Of a stretch of DNA of 64,000 nucleotides, positions 1-64,000 are shown one piece after another; within the stretch, counting starts at the first letter, position 1, and each line of letters starts with the position of its first letter. The notes under the pieces are model-generated. The model was not told the DNA's origin. It saw only the letters and a list, made by a program, of their open reading frames with translations, and did not search any database. The position numbers and the translations under genes were made by a program. This stretch comes from Octopus vulgaris (Eukaryota). The stretch lies in assembly GCA_951406725.2 (NCBI GenBank), contig OX597835.1, positions 42,594,001 through 42,658,000 on the forward strand. The letters are read 5' to 3'.

Positions 1-289
1 TTCTTGTGCAACAACAAATTCAACTTATTTGAAATAAATACAGAAGTTTTTGAAGAGTTATACAACAAGGGAATGACTGTTACATTTGTCATAAACTCCA
101 TTTTGATTTATATGTTGGATTATAATGAAAAAAAAAATATATATTGAAAAACTAAATAAAAATATAGGTTTCAAATAGTTTTTGATTATTTGATTATGAA
201 TTGTAAATTAACGGTTAGTAAATTTGATGCAAATTTAAATTAATTTATTAATGCTAGGTTATAATAAAAATAATAATCCCAGTATAATA

Positions 290-1150
290 ATAGGCTATAG
301 TGAACAGTTAACAGTGTGAGATAAACCTATAGAGAACAGTTAACGAAGGTGAAACATAAACATAGAAAATAAATGTATAGTTAACAATATATCTGTAGTG
401 AACAATTAACAGCATGAGATAGACCTATATAAACAATTAACATCTTGAATAAGCCTTGAACATTTAACAGCAGGTGAAACATGAATGTGGAAAATAAATG
501 AATAGTGAACGTATAGTGGCTATTATCAGTGGACATGCATGTGAAAGTAAACATATGGCGAAGAATTAATAACATGTTATAGATAGAACTATAGTGAACA
601 GGTTGCTGTTTATAATACATAACTGTGGATAATATACCTGCCAGTTAACAAGAGGGAGATAAACCTGCAGTGAACAGTTTTTATCAGGTGATATGTAAAT
701 ATGCAAGATAAATGTATAATGTACAGTTAACAGCAGGGGACATGTGAATGTGGAAGATAAATGTATAGTGAACTGATTAAAAGAAATAGTACATAGATAC
801 ATAAACCTATAGTGAACAGTTAACAGAGTGTTTTAAAGCTGTAGTGGACAGTAAACAGCATGTGGCACCTGAATATGGAAGTTTGTTTTACTTTTAAGAT
901 AACAAATAAACCTATAATGAACAGTCAACAATATAACTCTGCAGGGGATGGTTAACAGCAGGTGTTACCTGAATGTGTTACCTGAATGTTTAAAGAACAG
1001 CTAATAAGATAAACTGCATAAACCTATAGTGAACAGTTAACAGGAGATAAACTTAAAGGGAACAGTTAGCTGAATGTGGGAGATGAACATATAGGGAACA
1101 GCTTATAACAGTTGACATATAAATGTGTGAGGTAAACATATGGTAATTAC
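290..1150. repeat. Degenerate tandem repeat (aaacctatagtgaacagttaacag-like units)
   Basis: Motif recurs many times with divergence and irregular spacing. Confidence 0.7.
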
Positions 1151-2675
1151 CTATAAATATATTTCTTTACTACCCACGAGGGGCTAAACACAGAGGGGAC
1201 AAACAAGGACAGACAAACGGATTAAGTCGATTACATCGACCCCAGTGCGTAACTGGTACTTAATTTATCGACCCCGAAAGGTAAACAAGTGATATATAAA
1301 ATGCTATGATAAAAGTGATTCCTTGCGCTCCTACATAAAAAAAAACTGTCTTTAAATGAAGATAAGCCATAATCTAATCCAACTGTTATTTTTCTAAACA
1401 CAACAGACAAATCCATAAACAGTCAAAATTCTTCAATAACCAAAATTTAATTTAATTTTTGTTTGTATTTTACATATTAAAAAATGAATTTATTGAAACA
1501 ATTTTATAAAATATTGTCATATTTATTGATATATACTTCAATGTCATCCATTTGGATGGTTTTGGTACAAGAACACTATACAACTGGAGGTTTAGACATA
1601 CCCTAACTGCCAGCATGGAACTTGATTTCTTTAAAAGCCATTAATTATTCATTTAAATTTCACTAAATTTCATATCAAAACCTTTACTGTTTTGGATTCT
1701 TTCTGTGATATAATCAGACAAATACCACACAGTTCTCTACCATTTCAGATATTGCTGTATATCATGTTTTATGTTACAGACTTTTGTCAAAAAAAAAAAA
1801 AAAGATTAAAAGACTGAAATTCATTTAAATTATAAATATATAAGATTAAAAATATTTTCCAAGAGATTTATTAAAAATGTGTCTTGCAAAGTAATAAGAC
1901 TAACCCCAAGTTTATTGTGGCAGTTAGGGGTTGTTCGTTTAGTTAGTTTCCCCTAAGGTATGCTGGGGGTGAATATTTAGTTGTATTTATATATTTTTAG
2001 TTTGAAAATGTTTCACTTTGATTTTCCAGTATTATTTTTCAGTTTTTCTTTTTTTTTTCTGTAACCTTTTGGTCCTGTTGTTTCAAAGAATTTTGTTCAT
2101 ATTCATGTGAGACAGTCGTTGCTGGAATGATTTTGTGAGGTTTATGCAAAAATTCTTCATCAAAACAACCAAGTAAAAGATTTACTGTCTGACGTTTAGA
2201 ATACAAATGGAAATGGGAGGTGATAGGCATGGGTGGGTGGGGGAAACGAACAGGAGAGGTTAAAGAACAGACTTTGAATCAGTTTAAAAAGGGAAGCCGA
2301 AGAAAGAAATGATTTGATGCTGTTGGTGTTATGTAAATAGTTTCCAGAAAGAAGGGGTTCTTAAAATTTAGTTTTAAAATCTTCAACAACTTAAGACAAA
2401 CGGACAGACACACCACATGAAAAATACATAAGGGTCCCTAAAGGCAAGAAAACGACAAATCTGAGATGACTGCACATACAATAATGAAAGAAACCTGAAA
2501 ACAGTGAAAATACTACAGAACGAACCATACACGAAACAAACAAGACATTACAACAAATCAAAAATAAATATAAAGGAAAAGAATTTAAGTATCTCAAATG
2601 AAGATAAGATCTTGGATGTCATCACCAAATAGACAGCCGCATCAATGAGCGTATAACCTAAGTGCCACTGTTAAC

Positions 2676-3485
2676 CAGGGCCAGATTCAGACCTGTAGAT
2701 GCCCTACACACTTGAAATATTTTGGTCTCCCCCAATATATATGTAATTCAAAATATAAACAATAATAAACCATGAAATAAATCTTTATTTTTCAAAATGA
2801 AACAAAAAACTAACAGTAAGATGGAAAATGATTCTTGTTTCTGTATATTCTTACTCTCTCTCTTTTACTCTTTTACTTGTTTCAGTCATTTGACTGCGGC
2901 CATGCTGGAGCACCACCTTTTAGTCGAGCAAATCGACCCCGAGACTTATTCTTTGTAAGCCCAGTAGTTATTCTATCAGTCTCTTTTGCCAAACCGCTAA
3001 GTGACGGCGACGTAAACACACCAGCATCAGTTGTCAAGCAATGCTAGGGGGAGTAACACAGACACACAAACATACACACACACACACATATATATACATA
3101 TATACGACGGGCTTCTTTCAGTTTCCATCTACCAAATCCACTCACAAGGGTTTGGTCGGCCCGAGGCTATAGTAGAAGACACTTGCCCAAGATGCCATGC
3201 AGTGGGACTGAACCCAGAACCATGTGGTTGGTAAGCAAGCTACTTGCCACACAGCCACTCCTGCGCCTATATTTATATTTGAAAAGTTTCCTCCTACATT
3301 TTTCTAATTGCAAAGTCTTTGATCAGATTCTCATTATGACACCATGGACACTTTGAAATTATATTTCCAATCATATAAACTATTCTAAATAGTTTAAAGT
3401 GATTTCTTTTGTGCTGTAAACCATTTACCATTTCTGTGGTGCCCTCAGCCAGTGCTTATTTTCATTAATGGTTAATCCAGCCGTG
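2676..3485. mobile_element. hAT-like non-autonomous element containing a nested SINE
   Basis: Imperfect TIRs cagggccagatt / aatccagccgtg; exact 8-bp target-site duplication ctgttaac at 2668-2675 and 3486-3493. Confidence 0.75.
2853..3268 (-). mobile_element. tRNA-derived SINE family B (ggcgcaggagtggctgtgtggtaag head; ...ggtgctccagcatggccgcagtc...gtaaaaga tail)
   Basis: Similar copies at about 18474-18865(+), 38445-38838(+), 39397-39815(+) and 63390-63808(-); A/B-box-like head and internal microsatellite. Confidence 0.85.
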
Positions 3486-3799
3486 CTGTTAACAACAAAC
3501 TGATTATAAACACATAAAGGTAAAACAGTAAAGTTACCTTCTTGAGTCATGCTGACTCACAAGGGCTGGTTTGCCAGTTTCCATGGGGGGGTCATGACCC
3601 CCCCACCCAGCGACAGAATTCTGGCCAGTCACAGGATTACTCATCTTTGCCAGCTGAGTGGTCTGCAGCAATGTAAAATGAAGTGTTTTGCTCAAGGACA
3701 CAATGCGTCACCTGGTCCAGGGATTGAAACCACAATCTTATGATCAGGAGTCCGAAACCCTAACCACTAAGCCCCAAACTCCCACAATATAAATACATA

Positions 3800-4028
3800 T
3801 ATATTTCTTTACTACCCACAAGGCGCTAAACACAGAGAGGATAAACAAGGACAGACAAACGGATTAAGTCGATTACATCGACCCCAGTGCGTAACTGGTA
3901 CTTAATTTATCGACCCCGAAAGGATGAAAGGCAAAGTCGACCTCGGCAGAATTTGAACTCGGAACGCAACGACAGATGAAATACGGCTACGAATTTCGCT
4001 CGGCGTGCTAACGTTTCTGCCAGCTCGC
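3800..4028 (-). mobile_element. SINE family A (ggcgagctggcagaa...gggtagtaaagaaata)
   Basis: Flanked by direct repeat cacaatataaatacata. Further full or partial copies near 1160, 6290, 13490, 23580, 35480, 51360, 52583 and 62565. Confidence 0.88.
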
Positions 4029-6749
4029 CACAATATAAATACATAGATTGCAACTGGGTCCCCAGAGTCGACATTGAGGGAGTCCAATGGAAATAATGAA
4101 GGAAATGGAGAGAAACGATACGAAACCGATGCACGTGGATCAATGTAAATATCAGTTTGTGGGGCTTCGTGAAAGAAGGAATGTTGCGGAGATCTTCAGG
4201 AAAGTTTGTCCACAGAAACAAAATAATGGAATATCAGCAAATTGACTCATCGCATCTCATCATTAGCATTGGTGGCATCGAGGGAAATCAGATGTGATAA
4301 TAACAGTCAGAAATTCTATTCTGAGAAAGCTGAAAATGAAGAGCAAGTGTACTAACATAAGATTGGAAAAAAATAAAAAGAAGGTAAGGAACATCCTTAG
4401 TGAAATGTAAAAATAAGGGTCCGACATGAAAATGAAAAAGGGGTTCCAAATAATCAAAGAGTTTAATATCAATAAAAACAAAAGGCATTCGACTTGGTGG
4501 TTAGAGAGAGAAGAGGTACAAAGACACAAGTCACCTTAGCATGAAACTTTGTGGTAGTCTCTCGGATGTGAGAAAAGGATGGTTCTGCAATTTGTTGGTG
4601 AACAGTTTGCACAGATGATCTGTTTATAATGATCGGATGTGTGTGCTCATTCCTTCCATTGATTCGATATTGCCTGATCAGGTGCACAAATGTCAGGTGC
4701 ACAAATGTCAGGTGCATGTTAGATGTCAAAATGACAACAGAGAAACATGGAATGAAGTGTCTTGCCCAAGAACACACTGTACCATCTGGTCTGGTAATTG
4801 GATCCATTATCTTGTGATTGTGAGGACAATATCCAAACCATTAGGCCATTCGTCCTCACAGTATTAAATCACAGTTCTAACATAGTACATAATAAATGGA
4901 ATTTAGGTAAACTGGAAAGTTAAGTCAGAAAAAAAGGAAACTGTTAACAGCAATTCAAAGTCATCAGCCTGAAATGTGATGCAGATGAAATAGAGACTAT
5001 GTCAGATGCAGCAGGGATTCATCTGACACAGAAGAAAACTACTACAAAGTAACAACAGTGGGACTAGAAAAATACTCAGAAATAAGTGAGAGAAAACTGA
5101 AAAGTGTAATAAGGAAACGAAATAACAAAGCAATATCAAAAGGAATTTCCCCTTCTCTCTGTTAAAGGAGCCACAAGCACTTTCACGGAGACGTATAGGC
5201 AAGACAGGTACTTCTGCCTACAAAATTCCATCACAAGATTTTGGTTAACTTGAGGATATACCAGAAGACACTTGCCCAAGGTGCTATGCAGTGGGACTGA
5301 ACCTGAGACGATATGGTTGAGAAGCAAGCTTCCATGAACACAAGGAATGCAATTTTGAGGGGAGGGTGTTTGTAGATTATATCAACCTGAGTATTTAACT
5401 GGTTTCTTATTTTATTGAACGTGGAGGGACGAAAGATGAAGTTGTTCTTGGTGGATGTAAAGAGTTGCAACAAACAGTGAGTTTAATTATTTCAACACTC
5501 TAACAACTCTGCTAACATCCCCACCTGCTAACAATATATAGAATATAAAATGGTAAAATAAAAACCGGAAGCTAACAGCATTGAAGTAAAAGATTTAGAT
5601 GAGGATAAAACAATACAAAAAATCTAATAGGAAACAATACAAAAAAACTAATAGGAAAGAGAAAATCAAAATCAAAATGAAATTACAAAATATACTAACA
5701 AGGAATTGGAAAGAAAAACCATTCTATGGCCAATATATCACATGACTTGACAAAGCGGAAGAATGCCAGAGTGAATGCCAACAATGGCTCCAGTGCTCTG
5801 AGATAAGCATAGAAACAGGTCTGGGTTAAACTGCACAGGATCAATGTCAACTACAAATGATTTTATAGAAATACAATAATTGTTTCTTATTTCGGTACAA
5901 GTCCAGCAGTTTTGAGGCGCAAGGGTTTGTTGATTAGCTCCAGGACTTGGGTTCATAGATTATTTTATTGATATCCAGAGGGGATGAAAGGCAAATTAGA
6001 ACTTGATGTGATTTGAGCTCCGAGAGTAAAGAACCTGAAGAAATATTGCAAGACAATTCGTTCACAAAAATACAATAATTAAAATAATGATGATAATGGC
6101 ATCAAATGGAGAGAATGGAAGCAATGCAATGAGACAGTTGACCCATGTCTTCTCTGGTTGTCCAGTTTTTGCCAAGTCCATGCGTATTCACAGACACAAT
6201 TAAGGTGACAGTTATGTACCATAGGTAATGATATGTTGTTGTTTTGACATGAAAATGAATGTGTTTTGGAGATCGAAACAAATAGTATACATTTCTTTAC
6301 TACCCACAAGGAGCTAAACACAGAGGGGACAAACAAGGACAGACAAACAGATTAAGTCGATTACATCGACCCCAGTGCGTAACTGGTACTTAATTTATCG
6401 ACCCCAAAAGGATGAAAGGCAAAGTCGACCTCTTTGTTGATCGAGACAAATAGTATAGTTTATTATTGTGAAAGATGGAAATGAGAATGTCTATACTCCA
6501 TTAGACATATCGAACACTACTAACCAAAATATTGGTTCCAAATTTTAGCACAAGGCCAGCAATTTTGGGGAGAGGTAAGTCAATTAGATCAATCCCAATG
6601 TTCATCTGGTACTTATTTTATCGACCCTGGAAGGGATGAAGGGTGAATTTGAACTCAGAACGTGAAAATGGATGAAATGCTGCTAAGCATTTTGATTGGT
6701 ATGCTAACAATTCTGCCAGCTGGCTGCCCTAAACTGCAAACCAAAATAT

Positions 6750-6880
6750 TGCCCAAAAGGACTTGAAGAAACTGTCAAAGTACAAGGATCTTCAAACTGA
6801 AATAAACAGGATGTGGAACATGCCAGAAAATACAGAACCAACAGCAATTAGAGCATTTGGCATGATAAAATAAAATCATT
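6750..6880 (+). mobile_element. Decayed R4/Dong-like LINE fragment (restriction-like endonuclease region)
   Basis: Translates KLSKYKDLQTEINRMWNM...TAIRAFGMIK, like the C-terminus of RLE-type non-LTR elements. Confidence 0.55.
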
Positions 6881-7089
6881 CAGGGTTCATGTTATATACG
6901 GTTGAAATGGAAGTTCTACAAAACATAGCCTGTCTCCTACACAAGACAGTTTCTGTACAATAACAGAACACAAACAGTACCACTCTCTGTACACAATACA
7001 GGCCCTATACAATAACCAGCCAATGAAATAACATAGCACATTCAACAAACAGCAAGCGGAATCCTTACCCAATAATATAAACTGGCACA

Positions 7090-7394
7090 ACATCAGTTAT
7101 GATGACGAGGGTTCCAGTTGATATGATCAACAAAACCTACTCATGAAATTAACATGCATGTGGCTGAGAGCTCCACAGGCACATGCACCCTTAACGTAGT
7201 TGTCAGGGAGATTCAGCATGACACAGAGTGTGATAAGGCTGGCCCTTTGAAATGCAAATACAACTGATTTTTGCCAGCTAAGAGCAACATCAAATAAAAT
7301 GTCTTGCTCAAGGACACAATGTGTTGTCTGGAATTGAACTCCCGACCTTACTAAAGTGAGGTGAATACCCTAACCACTAAGCCATGTGCTTCCA
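7090..7394 (-). mobile_element. SINE family E (catggcttagtggttaggg head)
   Basis: Related copies near 37350-37657(+), 39880-40200(+) and 62262-62832(-, interrupted by SINE A with TSD agctgaatactcta). Confidence 0.75.
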
Positions 7395-7467
7395 CTTACC
7401 CAATAATATAACAGAATATAATGCAATACCTACTCCAGTAACTCACATTCTATACATATGTCATCCA

Positions 7468-7695
7468 TTAACCCTTTCGTTACCAACCCGGGCGAAACCA
7501 GCTCCGGCTCTGAGTACAAATGTCTTGTTTTCATGAGTTTTGAATTAAAATCTTCCACCAAACCTTAGTCACAATTTATGTTCCTAACACTAGCTGAATG
7601 ATGACTAACTTCTTTTACAAAATTCTTTGTTATATTTCAAGTAAATGAAAGAAACACATAGCATCTCAAAATAAATGCAGCAACAAAAGGGTTAA
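7468..7695. mobile_element. TTAA-flanked piggyBac-like MITE
   Basis: Ends ttaaccctttcgtt... / ...aacaaaagggttaa; same family in opposite orientation at 44431-44659 and near 63001-63222. Confidence 0.75.
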
Positions 7696-8239
7696 TATCA
7701 TAGAATATACGCAGCTTGTGTCCTACACAATTGTTGACTAAACACTAATTATGCATATTCTACACAGTCACCACCCAAAACTACAACAGATACACACTCT
7801 GCATAATCATACACATTCCTGTGCATTGGCACACTGAGCAGTTACACAAGAGCCCCCGCTGGAATAGGGGCCCAATATTCTTTTCTACTCTAGGCACAAG
7901 GCCCGAAATTTTTTATATACAGCTTCAATCGCACAACACTTACAAAACATAAACACAGACAGCAGAATACAGGCACAGCTCCACATCATGACAGCATCCC
8001 CAGATTAACTCGGATGATCCCAAGGTTAATATTACTTAACACCATAATAAAGGCTTCCAAAAATGGGAGTTAATAGACCTGTAATAAGAGCAGAGATATT
8101 AAGATGGCGGTGGTGGTGGTGGTGGGCTGTCTCTAGAAAGGAGGAAGATGAGAGGTTTAGAGGCAGTGTATGTGAAGAAACAGCATTGATATGGAAGAAA
8201 TATGACAGAGAGGAAAGAGAGATCATAGCGAGGGGAGGG

Positions 8240-8810
8240 GTGTCATAGTGTAGGAAGAAACATCATAGTAAAGCAAGGGACATCATAGTGAGAAAAAACT
8301 AATATAGTGAGGGGGAAAATTACATAGGGAGGGGAGAAACATCATAGCAAGGAGAGAGAGAGACATCATAGTAAGGGAAGGAATGTCATAGTGAAGGTAG
8401 GGCAAATCATAGTGGGAGAAAAAGCACCAAAGTGAAGAGAGAAGTATCATAGTAAGGGGAGAAACATCATAGTGGAGGTAGAGTAGATCATAGAAATATC
8501 ATAAGGAAGAGATAAATGTCATAGCAAATGGAGAGACATCATAGTGATAGGAGAAACATTATAGGGAGTTGAGAAAGATCATAGTGAGAAGAGAAACGTC
8601 ATAGCAAAGGAAGAGACATCATAGTGATAGGAGAAACATCATAGGGAGTTGAGAAATATCATAGTGATTGGGGAACGTCACAGTGAGGAGAAAATTATCA
8701 TAGTGAAGGAAGAAACATCATAGGGAGAGAAGAAGCATCATAATAAAAAAAGAAACATCATAGTCAGGCTAATGACATCATAATGAAAAGAGAAACATCA
8801 TATTAAAGAG
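8240..8810. repeat. Degenerate purine-rich minisatellite, about 20-bp unit (gagaaacatcatagtga core)
   Basis: The catcatag core recurs at about 20-nt spacing. Confidence 0.8.
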
Positions 8811-9260
8811 GAGGATATTGTTGCAAAGAGATAAACATTCGTGAAAAATGGAATCTTTATGAATGGGACAAAAAGTTCCAGAGCAGAGCAGACATTCTTA
8901 TCAATGGTACCAGGAAAAACCTTGGTAGCTTCAGACCAGAGATTCTGACACCGATTCCAACACCTCAATGAAGCTAGACTCTACAATATTTTACTAAGCT
9001 GGTCTTTTAGACATCTGCTATAGAATCTGTTTGAAACTAAATCAGATGAAACATTCTATCCATGCTTCAAATTTTATTTTGCTATCTTGCTGTCAGGAAT
9101 TTTGGTAAGCTTTCCTTGTGTTTAGAACCAAAAAGAGAAGGAAAAGAATATATGCTATTTTTGTTGGGTTTTTTTTTTTGTCATGTCTTTATATGAAAAC
9201 TTTTTTATCATGCTGTATTTTTCGAAATTTACATGAGGTTCTTTGAAATTTATTTTTCAG

Positions 9261-9439
9261 TACCAATATGGGCTATCATACTAATTTGTGCGGGAGTTTT
9301 GCTTTTCTTGGTGTGTGCAGCTTATTGTTGCTGCAAACGTATTTGCCGCAGGAGAAAGAAGAAAGATGGCAAAAAGGGGCTAAAAGGAGCAGTTGACCTC
9401 AGAAGTGTGCAGATTCTAGGCAATTCCATCAAAGAAAAG
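9261..9439 (+). CDS. Syt1: Synaptotagmin-1 exon: transmembrane helix, Cys cluster, basic juxtamembrane segment
   Basis: tttttcag acceptor and AAG|gtgagg donor; 179 nt, starts phase 1, ends phase 0. Encodes xPIWAIILICAGVLLFLVCAAYCCCKRICRRRKKKDGKKGLKGAVDLRSVQILGNSIKEK, typical of molluscan Syt1. Confidence 0.95.
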
Positions 9440-9966
9440 GTGAGGGGCTTCGATTAGTTTATCTTCTTTCTCAATCTGTCAATCGGATTTGTTTGTTAAT
9501 TAAATTAACTGTAATTAACAGATTATTCTTATCAGCTTTCCAATATATATATATAAATCCTTAAATCCTTAAAAATGTTTTAGCCCGAAGGCCGCGGCCA
9601 TGCTGGGGCACCACTGTGATATATATACAAAAAATATATACATATATTAATATAGTTATATACACGATGATGTTGATATATACATAAACATATATCTATA
9701 TCTGTCTATATACATATACACACACTATATATATATAGACATACATATTTATACAAAATAATTAATGTGGCTAGATGCAATTCAAAATCAAAAAGAAAAT
9801 AATTCACTGTCATTAAAAATGTATCCTATAATGTATGTATATATATATATACATATATATATATATAATACACACACATATACATATATACTCTTATATA
9901 TACATATACATATATATATATATATATATAATACACACACATATACATATATACTCTTATATATAC

Positions 9967-10007
<41 letters not shown>

Positions 10008-10044
10008 TATATATATAATACACACACATATACATATATACTCT

Positions 10045-10077
<33 letters not shown>

Positions 10078-10084
10078 ATATATG

Positions 10085-10362
10085 ATCAATGCTAGGGCTG
10101 CCTGACTGGCTCCCATGCTGGTGGCATGTAAAAAGCACCATCCAAACGTGATCAATGCCAGGCCCACCTGACTGACTCCTGTGCTGGTGGTATGCAAAAA
10201 GCACCCACTACACTCTTAGAGTGGTTGGCATTAGGAAGGGCATCCAGCTGTAGAAACATTGCCGGATCAGACTGGAGCATGGTGCATCCGCTGGCTTTCC
10301 AGACCTCAAACCGTCCAACCCATGCCAGCATGGAAAACAGACGTTAAACGATGATGATGATG
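10085..10362 (+). mobile_element. Interspersed repeat family C ending ...catggaaaacggacgttaaacgatgatgat
   Basis: Copies near 15595-15937(-), 26086-26507(-), 45020-45323(+), 57293-57577(-) and 58865-59253(+); variable internal tandem units and a (GAT)n tail. Confidence 0.8.
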
Positions 10363-10639
10363 ACATACACACACACATATTGACCAGACTATCAGATACT
10401 GTTACAATGTACCTCACATTGTTTTGAATGGTGCCACCCAGCCAGCGAGGTGGGTAGGCCAATATTCCAGCTGATTGGAAGACTGTTTCATCACTGAGTT
10501 ACTCATTTACTTCTGAGAGGACTGGAGCAACATGAAATGAAGTGTTTTGCTCAAGAACACAATGTGTTGCCTGGTCCGGAAATCTAACCCATGATCTAGC
10601 GATCGTGAGCACACCTTAACCACTAAGTCATGTGCCTTC

Positions 10640-10961
10640 ACACACACACATATATTTAATGTATATATACATATGTACACATACATACATATTTATATAT
10701 GTGTATATATATAATATATATACATACATATATATATATATAATATATATACCTACATATATATATATATATATAATATATATACATACATATATATATA
10801 TATAATATATATATACATACATATATATATATAATATATATATACATACATATATATATATAATATATATATACATATATATATATATATAATATATATA
10901 TACATACATATATATATATATAATATATATATACATACATATATATATATATAATATATAT

Positions 10962-11017
<56 letters not shown>
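10640..11017. repeat. TA-rich compound microsatellite (also 9830-10083 and 12000-12500)
   Basis: (TA)n with periodic CATA interruptions; source of the YI-repeat ORFs. Confidence 0.97.
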
Positions 11018-11021
<4 letters not shown>

Positions 11022-11112
11022 TCAGCAACAATTTAGATTCAAATGAATATGGTACTTAATTTAGATGCACCAGAATTTTAGATGCACCATAAAAATTTGT
11101 GGGGTGATTATT

Positions 11113-11419
11113 ATCAAAAATAAGCAACAAGAATGATTCCGGTAATTTGCAAGCAGAGTTTTGGTCAGTTAGCATCTGAACTTCACAACTTCACATGTTC
11201 CTAAAATTTATATCAACTTCTTTATCTGTATATTTACCTTCCCTAAAATGTTACTACTTGATTTGAAAGCTTTTATATTATTGGAAAACCTATATAAATT
11301 GGCTGAAGAATACTCAGCATCTTAAATCTGCTGTAATATTTACAGCTTTTAATAAAATGTTGTAGTGTGAAACAATTGTACCAAATTACCGGAATCCTTC
11401 TTGTTGCTTATTTTTGATA
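11113..11419. mobile_element. Penelope-like element remnant with inverted ends
   Basis: atcaaaaataagcaacaagaatgattccggtaatttg is inversely repeated as caaattaccggaatccttcttgttgcttatttttgat; contains a minimal hammerhead motif. Confidence 0.6.
11296..11387 (+). ncRNA. Type I hammerhead ribozyme motif
   Basis: Stem I aaattgg/ccaaatt, core CUGAAGA (11303-11309), stem II atactcagcat/atgttgtagtgt, GAAA (11369-11372), palindromic stem III caattg, GUA cleavage triplet ending at 11380. Confidence 0.7.
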
Positions 11420-12134
11420 TATATATATATATATTGGATGATAATTTTAATTGTTTACACCTAACTGAGTATATTGTTAATAGCATTTTAATTAAGAAAA
11501 TCTCGTTATTTTTTTAATCTGCTGTTAAAAGCCAGATTGTGTTTGGATTCATCTTAGCATCAGCCATTTTTAATATCAAACTTTAACTTCAATATTTTGC
11601 TAAATGTAACATCTCTTTACTGTCCATATTGTCATAAATATATTTCACCATCTTCATTAATATTTCAGTAGTTTCCACCATCGTTTATTTTAGTTTGTTT
11701 TTTTAAAAAACAAAAAAAAAAAATTATTTCTTTTTCTCTTTTTCATCATATAATTTTATTTTTATTGCACACAGTGCTTGAATCGAATTTCCTTATGCAC
11801 ATTACAACATTGCAATCATAGATATTATATGCACATTACTACATCGTAACTAGTCTGCACATTTTTAATGCATCCTCATTGCACTTTAAAAGTTATCTTA
11901 GTTTGCATCTTTTCAAAAAAATAAATATCTTCCATCTACAAAACCACACTCAGCACATCCACTTCTTAGTACACTCAGCACATACACTTTGCATGCATAA
12001 TATATATATGTATTTATGTATCTATGTGGATGTATGTATGCATATATATATATATATATACTACATATGTATACATATGCACACACATGTTCATACATAT
12101 ATACATGTGTATATGTATATATATATATTTAATG

Positions 12135-12178
<44 letters not shown>

Positions 12179-12305
12179 ATATATATAGTATATATATATA
12201 TATATGCATATATATATGCATTGTATATATATATATATATATATATCGCATATATATATAAGGTATATATATATAGTATATATATATATATGCATATATA
12301 TATAT

Positions 12306-12358
<53 letters not shown>

Positions 12359-12450
12359 TATATATGCATATATATATATGCATTGTATATATATATATAT
12401 GCATATATATAAGTATATATATATATATATATATATATGCATATATATAA

Positions 12451-12488
<38 letters not shown>

Positions 12489-15400
12489 CACACACACACA
12501 CATGTTGCTATTAATCAAAATATATAAACTAAACTCTAACCATTCCTCATTTCCGTTTCTCAGTTCTCTTTCTCCTTCTTCTTCTTCTTTTTCACACATC
12601 AATAACTTAGAAACCCCACACCATTCACTCTACCGTTGCATGCTTTTTTTTTTGGTCTTATCCACTCACGACACACACTTCAGAACGCACAGCATGTTTC
12701 AGTACATATCTTCACCTATTAAGGATCCTTAACCGCTAACAACACCCTGCATTACTGTCTAATCCACGGGACTATGAAGAGTGCTTCCTCTTGGTGATTT
12801 TGCCCTGCTAGAAAATGCAGCTAAAGTTACCCTTAAAAGAAACCCTACTGTCTTAAAAATGGAAGGATACATTGTATAAGTCTTATTTACACAATGTTTA
12901 AAAATAAAATTGGGTGATCATAGCTGGAAGCCCATGGCTCATAGGTTTGCTTCATCAGAGCCCATATGGTCCCTAAACAACAATTACAGCCACAATATTT
13001 ACAAACCAACGAATAGTGCTTCTATGTGGTCGCTTGTCTAACTAGAAATAGCAACCAAATATCCCTTTAAGTCACACCTCATTGTCGTCAAATAAGACAG
13101 GGTGGTCATTACTGGATCACCCTTGATTACAGGGTTGTTTTAACAGAGTTAAACAACAAGAGCAACTGTAATGACCCTCTAACCAACGCAACTATAAAAC
13201 ATTCCAAAATCAGCCATTTTATTAATTGCACATTTTGCTTCTTATGAAGTTACAACTCTGAATGGTCCCTCTAGTTTCTTATGAAGTTACTACACCATAA
13301 AGAAGTTATAACTGGCCCCTCTGAACTAGATATAGTCCCTCTGTGTCACAACTGTATATAAACCCCTATAGCTCAGGTCACAATTATATATAGTTCTCCT
13401 GATCCCTCTCACTTAGCTACATATATGCCTGTCTCATGTGGCCGTTATATATAGTCCCTTTAGCCTCTCTGAAGTCACAACAATATATATATGTCTTTAC
13501 TACCCACAAGAGGCTAAACACAGAGGGGACAAACAAGGACAGACAAACGGATTAAGTCGATTACATCGATCCCCAGTGCATAACTGGTACTTAATTTATC
13601 GACCCTGAAAGAATGAAAGGCAAAGTCGACCTTGGCGGAATTTGAACCCAGAACGTAACGGCAGACGAAATACGGCTACGCATTTCGCCCGGCGTGCTAA
13701 CGTTTCTGCCAGCTCACCACCCTAACACAATATATATGTAATCCCTCTGACCCCTTTCATGTGACAACTATACATAGTCCCTTAAGTCCCTTTGAAGTCA
13801 CAACTATATATATAATCCCTGTAGCCCCTCTCAATTCACAACTATATTAGTCCCCAAACATTTCTCCAAGGTACCTCAGCCACAAACCAGTCAAACGTAA
13901 GGTTATGGCCATGGCTCTGTGATTATAAAGTTTGCCTTGTAGCAAACCAGATTTTAGTTGAATCTCACTGTGCAGAACATTAGTGAAATATGTTCCACCA
14001 CAATTCCAGATCAACCTCAATATATGGAATCTGGTAGACAGAAACTGTGTTGAAGTCCATCAGAAACGGCATTTGTCTTTTGGGTAGCACATCTAATCTG
14101 TTGTGAAATTTGACCCCATCTTGTGTCCTTTAGCTGAGCTTACTACATTCTAATCATATGGGCCAGGTCCCTGATATCCACTCGTGGTGTCTGGCTCTGG
14201 TAAATTCATCCCTTCCTCCTTACCAGTCTTTGAACTCTTGAGAAAGATCTTACTCTGATTAAGACATAAGAAAAACATTAAAAAATATTTTTTAAATGTG
14301 ATTAAAAAAAAGACCCACTTTATTTATCTCCCTTGCAATCACTCTCTAATATTTCTAGACATACAAAAGCAAAAACAAATAATACTGAATTCATGCTTCA
14401 AAAAAATTGATGTTTATTTTTGGTTACTTCACTGCATGTTACACTGCACTGCTCTTTAGAAAACACTGCATGACAAAATATGCAGACTAGACCGGACTGA
14501 ACTAGTCTAAATAAAAGTAGACTTGACTTAACTAAACTAGACTGAATCAGACTCGACGTGGTTACACTGGGCTAAATTAGTCCAAGTGGAGTAAAATATA
14601 CAACACTTGACTAAACTAGATTATACTGGATGAAAAGAACTAGACTAGACCTGACTAAGCTTGATGAGACTAGATTTAACTATATTAGACCAGACTAGAC
14701 AAAACTGACTGTGTTTATACTGGACTAAACTAGACAAAACCAGCCTGAAACACAATATAGCAATTCTGTTAGTTTTGGCCATCAAATCAGTTTTTTAGCC
14801 TCTGAAATTATTTTTTTGAGAAGAGAAAAATGTTGTTGTTCAATGGCTGATATTGTACCAAGTCATACATGAAGTAGAGGTTTTCTGTATTCAGCTATTA
14901 ATAAATGGAATAAAGTTCCATATGATTCTCTTGGGACTATCTTAGCAGTTGGAAATAACAAGGTTTAAAAAGGTCAAATGCACAAATGAAAACATCTCTT
15001 GTAGTTCTTCAAATTGCAGTAAACCATTGGTTAATCTTCGAGATCAAATATCCAATAAGGCCATTGTTCATAATAATGGCATGGACTACAAAATAAACAA
15101 ATAAATTAATTGATTAATTAATTAATTAAATAATTTCACTTAAATAGATGATTTGGGTTTTCATTTGTTTTTTAAAGATTTGACAAAAAATGTCACACCA
15201 TTTTTATTTCGTAAAATGGTCAGCACTCTCAGATGCTTCTTTGCAAAGATGGTTTGCTGGTGGGAATTATTCTTCTTAGCTGAAGAAGATATCCACCTGA
15301 TGACCAATATCCAGTGTGTGGATAATTAACAGGTTTCACACACACAGGGTCTGCGATCAGAACCAATGCTTGTCCAGATCCAGTTGGTTGACCAAGTATA

Positions 15401-17229
15401 TGATTGGCATCAGGTCTGAACATTCAAAGATAGCCTGACATGCATTCTTCTCAACATTTAGGGTGGATGTAAGGCTGCAAGCTGGCAGAATCATTGGCAC
15501 CCTGGGGAAAATGCTTAGCAGCCTTTTGTTGGTCTTTACATTCTGAGTTCAAAATTCTGTTGGTGGTGACTTTGCTTTTCATCCTTTTGGGATTCATCAT
15601 CATCATCATCATCGTTTAGCGTCCGCTTTCCATGCTAGCATGGGTTGGACGGTTCAACTGGGGTCTGGGAAGCCAGAAGGCTGCATCAGGCTCCAATCTT
15701 GATCTGGCAGTGTTTCTACAGCTGGATGCCCTTCCTAACGCCAACCACTCCGTGAGTGTAGTGGGTGCTTTTTACGTGCCACCGGCACAGGTGCAAGACG
15801 AGGCTGGCAAACGGCCATGATCGGATGGTGCTTTTTACGTGCCACCGGCACGGGGGCCAGGCGAGGCTGGCAATGGCCATGATTGGATGGTGCTTTTTAC
15901 ATGCCACCAGCACGAGGCCAGTCGGGGCGGTGCTGGTGAAATAAATACCAGTTGAGCACTGGGGTCATTGTGATTAACTTGTACCCCCCTAACTGCCACC
16001 GAATTTGCTGGCCTTGTGTCAAAATTTGAAACTAATATTTAGGGGAGAGTTAAAGTGGTGAGCTGGCAGAGCTGTTAGCATGGTGGGCAAAATGCTTAGC
16101 AGCATTTCGTCTGTCTGGATGCTCTGAGTTCAAATTCTGCCAAGGTTAACTTTACCTTTCATCCTTTCAGGATCGATAAAATAAGTACCAGTTGAGCGCT
16201 GGGGTCAATCTATTTGATTTACTCCTCCTCTGAAATTGCTGGCCTTTTGCCAAAATTTGTAACCAACATTTAGAGTAGACAGTAGTAAGCCTCCTAGTCA
16301 GTTTTGTCTCCAGTTCTTCAACTCAGGACTAATTATTAGGATTCCATGGTGTATAACTGACCAAGATCACAAGATTTCTTCTAAATGAGATGTCGTCTGT
16401 TGCAGAGGGTTACCTATTCAAAGCTGAGTAGACAGGGGCAATGTGAAATGAAGTGTTTTGCTCAAGAACACAACACCACTGCCTAGTCTGGGAATTGAAA
16501 CCACGGTCTTGTGATCATAAGTGCAATGCCTTAACCACTAAGTTACATGTCTTCACATCGGAAAGACAGAGACTAAGAAATAACAAAATAGATGACAAAA
16601 ATGTTCTTCTCAGAAATGTGATGAAATTGCCATTGAGAAATTTGAACCCATGACCTAAGGCTTTAAACCATCAGTAGTTTTTTTTTTATTTTTCTGCCCA
16701 GCGACTGTTTATAAGGTTACTACTATATGAAATTTTACAAAACATTTAAATGAAATCTTCTACAACAAGCAATGGCTGTTCAATATTTACTTAATTGCCT
16801 CAGGAGAGATCAAGTGGAAAACATACTCATACAACTAAACACACTTTCACTCACAAACATGAATAACTTAACACACCTGTGGATAAAACACCTGCAATCA
16901 TATATATAAATACAGTACACACGCATACAGATTAATACATACATGCACTCACACATTCAGATAAAACACGTATATAAATACATACACACATACAGATTAA
17001 TACACATAATCATATATATAAATACATACACATGCACACAATCATATATATATATATATATATATAATATTAATTAGAGACAAAACCACTATATATATAT
17101 ATATAGGGGATGTACTTGCATAGCAAGTGATTTGATCTGAGATCGTGTGCTGAGACGAAAACAATTGCAGCGTGGAAGGTGTTTGTAAGCCATTTAAGAA
17201 ACACAAAAAGCTGTTCGATTCACTTCAAC

Positions 17230-17393
17230 GTTTAAGTTTAATTTGTCAAAATTTTTTTTAAGACTGCGACCTGTTCACGCACGGACAATTTGGAGGTGTT
17301 TGTAGCCAAGACCGCGACCTGTTCACGGATTTTTTTGTCAGTGAACAGGTCGCGGTCTTAAAGCGACGAAAATATTTTGACAAATTAAACTTA
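17230..17393. mobile_element. Penelope-like foldback remnant with a variant hammerhead at 17334-17384
   Basis: Inverted arms aagtttaatttgtcaaaat / attttgacaaattaaactt and gcgacctgttcac / gtgaacaggtcgc. Confidence 0.55.
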
Positions 17394-17976
17394 TATATAT
17401 ATATACATGCACATATACAGATTAATACACACAATCATATATATAAATGCATACACATGTATATAGATTAATACACATGCACATACACACACATTCGGAT
17501 AAAACACATGCATACAAATATATATAAATACACAGACACATATACAAATATATACACATACATATAAATTAAACACTCTCACATGCATTTAAATGCATAC
17601 ACACTCACACATGTATATAGGTAATTACATATACACATGAAGTTATATACCAGTGGTACCTACAGTGTTTCCGCTTCGGATCCTTCTCCTTTCCTGTGCC
17701 TGTCCAATATCAACCAAAACCAACACACACACACACACACGCATTCATAGACATAAGGACATATCTGTGAAGTTGTCTATTGTGTGGTACCTTCACCGTT
17801 CCCAACATCTTGGATCCTACTCCTCCGCTATGTCTGTTCGACACGTAAAACCCAGACTGCATGTTTTGTCTGCATTGCATCTTGTTATTTCATCTAACAC
17901 CAGTTTTTGTTCTTTTTCCATCTGGCTGACACATTACTTGTCCTTTGGAACTGCAATTATTGTTGATTTTGCCAAG

Positions 17977-18102
17977 GTGCAGCCGGACTTAGAGGAGCTG
18001 CAAATGAATATGGAAGAGAATGAAGATGCTGAAAGTACAAAATCTGAAGTAAAATTAGGGAAACTCCAATATTCAATGGACTACGATTTTCAGAAAGGCG
18101 AG
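17977..18102 (+). CDS. Syt1: Synaptotagmin-1 exon: linker and start of C2A (alternative start at 17983 removes VQ)
   Basis: gccaag|GTGCAG|CCG tandem acceptors and GAG|gtaagc donor; 126 nt, phase 0/0. VQPDLEELQMNMEENEDAESTKSEVKLGKLQYSMDYDFQKGE. Confidence 0.95.
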
Positions 18103-18794
18103 GTAAGCACAAACGATTTAATTTTACCAAAATATCTCATATTTCAGAAGTGTTTTCCGGTTTTTTTTTCCAACAGACAATAGGTGTAGGAGTAGCTGTG
18201 TGGTAAGTATTCTAATAACATGAGCTAATCCATAGAATAGAAATCTATGGAAACTCACATGCCTGACAACTGGTGTTGGTTTGTTTACGTCCCTGTTACT
18301 TAGCGGTTCAGCAAAAAAAGACACTGACAGAATAAGCACCAAGCTTTAAAAAGAAACAAACTGTGGGGGTCGATTCGTTCGACTAAAAATTTTTCATGGT
18401 GGTACTCCAGCATGGCCGCAATCAGATGGCTGAAACAGATTAAAAGATAAAAAGGAAAAAAAAATGGATTTATAGGCGCAGGAGTGGCTGTGTGGTAAGT
18501 AGCTTGCTTACCAGCCACATGGTTCCCGGTTCAGTCCCACTTTGTGGCACCTTGGCCAAGTGTCCTCTACTATAGCCTCGGGCCGACCAAAGCATTGTGA
18601 GTGGATTTGGTAGATGGAAACTGAAAGAAGCCCGTCATATATATGTATGTGTGTGTGTATGTGTTTGTGTGTCTGTGTTCGTCCCCCCCCCCAACATCAC
18701 TTGACAAACGATGCTGGTGTGTTTACGTCCCCATAACTTAGCAGTTCGGCAAAAGAGCCCGATAGAATAAGTACTAGGCTTACAAAGAGTAAGT

Positions 18795-21700
18795 CCTTGG
18801 GTCGATTTGCTTGACTAAAGGTGGTGCTCCAGCATGGCCGCAGTCAAATGACTGAAACAAGAGACAAAAGACATGAGCAGATCAAAAATGATGTGGTCAG
18901 ATAATATTCCTAGCCTTTGTTGGTCACACTTTTGAATCTCGATCCAAAATGTGATGATGGCTGCTTCTGTTAGGACCCTAGGGATGAGGTGCTAGAGGAA
19001 CCCATCCCTACAACCCTCCCAGGAGTAGTGAGCAGAGAAAATGGATAGATGGATGGATGGATGGCTTTCCTTTTGTTAGAGATAGTCTTTGTTTTGTGGT
19101 ATAGTCTTCCAGTTTAAGGTTGCAAGCTAGCAGAATTGTTGGCTCGCCAGGCATTTCATCTGTCTACAGGTTCTGAGTTCAAATTCTGCTGAAGTTGACC
19201 TTGCCTTTCATCTTTTGAGGTCAATAAAATAAGTACCAGTTGCATACTAGGGTTGATGTAATCAACTTACCCAGCTCCACCAAAATTGCTGGCCTTGTGC
19301 CAAAATTTGATATCAATATATTCTTCCAGTTTATCAAAATCTTTGTACCGGAGAGATGGTCTTGTAATAGATTCCAGTTCCCAAAATATTTTAAATTTGA
19401 GAGATGGTTTTCTAACTGACGTGAGGTCTAGGGATCGACCAAAGATGAAATGGTTGGATAATGTCCCCAGTTTCAGTGAGCCCCACTTGGGAACCCAGCT
19501 GGAAAGCCTAATGCTGCTTACTTCTGGTAGAACCCTATGGAGAAGGTACTGAAGGAATCAATCCTTCCCTCCTCAACACACGACCCTCTCAGAAATAGTG
19601 AGTGGGGAAAATCGATGAATGGATGGTTTTCCTTTTACGAGAGATTCCACAGTTACCAAAATATTTTATATTTGGGAGATGGTCTTATATTTGTGACAGA
19701 TTCCAGTTTTGTCCTAAGGGAGTAAAACATCATCATTGTCATTTTAACATCTACTTTTCCATGCTTGTATGGGTCAGACAGAATCCATTGTGTTAGATTA
19801 TCAAGGGCTGGATGCTCTTCCTGTCACCAACCCTCACCTGGTTCCAGACATGCAACTTACATGACCAGCATCAGTTTCCTGGTTTCCCCCACCAAATTCT
19901 TGTTTTACTTTGTGGTGGGGTTTTTAGCCCACTAATATAATATAATGTTTGGTCGGATGAGTTGTTAGGGCAATAGACAATGTGCCAAACGAAATACCAA
20001 ATGTGAATGTTCTGAGTTCAAACCTTGCTGAAGTCAACTCCACATTCACCCTTTTGGGGTTTGATAAAATAAAGTAGAAGACAAGTACTGCAATCAGTTT
20101 GAACAATTAATAACCCCTGATCCCGAAGTTGTGCTTATTTTAGAAGGTATTCAAATATACCCCTTGTTAAGGTACCGGAGATCCTGTTAACACTGGATTG
20201 TTTAACTGATCCCCTACCAAGTTGGGTAACCTTAAATAGGCAGTACTTTCTGAAGGGTATCTACAGTTCCCAAAAGTGTTATCTTTTGCAATTTCATAAT
20301 GCTGGGGCAGATTCCAATTGTGTGAAGGTGTTTCTGAAGCCCTTGGGTCGATTTGCTTGACTAAAGGCGGTGCTCCAGCATGGCCACAGTCAAATGACTG
20401 AAACCAGTAAAGAGACAAAAGCCATGAGCAGATCAAAAACGATGTGGTCAGATAATATTCATAGCCTTTGTTGGTCACACTTTTGAGTCTCGATCCAAAA
20501 TGTGATGATGGCTGCTTCTGTTAGGACCCTAGGGATGAGGTGCTAGAGGAACCCATCCCTACAACCCTCCCAGGAGTAGTGAGCAGAGAAAATGGATAGA
20601 TGGATGGATGGATGGCTTTCCTTTTGTTAGAGATAGTCTTTGTTTTGTGGTATAGTCTTCCAGTTTAAGGTTGCAAGCTAGCAGAATTGTTGGCTCGCCA
20701 GGCATTTCATCTGTCTACAGGTTCTGAGTTCAAATTCTGCTGAAGTTGACCTTGCCTTTCATCTTTTGAGGTCAATAAAATAAGTACCAGTTGCATACTA
20801 GGGTTGATGTAATCAACTTACCCAGCTCCACCAAAATTGCTGGCCTTGTGCCAAAATTTGATATCAATATATTCTTCCAGTTTATCAAAATCTTTGTACC
20901 GGAGAGATGGTCTTGTAATAGATTCCAGTTCCCAAAATATTTTAAATTTGAGAGATGGTTTTCTAACTGACGTGAGGTCTAGGGATCGACCAAAGATGAA
21001 ATGGTTGGATAATGTCCCCAGTTTCAGTGAGCCCCACTTGGGAACCCAGCTGGAAAGCCTAATGCTGCTTACTTCTGGTAGAACCCTATGGAGAAGGTAC
21101 TGAAGGAATCAATCCTTCCCTCCTCAACACACGACCCTCTCAGAAATAGTGAGTGGGGAAAATCGATGAATGGATGGTTTTCCTTTTACGAGAGATTCCA
21201 CAGTTACCAAAATATTTTATATTTGGGAGATGGTCTTATATTTGTGACAGATTCCAGTTTTGTCCTAAGGGAGTAAAACATCATCATTGTCATTTTAACA
21301 TCTACTTTTCCATGCTTGTATGGGTCAGACAGAATCCATTGTGTTAGATTATCAAGGGCTGGATGCTCTTCCTGTCACCAACCCTCACCTGGTTCCAGAC
21401 ATGCAACTTACATGACCAGCATCAGTTTCCTGGTTTCCCCCACCAAATTCTTGTTTTACTTTGTGGTGGGGTTTTTAGCCCACTAATATAATATAATGTT
21501 TGGTCGGATGAGTTGTTAGGGCAATAGACAATGTGCCAAACGAAATACCAAATGTGAATGTTCTGAGTTCAAACCTTGCTGAAGTCAACTCCACATTCAC
21601 CCTTTTGGGGTTTGATAAAATAAAGTAGAAGACAAGTACTGCAATCAGTTTGAACAATTAATAACCCCTGATCCCGAAGTTGTGCTTATTTTAGAAGGTA

Positions 21701-22185
21701 TTCAAATATACCCCTTGTTAAGGTACCGGAGATCCTGTTAACACTGGATTGTTTAACTGATCCCCTACCAAGTTGGGTAACCTTAAATAGGCAGTACTTT
21801 CTGAAGGGTATCTACAGTTCCCAAAAGTGTTATCTTTTGCAATTTCATAATGCTGGGGCAGATTCCAATTGTGTGAAGGTGTTTCTGAAGCCCTTGGGTC
21901 GATTTGCTTGACTAAAGGCGGTGCTCCAGCATGGCCACAGTCAAATGACTGAAACCAGTAAAGAGACAAAAGCCATGAGCAGATCAAAAACGATGTGGTC
22001 AGATAATATTCATAGCCTTTGTTGGTCACACTTTTGAGTCTCGATCCAGAATGTGATGATGGCTGCTTCTGTTAGGACCCTAAGGATGAGGTGCTAGAGG
22101 AACCCATCCCTACGACCCTCCCAGGAGTAGTGAGCAGAGAAAATGGATAGATGGATGGATGGCTTTCCTTTTGTCAGAGATTCCA
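18795..22185. repeat. Tandem duplication, 1551-bp period (A-B-A-B-A structure)
   Basis: ORF pairs 19286/20837, 19537/21088, 19924/21475 and 20167/21718 are identical with offset 1551. Confidence 0.97.
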
Positions 22186-22786
22186 GTTACCAAATGCTCC
22201 AACCACAGTTAGTGCCACTCCTGCTTTCACATTCCACATTCTTCCTGTATCTATTATTATTATTGAGTGAGAGAGCAGCACATGCCATCAAAGTGACGCT
22301 GGGGTACAAATAAACGAAGCCCAATATACCCGTCATGGCTACATATCTGATAAGGGCACACCAGGCACATGCATCACAACTGTATGTGAGTGACATGGTG
22401 ATCTCATATCAAGATAAACAGTGCATGACTTTGCGGGTGAGGCCCAGTTAGAATTTTCTTCAGGTCAAATAGCCAATCCCACGCAAAAGATCCCTGAATA
22501 AGGGTTATTTAAGGGTGTTGAATGAAACACCCATGTTTCCAGAAGTGAATTATTCAACCCCGCAAAGAATCCCTCTCAACACATGGCTATGATGCTCCCC
22601 CACTACTTCTGCTCGTGATCAGAGATACACTTATCGTCAACCACGAAGGGACATGGTCAACCGGTTATGGTCAAACAACTGACAAGCAAATCTCTGGTAC
22701 TAAACAGAATATTTGCTGTAGCCCATCTTTTATACCAAGACAAAACATGTCCATGATAACATTTCCAATACCAGTATTTGGTATTG

Positions 22787-22817
<31 letters not shown>

Positions 22818-23059
22818 TTATTTTTAAAGCTGTGTCCTGGCAAAATCGTTAGCATGGCAGGTGAAATGCTTAGCGGTATTTCGTCTGTCTTTACGCTTCG
22901 AGTTCAAATTCTGCCAAGGTTGACTTTTCCTTTCATGGTCGTTAAATTAAGTACCAGTCAAGTACTGGGGTCGATGTTATCGACTTACCACTCCCCCCAA
23001 ATTTCAGGCCTTGTGCCTATAGTAGAAAGAATTATTATTATTATCATTATTATTCAGTA

Positions 23060-23450
23060 GTCTTATTATTATCACATGCTCTCATTGAACTACTAAGCAC
23101 AGCTCTGTGTGCCTTGGGTATGTGCCGTGGTTTGTTTTGGCGCTCTTACTTTTACTGTATTGAAAGTGTTTTATGTAGGATATGCACGGTGCCTAGTAGT
23201 GCTATTTTCTGTATGTTTTATATATATTCGTAAGTTCTGGTGTTTTGGTTAGGTATTTGCCTGTATGTTTTTTAATCAGATATAATAATGCACCATTATT
23301 ATAGGGATTGTTTCAGTTTTAGGCTCCACATTCATGTTACTGCTATTTCTAGCTCTTTGTATTTTGAGGGTTTTCTGTTTCTGTTAGAGATACACTGTCA
23401 TCTGTTGGGATTCATACATCGATTAGAAGACATTTTTTTTGTTGATGGTC
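23060..23450 (-). mobile_element. Decayed R4/Dong-like LINE 3' fragment (related pieces at 24480-24735 and 20170-20340)
   Basis: Broken frames read KYKELEIAV..MWSLK, KIKVTIVPVIVGALG and LQKITLLGTVDTLQKVL; (ATT)n-type tail. Confidence 0.6.
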
Positions 23451-25856
23451 TCTAACTATACCTGGTCTATTATTATTGTTATTATTATTATTCTATGTTT
23501 GACTTTTGCTTTACATTTGTACAAGTTGGCTCCAAGTCTCACCCAGAGACCTCAAGAGACAACAGGTTGGAAGTTCATGTTGGCAGAATCGTTAGCATGC
23601 CGGGCGAAATGTGTAGCCGTATTTCGTCTACCGTTACGTTCTGAGTTCAAATTCCGCCGAGGTTGACTTTGCCTTTCATCCTTTCGGGGTCGATAAATTA
23701 AGTACCAGTTACGCACTGGGGATCGATGTAATCGACTTAATCTGTTTGTCTGTTCTTGTTTGTCCCCTCCGTGTTTAGCCCCTTGTGGGTAGTAAAGAAA
23801 TATGTTATGCCTAGTGTGCCATATATTTGGTTTTGTATTTAGTGTTGTACTAGTGAATGTCTAAAAGAATACCATACGAAAATTATGTTTCTTTTAAAAC
23901 TTGAGATTACATAGAAAGTATTTTGCGTGGGATATTATTATTATTATTATTATTATTATTTAAGGTGGTGAGCCAGCAGAATTAATAGCACGCTGGTTGA
24001 AATGCCTAGTGGTATTTTGTCTGCCACTACATTCTGAATTCAAATTCCACCGAGGTGAACTTTGCCTTTCATACTTTTGGGGCTGATAAAATAAGTACCA
24101 GCGAAACACTGGGGTTGATGTAATTGATTAACCCCTTCCCCCAAATTTCAGGCCTTGTATCTATCGTAGAAAGGATTACCATTATTATTATGTAACATAT
24201 GGTGTAATTATAAACAGGGCAAATTTTAGCCATTTCTCAGCAGACTGAAAAAAATGATGAACAACCTTAATCAAGTTAATCAACTTTCAAACCTAATTGA
24301 GTTCTCATCATAGGCGTCTACATCATTCTGACAGTCTGCAGAAAAAACATGCAGCTAAATTGTTTATATACTCCACAAATGCAGCAGTCACTCTGTGAAG
24401 GAGTCCCTAATTTGCATACCAAAAGTGTTTAACACTCTATAAATACCAGCGGCCTGTCAATGGGGATCTTAGTCTACACAAAAGTTGCTAAGAGCTTATT
24501 CAATTTACAGAGATATTATCTTGAGGTTTGGTGATAACAAGTCTCCTTAAATTTCAAGAATATTTCTTAAGATTCACGTAGAATACAGGATTGCAATTTC
24601 CTACAGTTTGAGAAAATGTGTCTCACTTCCAATATCCTTCAGCCTCTCGGGTAGCAGTCTGGGTATGTGCCAAGTGCACCAACTATCACAGGAACAATTG
24701 TCACCTTTATCTTTCACAATTTCTTCTCCTCTCTGGCTAGGTCCTCCTATTTTTTAATTTCTTTATTATTATTCCAGGGTTGACTTTGCCTTTTAGGGTC
24801 AATAAAGAAAGTACCAGTGATACACTGGGATTGATGTAATTGACTAGCCCCTTCTCCAAAATTTCAGACCTTGTGCCTTTAGTAGAAAGGATTATTATTA
24901 TTATTATTATTATTATCATTATTTCTGACATTGACTTTGACTCTCATCCTTTTGGAGTTGATAAAATAAGTACCAGTTGAGTACCGGGGTCAATTTAATT
25001 GACTTACACCCACTCCTAAAATTGCCGGCCCTGTGCCGAAATTTGAAAAAGGCATCATTATTATTTTTATTATTCCATGATCAACTTTGATTTTCATCAT
25101 TTCGGGGTCAATAAAATAAGTACCAGTTGAATACTGGGGTCGATGTAATTGACTTATCTCCTCCACCCCACTGAAAGTGCTGGCCTTGTGCCAAAATTTG
25201 AAACCATTATTATTGCAGTTGTTGCATAAAATCTTTGTTGCATTTCTTATGTGATTTTTACATATTCTTTGTACCAATTCTCAAATCTTCAAACAACAAA
25301 AAGCAATCCAATAATGCTTCACCCATCGGAAGAACCAGAATGTGGACTCTTCCAGACTATTCCACTGTCACAGAAAGGGAATTGCTCATTAGGCCACCAT
25401 TTCATTTTGATGTCTTTGATCGGGTCAAATCCCAAGCAGCATAAAAGAACCAAAAAACAGAAATGCCAAATGTCATGCCAAAACCATTCCTCACAGCTAA
25501 TGTCATGGTTTTTAGAAGACAGGACATTCCATGTCGCCATGGATACAAGAAAATACCAAATGCTTGGCATTTTGAGATGATGTTAATGAAAGAGTTCTTG
25601 ATAATCAGGAGATGTATGAAGTTAGAGATATTTTCATTAAAGGGGTGTGTGGTAAAAAATTTGCTTCCCAACTGCAGGGTCCCAGGTTCAGTCCTACTGC
25701 ATGGCACCTTGGGCAAATGTCTTCTACTACAGCCTTGGTTTGACCAAAGCCATATGAGTGGATTTGATAGAAGAAGCTGAAAGAAGCCTATTGTATATAC
25801 ATACATTATATATATATATATATATATATATATGGGTGTGTGTGTGTGTGTATACA

Positions 25857-26078
25857 CAGTAATCCCTCGACTATCACAGGTGTTACATTCCAAAACCCCT
25901 GCGATAGGTGAAAATCCACGAAGTAGAAACAGTACTGTACTGTATACTTTTTAAAATTATTTTTATAATTTGTATATATTTATTTTATTATAAATGCAAA
26001 ACAACACCACGGAGAAATCAACATAAGCTTAAATAATGAACTATGATAGGTGAACTACAATATGGAGAGGGATTACTG
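25857..26078. mobile_element. Tc1/mariner (pogo/Tigger-like) MITE
   Basis: TIRs cagtaatccctc / gagggattactg, followed by TA. Confidence 0.7.
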
Positions 26079-26664
26079 TAATATATCATCATCATCATCA
26101 TCATCATTTAGCATCCACTTTCCATGCTAGCATGGGTTGGACGGTTCAACTGGGGTCTGGGAAGCCAGAAGGCTGCATCAGGCCCAGTCTGATCTGGCAG
26201 TGTTTCTACGGCTGGATGCCCTTCCTAACGCCAACCACTCCGTGAGTGTAGTGGGTGCTTTTTACGTCCCACCCGCACAGGTGCCAGACGGAGCTGGCAA
26301 ACGGTCACGGACGGATGGTGCTTTTTACGTGCCACCGGCACGGGGGCCAGGCGAGGCTGGCAACAGCCACAAACGGATGGTGCTTTTATGTGCCACCAGC
26401 ATGAGGCCAGTCGGGGCGGCGCTGGCAACGGACACGAACGGATGGTGGTGCCAGACGAGTCTGGCAAACGGCCACAAATGGATGGTGCTTTTTACGTGCC
26501 ACCGGCATATAAAAATATAAAAGACGCAAAAATAGTTGAGATTCAGTATTCACCACGTGGCAAAATTATGAATTGAAAATATGTGGAAAACATAAAACGT
26601 GGAAGAGAAATGCTTTCGTTTCATTTCTTTTCTACTTTTAATATGTTTTCCACATATTTTCAAC

Positions 26665-27280
26665 CTATATTGCTCTCAGCTATGGTCACCAACCAGTGTT
26701 AAATTAATCACAGAACTTGAGGCAATCCAACGAAGCTACACGAAGAAGATAGCCTCTATGCAGCATATAAGCTATTGGGAACGACTCAAGAGATTAAGAC
26801 TCTATTCCTTAGAGCATAGGCAAGAAAGATATGCCATAATATACATCTGGAAGATCCTGGAAGAACTTGTCCCAAACTTTGGCATCGAGAGTTACACAAA
26901 TACTAGAACTGGGCACCACTGCATAGTGCCAAGGACTCCAAATTTGCCATCAAGATGTAGGACAAGATACTGTGATAGCCTGGGCTTCAGAGGTCCACAG
27001 CTCTTCAATATCCTCCCGAAGGACCTGAGAGACCTGCATGGGGTGGATGCAGATGTCTTTAAAATAAAACTGGATCTCTTCCTGTCAGGTGTCCCGGATG
27101 AACCAACTTCACGGCAGGAGGTGCAGATGTGGGCAGCTGCGTCGAACTCTCTCATGCACCAAATGGCAATTGCTAAAAAGCATTCGTGAAGTAAAATCAT
27201 GTAGCAACACTGAATGGCGGTGCCCCAGCATGGCCACAGCTCGTGAGCTGAAACTAGATAAAATCAAAATCAAAATCATA
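26665..27280 (+). mobile_element. 5'-truncated CR1/L2-group LINE 3' end (ORF2 C-terminus plus 3' tail)
   Basis: YCSQLWSP...ELEAIQRSYTKKI...LRLYSLEHRQERYAIIYIWKIL...GPQLFNILPKDLRD...FKIKLDLFLSGVPDEP, then ggcggtgccccagcatggccacagc...(aaaatc)n. Confidence 0.85.
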
Positions 27281-27577
27281 TACATACACACACACACACA
27301 AATTTCCAGAATTCAAGAGAATTAGGTATTTAAACAGTAAAGCACCAATGTCAGGTTGGTGATTGCATTATCATGTACGAACAATGTTTAACAACAAAAA
27401 CATAGTAAACATGGATTTGTACTCTAGTTGTGCATGCAATGACAAATGGCTGACTGTGTGTATATATATATATAAATAAATAAGTATAAGACCGTTAATT
27501 TAAATATCGATCTTATCAAGTGGCCAGCGTGGCGGTATCTCTTAGATACCTTAAATTATAATTATATATATATATAT

Positions 27578-27637
27578 ATATTGTTATATTTCGGAATGGT
27601 CATATTGCAATATGACCATTCCGAAATATAACAATAT
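27578..27637. repeat. Perfect 60-bp spacerless palindrome
   Basis: atattgttatatttcggaatggtcatattg|caatatgaccattccgaaatataacaatat. Confidence 0.95.
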
Positions 27638-27864
27638 CTGTTTCAACACACGACTTCACATAAAAAATCTTGCACAACAAATATTTAAACGTACTATATA
27701 TATATATATATATAGGGAGAGTTTAGGAAAAAAACAAAAGACGAAGACAGGTGGTGTACAAAACAAACAGATGTATTAGTATAATGCTCAGGAATAGAAA
27801 AAGTCTTTTACGTTTCGAGCCTACGCTCTTCTACAGAAAGGGACACAGAAAAACACAAGGAGAA

Positions 27865-27901
<37 letters not shown>

Positions 27902-27999
27902 GTAAAATGTATAGGGTGGTGAATATTTTTAGAAATTTCACCACCAGTGGCCTAGCATGTATAAAAAGTCAATAGACAACATATTCTCAATATAAAATA

Positions 28000-28176
28000 T
28001 GTACATTTAAACACAAGAGAAAACTACCCTTTAAAAGGTAATTTTTACACGCTACAAGAACCAGTCAAAATGACTTCGAAAATTGCTCTTAAATCTGGTT
28101 TTGGTTGTTTTGACTGCTTCTTCTAGCATGTAAAAATACCTGTTAAAGGTAGTTTTCTCTTGTGTTTAAATGTACA
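28000..28176. repeat. Foldback / MITE-like hairpin
   Basis: Arms tgtacatttaaacacaagagaaaactacc / ggtagttttctcttgtgtttaaatgtaca, with imperfect pairing continuing inward. Confidence 0.85.
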
Positions 28177-28177
28177 C

Positions 28178-28250
<73 letters not shown>

Positions 28251-29461
28251 TACACACACAAGCATGTGCATATGCCTTTGTGTTTGTATTTGTCCCCCAC
28301 AAGACTTCGTAACTGGTGTTGATTTCTTTAGAACCCTATAACTTAGGGGTTTGGCAGAAGATACCAATAGAATGAGTACCAGGGTTCGTTTTTCCTTTTT
28401 CTTTTCTATTTTTTGTTTACATTGTTTTGGACTTGACCTGATCAGAGAGATATCATAATGAAATGAGGGCTTCATGAGCAACCCCACTTTCTCTAAGAGT
28501 AAAATAGTCTGGAATTGTCCAAATTGTAGTTCATTCGGTGCTTGAAGCATCATTGGATTTCTTTTTCTTGTTTGAAGATTTCTTTAACTAAAACCCTTCC
28601 AGGTGACATCCCAGCTTGAATGAAGTTTAATGATTGAAATGAATAAAAGATAAAAAGATAGAAGCTAAGATATTGTATCAATGGTTAAACAATCGCTGTG
28701 GACGGATTGATTGATTGATACTCGCGACAAGAGTAACTTGGGATACTCCACATCCACAACAAATCAGAGAGGAGTATCAGCATTATCTTCTATCTTTATC
28801 TTTTACTTGTTTCAGTCATTGGACTGTGGCCATGCTGGGGCACCGCCTTATGTTGATAATATTCCTATAATATTCTTTTCATTTTTTATTTTCCCTCTCT
28901 CTTACTCTCCTTACCTCTCTTGCTCCCTTGCTCCATCCATCCCTTCTCTTTCTCTCCCTCCCTCCCTCTCTATCTTTCCTTCCCTACTTCCCTCCATCCA
29001 TCACTTCTCTCCCTCTCTCCATTCCTCACTTCTTTCTCTCTCTCACTCTCCACCTCTCCTGCTTTCTCTATCTCTCTCTCCCTCTTTTCCCACCTTCTCT
29101 ATCCCTTTCCCTTTCCACAGTCTACCTCTCACCACCCCTCAGCTCAGCCTCAGCTAACAACTCTCTCTCCCTCTCTCTCTCTCTATTCCTCACTTCTTTC
29201 TCTCTCTCACTCTCCACCTCTCCTGCTTTCTCTATCTCTCTCTCTCTCCCTCTTTTTCCACCTTCTCTATCCCTTTCCCTTTCTCTTTCCACAGTCTACC
29301 TCTCACCACCCCTCAGCTCAGCCTCAGCTAACAACTCTCTCTCTCTCCCTCTTTTTCCACCTTCTCTATCCTTTTCCCTTTCCACAGTCTACCTCTCACC
29401 ACCCCTCAGCTCAGCCTCAGCTAACAACTCTCTCTCTCTCCCTCTTCTCTCTCTTCTCCAG

Positions 29462-29629
29462 CTAACAGTAAATGTAATACAGGCTGCCGACCTACCTGGG
29501 ATGGATATGTCTGGGACGTCTGACCCATACGTCAAAGTCTATCTAATGCCCGACAAAAAGAAGAAATTTGAAACAAAAGTCCATCGGAAAACACTGAATC
29601 CAGTATTTAATGAATCCTTCACATTTAAG
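29462..29629 (+). CDS. Syt1: Synaptotagmin-1 exon: C2A (Ca2+ loop 1, SDPYVK, KKKK)
   Basis: Long CT tract plus ctccag acceptor, AAG|gtaagt donor; 168 nt. [56 protein letters not shown]. Confidence 0.97.
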
Positions 29630-29679
29630 GTAAGTCACATCCACTGACCGTCACGGTAATCGGTAACCATAGCAACTGC

Positions 29680-30091
29680 GGCGAGCTGGCAGAAATGTTA
29701 GCACGCCGGGCGAAATGCGTAGCCGTATTTCGTCTGCCGTTACGTTCTGAGTTCAAATTCCGCCAAGGTCAACTTTGCCTTTCGTCCTTTCGGGGTCGAT
29801 AAATTAAGTACCAGTTACGCACTGGGGTCGATGTAATCGACTTAATACCTATGTCTGTCCTTGTTTGTCCCATCTGTGTTTAGCCCCTTGTGGGTAGTAA
29901 AGAAATAGGTATTTCACCCGTCGCTACGTTCTGAGTTCAAATTCCGCCGAGGTCGACTTTGCCTTTCATCCTTTCGGGGTCGATAAATTAAGTACCAGTT
30001 ACGCACTGGGGTCGATGTAATCGACTTAATACCTATGTCTGTCCTTGTTTGTCCCCTCTGTGTTTAGCCCCTTGTGGGTAGTAAAGAAATA
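29680..30091 (+). mobile_element. SINE family A partial head-to-tail dimer
   Basis: Full unit followed by a 5'-truncated second unit; flanking direct repeat ggtaaccatagcaactgc. Confidence 0.85.
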
Positions 30092-31169
30092 GGTAACCAT
30101 AGCAACTGCAGTAACAACACTAACCATATCAGTCATAGTAGCCATAGTAACATCAGTTAGCATAGTAACCACTGTAACCATGGTAACTGCAGTAACCACG
30201 GTAACTATTGTAGCCGTAGTAACTACAGCCTGTAACATCATCATGGTCATCATCTTCATCATGGCCATCATCATTAATTTCATCATCATCATCATCCAAC
30301 CAATCGCAACCACTCAGGATTCACAGTGTGATCGACTCCTCCACCCTTCGATCATTCATTGCCACTTTGATGGCAATTCCTGAGTTGCATGCAGTCACAT
30401 CTAGGAAGGAGAATGCTCTTCCTGTCAGCCTCCGCAAGAGGAGAGATGAAATGATCCCTCTCTATCTGCTCGATAACAGAGACCATCCAATTCTAGATGT
30501 TTCTGGCCTAGACACACAGATACCAGCTTCAACTCCCATATATTTGTTGTGAAGGAGGTTGCTAACCTCATACAACAACAGCAGGATGTTACATCAGTGT
30601 GTAACATTAGTATGTAACATCGGTAGGTAACATCAGTGTGTAACAACAATATATAATAACATCAGTATGTAACAATATTTAACATCAGTTTGTAACAAAG
30701 CATATAACATCATGTAATTTGAGTTGTAATCTCATAGAGTAACCCTGCTCAGTAACCACAATATAGAAGCAGATGTAAAATGTGACCTCATGTAACAACC
30801 AGAGAATGTAACCCAGTTTCTAACCTCACACAGTAACAACACTTTGTGACTACAGACACTAGTCACAGTCTGTAAATCTTTATAATAATCACAGCTGGTA
30901 AGTCATACAATAGTCCCAGTCTCATGTAATAACCTTAGACCATGGTCACAGTATGTACCCTCATACGGTACCGACAGTCAACAATATCATTTTGTAACTA
31001 CAGTCTGTAGTCAAAGTCTGTCGCAACATTCAGTGACTACAATTAGCAAACACAGAATGTAACCTGATGCAGTAACCACAGTCTGTACCCTGATAATGTA
31101 ACCAGGGTATATAACCATGGTATGTAATATCATACAGTACAAACTCTCTGTAAATAATACAGTAATAAT

Positions 31170-31705
31170 ATAATATATATATAATGAAATTACTGTATAC
31201 AGTGCTCAGGTGCACTACAACTTATCAAAAGTGCATATAAAGCATATGCAGTAATGTACAAATGTCTGGAAAGTGAACAGTGTATGAGTCAGATACATGC
31301 TTGCATGTGTATGGAGGGGAGAAAATCAGGTGTAGTGTTGGCGAATCTCAGAAAGCATGGAAGTTTTGAAGGATCTAGTGCTCCAACAACTAACAACTGA
31401 TGCCGGCAGTTTGTTCCATGCTTCAGCAACTCTCAGCGTGAAAAAATGTTTCCTAAAGTCATGGGAGCTGTGCTGTTTTCTGACTTTGTAAATATGCCCA
31501 CGAGTGTTAGACGGGTGGAGTTTGAAAAGGTGCTCAGAGTTATTGTTTGTAAGATGGTTAATAATTTTATGGGTGTCTGCCAAGTCAGCTGCCAGACGTC
31601 GGAGTTTCAATGTATCCATGCCCAGGGAAGTAAGGCATTCAGAATATGGCAGATGCCTGATGGAGGGTATTCTCTTGGTTGCACGTCGCTGAACGGCTTC
31701 CAGTA
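31170..31705 (-). mobile_element. CR1-like LINE 3' fragment
   Basis: LLEAVQRRATKRIP...LKLRRLAADL...TRGH...RKHFFTLRVAEAWNKLPASVV is the typical CR1 ORF2 C-terminus. Confidence 0.88.
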
Positions 31706-31719
31706 ACCACATCTGTTGC

Positions 31720-32700
31720 CTTCATTTGGTGATGAGAGTCTGCAATAATATTCAAGTCACTAACTGCAGTTACTAGCCACATTCAGTAACCACTGTCTGT
31801 AACTTTATTCAGTGACTACTTTATATAATGGCAATCAGTGACCTCATTGTATAAACTCATTTGGTGATTTCATTCTGCAACCACATTGTACGAGTTCAGT
31901 CTCTAACTACAGTCACTAATTGTAGTCACTAACCACATTCATTAATCACAGTCCAAATCTCATTTGGTAACATTAGTCTGTAACTTCATTATGTAACAAT
32001 AGTTTGTAGCTTCATTTGGTGCCAATGGTCTGTAACGACATTCTGCTACAATACCCAGTGACACGGTCATTAACCACACTTTGTTTCCACATTCAATCAC
32101 CACAGTCTATAATTACATTGTGTAACCACAGATAATAATCACAGTTTGTAACCAAACTAGTCATTTGTCTTTAACCACATTCATTAACCATATTCCATAG
32201 CAACATTGAGTAACCATATTCTATAAAAATATTCAGCAAGCAGTTTATACCCGCAACCAAACCTTTATTCACTAACCACATTCTATAACCACTAGTAACT
32301 ACACTTTGTACCCATAATCAATAACCACTATCTGTAATCATTTCCAATAACCACAGCAGTCAATAACCTCTGTTTTTAACAACAGTTGATAATTACATTT
32401 GTAACAATATAAAGTAACCACTAGTAGTAACTACCATCGGTAATGACTGTCAGTGGAATTATTTGTAACAACAACAGCCACTGTTTGTAACTACAGTCTA
32501 TATTCATTAATTTGTAATTACAATTTGGTAATTGCATCTGTGACAACAGTGAGGAGAATGATTTGTAACAAGAGCAACCGTTTTTGTAACTAGTTTGTAA
32601 CTACAGTCTATAGTCACCAATTTGTAATCATGTTCCATAACTACAATCTACAATCAATAATCATCATCTGTGATTGTATTCTATAACTGCATTCTGTAAT
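31720..32700. repeat. Degenerate low-complexity repeat (gtaaccacagtc / taaccacattc-like; also 30580-31130)
   Basis: Many diverged gtaac/taaccac motifs. Confidence 0.6.
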
Positions 32701-33232
32701 CAAAGCCATCTTGTAAAATTCGTAGCAAGCACACCTTTATCTTTTACTAATTGCAATATTTGGCTTCAGAGGTAAGCTGGCAGAATTGTTACTGTAAGGA
32801 CCAAAATTCTTAGTGGCATTTTATCCATCTTTATGTTCTGAGTTCAGATTCGGTTAAGGTTGACTTTGCCTTTTCTCTTTTCGGGGTCGATAAAATAAGT
32901 ACCAGTTAAGCACTGGGGTCAAGATAATTGACTCACTCTCTCCCCTGAAATTGCTGGCTGTGTGCCAAAATTTGAAATTTATATTTGGCTTCAGTCTTTA
33001 ACCAGATTCTTTAAACCAGATCATCAGCATCTGTGATATTTACCTTGAACACAATATGTAGCCAGTCTGTGACTTTGAATGTAAGAAAATAAACCAAAAT
33101 ACTACATTTTGTCTGCTATTTTACCATTTCTGTAACTTCAACTGACCTCATTTACCACCACCACCACCACCACCCTTCTGTAAATAAATAATTACAGCTT
33201 CTAATTACCGTTTTTCTACACTTCTCTTGCAG

Positions 33233-33409
33233 AACGTACCTTATGCTGATATTACGGGTAAGACGCTAATATTTGCGATCTACGATTTTGATCGCTTTTC
33301 AAAGCATGACCAAATTGGTCAAGTCCAAGTTCCAATGAATTCTATAGATCTTGGATCAGTAATTGAAGAATGGAGGGATCTCACCAGTCCTGATAATGAT
33401 GCTGAGAAA
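33233..33409 (+). CDS. Syt1: Synaptotagmin-1 exon: C2A C-terminal half (YDFDRFSKHD loop 3)
   Basis: ctcttgcag acceptor, AAA|gtaagt donor; 177 nt. NVPYADITGKTLIFAIYDFDRFSKHDQIGQVQVPMNSIDLGSVIEEWRDLTSPDNDAEK. Confidence 0.97.
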
Positions 33410-33968
33410 GTAAGTTTTGGTTTTTCTTTTACTTCCACACATCATATTTTTATTTATCATTTGTATATTTAATTAGTGAATTAACAAATTATCTGTATTA
33501 ATAAGTCGTGTTAATAAAGTAAGTTCAGTGTGTGTGTATATTTGTGAGTGTACATGTTCATATGTAAGGGTGTGTGTGTGTGTGTGTGTGTGTGCATGTG
33601 TGTATGCAATGTTCATATATTTAGTGTATGTAGTAAGTGTATATGTCCATGAGCATAGTGCATGTGTGTTGGTGGGTGAGTGTGTATGTGTGTGTATCTG
33701 TGTGTGTGTGTTTGTGTATGTGTGTGCTCAATTGTGTTTTATCCTTTAGTCATGAGGGAGAGCTGTGCCCAAGACTCTTCACTTGCTCTCCCTTCTTTAA
33801 AAATGGCAATGTGGCATTTGACAGACATTCGGCCAAACAGTGAGTATAAAGTTAAAAAAAATATAACCAAAAACCAAAAAAAACAAAATTTTTTTAAATG
33901 ACCAAATCTACTTTAAGCTTTCAGTTGTGTTCAATAGATGACCTGTGGTCAAACTTTTTATTTTATAG

Positions 33969-34262
<294 letters not shown>

Positions 34263-34328
34263 TAATATGCTAGGCCACTGGTTTTAATTGATTAATATCA
34301 ATTTCTACCCTTATTCAATTTTATATAC

Positions 34329-34360
<32 letters not shown>

Positions 34361-34779
34361 GAATGCATTGTCCATTGACATAGATCCTGTGACAATTATC
34401 TTGTAACTGTGGATGACATTAGGGAGCCTAAACAGTGAAAGACATTTACCCAAGGTCCAAATAATTACTTACATAGATCGTTTAAGATAATATTACATGA
34501 AAATGGGGGATTTGAGGCTTTAATAGACGTTCACTACATTTGTTTCTGCACCACACACCAGCTGAGTTTATATTCATATGCTATTATACAAGATCAGTCT
34601 TTAGAATTACTATTATATAGTTAAATATTTTTCAGCAACAGCAGCTGTGTATGGGTGCTTCACTGGGTGGAATATACCCCACAGTAGGATAACATGTGAT
34701 AACCAAATAACAATCGTAAAAACTTTTAAATGAATGTTATAAGGATTTTACCCAAATAATACTATATATTTATATATAT

Positions 34780-35088
34780 CACTGATCACTGTGACCGACC
34801 AGGCTATCAGATGTTGCTACACATCACTGGTCACAATACGCTTTGCACTGTTTTAGCCTTCAAATGACGCCACCCCGCTGGCTAAGCGAGCAGGCCAACA
34901 GAAGAAAGTGTGAGAGAAAGTTGTGACAAAAGTGTACAGCAGGGATCGCCACCAACCCCCTGCCAGAGCTTCGTGGATCTTTAGGTGTTTTCGCTCAATA
35001 AACACTCACAACATCCGGTCTGGGAATCGAAACCACGATCCTACAACCATGAGTCCGCTGCCCTAACCGCTGGGACATTGCGCCTCCA
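34780..35088 (-). mobile_element. SINE family D (ggaggcgcaatggcccagtggttagggcagcgg head)
   Basis: Related copies at 40600-40970(+) and 47015-47306(-); tRNA-like head. Confidence 0.8.
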
Positions 35089-38000
35089 TATATATATATA
35101 TATAATGAAATGAGTTTATTAATTATGAAGAAGTTATTATTGGTTTGTAAACAGAAATTCTCTTGACAACTTTTTTACTGTGGTTTGTGAACAACTGTTG
35201 TTTCTTAACTCTACACTAAGCTAGTTAATGAAAACAAAACACTAAGCTTAATATTTTGTAGCATTTAGTTGTATCAAGCTAAGTTTTGAGATCAAATCCC
35301 TTGAAAGTACATTTGGCCTTTCTATGGTCAATAAACTATGGTCATTTACTTCAGTCAGCTTAGGATTTATCAGCCTCAGTTGGTACTTCACTGACTGTTG
35401 GCATTTGTTGATATCTCTGTTTGGCAGCTTTGGTTGGTACTTATCAGTCTTGGTTAATATTTTTGACTGACAAAGGCAGCAAGCTAGCAGAAATGTTAGC
35501 ATGCCGGACAAAATGCTTAGCAGCATTTCGTCTGTCTTTACGTTCTGAGTTCAAATTCCGCAGAGGTTGACTTTGCCTTTCATTCCTTGGGGGGGGGGCG
35601 ATATATTAAGTACCAGTTGCGTACTGGGGTCGATCTAATCGACTGCCCCCCCTCCCCCAAAAGTTTGGGCCTTCTGCCTAGAGCAGAATAGAATATTTTT
35701 GACTGACAACTTCAAAACGTCACTGATTATCAACCTTGACTGGTACTTCACCGACTGTCAGCCTTTGTTAATATCTCTGCCTGGTAACTATAATTGGTTC
35801 TTCCTCAGCCTTGGTTGATACCTGTGATTGACAGCCATGGTTTGGTACATCACTGAAGGGGAAAACAACTCTGATTTCTAAAGTTCTATTGTCTACAAGC
35901 TATTCTCACTTATGAAAAAGACTTTCGAAAGTAAAACATACAATAAAACCCAGAACAGGATCTCCGAAGTCAATCCACTATTACACAATTCTAGCAACTT
36001 CTTGTGGCAACACTTGTACCAAATTATATCTTACCTTGCTTGTATTACACTAGTGAATGTTGTTGTCTATCTCAGGTTCAGCTCTGATCAAATGAACTTA
36101 TAATGAATGTTCCAGATGTGACCATCCTGTCTTTTTGTATATATAATATTAAATTACCTTAAATGTCCTTCCTTCTTTAAAGAAAATAGTGAGTGATTTG
36201 AGGGGATTTAGTTTATATCTCTAGCAGGTTCAAAGACTTCTTAGAGGCTCCCTCATAAAAACTTAACTAGTGCTGTATTAAGAAGGTAGCACCTGATATC
36301 TGAACAGCGTTGTTATTGTTTGTTGTTTGTTCCTTTTCGAGTCATGCCTGGCTCTTAGGGGCCAGTTCCCCAGTTTCATTGGCGTATAGGTTCCCCACCT
36401 GGACAGGATGCCAGTCCATCACAGGAGAGCTGCTAGATGCAGGAGGAAAGAGTGAGAGAAAGTGGTGGTGAAAGAGTCAGCAGAAGTTTTCCATTACCTT
36501 CTGCTGGAGTCATGTGGTGTTTTGCTCATAAACACACACATCGCCTAGTCTGAGATTTGAACCCGCATCCCTCAACTGCAAATCCACTGCTCTAACCACT
36601 AGGCCATGTGCCTCCATCTGAACAGCATTAGGTTCTACAAAACAAATTCCAAAGATGGCAACACAAGAGTCCTCTAATACTCAAGAATGTTGTAGACCAG
36701 AATAATATATTGGCAGAAATTCTGTCAAATATTCCACCAATTTTTGCCAGAAGTCAACAGGAATCATTAATATAAGTAAATGACAAGGCTGTGACCTTGA
36801 CATTGAGGAGTTTGTTTGACAATCACATCGTTTGGGGTTCAATTCTACTACACAGTACTTTGAACAAAATATTTTCTCCCATACCCCTGAATGACCAAAA
36901 GTCTTACAAATGAAATTGAGTTGATGGAAACTAAGAGGAAGCCTATCGGATGTTCTGTTCCTGTTGAGTTGTGGTTCTACTTTCCTGATTTTCTTTCTGT
37001 TAGTCTCAAAGATTCTAACAAAGGTCCAGGATGCTTCCCTCCCATGCACCAATCTCAGGAGTCCTACAGGGACCATAGATGTTGCCCATCTTCATAACAG
37101 TCTTGAAGGCTCTGCATAAAGGCTTTTTTGCTTCTACCTGATGTCAGAGGAATGAGAAAATGGTTATGAAAGTTGGCCTTCCATCCACCTGTCTCAGAGC
37201 CCCTGAAATAGTTCATCTTCTGACTCTTTCTCTTCATGTGCTTTGCCTACAGGAATTGGCAGTTGTGACCCTCCACGTTGGAGTCCAGAGATTCAGCAGT
37301 AGTTTCCTGTTGTCATCTACCTATCTATTCACAGTATCTGCAAAGGTGCCTGGCTTAGGAGTTAGGATATTTGGCTCGTGACTGTGAGGTCATCAGTTCA
37401 ATTCTTGACAGCACATTGTGACCTTGAGCAAGACACTTTACTTCATGTTGCTCCAGTCTACTCAGCTTGCAAAAATGAGTAGTACCTGTATTTCAAAGGG
37501 GCCACATTCTGTGTCATGTTGAATCTCCCTGAGAACTACATTAAAGGTACACGTGTCTGTGGAATACTCAACCACTTGCACATTAATTTCAAGAGCAGGC
37601 TCTTCGGTTGATTAGGTCAACTGGAACCCTCGTCGTTGTAACTGATGGAGTGCCAGTTATTTACGGTTTATTTTTCTAGTCCCTTGCTCTCCTTAACTTA
37701 TCCTTGAGACCCAGGACTTTTATAACTCTTAGGCAGTAGGACTGGTTCACATGACATGAAAGCATATCCCTACACAGCTGGACCTATGTAACTCATGTCT
37801 AGGGGGCCATCCCCACACCCTCTGAGTCCTGTACAACTCAAACAGTAATTGGAACCTTTGACAAGCATCACCACTCTGGGCCAGAACAGACCTGTGAGGA
37901 GTACTGACCAAGGTGTAACTTCATACTCCCGCCCCCCAAAAAACCCCCCAAAACCCCTCACCATTGGATGCAATTTAATGCCTTCCCCAGGACATCCTCT

Positions 38001-39560
38001 CATTCACACAAAGAATAAAAAAGGAAGAAAAAAATCTGAGTCCATTATACAGCAATATTTCCCAGAAGAAACTTTTGTCTTGGAGAAGAAATGTGAACAT
38101 CATTGAATTTCATCGATCTTTCCTCATAATTATGAAATGGACCAATGTGTAAGGAATCAATACGATGCAGCACATATTGTACAAATGGTAAAGTGCCACA
38201 CATAGTTTTATGATGACTGGTTTGATTGTCTTTTATTGCAGTGTTCAAATCTTGCCTGTCACCCACCCCATCCCTGGATTAATAAAATATGTTAAAATTT
38301 ATTCAAATCTGCAAGATGAATATTGGTGTTGTTTAACCCTAGGTAAGGATCGAATAAGTAGAAATATGATCAAAAGCATTCCAGCCTTGACCCTCTCAGC
38401 TTTTTCCAGAATGTAAGGGATCACAGGACCACATTATCTAACACAGGCACAGGAGTGGCTGTGTGGTAAGAAGCTTACTTCCCAACCACAAGGTTCTGGG
38501 TTCAGTCCCACTGCATGGCACCTTGGGCAAGTGTCTTCTTTTATAGCCCCAAGCCAACCAAAGCCTTGTGAGTGGATTTGGTAGACGGAAACTGAAAGAA
38601 GCCTGTCGTATGTATACGTGTCTATCTATGTGTCTGTGTGTCATTGTGTTTGTCTCTCACCACTGCTTGACAGCCAGTGCTGGTCTGTTTACATCCCCGT
38701 AACTTAGCGGTTCAGCAAAAGAGACTGATACAATAAGTACCAAGTTTAAGGGATTGATACATTTAACTTGAAAATCCTTCAAGGTGGTGCCCCAGCATGG
38801 CCGCAGTCCAATAACTGAAACAAGTAAAAGATAAAAGATAATATTTTTTTGAAGTGGCTGAGTGTAATCTGAGCGAAGTTTGGCTTTTATTTCTTGCAAG
38901 GCACAGAACCACATTGAAACTTGCTCACTGGTTTCAAAAGAATGTTGCATTGTGCCAAGGTAATAAGGAATCAATAGCCAGTTGCACAATAACCGTTTCT
39001 CTGATTCTGTTTGGTTGGACCAACAGAATAATGTTATTTGACAACAGTTCCTGTCTTTTATTGATTACAGTTCTAATTTTAGAAGCTCTGTCTGTAACCA
39101 TATTCTTGCAAGAATAGATTTAACATATCTTTCCTTTATTTTTATTTTGCTTGTTTCAATCATTGGCCTGTGACCATTCTGGGGCCTCACCTTGAAGGGT
39201 TTAGTCGAACAAATTGACATTAGTATTTCTTTGTTTCTTCTACATCTGGTACTTAGTCTATCAATCTCTTTTGGGGAACTGTTAAGTTACTAGGCTGTAA
39301 ACAGGCCAAAACCAGTTGTCTATTCGTGGTGGTTGTCAAACAATAGCACAAACACACACACAAAAGCACACACACACACACATATATATATATACGTGCA
39401 GGCATGGCTGTGTGGTAAGAAGCTTGCTTCCCAACCACATGGTTCCAGGTTCAGTCTTACTGCGTGGTACCTTGGGCAAGTGTCTTCTCTATAGCCTCAA
39501 AGTGACCAAAGCCTTGTGAATGGATCTGGTAGACAGAAACTGAAAGAAGCCCATTGTGTG

Positions 39561-39595
<35 letters not shown>

Positions 39596-41210
39596 ATTTA
39601 TGTATGTATACTTATGTAGGTGTGTCTTTGTGTTTGTCTCCATTGCCACTTGACAATTGGTGTTGGTTTGTTTATGTTCCCTGTAACATAGCAGTTCAGC
39701 AAAAGAAATCAATAGAATAAATACAAGTTCTAGGTTCAATACGTTTCACCAGAACCCTTCAAGGGAGTTCTCCCTGATATGGCTGCAGTCCAGTGAGTGA
39801 AACAAGTAAAAGAGAAGTCATTTTTTTTTAAGACATTAGCGTATGATTTGTGGGAGACTTAGCTGCTATTTCTATGAAAGCACATGGCTTAGTGGTTAGA
39901 ATATTTGTCTCACAATCGTTAGGTCATGAGTTTGATTCCAGGTGGCGCACTGAGTGCTTAAGCAAGAATTTATTTCACATTGCTTCAGTTCACTCAGCTG
40001 GCAAAAATGAGTAAAACCTGTAATTCAGAAAGCCCCCCCCCCAGTCACTTTCTGTGTCATGCTGAATCTCCTTGAGAACTACGTTAAAGGTATGTGTATC
40101 TGTGGAGTACTCAGCCACTGGGATGTAAATCTCATGAGCAGGCTGTTCTGTTGACCAGATAAACTGAAACACTTATCATTGCATCCAATGAAATGCCAGT
40201 TAAGTTAACACATAAAACACGATGGGCCACGATTGTGGCCATCAGGCACAGGTCAACAGGTCACAATTGTGGCCCAGATAGATGCATTATGGGTGTTTGT
40301 TGGGGTCTAATGTCACTCAAACGCTCTGATACCCCACAGAATGCAAGAGGACTAATAGTTCAACTTATGACTTTTCAGATGATGTAAAAGTTGCCACCGT
40401 TAGATACTAAGAAGATATTTTAATTATTTTTTGTTTTTTATGTGGTGCATGGTTGTCTTATTTTCATAAAATGTGCTCAGCAGTCCATGCTATGTGAGTG
40501 CAAATCCCAGTGCGTTATGGGTTAGGTTAAGCTGTTATTTCCATCAAGTTGAGCAACCATATAAACACTCCCTCATTTCAGAATCTAATTAGACTTCCCT
40601 GGCCCAGTGGTTAGGGCAGCGGATTCACGGTCGTAGGATCGTGGTTTCGATTCCCAGACCGGGCGTTGTGAGTGTTTATTGAGCGAAAACACCTAAAGCT
40701 CCACGAGGCTCCGGCAGGGGATGGTGGTGATCCTTACTGTACTCTTTCACCACAACTTTCTCTCACTCTTACTTCCTGTTTCTGTTGTACCTGTATTTCA
40801 AAGGGCCGGCCTTGTCACTCTCTGTGTCACGCTGAATATCACCGAGAACTACGTTAAGGGTACACGTGTCTGTGGAGTGCTCAGCCACTTACACGTTAAT
40901 TTCACAAGCAGGCTGTTCCGTTGATCGGATCAACCGGAACCCTCGTCGTCGTAACCGACGGAGTGCTTCCACATCCAGACTTCCCTGTTCAATTCACTCT
41001 CCTTGTTTCTGGAAGCTTCTCAAAACAACCAGAAGTTCATACTTGACATGTCTATTTTACTTCATCTCACACAATTGATGGGGTTTTTCACTTTAAAAAA
41101 AAATGGATGAAAGACCATCCGTTGGTGCCACTCCCTCTTTGTATTGACACAGAGTCAGTGACTGATCCCCTAATTTGCATTTTTCACCTGAGTATCTTTT
41201 CCTTTACCAG

Positions 41211-41344
41211 ATCCCTACGTCAAAATAACTTTATATCTGGGAAATAAACGACTGAAAAAGAAGAAGACAACCATTAAGAAACATACTTTGAATCCTTACT
41301 TCAATGAATCTTTCACATTTGAAGTTTCTTTTGAACAAATACAG
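41211..41344 (+). CDS. Syt1: Synaptotagmin-1 C2B polylysine exon, copy A (mutually exclusive alternative; not in the ORF track)
   Basis: Branch-like ccctaat plus cttttcctttaccag acceptor, CAG|gtattt donor; 134 nt, phase 1 to 0, no stops. [45 protein letters not shown]. Confidence 0.92.
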
Positions 41345-41599
41345 GTATTTTCGTTGGGAGATCTTCAGCTGCGTCTTTTCAAGATGTCTCGCTGACTTTG
41401 GGGCTCTTACCTTGTTTCCAATGGCTTGCCATATTTGCTACATCCTTCAGCTACAAGCTCAGACTTTGTTCACATTCTTCACGATTATTCTAATCCATTT
41501 TCTTCAGCATTATTTCTTCATCGACAAATGTAGAAATCTGAACATAAAGAATTCCTTCTTTGAAACAGACTCGTTAACGTGTCAAGTGATGAAAAATGT

Positions 41600-41950
41600 T
41601 ACAATGACAATGATGATGATAATGACGATGATGATTATGATAATGACGATGATGACAATGACAATGATGATGATGATGACGATGATGATGACGATGACAA
41701 TGATGATGATGATGATGATGACGATGACAATGATGATAATGATGATGATGATGACGATGATGATGACGATGACAATGATGATGACGATGACAATGACGAT
41801 GACAATGATGATGATGATGATGATGACAATGACGATGATGATGATGATGACGATGACAATGATGATAATGATGATGATGATGATGATAATGATGATGATG
41901 ACAATGACGATGATGACAATGATGTTGGTGTGGCAACGATGACAATGACA
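41600..41950. repeat. (GAT/GAC/AAT)n trinucleotide tract between the two C2B exons (similar tract at 61020-61342)
   Basis: About 350 bp of gatgatgacaat units; yields spurious poly-D/M/H/S ORFs. Confidence 0.97.
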
Positions 41951-42276
41951 GCAATAACAAGAACATTCATTTTGTAAACACTCCAAATAATGGTAATGGA
42001 CAGAGAGGAATTTTGTGTTCAGATTTCTGTGTTTATATGATATACATACATACATATATATATACATATATATATGTGTGTGTTTGGGCTAATATTAATA
42101 CAAGTATGGACTTAACGGAGGTGGCCATGGAAAGAGAGGTGAAGACGTAAGTGGTTAAAATGTATAAAAAAAACAAAGTAACATCCACAAAATGTATAAA
42201 AAAATCAAAGTAACGTCCACAAAGGCTAATACCCCCCACCACTGCCCAACACACACACATGGATGTTTCTCCGGCA

Positions 42277-42506
42277 TTAATCCTTTAGCATTTAAACCAG
42301 CCATATCCAACCCCAAAATTTCTACCTGTTTTATGTTCAAACTGGCCAGATCCAGCCTCTCACACCTATCCTACAATGTAATTCTAAAAATAAACAATCA
42401 TGTCATTGGAATTTCAAATCTACAAGAAAAAGCATAACTAATTCAAAAGAATGGGAATAAAAGAAGATTAACATTTGACAAAGAAATCTGAATACTAAAG
42501 GATTAA
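42277..42506. mobile_element. TTAA-flanked MITE (second family; another copy at 57731-57961)
   Basis: ttaatcctttag... / ...ctaaaggattaa ends; shared internal sequence with 57731-57961. Confidence 0.75.
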
Positions 42507-42845
42507 TCATTGGTTCCAAGTTATTTCTTCAAATATAAGCAAATTGCAAAGAACCAAGCCACCTCTGGTCTCTGTTCACATATTTGTATTAGTATAAAAT
42601 TTTCTTCCAGGTTTTGGGAATTCTTCAACTAATGGCTTTTTGTTTATCTTAATCTGCTCTTTTTATTTTTCATTCCTACCAAACTTCCTCCTGATCTTAC
42701 GACCCAGCAACAAGGCCACCACTTCGTGCATGCGGTGTCTTTGTTGGTTTGTTTTTGTTTTTTTTTTAAAAATCTCCGTTTTCACCTTCTGTCTTCATGT
42801 CTCCTTCAAGCCGCTCTTCTTTGTGCTTCTATTTTTTCAATCTAG

Positions 42846-42979
42846 ATCCTTATGTTAAGATATCTCTGATGCTAAACGGTAAAAGAATTAAGAAGAAGAA
42901 AACCACTATCAAGAAATGTACACTGAATCCATACTACAATGAATCATTTGCGTTTGAAGTCCCCTTTGAACAAATACAG
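42846..42979 (+). CDS. Syt1: Synaptotagmin-1 C2B polylysine exon, copy B (canonical-like)
   Basis: ttttttcaatctag acceptor, CAG|gtataa donor; 134 nt, phase 1 to 0. [45 protein letters not shown]. Confidence 0.95.
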
Positions 42980-45321
42980 GTATAAACCCTTGTCTCCCCC
43001 CCACCCCCGTCCCAATCACCACCAATGTCTACATTACATCTCCTTCCTCCCTCCCAGCCCCCCAACTGTTTACCTTGATTGTCATGTGATTGTAGTAGAA
43101 GTAGTAGTAGTAGTAGTAGTAGCAGCAATGTCACATCTGAAAATGTTGCAAAACTCTTGGAATGTTGATGTGTTCTTTGATTACTTTTTGTGTTACTTTT
43201 CTGCCTTCTTAGAGTTTTTTAAATGCATTCCAAACCATCAATATGGAAATGGTGCACACTTCAAGATGCATGGAAAAACATTATATGCAGCAGATTTCTT
43301 TCTTTTTTGTATTATTTTGTACCATTCTGTTTTTATAGTTTACAAAGACAAATTTAGAATATTGAAACATTTCTGAAAATTCTTTCAGGAATTAATTATA
43401 TTCTAAATTCATAAGTTTGTTTTAAAAGTCCGTTCTACATTTTGAGTCATGTTTTTGTAGTGTTGTGTGCTTAAAATGTTGTCCTAATATTTCTGTCCCC
43501 ATGTGTATAACTTAGTCCTAACAATTCTGTTCCTTCTGTGTGGAGTATACCAAACTGTCCTGTGTGTTTCACCAAAACCTTTCCCACTGTCTTACCTTTA
43601 AGGGTGAAGCTGTTTTTATCTTATTTTCATGTCTCACCAGAGTACCCTGTCCTTTTTAGAGTTCATATATGGTTCTATACAGCACATATATGTTAGGGGT
43701 TTGCCTCATGATCATGAGTTTTATTCCAGGTCTGGGCAGAGCATGGTGTTCTTGAGCAAGGTACTTCTTTTCATGCTGCTTCATGCAATGGCGAGAAGTA
43801 TATTGAGTTCTTCATAACCAGCTGATCTAGCAAGCAGGGCCTCATATCAGTGAGGGGGGCCGGTGCGCATTGATGCCGTCAAGAGGTAGGCCCCGAAACG
43901 GCGCACATTCTCTCCTGATGACCCCATGCACTTGCTAGCTTCCGTTATACGGAGCTTTTAACTGGTAGCACTTGCATGTGCAAGTTGTTTGCAAGACATC
44001 AGCTGAAATTGAGTACCAGCAGAGTACACATACAGCTCCGTCTCTCTCTCTCTCTTTCTTCCTCCCTGTAGCTGTCACATCTTTGATATTCCTCCGAGTC
44101 AACGGTGAATGGGCCAAGGAGGTACCTATATCTGCACACAACTACACAGGCACCTAAAACAACTAGTGAAAGCATGGTACACACTACCAGTATATATTTG
44201 CTTTCCAAGTGTCAGCTACACATATTTTTATATTGTCCTATAACTAAACTCCTATATCATTCCGTACATTTGGATCCCAACATGGTCTCATTTTTAGAAC
44301 CATGTATAGTCCTGTGTTTGTTCCCATAAATTTTCCTATGCCTAAGTCCATGTTGCAGTAATACATCACTTTACAAGGACCTGTTTTATGAGACCCTGGG
44401 TTTATGAGCTTTTACATGTTTTATTTTCTGTTAACCCTCTTGTTACTGTATTTATTTTGAGATGCTCTGTGTTTCCTTCAATTAATTCAAATATAACAAA
44501 GAATTTAGTAAAATAACTTGGTTATCATTCAGCTAGTGTTAGGAACATAAATTGTGACGAAGGTTTGGGTGGAAAATTTTAATTCAAAACTTATGCAAAC
44601 AAGACATTTGTACTCAGAGCCAGAGCCGGTTTTAGCCGGGTTGGTTACAAAAGGGTTAATGAGCTTTCCAGGTCGAAGCGTTCTAACCCAAAAACATGGA
44701 ATTAACGTGTGTTAATTTGTGATGTGTGTGTATAATTTAGAAAAAAACCTATATTAAACAATTCAATAAAGAAAGATGTTATTCACACCATATAGAATTG
44801 TTTCTAGAGGTTTTTCTCTAAATTATATAAATGTATTATATATTGTGAAATTTGATTGAGAATTGCTAAATTGAATTTTTTTCCCTGTAAGTTTGGAATT
44901 ATATTCCCTACTATTATTAATACTATTATATATATATGTGTGTGTGTAAATGAGACTGTGTGTGTGTATTCAATAAGATTTCAATGATATATATATATAT
45001 ATATATATAGCCTTTCACCTTACCGGTGACATGTAAAAACCGTCCGAACGTGGAAGATGCCACGCGCCACTGGCTGGCGTCCATGTCGACATGTAAAACA
45101 CCAACCGATCGTGGTCGTTTGACAGCCGGCTCTGGCCCCTGTGCCGGTGGCACGTAAAAAACCCACTACACTCAGAGAGTGGTTGGTGTTAGGAAGAGCA
45201 TCCAGCTGTAGAAACACTGCCAAATCAGACTGGAGCCTGGTACAGCCTCCATGACTTACCAGACCCAGGTCGAACCGTCTAACCCATGCTAGCATGGAAA
45301 ACGGATGTTAAATGATGATGA

Positions 45322-45358
<37 letters not shown>

Positions 45359-45865
45359 CCTATATTCAGTCTGATATGCTGTCCTGTCTTTAACACTCTC
45401 CATTGTCCTCTATTTGACTAAATATGTTGTCCTATTTCTGAGTCTACATTTTGTCCTATTTCTTTATCCCTATATTTATTGCCCTGTGTTTGGCTGAATA
45501 TATTATCCTATTTTTGACTTCCTATATATATAGAACTGATTCCAGAAGATTTTACTCCAGATGGTGTCTGCATGCATATATATATAAAATATTATATGAG
45601 TAAGATGGAGTGTGAACGTAGAAAATCAATTTACCCACGTAATGGTAGTCAATTTCATGTCTGCTATGCATGTTTCCATTCCTACAACGACCACTGCAAC
45701 TTCATAAGAGTTAAGCACTGATGTCAAAGACGAACCACCAATAGACACCAATGCTAACACAAATTAACAAATTCCAGGAAAATTAATCAATATTGACCTA
45801 AATTAATTTATTCTTGGATGAAATGAATCCCTGTTGAAAGAGAAACTTATTTCCATTTGAAACCT

Positions 45866-45919
<54 letters not shown>

Positions 45920-45943
45920 TATATATACATATACATATATATA

Positions 45944-45977
<34 letters not shown>

Positions 45978-46123
45978 TACATGTATATATATACATGTAT
46001 ATATACATATATATATATACATGTATATATACATATATATATACATATATACATGTATATATATATATATATACATGTATATATATATATATATATACAT
46101 GTATATATATATATATATACATG

Positions 46124-46155
<32 letters not shown>

Positions 46156-46165
46156 ATTATAATTT

Positions 46166-46198
<33 letters not shown>

Positions 46199-46404
46199 AA
46201 CATGCATATATATATATATACATACATGCATATATATATATACATACATGCATATATATATATACATACATACATGCATATATATATATACATACATACA
46301 TGCATATATATATATATACATACATACATGCATATATATATATACATACATACATGCATATATATATATATACATACATACATGTATATATATATATACA
46401 TACA

Positions 46405-46503
<99 letters not shown>

Positions 46504-46645
46504 GCATACATATATATACATACATACATATATATACATACATACATACATATATATACATACATACATATATATACATACATACATACATACATATATA
46601 TACATACATATAGATATATATACATACATACATATATAAACATAT

Positions 46646-46676
<31 letters not shown>

Positions 46677-47015
46677 CATACATACATATACATACATACA
46701 TATATATATATACATACATATATAAACATATATACATACATATAGATATATATACATACATACATATATAAACATATATACATACATATATGGACATACG
46801 TATACATACATATATAGACATACATATACATACATATATAGACATACATATACATACATATACATACATATATATATATATACATACATATATATATATA
46901 TACATATATATACATATATACATAAAAACATATACATACATATATACATACATTTATATATATATACATATATACATACGTATATATACATACATATATA
47001 TATACATATATATAT
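45866..47015. repeat. Large TA/TACA compound microsatellite (also 48225-48945, 49012-49430, 54983-55063)
   Basis: Seen directly. Confidence 0.98.
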
Positions 47016-47344
47016 CACGTGATCATGTGACCGACAGGCCATCAGATGTTGTTACACATCGCTGGTCACAATGCGTTCGCATTGTTTTAGCCTTTGAACA
47101 ACGCCACCCCGCTGGCTAAGCAAGCAGGCCAACAGAATAAAGAGTGGTGAAAGAGTACAGCAGGGATCACCACCCCCTGCCGGAGCCTCGTGGAGCTTTT
47201 AAGGTGTTTTCACTCAATAAACACTCACAACGCCTGGTCTGGGAATTGAAACCGCGATCCTACGACCACAAGTCTGCTGCCCTAACCACTGGGCCATTGT
47301 GCCTCCACACATATACATACATATATACACACACATATATATAT

Positions 47345-48071
47345 ATAATAATGTTCGTCCTTCGGGTTCGAAGATGACCACTGACATCATCTGGTGGAAC
47401 TGCCGCTATGAGACCGGAGGTGGCTGGTGAGGCCAATCCGGGCAAGGAAGCCCCTCCCACAGGTGGAGCAGAAGTGGGTAGGGGCCGTGCTACTGGTGCA
47501 GGCGGCTCTGGCTTTCCGCATCTGGCGTTTCTGCTCTGCTGACCGAATCCGTCCCTCCTCGGCTGTCCCTGCTCCTGTGGTGATTGCGCTGCGCCAGGAT
47601 GAGCGGTCGGCAGCAAGTGTCTCCCAGGTCTCTGTGCCGATGGAGAAGTCTTTGAGAGAGACCTTTGAGACTGTCCTTGAAGCGCTTCTTCTGCCCTCCG
47701 ACTTTGCGTTTGCCCTGGCTGAGTTCACCGTAGAAGAGCTGTTTTGGGATGCGAGTGTCGGACATGCGGGAGACGTGGCCCGCCCATCTCAGCTGGGCCT
47801 TGCGCATGATTGTGATGGTGCTAGGGAGATCTGCCTGCTTCAGAACTTCCGTGTATGGGACTTTGTCCTGCCAGCGGATGTGAAGGAGGTTCCGAAGACA
47901 CCTGGGGTGGAAGTGGTTTATCTGGCGCTCGTGCCTTCGGTAAGCAGTCCACGTCTCGCAGCCGTATAGTAGGGTGGTGAGCTTAGTAGGGTGCCCGGTA
48001 GACTTTCAGCTTGGTGTTGAGGCTGATTCCTCTCCGCTCCCAGACTTTCTTTCGCAGTCTCCCAAACGCGA
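47345..48071 (-). mobile_element. RTE-clade LINE 3' fragment with C-terminal C2H2-like finger
   Basis: AFGRLRKKVW...LRWAGHVSRMSDTRIPKQLFYGEL..GKRKVGGQKKRFKDSLK / WETLAADRSSWR...CSTCGRGFLARIGLTSHLRSH, with frameshifts. Confidence 0.92.
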
Positions 48072-49101
48072 AGGCAAGACAACGAGTAAGGGGAGATAAA
48101 TGTGTGGGAAATAGCAGGAGTTAGGGAAAGAGAGGGTCAAGAAATGTGAGTGAGGGGGAGCAAGAAAAAAGGTAGAAAATTGAGAGGGGGATTAAAAGAC
48201 AAAGTAAGAGTTGTACAAAATTTAGATACATATATATATATATATATGCATACATATATGCATACATATATACATATATATGCATACATACAAATATATA
48301 TATATATACATACAAATATATATATATATGCATACATATATGCATACATATATACATATATATGCATACAAATATATATATATACATACAAATATATATA
48401 TATATACATACAAATACATATATATATATACATATATACACACACATATATATACATACATATATACATATACATATATAATATATATACATACATAATA
48501 TATATACATACATATATACATACATAATATATATATATACATACATATTATATATATATACATACATACATATATGTACATACATACATACATATATGTA
48601 CATATATACATACATATATGTACATATATACATATATGTACATATATACATACATATATGTACATATATACATACATATATGTACATATATACATACATA
48701 TATGTACATATATACATACATATATGTACATATATACATATATGTACATATATACATACATATATGTACATATATACATATATGTACATATATACATACA
48801 TATATGTACATATATACATACATATATGTACATATATACATACATATATGTACATATATACATACATATATGTACATATATACATACATATATGTACATA
48901 TATACATACATATATGTACATATATACATACATAAATATATATTAAATGGCGGTGCCCCAGCATGGCCAGAGCTCATAAGCTGAAACTGGAAAAATCAAA
49001 ATCAAAAAAATCATGCATACATACATATATGCATACATACATACATACATACATATATACATACATACATATATACATACATACATATATACATACATAC
49101 A

Positions 49102-49135
<34 letters not shown>

Positions 49136-49359
49136 CATACATATATACATATATACATACATACATACAGTGGTCATCTTCGAACCCGAAGGACGAACAT
49201 TATTATATATATATATGTGTGTGTATATATGTATGTATATGTGTGGAGGCACAATGGCCCAGTGGTTAGGGCAGCAGACTTGTGGTCGTAGGATCGCGGT
49301 TTCATACATATATACATACATACATATATACATACATACATATATACATACATATATAT

Positions 49360-49408
<49 letters not shown>

Positions 49409-49429
49409 TACACATATACATACATATAT

Positions 49430-51045
49430 AAAGACACAACTGAGAGATCTGCAACCAAGGGATACAATGGCACTTGTCCAGCCCCCAAAACACCTGAAAT
49501 ACCAAAGAGGTGTCATGTCCGAAAAAGGAAAGCACCTTAAAAGCGACAGAAAGCAAGAGGTAAAAGAAAAGAAAAAGAAAACAAACAAAAACTGTTTGGA
49601 AAAAAACAGAAGGGCCCCAGCAAAAGCTACAGGAGTTTCAAGGGCAAAGGCAGGAGCATCTGCAAATTTTTTTCTGCAAGGTAACTGTTGGCATGGCGAC
49701 GATGGTGCAAACTGTTGTTTTGCACATCAGAAGCCCTGCCAAAACCGCATGGGCCCAAGACAACAATCCCTCCCACGAGGGGGAGAAAAAGAAAAAGAAA
49801 AAGAAAAATATCAAAGAAGGAAAAATGGTGCACTGACTACTCCCAAAAGACGATATGCAGATGTAGTGCGCGGTCCAAAAAGGATACTGCATGGCCCAAC
49901 AAATGGCCAGCTTCACCCAGATGTGAGAAGGGCAGCACCTGAACAGCAATCTTTTTTGTGCATGGCACAAATTGTCCAGCAGCTGACCTGGCTACAAACA
50001 CAAAGCTGGAACTACCACCACACAAGGCCACCACCAACAGATGCAGGATGGCCACCACAAACACCAACACACACGTCACAAAAATATTTCTACTGAACGT
50101 AGGAGGGCTGCTGCACGGCAACTGCAAAAGGAAAATCTCGTTCCTGAGAGACCTTGCGGCATGCAATCAAGCTATATGCATGGCACTCATAGAAACACAT
50201 CTTGGACCTGATATAGGGGATGCAGAAATAAACATACCGCAATATGTTGTCATACGCTCAGATAGTAAAGAGAGGAGTCATGGTGGAGTTGCAGTGTACA
50301 TCCAAGATGACCTCATGCCCCAGGTCCTGTTGTCATATTCAAACTCGGTGTGTGACACCCAAATTGTACACATAAGACAACTGAATACTTATTTCTTTAT
50401 TACCCACAAGGGGCTAAACACAGAGAGGACAAACAAACGGATTAAGTCGATTATATCGACCCCAGTGCGTAACTGATACTTAATTTATCGACCCCGAAAG
50501 GATGAAAGGCAAAGTCGACCTTGGCAGAATTTGAACTCAGAACATAATGGCAGACGAAATACGGCTACGCATTTCGGCCGGCGTGCTAACGATTCTGCCA
50601 GCTCGCCGCCTAAAGACAACTGAATATCGTCATAAGTACTACATATCGCCCACCGGATGCCCCAAATCACACAGGCATGTTTGAAGACTGCCTAACAAAA
50701 ATAGGAGAAGTTCTCGCCAAACTGGAACAACAGAATAGTGTATTCTTCATGGGTGACTTTAACTTCCTCAATGTGGAATGTGGAATGCTCCCAGGGATGA
50801 CACACCATCAGCAAGCACAAGCAGAATCCCTGCTCCACCCCACAAACGTCTCTTTCAGGGAGCAAATTGTGCTGCAACCAACAAAGGCAAATAATATACT
50901 GGATCTCTGCTTCACAAACAATATGGACATTATCCATAATGTTAAAGTGATGCCGACATTGGTCTTGGATCACAACATAATAGAGCTGTCTATGTATGGA
51001 CCAAAAGCCCCCGCAGACGCACAACCTATACGAAGCATCCACAAA
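49430..51045 (+). mobile_element. LINE fragment: ORF1 end with Cys/His finger plus ORF2 APE endonuclease, interrupted by a SINE
   Basis: LLNVGGL...MALIETHL...RSDSKERSHGGVAVYI...[SINE]...TYRPPD...FMGDFN...QPTKANNILDLCFTN...LDHNII are APE motifs. Confidence 0.88.
50388..50612 (-). mobile_element. SINE family A inserted in the LINE endonuclease
   Basis: 14-bp TSD aagacaactgaata at 50374-50387 and 50613-50626; removing it restores the frame HIRQLNIVISTTYRPPD. Confidence 0.93.
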
Positions 51046-51999
51046 ACATATATATATATACACACACATATATATATACACATATAGCAAAGAAGTTGTG
51101 TGTTGGTGAGACAATAGCACATACTGCTGTGGAGCCATTTTTGTCTTCCCCAATAACCATTTCTGCCATTGTTCGCCTGCCATCATCAAACTTAAGAAAA
51201 CAGGTCTTCATGTCGTTCTACACATCCATAATAGTGGGAAGGATTTCTGTATCGTGGCTGACATTAAGCTTGCCACAAATTTTCATTGGCAATATTTTCC
51301 ATCAGCTGAGCTGCACAATAGGCTGGTACCTTAACTCCAGCATGACCATCGAATATATATTCCTTTATTAGCCACAAGGGGCTAACACAGAGGGGACAAA
51401 CAAGGACAGGCAAACGGATTAAGTCGATTACATCGACCCCAGTGCGTAACTGGTACTTAATTTATCGACCCCGAAAGGATGAAAGGCAAAGTTGACCTCA
51501 GGACTGGTCAGTAAGGCCATGCGGTAGGCCGAGAGCTGCCGTGTGGGAATCCTCCATTTACACACGCCACCCCTGCGTACTGCTGAGGCCAAAACGAAGG
51601 CCATTCCTCATTCCCAATTCATTATGTTTTTCTGTCTTGTGTGCGTCAAGAAAGTTCCCAAGACAACTTATTCCACAAGATTCTGCACTTGATGGTGTCT
51701 GCATACACCAGAATGCTGCTTGCTTCTCCTCTTAATTAAAAGAGACGAATCAGATTTTTAACGTTTCCACTTTATTTATTGTATATTTAGAAACTGAAGC
51801 AAGCTTTTGTTTACTTTAAAAAATAAAATAAAACGAATCTGTTATCACTGCTTTTAAAAAAAAAGGGGGAGAAACAAAGATTAATTGAAAACACAGAAAA
51901 AAACTTATTCCGTATCAAGTATAATTAAGGCTTCTTCCTCTAGTTTGTTTATCAATCCGGTCCAACATATGAATATCAATTTGATAGGAGTGCTTATGG

Positions 52000-52560
52000 G
52001 TGTTGAGTGTGCAAAAGCGTAAATACTGCGACAGAAAGGGCGGGAAGGCAAAAAAACGGAGGTGGCAGATATTGGAGTCTGTATGAATGCGTCGTTATCT
52101 TGCAGGGTTATCATGAAAAACACAAAACAAGGAACTAGTTAGATTAAAATAGAAACACTCTACTTACCATTTATCAAAAGTTGTAAGTTATCGAATATAA
52201 ACAACACACATTGGGGCTTTATTATTTCTTTTTTCCTTTCGACCTTTCGATCTGTAATTTTTTTAAGCACAACTATTTCGTTGTCGTTTTTGAATCGCAA
52301 ATTGAAGCGGGAAAATGATGGGTTGTCGGAGGGATTCGCTTGCATTTAAAGATCTAGAGCTGCACGTTTGTTACTTATTTTTATATTCACAGCGAAGAAA
52401 GAATATCTCTTCTGAGATAATATCGTTTCAGTAATTTTTGTTGACGTCAAATAGTCTTAAAAGGGCGGTGCAACAGTGATAGTCGAAGATAAACTTTCGG
52501 AGGTGACGGTTGTGGTATCTTCCATAACCGTTTCAATATGGCGGTACCGTGTCAGGCTTA
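52000..52560. promoter_or_regulatory. CpG-enriched promoter-like patch
   Basis: CRE palindrome ttgacgtcaa (52441-52450), GC boxes (52038, 52463), YY1-like aatatggcgg (52535-52544) and a minus-strand ATG|GTAAGT at 52170-52162. Confidence 0.35.
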
Positions 52561-52937
52561 ACAATATATATTATCCCATCAAAGGTGGCGAGCTGGCAGA
52601 AACGTTAGCGCGCCGGGCGAAATGCTTAGCGGTATTTCGTCTGTCGTTACGTTCTGGGTTCAAATTCCGCCGAGGTCGACTTTGCCTTTCATCCTTTCGG
52701 GGGTCGATAAATAAAGTACCAGTTTCGCACTGGGGTCGATGTATTCGACTTAATCCCTTTGTCTGACCTTGTTTGTCCCCTCTATGTTTAGCCCCTTGTA
52801 GTTAGTAAAGAAATAAATATATATTATCCTATCACTGAGTCCCTTTATTTATTGCTCTGTGTTTAGGACTTTAGCTGAATATATTATCCCATGTTTGGGT
52901 TCATTTGTTGTCCTAAATTTAGGTTCATATATTGTCC

Positions 52938-53576
52938 TTTTAAACTTCGTATACTGGTAGAATGTTTTTATAAAACATCATTTTTTCTTGGCTTTATTGA
53001 GAAAATTCTATATGTTGTAACATATTTCCTCTTCAAAATCGAGCATTTCGGCAATTTTAACCAATTGCTCACCTCAATTTGGGGTGAAAAGATTCTGTGC
53101 CGTATGAATATGTCCCTTGTTTAAGAAACAGATTGGGTTTATTTACATTTGCGAAAAAAAAAAGATACCCTTCCCCCAGGAAGATCGATACTAGGGCCAT
53201 AATTATGGGTGACATTTTCATTTGGCACCGCTAGAAAAAAATCTCATTTTCCGTAGCGGTGTCGTATGAAATTGTCACCCATAATTATAACCCTAGTATC
53301 GATCTATTGCATTTCAATCTATTTTAGGGTTAGGGGTGGGGGAAGGGTATCTTTTTTTCTTTGCAAATGTAAATAAACCCAATCTGTTTCTTAAACAAGG
53401 GACATATTCATACGGCACAGAATCTTTTCACCCCAAATGGAGGTGAGCGATTGGTTAAAATTGCTGAAATGCTCGATTTTAAAGTGGAAATATGTTACAA
53501 ACTATAGAATTTTCTCAATAAAGCCAAGAAAAATGACGTTTTATAAACACATTCTACCAGTATATGAAGTTTAAAA
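52938..53576. mobile_element. About 640-bp foldback DNA element with roughly 300-bp inverted arms
   Basis: ttttaaacttcgtatactggtagaatg... mirrors ...cattctaccagtatatgaagtttaaaa; pairing continues to a central loop near 53235-53252. Confidence 0.88.
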
Positions 53577-53959
53577 GTGTTTAGTTAACTAGAAATTGTG
53601 TTGACATCTGTCATTCAAAAGGAAAAGATCCAAATAATTTAGTGTCCTTTATCAACTTTGCTCTGTTTTCACATATTCTCCTATGTTTTGGTTTCACACA
53701 TTGTCCTGAGTTTGGATTTATGTGTTATCCAATATTTGTCTCACTGTATTATCTTTGCATACACAGTATTGTCAAGCGGTTAAGTAACATATTTGTTTCT
53801 TTGTCAAAGGCCCAGTTTCAATTCCACTGCGTGGTATCTTATACAAACCTAATTTTCTAATGTCTTACGCTGACCTATACTTGAAAGTGAAATTTGGTTG
53901 ACAGAAAGTATATGGAAGTCCTTTGTACGGATTTTACCAGTAATTTAAACTGGCCAGAC

Positions 53960-54445
53960 GTTAAAGTGATCTAAAATCTTCCATCAAATTAATTATAAAT
54001 TAATTTGTGTTTCAAATACCAGATTAATAATGACAAAGTTATATCACGACATTCTTCATTACTAGCAAAATTAATTAAAACAGAGGCAGTGAATTTTAGC
54101 AGAAATATGGTAACAAAAGGGTTAAAGTGATCTAAAATCTTCCATCAAATTAATTATAAATTAATTTGTGTTTCAAATACCAGATTAATAATGACAAAGT
54201 TATATCACGAAATTCTTCATTACTAGCAAAATTAATTAAAACAGAGGCAGTGAATTTTAGCAGAAATATGGTAACAAAAGGGTTAAAGTGATCTAAAATC
54301 TTCCATCAAAATTATAAATTAATTTGTGTTTCAAATACCAGATTAATAATGACAAAGTTATTTTACAAAATCCTTTATTACTTTGAAAATTTGTTGAAAC
54401 AAAGGCAGCATATTTCAACAGAAATATGAATACAAAAACGTTTAA
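53960..54445. repeat. Three tandem 161-bp units derived from a TTAA-MITE right half
   Basis: gttaaagtgatctaaaatcttccatcaaa starts at 53960, 54121 and 54282; the first two units end ggtaacaaaagggttaa. Confidence 0.9.
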
Positions 54446-54981
54446 TGTGGAACAATTTTGTTCTGACATTTATGTATTTACTATTAAATCATTACCAACT
54501 TTGTCTAAATCTCCCCTGTTTTCTCATATTCTTCGTTGTTTTGCTGTAATTTTGTTGAATCAAGTATTGTCAACTTGTCTCTGTCACCTTTGTCTTAGAA
54601 ACTTAATCCTCTCATTCTAAGAACGGTCAGTATTGTCATATTTAGTGCTGCACATTGTCTTTTAGTCCGCTTTGTAGTTTCTTTCAGTTGTTTTGTTTGT
54701 TTGATTTTTCATTTGTTTTGTTTCTTAGATATTTTATTGAATTATTTATTTGTTCTAAGTAAGAATTAATCTGATTTCTCCAAGGTATCTCTTCTCTCAA
54801 GATCTCCAACAAAATGTCTGAATCTTGTAAACATTAATATATAACTACTATATATGTGAATATATATTCATATATATATATATATGCGAGTGTGTATGAG
54901 CGTGTGTATCGTGTGTGTGTGTGTGTGTGTGTGTGTATGTTTTCAATTTTTGCGAGACCTTCAAGTGTGTGTGTGTGTGTG

Positions 54982-55055
<74 letters not shown>

Positions 55056-58000
55056 ATATATATAATTATTTTTAGTTATCTGGGGCCCATATGGATTGTG
55101 TACCCCTAAGCTGTAATTTGTTTGGTTTATCCCTAAATCTGGCACTACTCCTCAAGGAGCAGTTTGTTAGACTATCCATCATAGTAAACTAATTTACCAG
55201 TTCACCAATTTACCAATTTATTCTATTTTTGAAAAACATGTAAAATGACTCATCAAATGTCTTCTTTTAAACAATAAAAATATCAACTTTGCTTTTTATC
55301 CTATAAAGGTTGATAAAAAACAGTACTGTTTGAGAGCAGTGGCTTGGTAGATCATAATCATGACAGTTGACATGACTTGTGCTATCTGTCCTGGCTCTGC
55401 ATGTTCTAAGTTCAAATTCTGCTTTGTCACCAAATAACAGTAATTCTTCTGTTGGGAGTTGTGAACAATTCAGGTAATTTCAATGATTTGAAAGGCTAAA
55501 ACCAGCAGAAACAATTTTATTTGGTTTAACCCAAATACCAACTGCCACCAACTTGAAGAATGGGGTTGGCTGAAAGAATAGTGTGCCAGAAAACCAAGTG
55601 AGAAGGTCACTGGTTCAAACCTTATTACTAGTTGTGGATTCTGTCCTTGGTCAATACACTCAACTCTCAATGATCCAGTTAACCTCTCTGTAAATGTGTA
55701 TACTAAGGATATAAGGTAAAAACCCCCTTCAGTTATGAATGATCATGGGATTGCATCTAGAAAGTTCCCCCCCAAAGCACAAGTCCAAGATTGTTTATGG
55801 AAGACCAGCAGTCGCCCATACATACCGGCCTCCCTTCTCCACACCACTAACATTATCCAAGAGAAAGACAAAAGCTGATACAGCTTGGCACCGATAACAT
55901 CGCAATTCATTTCTACAGCTGAGTGAACTGCAGCAACGTGAAATAAAGTGTCTTGCTCAAGAAGACAACACACAGCCTGGTCTGGAATTGAACTCACTAC
56001 CTCATGATTGTGAGCCCGGTTCTCTAACCACTGAGCCAGTCGACTGTCACATGTAGAAGCAGGATGGAGTTGATTTCCTCTTGTAAGAGAATGCCATCTT
56101 TGATAAGTGTGTGTCCTATCCAGGGGGAGGTCTGTTTCGCATGAAGTCGCTTGCTAAAAAAGGAGAAAAGAGGTTTAAAACTTTGAGAAAAAATGTTTAA
56201 AAACGAGCAACAGAATTATACTAGATTCATAAAAAATATAAAAAATTCTTAGAGTCTGAGAAAATCAATGATGGCCTGTTGTTGACAAAATGATGCCATA
56301 AGAATCTGTAGAATGGAATACTCAAACAATAAGACACCTTGGAAACAATATATATATTAGATTTGTTGCCTTGGTAACAAATCATATCAGATTTGTTGCT
56401 TTGGTACCAGAATCCATCCTGTCTGCAGCCTTGGTAATAAAATTGATTAGAAATGCTGCTTTGGTAAGAAAATTATTGAGTCTGCTGTTGTCATGGTAGC
56501 AAAATTTATCCGATCCACTGCTGTAATGAATGAATCTTCTGCCAATGTTGGACTTAAATCTCTTAAGCAGTCCAACACCACCACCACCACCACCACCACC
56601 ACCTCACTCTTAACTTTTCTGTTACCATATTGCTGCTGAAATGCACTGCCTTTGTTGCAGTTAGTTCCAAAAGTAATGGAAAATTTTGTAGAATATCTTG
56701 GATTATTAAGCTTGTGTGTGGAACATAAACGAACATAAAATTTTGATGGAAGATTTTAATTTAGAATTATAATTTTAGTTTGAATTATAAAACCAGGGGC
56801 AGGCTCAAGCAGGTTGGTGCTAAAAGGGTTCGATCTTTTTGTTACCATTTTTCTGTTAAAATATGTTGCCTTTGTTTCAATAAATTTTTAAAATAATGAA
56901 GTGTTTTCGATAGAATATCTTGGATTATTAAGATGGTGCTTGGAACATAGATTAACAAAGGAAGCATATAATGCAGACTACTTTAAATAAGAATTTTGCA
57001 TCATAGAACCACAAGCAGTCTCTAGCAGAATGATGCCAAAATGGTTAAGTGATTTTAGCACAGTCCATTCAGTTACAAGCACCAGGTCTGAGAATGGTTC
57101 TCTCCTTCCTCCCAGTGGCATCAGGGAATTATGGATGTTGTCTAATCTTCATCAAAATAAATTATGAAAAGAAAAGAAGAGACATTAGATGGGAGGAATG
57201 AAGGACAAAGAATTAGTCAAAGAGAATATTTGGTTTAGAACCTTATATTGAAGTGCTTTAGTCTTCAGTTTTAACACAGTCGATGTCCATTTATCATCAT
57301 CACCATCGTTTGACTTCTGTTTTCCGTGCTAGCATGGGTTGGACGGTTCGACCGGGATCTGGGAAGCCAGAAGGCTGCACCAGGCCCCAGTCTGAACGGG
57401 CAGAGTTTCTACAGCCAGATGCCCTTTCTAACGCCAACCACTCCGTGAGTGTAGTGGGTGCTTTTTACATACCACTGGCACAGGTGCCAGGCGAGGCTGG
57501 CAACGGCCACGATCGGATTGGTGCTTTTTATGTGCCACCGGCACGGAAGCCAGTCAAGGCAGCACTAGCATCGGCCAAATTATAATTTATAATTACATAA
57601 AATTCTTTCAGTCATTGACAGCAGTTTCTTCATGAACAAAAATCAACATAAACGTCTTTGATTGGCAAAAACCGAAAGACCTTTCAATATTGGTACTATT
57701 AACATATGCACCATATGGTTGGAGCATAAGTTAACCCTTTAGAATTTAAACTGACCATATCTGGCTCAAATATTCTACCTGTTTTATATTGAAACTGGTC
57801 AGATTTGGTTCCTCACTCTTATCCTACAATGTCATTCTAAAAATAAACAATCGTGTCTTCTAAATCTTGATACTACAGGGTATTGCAGGATTAAATTCTA
57901 AAAAATATGGGTAAATAAGCATTATATTTGATCTGAATTAATCTGAATACTAAAGGGTTAAAGCATGTTTGGCCCAGATTGGAACCCAGTCATAGTAATG

Positions 58001-59358
58001 ATAATATCTGAAGATCATGCAAAAGGGTGGCACACCCTTAAATGGTTATGTCAACCGATTTTTGATGCTTCTGGGCTTTTCTTCTTGCCTGCACTTAGTA
58101 GTTTTAAGGTGAGAGTCAGTCTGTGAAATCCAATTCCACTTTAGACTTGAAGGTCTGACCACAGTGGCCCAGCAGGGCTTAGACAGCTGCCTTGACCAGC
58201 AAGTTGTAGGTTTTACATTCGAGTGTTCTTCATGATGAAATGCCTTACAGGGATACAGAGATCACCCTATCATGGAGTTGCTGAGAGGGTAGTAAAGAGG
58301 GTAGCAAAGTGGACACTGGGCTACCTAAGAGGCCCCACTTCTTGATTTGCTGTTACAGTTGACCCCCACTCTCTGGTTTTTTTCCCTTTCTTAAAGGTAC
58401 ACACAAGGCATTGAGGATTTGTGCTTAGACTTCCCATTACGTGCTTATTTAACTCATAGCTGGGTTTCTGGCTAGTGCTACCACCCCAGGTCAGGGTAGA
58501 TGTGAAAACAATAGTAGCTAAGAGCTGGTTCCACACTCCTAAAAACCTTGAAATTTCCAAACTAGGGCCCCAATACAATTTAAAGTAACACCAAAGTTTC
58601 AGTCATAAGTAAGCTATTAAATATCGATTTCAAATTTTGGCAAAAGGCCGGAAATTTTAGGGACAAGGTTAAGTCAGTTACATTGACCCCTAAGTTCAAC
58701 AGGTATTTATTTTATCAACCTCAAAAGGATGAAAGGCAAAGTAGACCTTGGTGGAATTTGAGTTTGTGTTTGTCCCCTGATCACTACTTGACAACCAGTG
58801 TTGGTGTGTTTACAAACTTAGCAGTTTGGCAAAAGAAACCAATAGAATAAGCATTAGGCTTGGTATGTAAAAAGCACCATCCGATCGTGGCCGATGCCAG
58901 CCACACTCCCACACCTTGACTGGCTCCTGTGCTGGTGGCATGTAAAAAGCACCATCCGAACATGGCCAATGCCAGTGCCCCCTGACTGGCTCTCGTGCCA
59001 GTGGCATGTAAAAAGCACCATCTGAACATGGCCGATGCTAGTGCCCCCTGACTGGCTCCCATGCCGGTGGCACGTAAAAATCACACTCTACACTCTTGGA
59101 GGGGTTGGCATTAGGAAGGGCATCCAGCTGTAGAAATATTACCAGATCAGATTGGAGCCTGGTGCAGCCTCCTGGCTTGCCAGTCCCCAGTCAAACCGTC
59201 CAACCCATGCCAGCATGGAAAACGGACGTTAAACGATGAGGATGATGATGATGACGTCCTAAGGTAGATTTGTGCAACTAAAACCTTCAAAGTGGTGCTC
59301 CAGCATGGCTGCAGTCAGACGACAGAAACAAGTAGAAGAATAAAAGAATACTTGTGTG

Positions 59359-59395
<37 letters not shown>

Positions 59396-60436
59396 CTCCT
59401 GTGCCAAAAAGTACTGTCACAAAAAACAGGCTGAGTATCTCTTCAACTATGCCAAATCATCCGAGCCCAAACAGCCCAACCCGATCCTCTTATTCCAATA
59501 AAAACTTACATGTTTACAGTTACAAATCGGGTCTTCTTTGATGAGGTGCAGACATGGCTGTGTGGTAGGAAGTCTGCTTCCCAACCACATGGTTCCAGTT
59601 TCAGTCCCACAGCACAGCACCTTGAGACAAACGTTTCTCTACTGTAGCCTATGGCCAACCAAAGCCTCATGAGTGCATTTGGTAAATGGAAACTGAAAGA
59701 AGCCTGTCATATATATGTATAAGTATATGTGTGTGTGTGTATGGCCTTTGGCGTTAGGAAGAGCATCCAGCTGTGGAAACTCTACCAGATCTGATTGGAG
59801 CCTGGTGCAGCCATTTGGCTCGCCAATCCTCAGTCAAATCATCCAAGTATGGAAAGTGCTAGCATGGAAAGCGGATGTTAAACGATGATGATGATGATGA
59901 TGTGTATGTATATATATATATATACATATATATACATACGTGCCTTTTTGTGGCTATAAGGGTCTTTGACTCTTGTTTCTAGCAATGTAGATGCTACCCC
60001 ACACCCTCACTCACTATTAATAATGATTGAAATTTTCTATTTTGGTTTTATATTGTCTAACCACCTTCATTATTATATATATATATATATATGGATGGAT
60101 AGATAGGCATACCACATACACACGTGTCTGTGTGTGTGAGTTTTTGTGTTTGTCTCTCACCACTGCTTGACAACCAGTGTTGGTTTGTTTGTGTCCCCAT
60201 AATCTCGTGGTTCAGCCAAGGAGACTGACAGAATAAGTGCTAGTCTTAAATGAAAAAAAAGTAAGTACTGAGGTCAGTTCCTTTGACCAAAAATTGTTCA
60301 AGGTGCTGCCCCAGCATGGCCGCAGTCTAATGACTGAAACAAATAAAAGAAAACAAAAAAACATTTTTCACTCTAATTTTCTCTAATTTCTCCAAATTCT
60401 TTAAATTTCTTCAAATTCTTCCTGCAAATGTCCAGC

Positions 60437-60724
60437 CAGTGTTTCTCAACCATTCTTTTTTTTATACTTACGGACTCCTTTGGTTCCTCATTGGCTCAGG
60501 TAGACTCTCCTCGCCATTCGATGTTTTAAAAAACCCAATTATATTTTTATAATTAAAAATTATTAGAAATCATATGAAAAAATAATTAAAATATTCTGTG
60601 TATTGTAGAAGCATAACCAATTTATTGCAGATGAAGTTAAATTAAAGAAAGGTCTTATATGGATCCCCAAGCATTATATGCCCCCCACCCCAAAGGCCAT
60701 ATGGACCCTGGTTGGGAATCACTG
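60437..60724. mobile_element. hAT/Charlie-like MITE
   Basis: TIRs cagtgtttctcaacc / ggttgggaatcactg; TSD not preserved. Confidence 0.6.
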
Positions 60725-61306
60725 CGCTAAACATCTTTTCTCAAATATTTCTTTCTTCTTTTGACTGCACTGCATGGCTTTTGCTGTTTTGTTTTTATTC
60801 AAATTTATATTTTTGAGGTGTTGAGTGAGGTGAGAAGACATATGTGTTTCTTAAACTTTGATAAGAAGGTAATCCTTACCGAAAATTTATTTATTCATTT
60901 ATTTGTTGATTAATTTGTATGTTTATTAATTACTTTTTCAAACTGACAAAGATAAACGATATACTCATTCCAGTAATATAACTAAGTAAATGAGAAGATT
61001 CACAGAGGTTTTAAGATTAGGATAATAATCAGAAATGTAGTGATGATAATGATGATGATGATGATGATGAAGATGATGATGATGATGACGATGATGAAGA
61101 TGATGATGGTGATGACAATGATGAAGATGATGATGGTGATGACAATGATGAAGATGATGATGGTGATGACGATGATGAAGATGATGATGGTGGTGACGAT
61201 GATAAATACAGTGATGACCCTGTTACTGTTGTGATGACAATAAGAGCGACACTGCTCCTGATAATGGTAATGATGATAAGGATAATAACGATGATGCTGA
61301 TAGTGG

Positions 61307-61343
<37 letters not shown>

Positions 61344-61717
61344 TCCCCAAAGTTAAGAACACAAGAATCAGAATAATAGCAATTTTCTTATTAAGCTAAA
61401 CAACAGATACATTTTTATACGATTTGATTTTTGCTTTCTTGATGATGTTGTAGTTGTCTGCTGTTTTGGTTTGTTTTAGGGAACACAATTCATAGAACGG
61501 AGTTGATTGCAATGAAGAATTATGATTCTGTCAGAGTACTGACCATTATTATTATTATTATTATTATCAAGTTTGTTCATTTTCTTTGACCATTGATGAT
61601 TGGTGTTGGTGTGTTTACATCCCTCCATAATTCAGCAGTTCAACAAAAGAGATTGATAGAATAAATACCAGCCTTAGAAATAGAACTGGGTCAATTTGTT
61701 TGATTAAAATTCTTCGA

Positions 61718-62136
61718 GGCAGCCTGTATTACATTTACTGTTAGCTGGAGAAGAGAGAAGAGGGAGAGAGAGTTGTTAGCTGAGGCTGAGCTGAGGGGTG
61801 GTGAGAGGTAGACTGTGGAAAGGGAAAGGGAAAGGGATAGAGAAGGTAGAAAAAGAGGGAGAGAGATAGAGAAAGGAGAGGTGGGGAGTGAGAGAGAGAG
61901 AAAGAAATGAGGAATGGAGAGAGGGAGAGAAGTGATGGATGGAGGGCAGGAGGGAAGGAAAGACAGAGAGGGAGGGAGGGAGAGAAAGAGAAGTGATGGA
62001 TGAAGCAAGGGAGCAAGAGAGGTAAGGAGAGTAAGGGAGAGGTAAAGTGCAAACAGGAAAGGAATATTATCAACATAAGGTGGTGCCCCAGCATGGCCAC
62101 AGTCTAATGACTGAAACAAGTAAAAGATAAAAGATA
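61718..62136 (-). repeat. Inverted duplicate of the Syt1 intron/C2A-exon junction (28791-29488)
   Basis: The reverse complement contains the SINE tail, CT tract, ctaac, ctccag acceptor and the first 27 nt of the exon (LTVNVIQAA). Confidence 0.93.
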
Positions 62137-64000
62137 TCATGTCTTTGGAATATTTTTAGAGATGTTTTGATGTCTGCTACTCCAAATAGAATTCAACGTA
62201 TGATGTATGAATAGAGGGGAGTATCTGATGTGGAAAATGTTATCTGGGAGCAGAAATATAACTGGCACTCCATCAGTTACAACGACGAGGGTTCCAGTTG
62301 ACCTGATCAACAGAAGAGCCTGCTCTTGAAATTAATGTGCAAATGGTTGAGTATTCCACAGACACGTGTACCCTTAATGTAGTTCTCAGGGAGATTCAGC
62401 ATGACACAGAATGCAACAAGGCTGGCCCTTATGAAATACAGGTACTACTCATTTTTGCCAGCTGAGTGGACTGGAGCAATGTGAAATAAAGTGTCTTGCT
62501 CAAGGACACAATGCACTGCCTGGAATTGAACTCATGACATTGCATCTTGAGCTGAATACTCTAATTTCTTTATTGGCCACAAGGGGCTAAACACAGAGGG
62601 GACAAACAAGGACAGACAAAGGTATTAAGTCGATTACATCGACCCCAGTGCACAACTGGTACTTAATTTATCGACCCCGAAAGGATGAAAGGCAAAGTCG
62701 ACCTCGGCGGAATTTGAACTCAGAACATAATGGCAGACGAAATATCGCTAAGTATTTCGCCCAGCGTGCTAATGTTTCTGCCAGCTTGCCACCTTTAGCT
62801 GAATACTCTAGCCACTAAGTTACATGCCTTCACAGCAGGAATATTAATAAGGAAGGAATTGTTCTGCTCCATACTTCAAACAGTTTGCATTTTCCATATG
62901 GAATGGGTTTTAGTATTTAAGCATTAAAAACTTATATAAAAATATCTTTGTTTTTTTAAAGCTCTCAAATATTTTATGAAATTTTAGCTCAAACTCTAGT
63001 TTAATCTTTTCGTTACCATATTTCGGTTGAGATGCTCAGTGTTTCTTTCAATTAATTTTAAATATATTTAGTAAAATATCTTTGTTATCATTAAGCTAGT
63101 GTTAGGAACATAAATTGTAACTAAGGTTTAATAGAAGATTTTGATTAAGAACTTTTGAAAACAAGACATTTGTACTACAGAGCTAGAGGCAGTTTCAGCC
63201 AGGTTGGTATCAAAAGGGTTAAAAATTGTTTCTCTATTATATATTTTAACCCTTTTGTTACAATATTTCAGTTGAGATGCCCAGAGCTTCTTTCAATTAT
63301 TTTAAATATAATAAAGAATTTAATAAAATAACTTAGTTATTATTAAGCTAGTGTTAAGAACATAAATTGTTTGGTGGAAGATTTTAATTACTCTTTTACT
63401 CTTTACTCTTTTACTTGTTTCAGTCATTTGACTGCGGCCATGCTGGAGCACCGCCTTTAGTCGAGCAAATCGACCCCGGGACTTATTCTTTGTCAGCCCA
63501 GTACTTATTCTATCGGTCTCTTTTGCCGAACCGCTAAGTGACGGGGACGTAAACACACCAGCATCGGTTGTCAAGCAATGCTAGGGGGACAAACACAGAC
63601 ACACAAACATATACACACACACTTATATACATATACATATATACGACAGGCTTCTTTCAGTTTCCGTCTACCAAATCCACTCACAAGGCATTGGTCGGCC
63701 CGAGGCTATAGTAGAAGACCCTTGCCCAAGGTGCCATGCAGTGGGACTGAACCCGGAACCATGTGGTTGGTTAGCAAGCTACTTACCACACAGCCACTCC
63801 TGTGCCTATGAACTTTTGAAAACAAAACATTTGAAGTACAGAGCCAGAGGTGGTTTTAGGCAGGTTGGTGTCAAAAAGGTTAAATAATGAGAGAATTCAT
63901 GAGGTGCAGACAGAACAGTGAGAATCTAAGCAATAATGTATCTATTCATTCTTAAAACATTCTGCCAGATTTAAATGTTTCATGGTTGTCAATGGATACG

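What the first reader, a model, noticed from the sequence alone, without database searches (positions are those of the whole stretch)
41211..42979. Duplicated, mutually exclusive C2B polylysine exons
Seen: two intact 134-nt exons with the same phases, 1501 nt apart. They differ at 9 of 45 residues (T/S, Y/M, G/N, N/G, L/I, H/C, F/Y, T/A, S/P), mostly around the KKKK effector strand, and at many synonymous sites. Including both or neither shifts the frame. Copy A is missing from the ORF track and easy to miss. Known: alternative C2B exons are reported in Aplysia (C2B-alpha/beta) and C. elegans snt-1. Inference: two Ca2+-sensor isoforms with different lipid/SNARE/AP-2 surfaces. The spacing is too wide for steric exclusion, so RNA structure or NMD must enforce the choice.
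Basis: partly seen in the sequence, partly recalled or inferred. Interest (0 to 1): 0.75.

Follow-up and report, generated by a model that had tools for sequence, protein, structure and literature searches.

The report
Two swappable synaptotagmin-1 C2B exons
This octopus gene for synaptotagmin-1, the calcium trigger of nerve signalling, carries two intact side-by-side copies of one small exon, likely used one at a time to make two protein versions; the same old pair is already described in sea slugs, limpets and worms and annotated in a sister octopus, so it is real but not new.

Summary
Confirmed and already known. Exons A (41211-41344) and B (42846-42979) are intact 134-nt alternatives in octopus Syt1 C2B, with 9 of 45 residues different. 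Octopus sinensis RefSeq already has A and B isoforms identical to these. Contigs of two runs (RNA by guess) join the upstream exon to A. The pair matches the Aplysia/Lymnaea alpha/beta exons and the published Lottia and Capitella exons. In 23 chosen species of three phyla, A and B copies separate on a tree, consistent with one old duplication. Steric and U12 exclusion are not supported. Candidate intron stems beat shuffles, but 4 of 45 genomic controls are as strong. Side results: exon B is likely A-to-I edited at the codon that insects edit, and octopus A has four lineage-specific residues. No squid or cuttlefish A copy was found. The scan's notes hold nothing earlier on this exon pair.

The parts
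33969..34086 (+). Upstream constitutive exon U of Syt1 (start of C2B; ends with the first base of the split Asp codon, rat D309)
   Evidence: joined to A in contigs
41211..41344 (+). Alternative exon A (type ..G-[NTS]-K-R-L.., F339); matches the Aplysia form in record AAA03567/P41823
   Evidence: 100% identical to O. sinensis isoforms X2 and X4; U-A junction in contigs of runs X2 and X11; tree
42846..42979 (+). Alternative exon B (type M-L-N-G-K-R-[IV], C333, Y339); matches the Aplysia form in record AAQ91785
   Evidence: identical to O. vulgaris X1 and O. sinensis X1/X3/X5
41345..42845 (+). 1501-nt GT-AG intron between A and B; B has a short AG-free zone (33 nt), so its branch point is likely close to B
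42908..42910 (+). Ile codon ATC (octopus I340, rat 330) in exon B: likely A-to-I recoding site (I to V), same column as the insect edit
   Evidence: inferred from protein pairs; insect variants in Craxton 2010 file S9; codon position
42950..42952 (+). Ala codon GCG (octopus A354, rat 344): genomically fixed here; Thr in genome-based Sepia models and Ala in 10 of 14 other proteins of that cluster, likely an editing site there
41228..41284 (+). Octopus-specific codons in A: ACT (T315), CTG (L318), CAT (H333); T and H are one A-to-G change from the usual Ala and Arg. S348 at 41327 is the fourth
   Evidence: run X11 shows T>A at 41238, giving the usual Gln
41040..41588 (+). Candidate nested stems around exon A: 41040-41051 with 41577-41588, and 41150-41161 with 41389-41400 (unproven)
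   Evidence: flanks single-copy
41526..42034 (+). Candidate 24-bp stem 41526-41549 with 42011-42034, enclosing the GAT microsatellite and crossing the outer A stem (unproven)
41604..41924 (+). GAT/GAC microsatellite in the A-B intron
42276..42507 (.). High-copy repeat with 17-nt terminal inverted arms (MITE-like; label from general knowledge)
40600..40966 (+). High-copy SINE-like repeat upstream of A; 40788-40808 is complementary to both donor regions, judged chance

Best explanation
Exons A and B are two intact copies of the central C2B exon of octopus synaptotagmin-1, likely from one duplication older than the split of molluscs, annelids and nemerteans, and likely spliced one at a time so that one gene makes two equal-length Ca2+-sensor versions predicted to differ in SNARE and membrane contacts. 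Shown: anatomy, frames, the U-A junction in contigs, both isoforms in RefSeq of O. sinensis, both types in 23 chosen species. Inferred mechanism: the U donor chooses between two ordinary U2 acceptors, probably under cell-type splicing factors, as for C. elegans snt-1a/b. A+B transcripts get a stop 110 nt before the last junction and would be removed by NMD. Skipping both would escape junction-dependent NMD, so splicing itself must favour including one exon. Intron stems that loop A out may help (about 0.3). The Ca2+ ligands and the polybasic lysines are shared, so the isoforms likely differ in tuning, through the hairpin before KKKK, position 333 and Y/F339 at the SNARE primary interface. Exon B is likely further recoded by A-to-I editing (I340V).
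For: Anatomy and frames. O. sinensis X2/X4 carry A at 100%; X1/X3/X5 and O. vulgaris X1 carry B. In one search (4 runs, RNA by guess), contigs of 2 runs join U directly to A (X2 with 0 other letters; X11, another organism, with 2 per exon); a third (X9) fits a spliced end. Both types in 23 of 23 species picked for having both (19 molluscs, 2 annelids, 2 nemerteans). A and B fall on opposite sides of one branch, support 98/90, and 95 after dropping the two columns used for labelling. Order is A then B in 6 of 6 gene models that read both and in both tandem loci among 33 metagenome loci. Craxton 2010 S1 marks Capitella and Lottia Syt1 'mutually exclusive alternative exons: C2B'. Lymnaea clones are about 50:50 alpha/beta (PMC7419297). 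PMC7498268 names K313, K321, R322, K324-K327 as polybasic and Y339 as primary interface.
Against: No raw reads were available; all laid runs are contigs and none is on record as RNA. The A-T, U-B and B-T junctions were not seen directly, and the absence of A-B joins was not tested. Of 26 cephalopod-type proteins, 24 carry B and only the two O. sinensis models carry A; no decapod A copy was found (15 of 30 members of that cluster were listed). Octopus A has 4 residues absent from 22 other A copies, against 1 for B, which could mean relaxed selection. The tree has 44 columns, is unrooted, its bootstrap had not settled, and single exons of a crinoid and horseshoe crabs fall on the A side. No regulator was identified and no function was measured. 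One run (X1) showed only an unspliced contig over A.
Confidence: 0.82

Rival explanations
1. Exclusion is enforced mainly by competing RNA stems (docking/selector type): stems around A loop it out when B is used, and a crossing stem in the A-B intron forms when A is used.
For: Two nested helices flank octopus A (sum -31.5 kcal/mol; 0 of 1000 shuffles); the outer one has pairing probability 0.99 in a local fold. A 24-bp helix in the A-B intron (1 of 500 shuffles) crosses it. Unnamed loci L034 and L039 share a 24-nt intron element after A that pairs upstream of B in both, with a C-G to U-A change (0 of 200 and 12 of 200 shuffles). L039 also has a stem around A (1 of 200).
Against: Against real genomic controls the octopus signal is modest: 21 of 626 positions reach the nested pair; 4 of 45 masked windows reach the same z and 3 of 45 the same best helix. 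The whole A region folds no better than shuffles (z -1.0; 16 of 100), and the inner stem is absent from that fold. The L034/L039 pairing has no octopus counterpart (143 of 200), and L034 lacks a strong stem around A (128 of 200). The tests were post hoc. No diverged cephalopod intron was available for covariation.
Confidence: 0.3
2. Copy A is a decaying or nearly silent relic in cephalopods, and B plus RNA editing supplies the diversity.
For: Octopus A is the joint most divergent A copy (5 changes from the A consensus). No decapod A among the proteins seen.
Against: Open frame and intact splice sites; 18 silent against 9 replacement codon differences from B; spliced contigs in two organisms; 20 listed runs from 12 studies hold half or more of its words (kind of run not on record); RefSeq isoforms.
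Confidence: 0.08
3. Steric hindrance or U2/U12 splice-site incompatibility prevents joining A to B.
For: None beyond these being known causes of mutual exclusion (general knowledge).
Against: 1501-nt intron; AG-free zone before B only 33 nt, with 44 AG dinucleotides between 41420 and 42843; all three donors are GT and match the recalled U12 consensus at only 4-5 of 8 positions.
Confidence: 0.02
4. The two copies are an assembly artefact or a recent octopus duplication.
For: None.
Against: 72% nucleotide identity; flanks unrelated and single-copy; each copy groups with its counterpart in other phyla.
Confidence: 0.01

Closest known systems
Octopus sinensis RefSeq synaptotagmin-1 isoforms X1/X3/X5 (exon B) and X2/X4 (exon A)
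   Same: Both exon peptides identical to the window's.
   Different: Nothing at protein level. These are automatic annotations; only the B form was listed under the O. vulgaris name.
Aplysia Syt I C2B-alpha / C2B-beta (Nakhost et al. 2004, PMID 15056279; not held, seen only as a citation; content recalled) and Lymnaea Syt-alpha/beta (PMC7419297)
   Same: Same exon, same two types; nine-residue difference (recalled for Aplysia). Records P0188/P0190 are A type and P0036/P0189 are B type.
   Different: At position 344 Aplysia has G in A and T in B (T358), recalled as the residue behind the protease-resistance difference. Octopus has T in A and A in B, so that contrast is not kept.
Lottia gigantea and Capitella Syt1 mutually exclusive C2B exons (Craxton 2010, PMC2823689)
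   Same: Same exon of 45 residues; var1 is A type, var2 is B type.
   Different: No cephalopod is in that collection's species list. The passages seen do not test one origin across phyla.
C. elegans snt-1a / snt-1b
   Same: Alternative copies of the same C2B exon with cell-specific expression (review PMC5851683); one copy has C333/Y339 like B.
   Different: The other copy is far more divergent and 2-3 residues longer. Shared origin with the mollusc pair was not tested; these rows were not in my tree.
Insect Syt1 C2B RNA editing
   Same: Edited Drosophila and Anopheles variants have V for I at the column of octopus I340.
   Different: Insects in that file have a single exon and use editing in place of a second exon; cephalopods likely have both.

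Membership tests
Synaptotagmin-1 orthologue | TM plus C2A plus C2B with Syt1 sequence; best solved matches are Syt1 | tested here: met
   P0006 exons map to the window and next stretch; best PDB hits Syt1, E 1.7e-141, against Syt7 1e-85
Tandem duplicated mutually exclusive exons | Homologous, same length and phase, intact splice sites, each restores the frame alone | tested here: met
Tandem duplicated mutually exclusive exons | Each copy is found spliced into transcripts | tested here: met
   A: U-A junction in contigs of 2 of 4 runs and RefSeq X2/X4. B: cDNA- and contig-derived proteins of related cephalopods; no B contig was laid here
Tandem duplicated mutually exclusive exons | Both-in and both-out transcripts are absent or degraded | not testable with these tools
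   Only contigs were offered, which drop rare forms. Both-in predicted NMD target; both-out not
Aplysia C2B-alpha/beta exon pair | A groups with one Aplysia copy, B with the other; same order | tested here: met
   short unrooted alignment
Aplysia C2B-alpha/beta exon pair | Isoforms differ in SNAP-25 binding and protease resistance (recalled) | not testable with these tools
   Needs recombinant proteins; the recalled key residue differs in octopus
Docking-site/selector RNA-structure MXE (Dscam, 14-3-3 type; definition recalled) | One conserved intronic site pairs alternately with a selector beside each exon, with covariation | tested here: inconclusive
   Candidate stems exist but are modest against genomic controls; the one site pairing with both donors is SINE consensus
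Steric-hindrance MXE (tropomyosin type; definition recalled) | Branch point of the downstream exon within about 50 nt of the upstream donor | tested here: not met
   AG-free zone 33 nt, 44 intervening AGs; branch point not mapped
U2/U12 incompatibility MXE | Mixed major and minor splice sites | tested here: not met
A-to-I recoding site in exon B | A in DNA and G in RNA of the same individual | tested here: inconclusive
   Protein pattern fits but no matched DNA/RNA reads

The most novel reading that the evidence does not exclude
The pair is one ancient duplication, perhaps as old as protostomes, switched by competing intron stems. Cephalopods stack ADAR recoding on it: B is edited at the same Ile codon that insects edit, and octopus A's derived Thr315 and His333 are edited back to the ancestral Ala and Arg. 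This would give a combined splicing-plus-editing code on the SNARE- and membrane-facing surface of the fast Ca2+ sensor.
Probability: 0.12. Interest if true: 0.6.

Novelty: already known. Interest (0 to 1): 0.25.

Why it matters
Syt1 C2B triggers fast transmitter release, and a two-exon switch kept across three phyla suggests two useful tunings of it. That is already on record for gastropods and an annelid, and annotated in O. sinensis. What this check adds is modest: support for one origin, the point that NMD covers only half of the exclusion, candidate stems for a minigene test, and a likely editing site shared with insects inside exon B. Squid and octopus synapses are classic preparations, so isoform- and edit-specific tests are feasible.

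Tried and rejected
No RNA holder listed: none of the 24 runs is on record as RNA. Laying three guessed-RNA runs (X2, X11, X9) on 42240-43085 gave no contig over exon B. The runs were found with exon A, contigs drop variants, and human-like contigs are filtered out, so this says nothing on B's level. Run X18 covered 42479-42995 with 4 other letters and 1 gap, too close for conservation analysis. A and B were never laid in one stretch, so A-B joins are untested. A 'docking site' at 40788-40808 that pairs with both donors (-29.0 and -20.3 kcal/mol) was rejected: 21 of 397 shuffles reach it, it was the best of 20 query windows, and its 20-mer has 18,849 exact copies in the genome. No local hairpin for the exon B edit site: z +0.55, 143 of 200 shuffles fold as well. 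Restorative editing of A was not seen: contigs of X2 and X9 show the genomic letters; the second X11 difference in A was not displayed. The search for short A-type fragments gave 50 proteins, none with the octopus A residues. No octopus match to the L034/L039 intron element. Steric and U12 models rejected. Papers not held: Nakhost 2004, Mathews 2007, the 2023 octopus temperature-editing paper, Zhou 2015. PMC4384741 passages had nothing on this exon. PMC12934611 uses human numbering, where Y339 is the neighbouring invariant Tyr, so I did not use it as evidence. No structure or complex prediction was run; nine substitutions in a solved fold would not be resolved by it.

Full report
Gene and anatomy. 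The window holds most of a synaptotagmin-1 gene on the + strand of a 2.8-Gb genome. Its proteins are identical to O. vulgaris and O. sinensis records over the exons in question. Coding exons map near 9260-9445, 17974-18114, 29459-29629, 33236-33410, 33969-34086 (U), then A and B; the terminal coding exon T begins 367 nt beyond the window end. A and B are both 134 nt, AG/GT, and 97/134 identical. Of 44 whole codons, 9 change the residue, 18 differ silently and 17 are identical. Only these two copies lie at the locus, out of 11 genome matches among 29 candidates.

Frames. U-A-T and U-B-T give the same length of protein. U-A-B-T stops inside B, 110 nt before the last junction, which by the usual 50-55-nt rule (general knowledge) is an NMD substrate. 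U-T stops 29 nt after the last junction. If T is the last exon (3' UTR introns were not examined), that form escapes junction-dependent NMD and would make a sensor with half a C2B. NMD can therefore explain only the loss of double inclusion.

Is A used? O. sinensis RefSeq X2 and X4 carry A at 100% (120 of 503 hits listed). Of 24 runs listed for A, 20 from 12 studies hold at least half of its words; none is on record as RNA. I laid 4 of them on 33900-41560 (32 of about 25,000 pieces shown). One contig of X2 runs 33969-34083 then 41208-41344 with no other letters; CAG fits either side, so this is the 34086-41211 junction. A contig of X11, a different organism, does the same with 2 other letters per exon. 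An X9 contig fits a spliced 5' end. X1 shows only an unspliced contig. The letters beyond 41344 were not shown, so the A-T junction rests on the RefSeq models. B use rests on proteins: 24 of 26 cephalopod-type proteins carry B, including Doryteuthis cDNA records.

Age. From the 280 proteins fetched I picked 23 named species for which both forms were present: 19 molluscs (octopus, gastropods, bivalves, a chiton), 2 annelids, 2 nemerteans. A copies share G319 and L323, mostly with F339 and a non-Cys 333; B copies share G320, I/V323, Y339 and mostly C333. On a 44-column tree with 20 further rows, A and B lie on opposite sides of one branch (98/90), and support is 95 when the two columns used for labelling are dropped. 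The tree is short and unrooted, the bootstrap had not settled, and single exons of a crinoid and two horseshoe crabs fall on the A side, so one origin is consistent with the data, not proven. Order is A then B in 6 of 6 gene models that read both and in L034 and L039, the 2 of 33 metagenome loci with tandem copies. No decapod A was found: 15 of 30 members of that cluster were listed, all B, and 50 short fragments held none with octopus A residues.

What changes in the protein. Rat numbers come from the alignment to 2r83, anchored on recalled D172/D309. The differences are at 315, 317, 319, 320, 323, 333, 339, 344 and 348. PMC7498268 (passages) lists K313, K321, R322 and K324-K327 as polybasic, all unchanged here, and uses Y339 as a marker of the SNARE primary interface, where A has Phe. 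The Ca2+ ligands (recalled: 303, 309, 363, 365, 371) lie in U, the shared split codon and T. Position 333 is in Ca2+ loop 2 (recalled). So tuning of SNARE and membrane contacts is the likely effect; it is inferred. Octopus A has four residues absent from 22 other A copies (T315, L318, H333, S348); B has one (A344).

Editing. Two unnamed 293-residue octopod-type proteins differ only by I340V in exon B and E396G, both reachable by one A-to-G change. Against the genome-based Sepia model, 14 other proteins of that cluster differ beyond residue 100 only by A-to-G-type changes, with I340V in 7 of 14 and T354A in 10 of 14. Octopus has Ala at 354 in the genome. Edited Drosophila and Anopheles variants carry V at the same column (Craxton 2010 file S9; text on recoding). 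No matched DNA and RNA were seen, so this is inference. T315 (ACT) and H333 (CAT) in A are one A-to-G step from the usual Ala and Arg, but contigs of X2 and X9 show the genomic letters.

How exclusion is enforced. Steric and U12 models fail. A site upstream of A that pairs with both donors is SINE consensus and was rejected. Two nested helices flank A (0 of 1000 shuffles, but 21 of 626 real positions), and a 24-bp helix in the A-B intron crosses the outer one (1 of 500). The flanks of A are single-copy. Against 45 masked control windows, 4 are as structured, and the whole A region folds at z -1.0. In L034 and L039 a conserved 24-nt element after A pairs upstream of B with one compensatory change, but octopus has no equivalent (143 of 200). 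I therefore favour regulated acceptor choice plus NMD of double inclusion, with RNA structure as an open helper.

What is known. Craxton 2007 (PMC1976326, passages) notes duplicate alternative exons in Aplysia and C. elegans and editing in insects. Craxton 2010 (PMC2823689: passages, rows of file S1, parts 1, 3 and 4 of file S9) marks the exons as mutually exclusive in Capitella and Lottia. PMC7419297 (passages) reports both forms at about 50% in Lymnaea CNS clones; its Fig. S6 on isoform effects was not read. PMC5851683 (passages) gives cell-specific snt-1a/b expression. PMC12295206 (passages) describes a temperature-linked C2A edit in octopus Syt1. Nakhost 2004 was not held; what I say of it is recalled. 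Ten searches listed no paper whose title or abstract start concerns the cephalopod exon pair; a four-term search on an RNA-structure mechanism for it returned none. The library lacks most subscription papers and I did not open cephalopod editing tables, where I340V may be listed. The scan's notes hold nothing for this stretch or for this exon pair, only similar exon pairs in otoferlin and SNAP-25, which I did not check.

Verdict. A real, old, already known mutually exclusive exon pair. Interest 0.25.

Noticed in passing
L034:1417-2470 and L039:1606-2343: Two unnamed animal loci carry tandem A and B exons (introns 786 and 470 nt) with a shared 24-nt intron element that pairs upstream of B in both, with a compensatory change; a better lead for the exclusion mechanism than the octopus stems.
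   Followed up: partly
window 17974-17982: O. sinensis isoforms differ by two residues (VQ) at the start of this exon (P0006 against P0007), fitting two acceptors 6 nt apart; recalled as the known VQ splice choice of invertebrate Syt1.
   Followed up: partly
window upstream of 9260 (exons not found in the window): O. sinensis X5 lacks 15 residues of the luminal part, suggesting a further cassette exon; the first coding exons were not found in the window by exact motif search.
   Followed up: no
window 33314-33316: Codon ATT for I248 in C2A, recalled as the temperature-dependent octopus editing site; other likely edits at I233, E396 and, in decapods, S111, I264, I369, I411.
   Followed up: partly
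window 40788-40808 and 37479-37500: A SINE consensus segment (18,849 exact genomic copies) is complementary to the end of exons A and B and their donors; two sense copies lie in the U-A intron. Judged chance, but it could still affect splicing.
   Followed up: yes
L007 (G000:C22:42937132-42937254, - strand): Another synaptotagmin-like C2B exon about 300 kb downstream on the same contig; it and seven other paralogous exons with a tblastn hit show no tandem copy within 1.5 kb.
   Followed up: partly
window 47260-48005 and 49943-51087: Fragments that look like reverse-transcriptase and endonuclease frames of LINE-type elements in the 21-kb intron after B (labels from general knowledge).
   Followed up: no
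window 43349-45823: The masked stretch just downstream of B was among the most helix-rich control windows (z -5.0); it could hold a partner strand for editing of B or only residual repeats.
   Followed up: no
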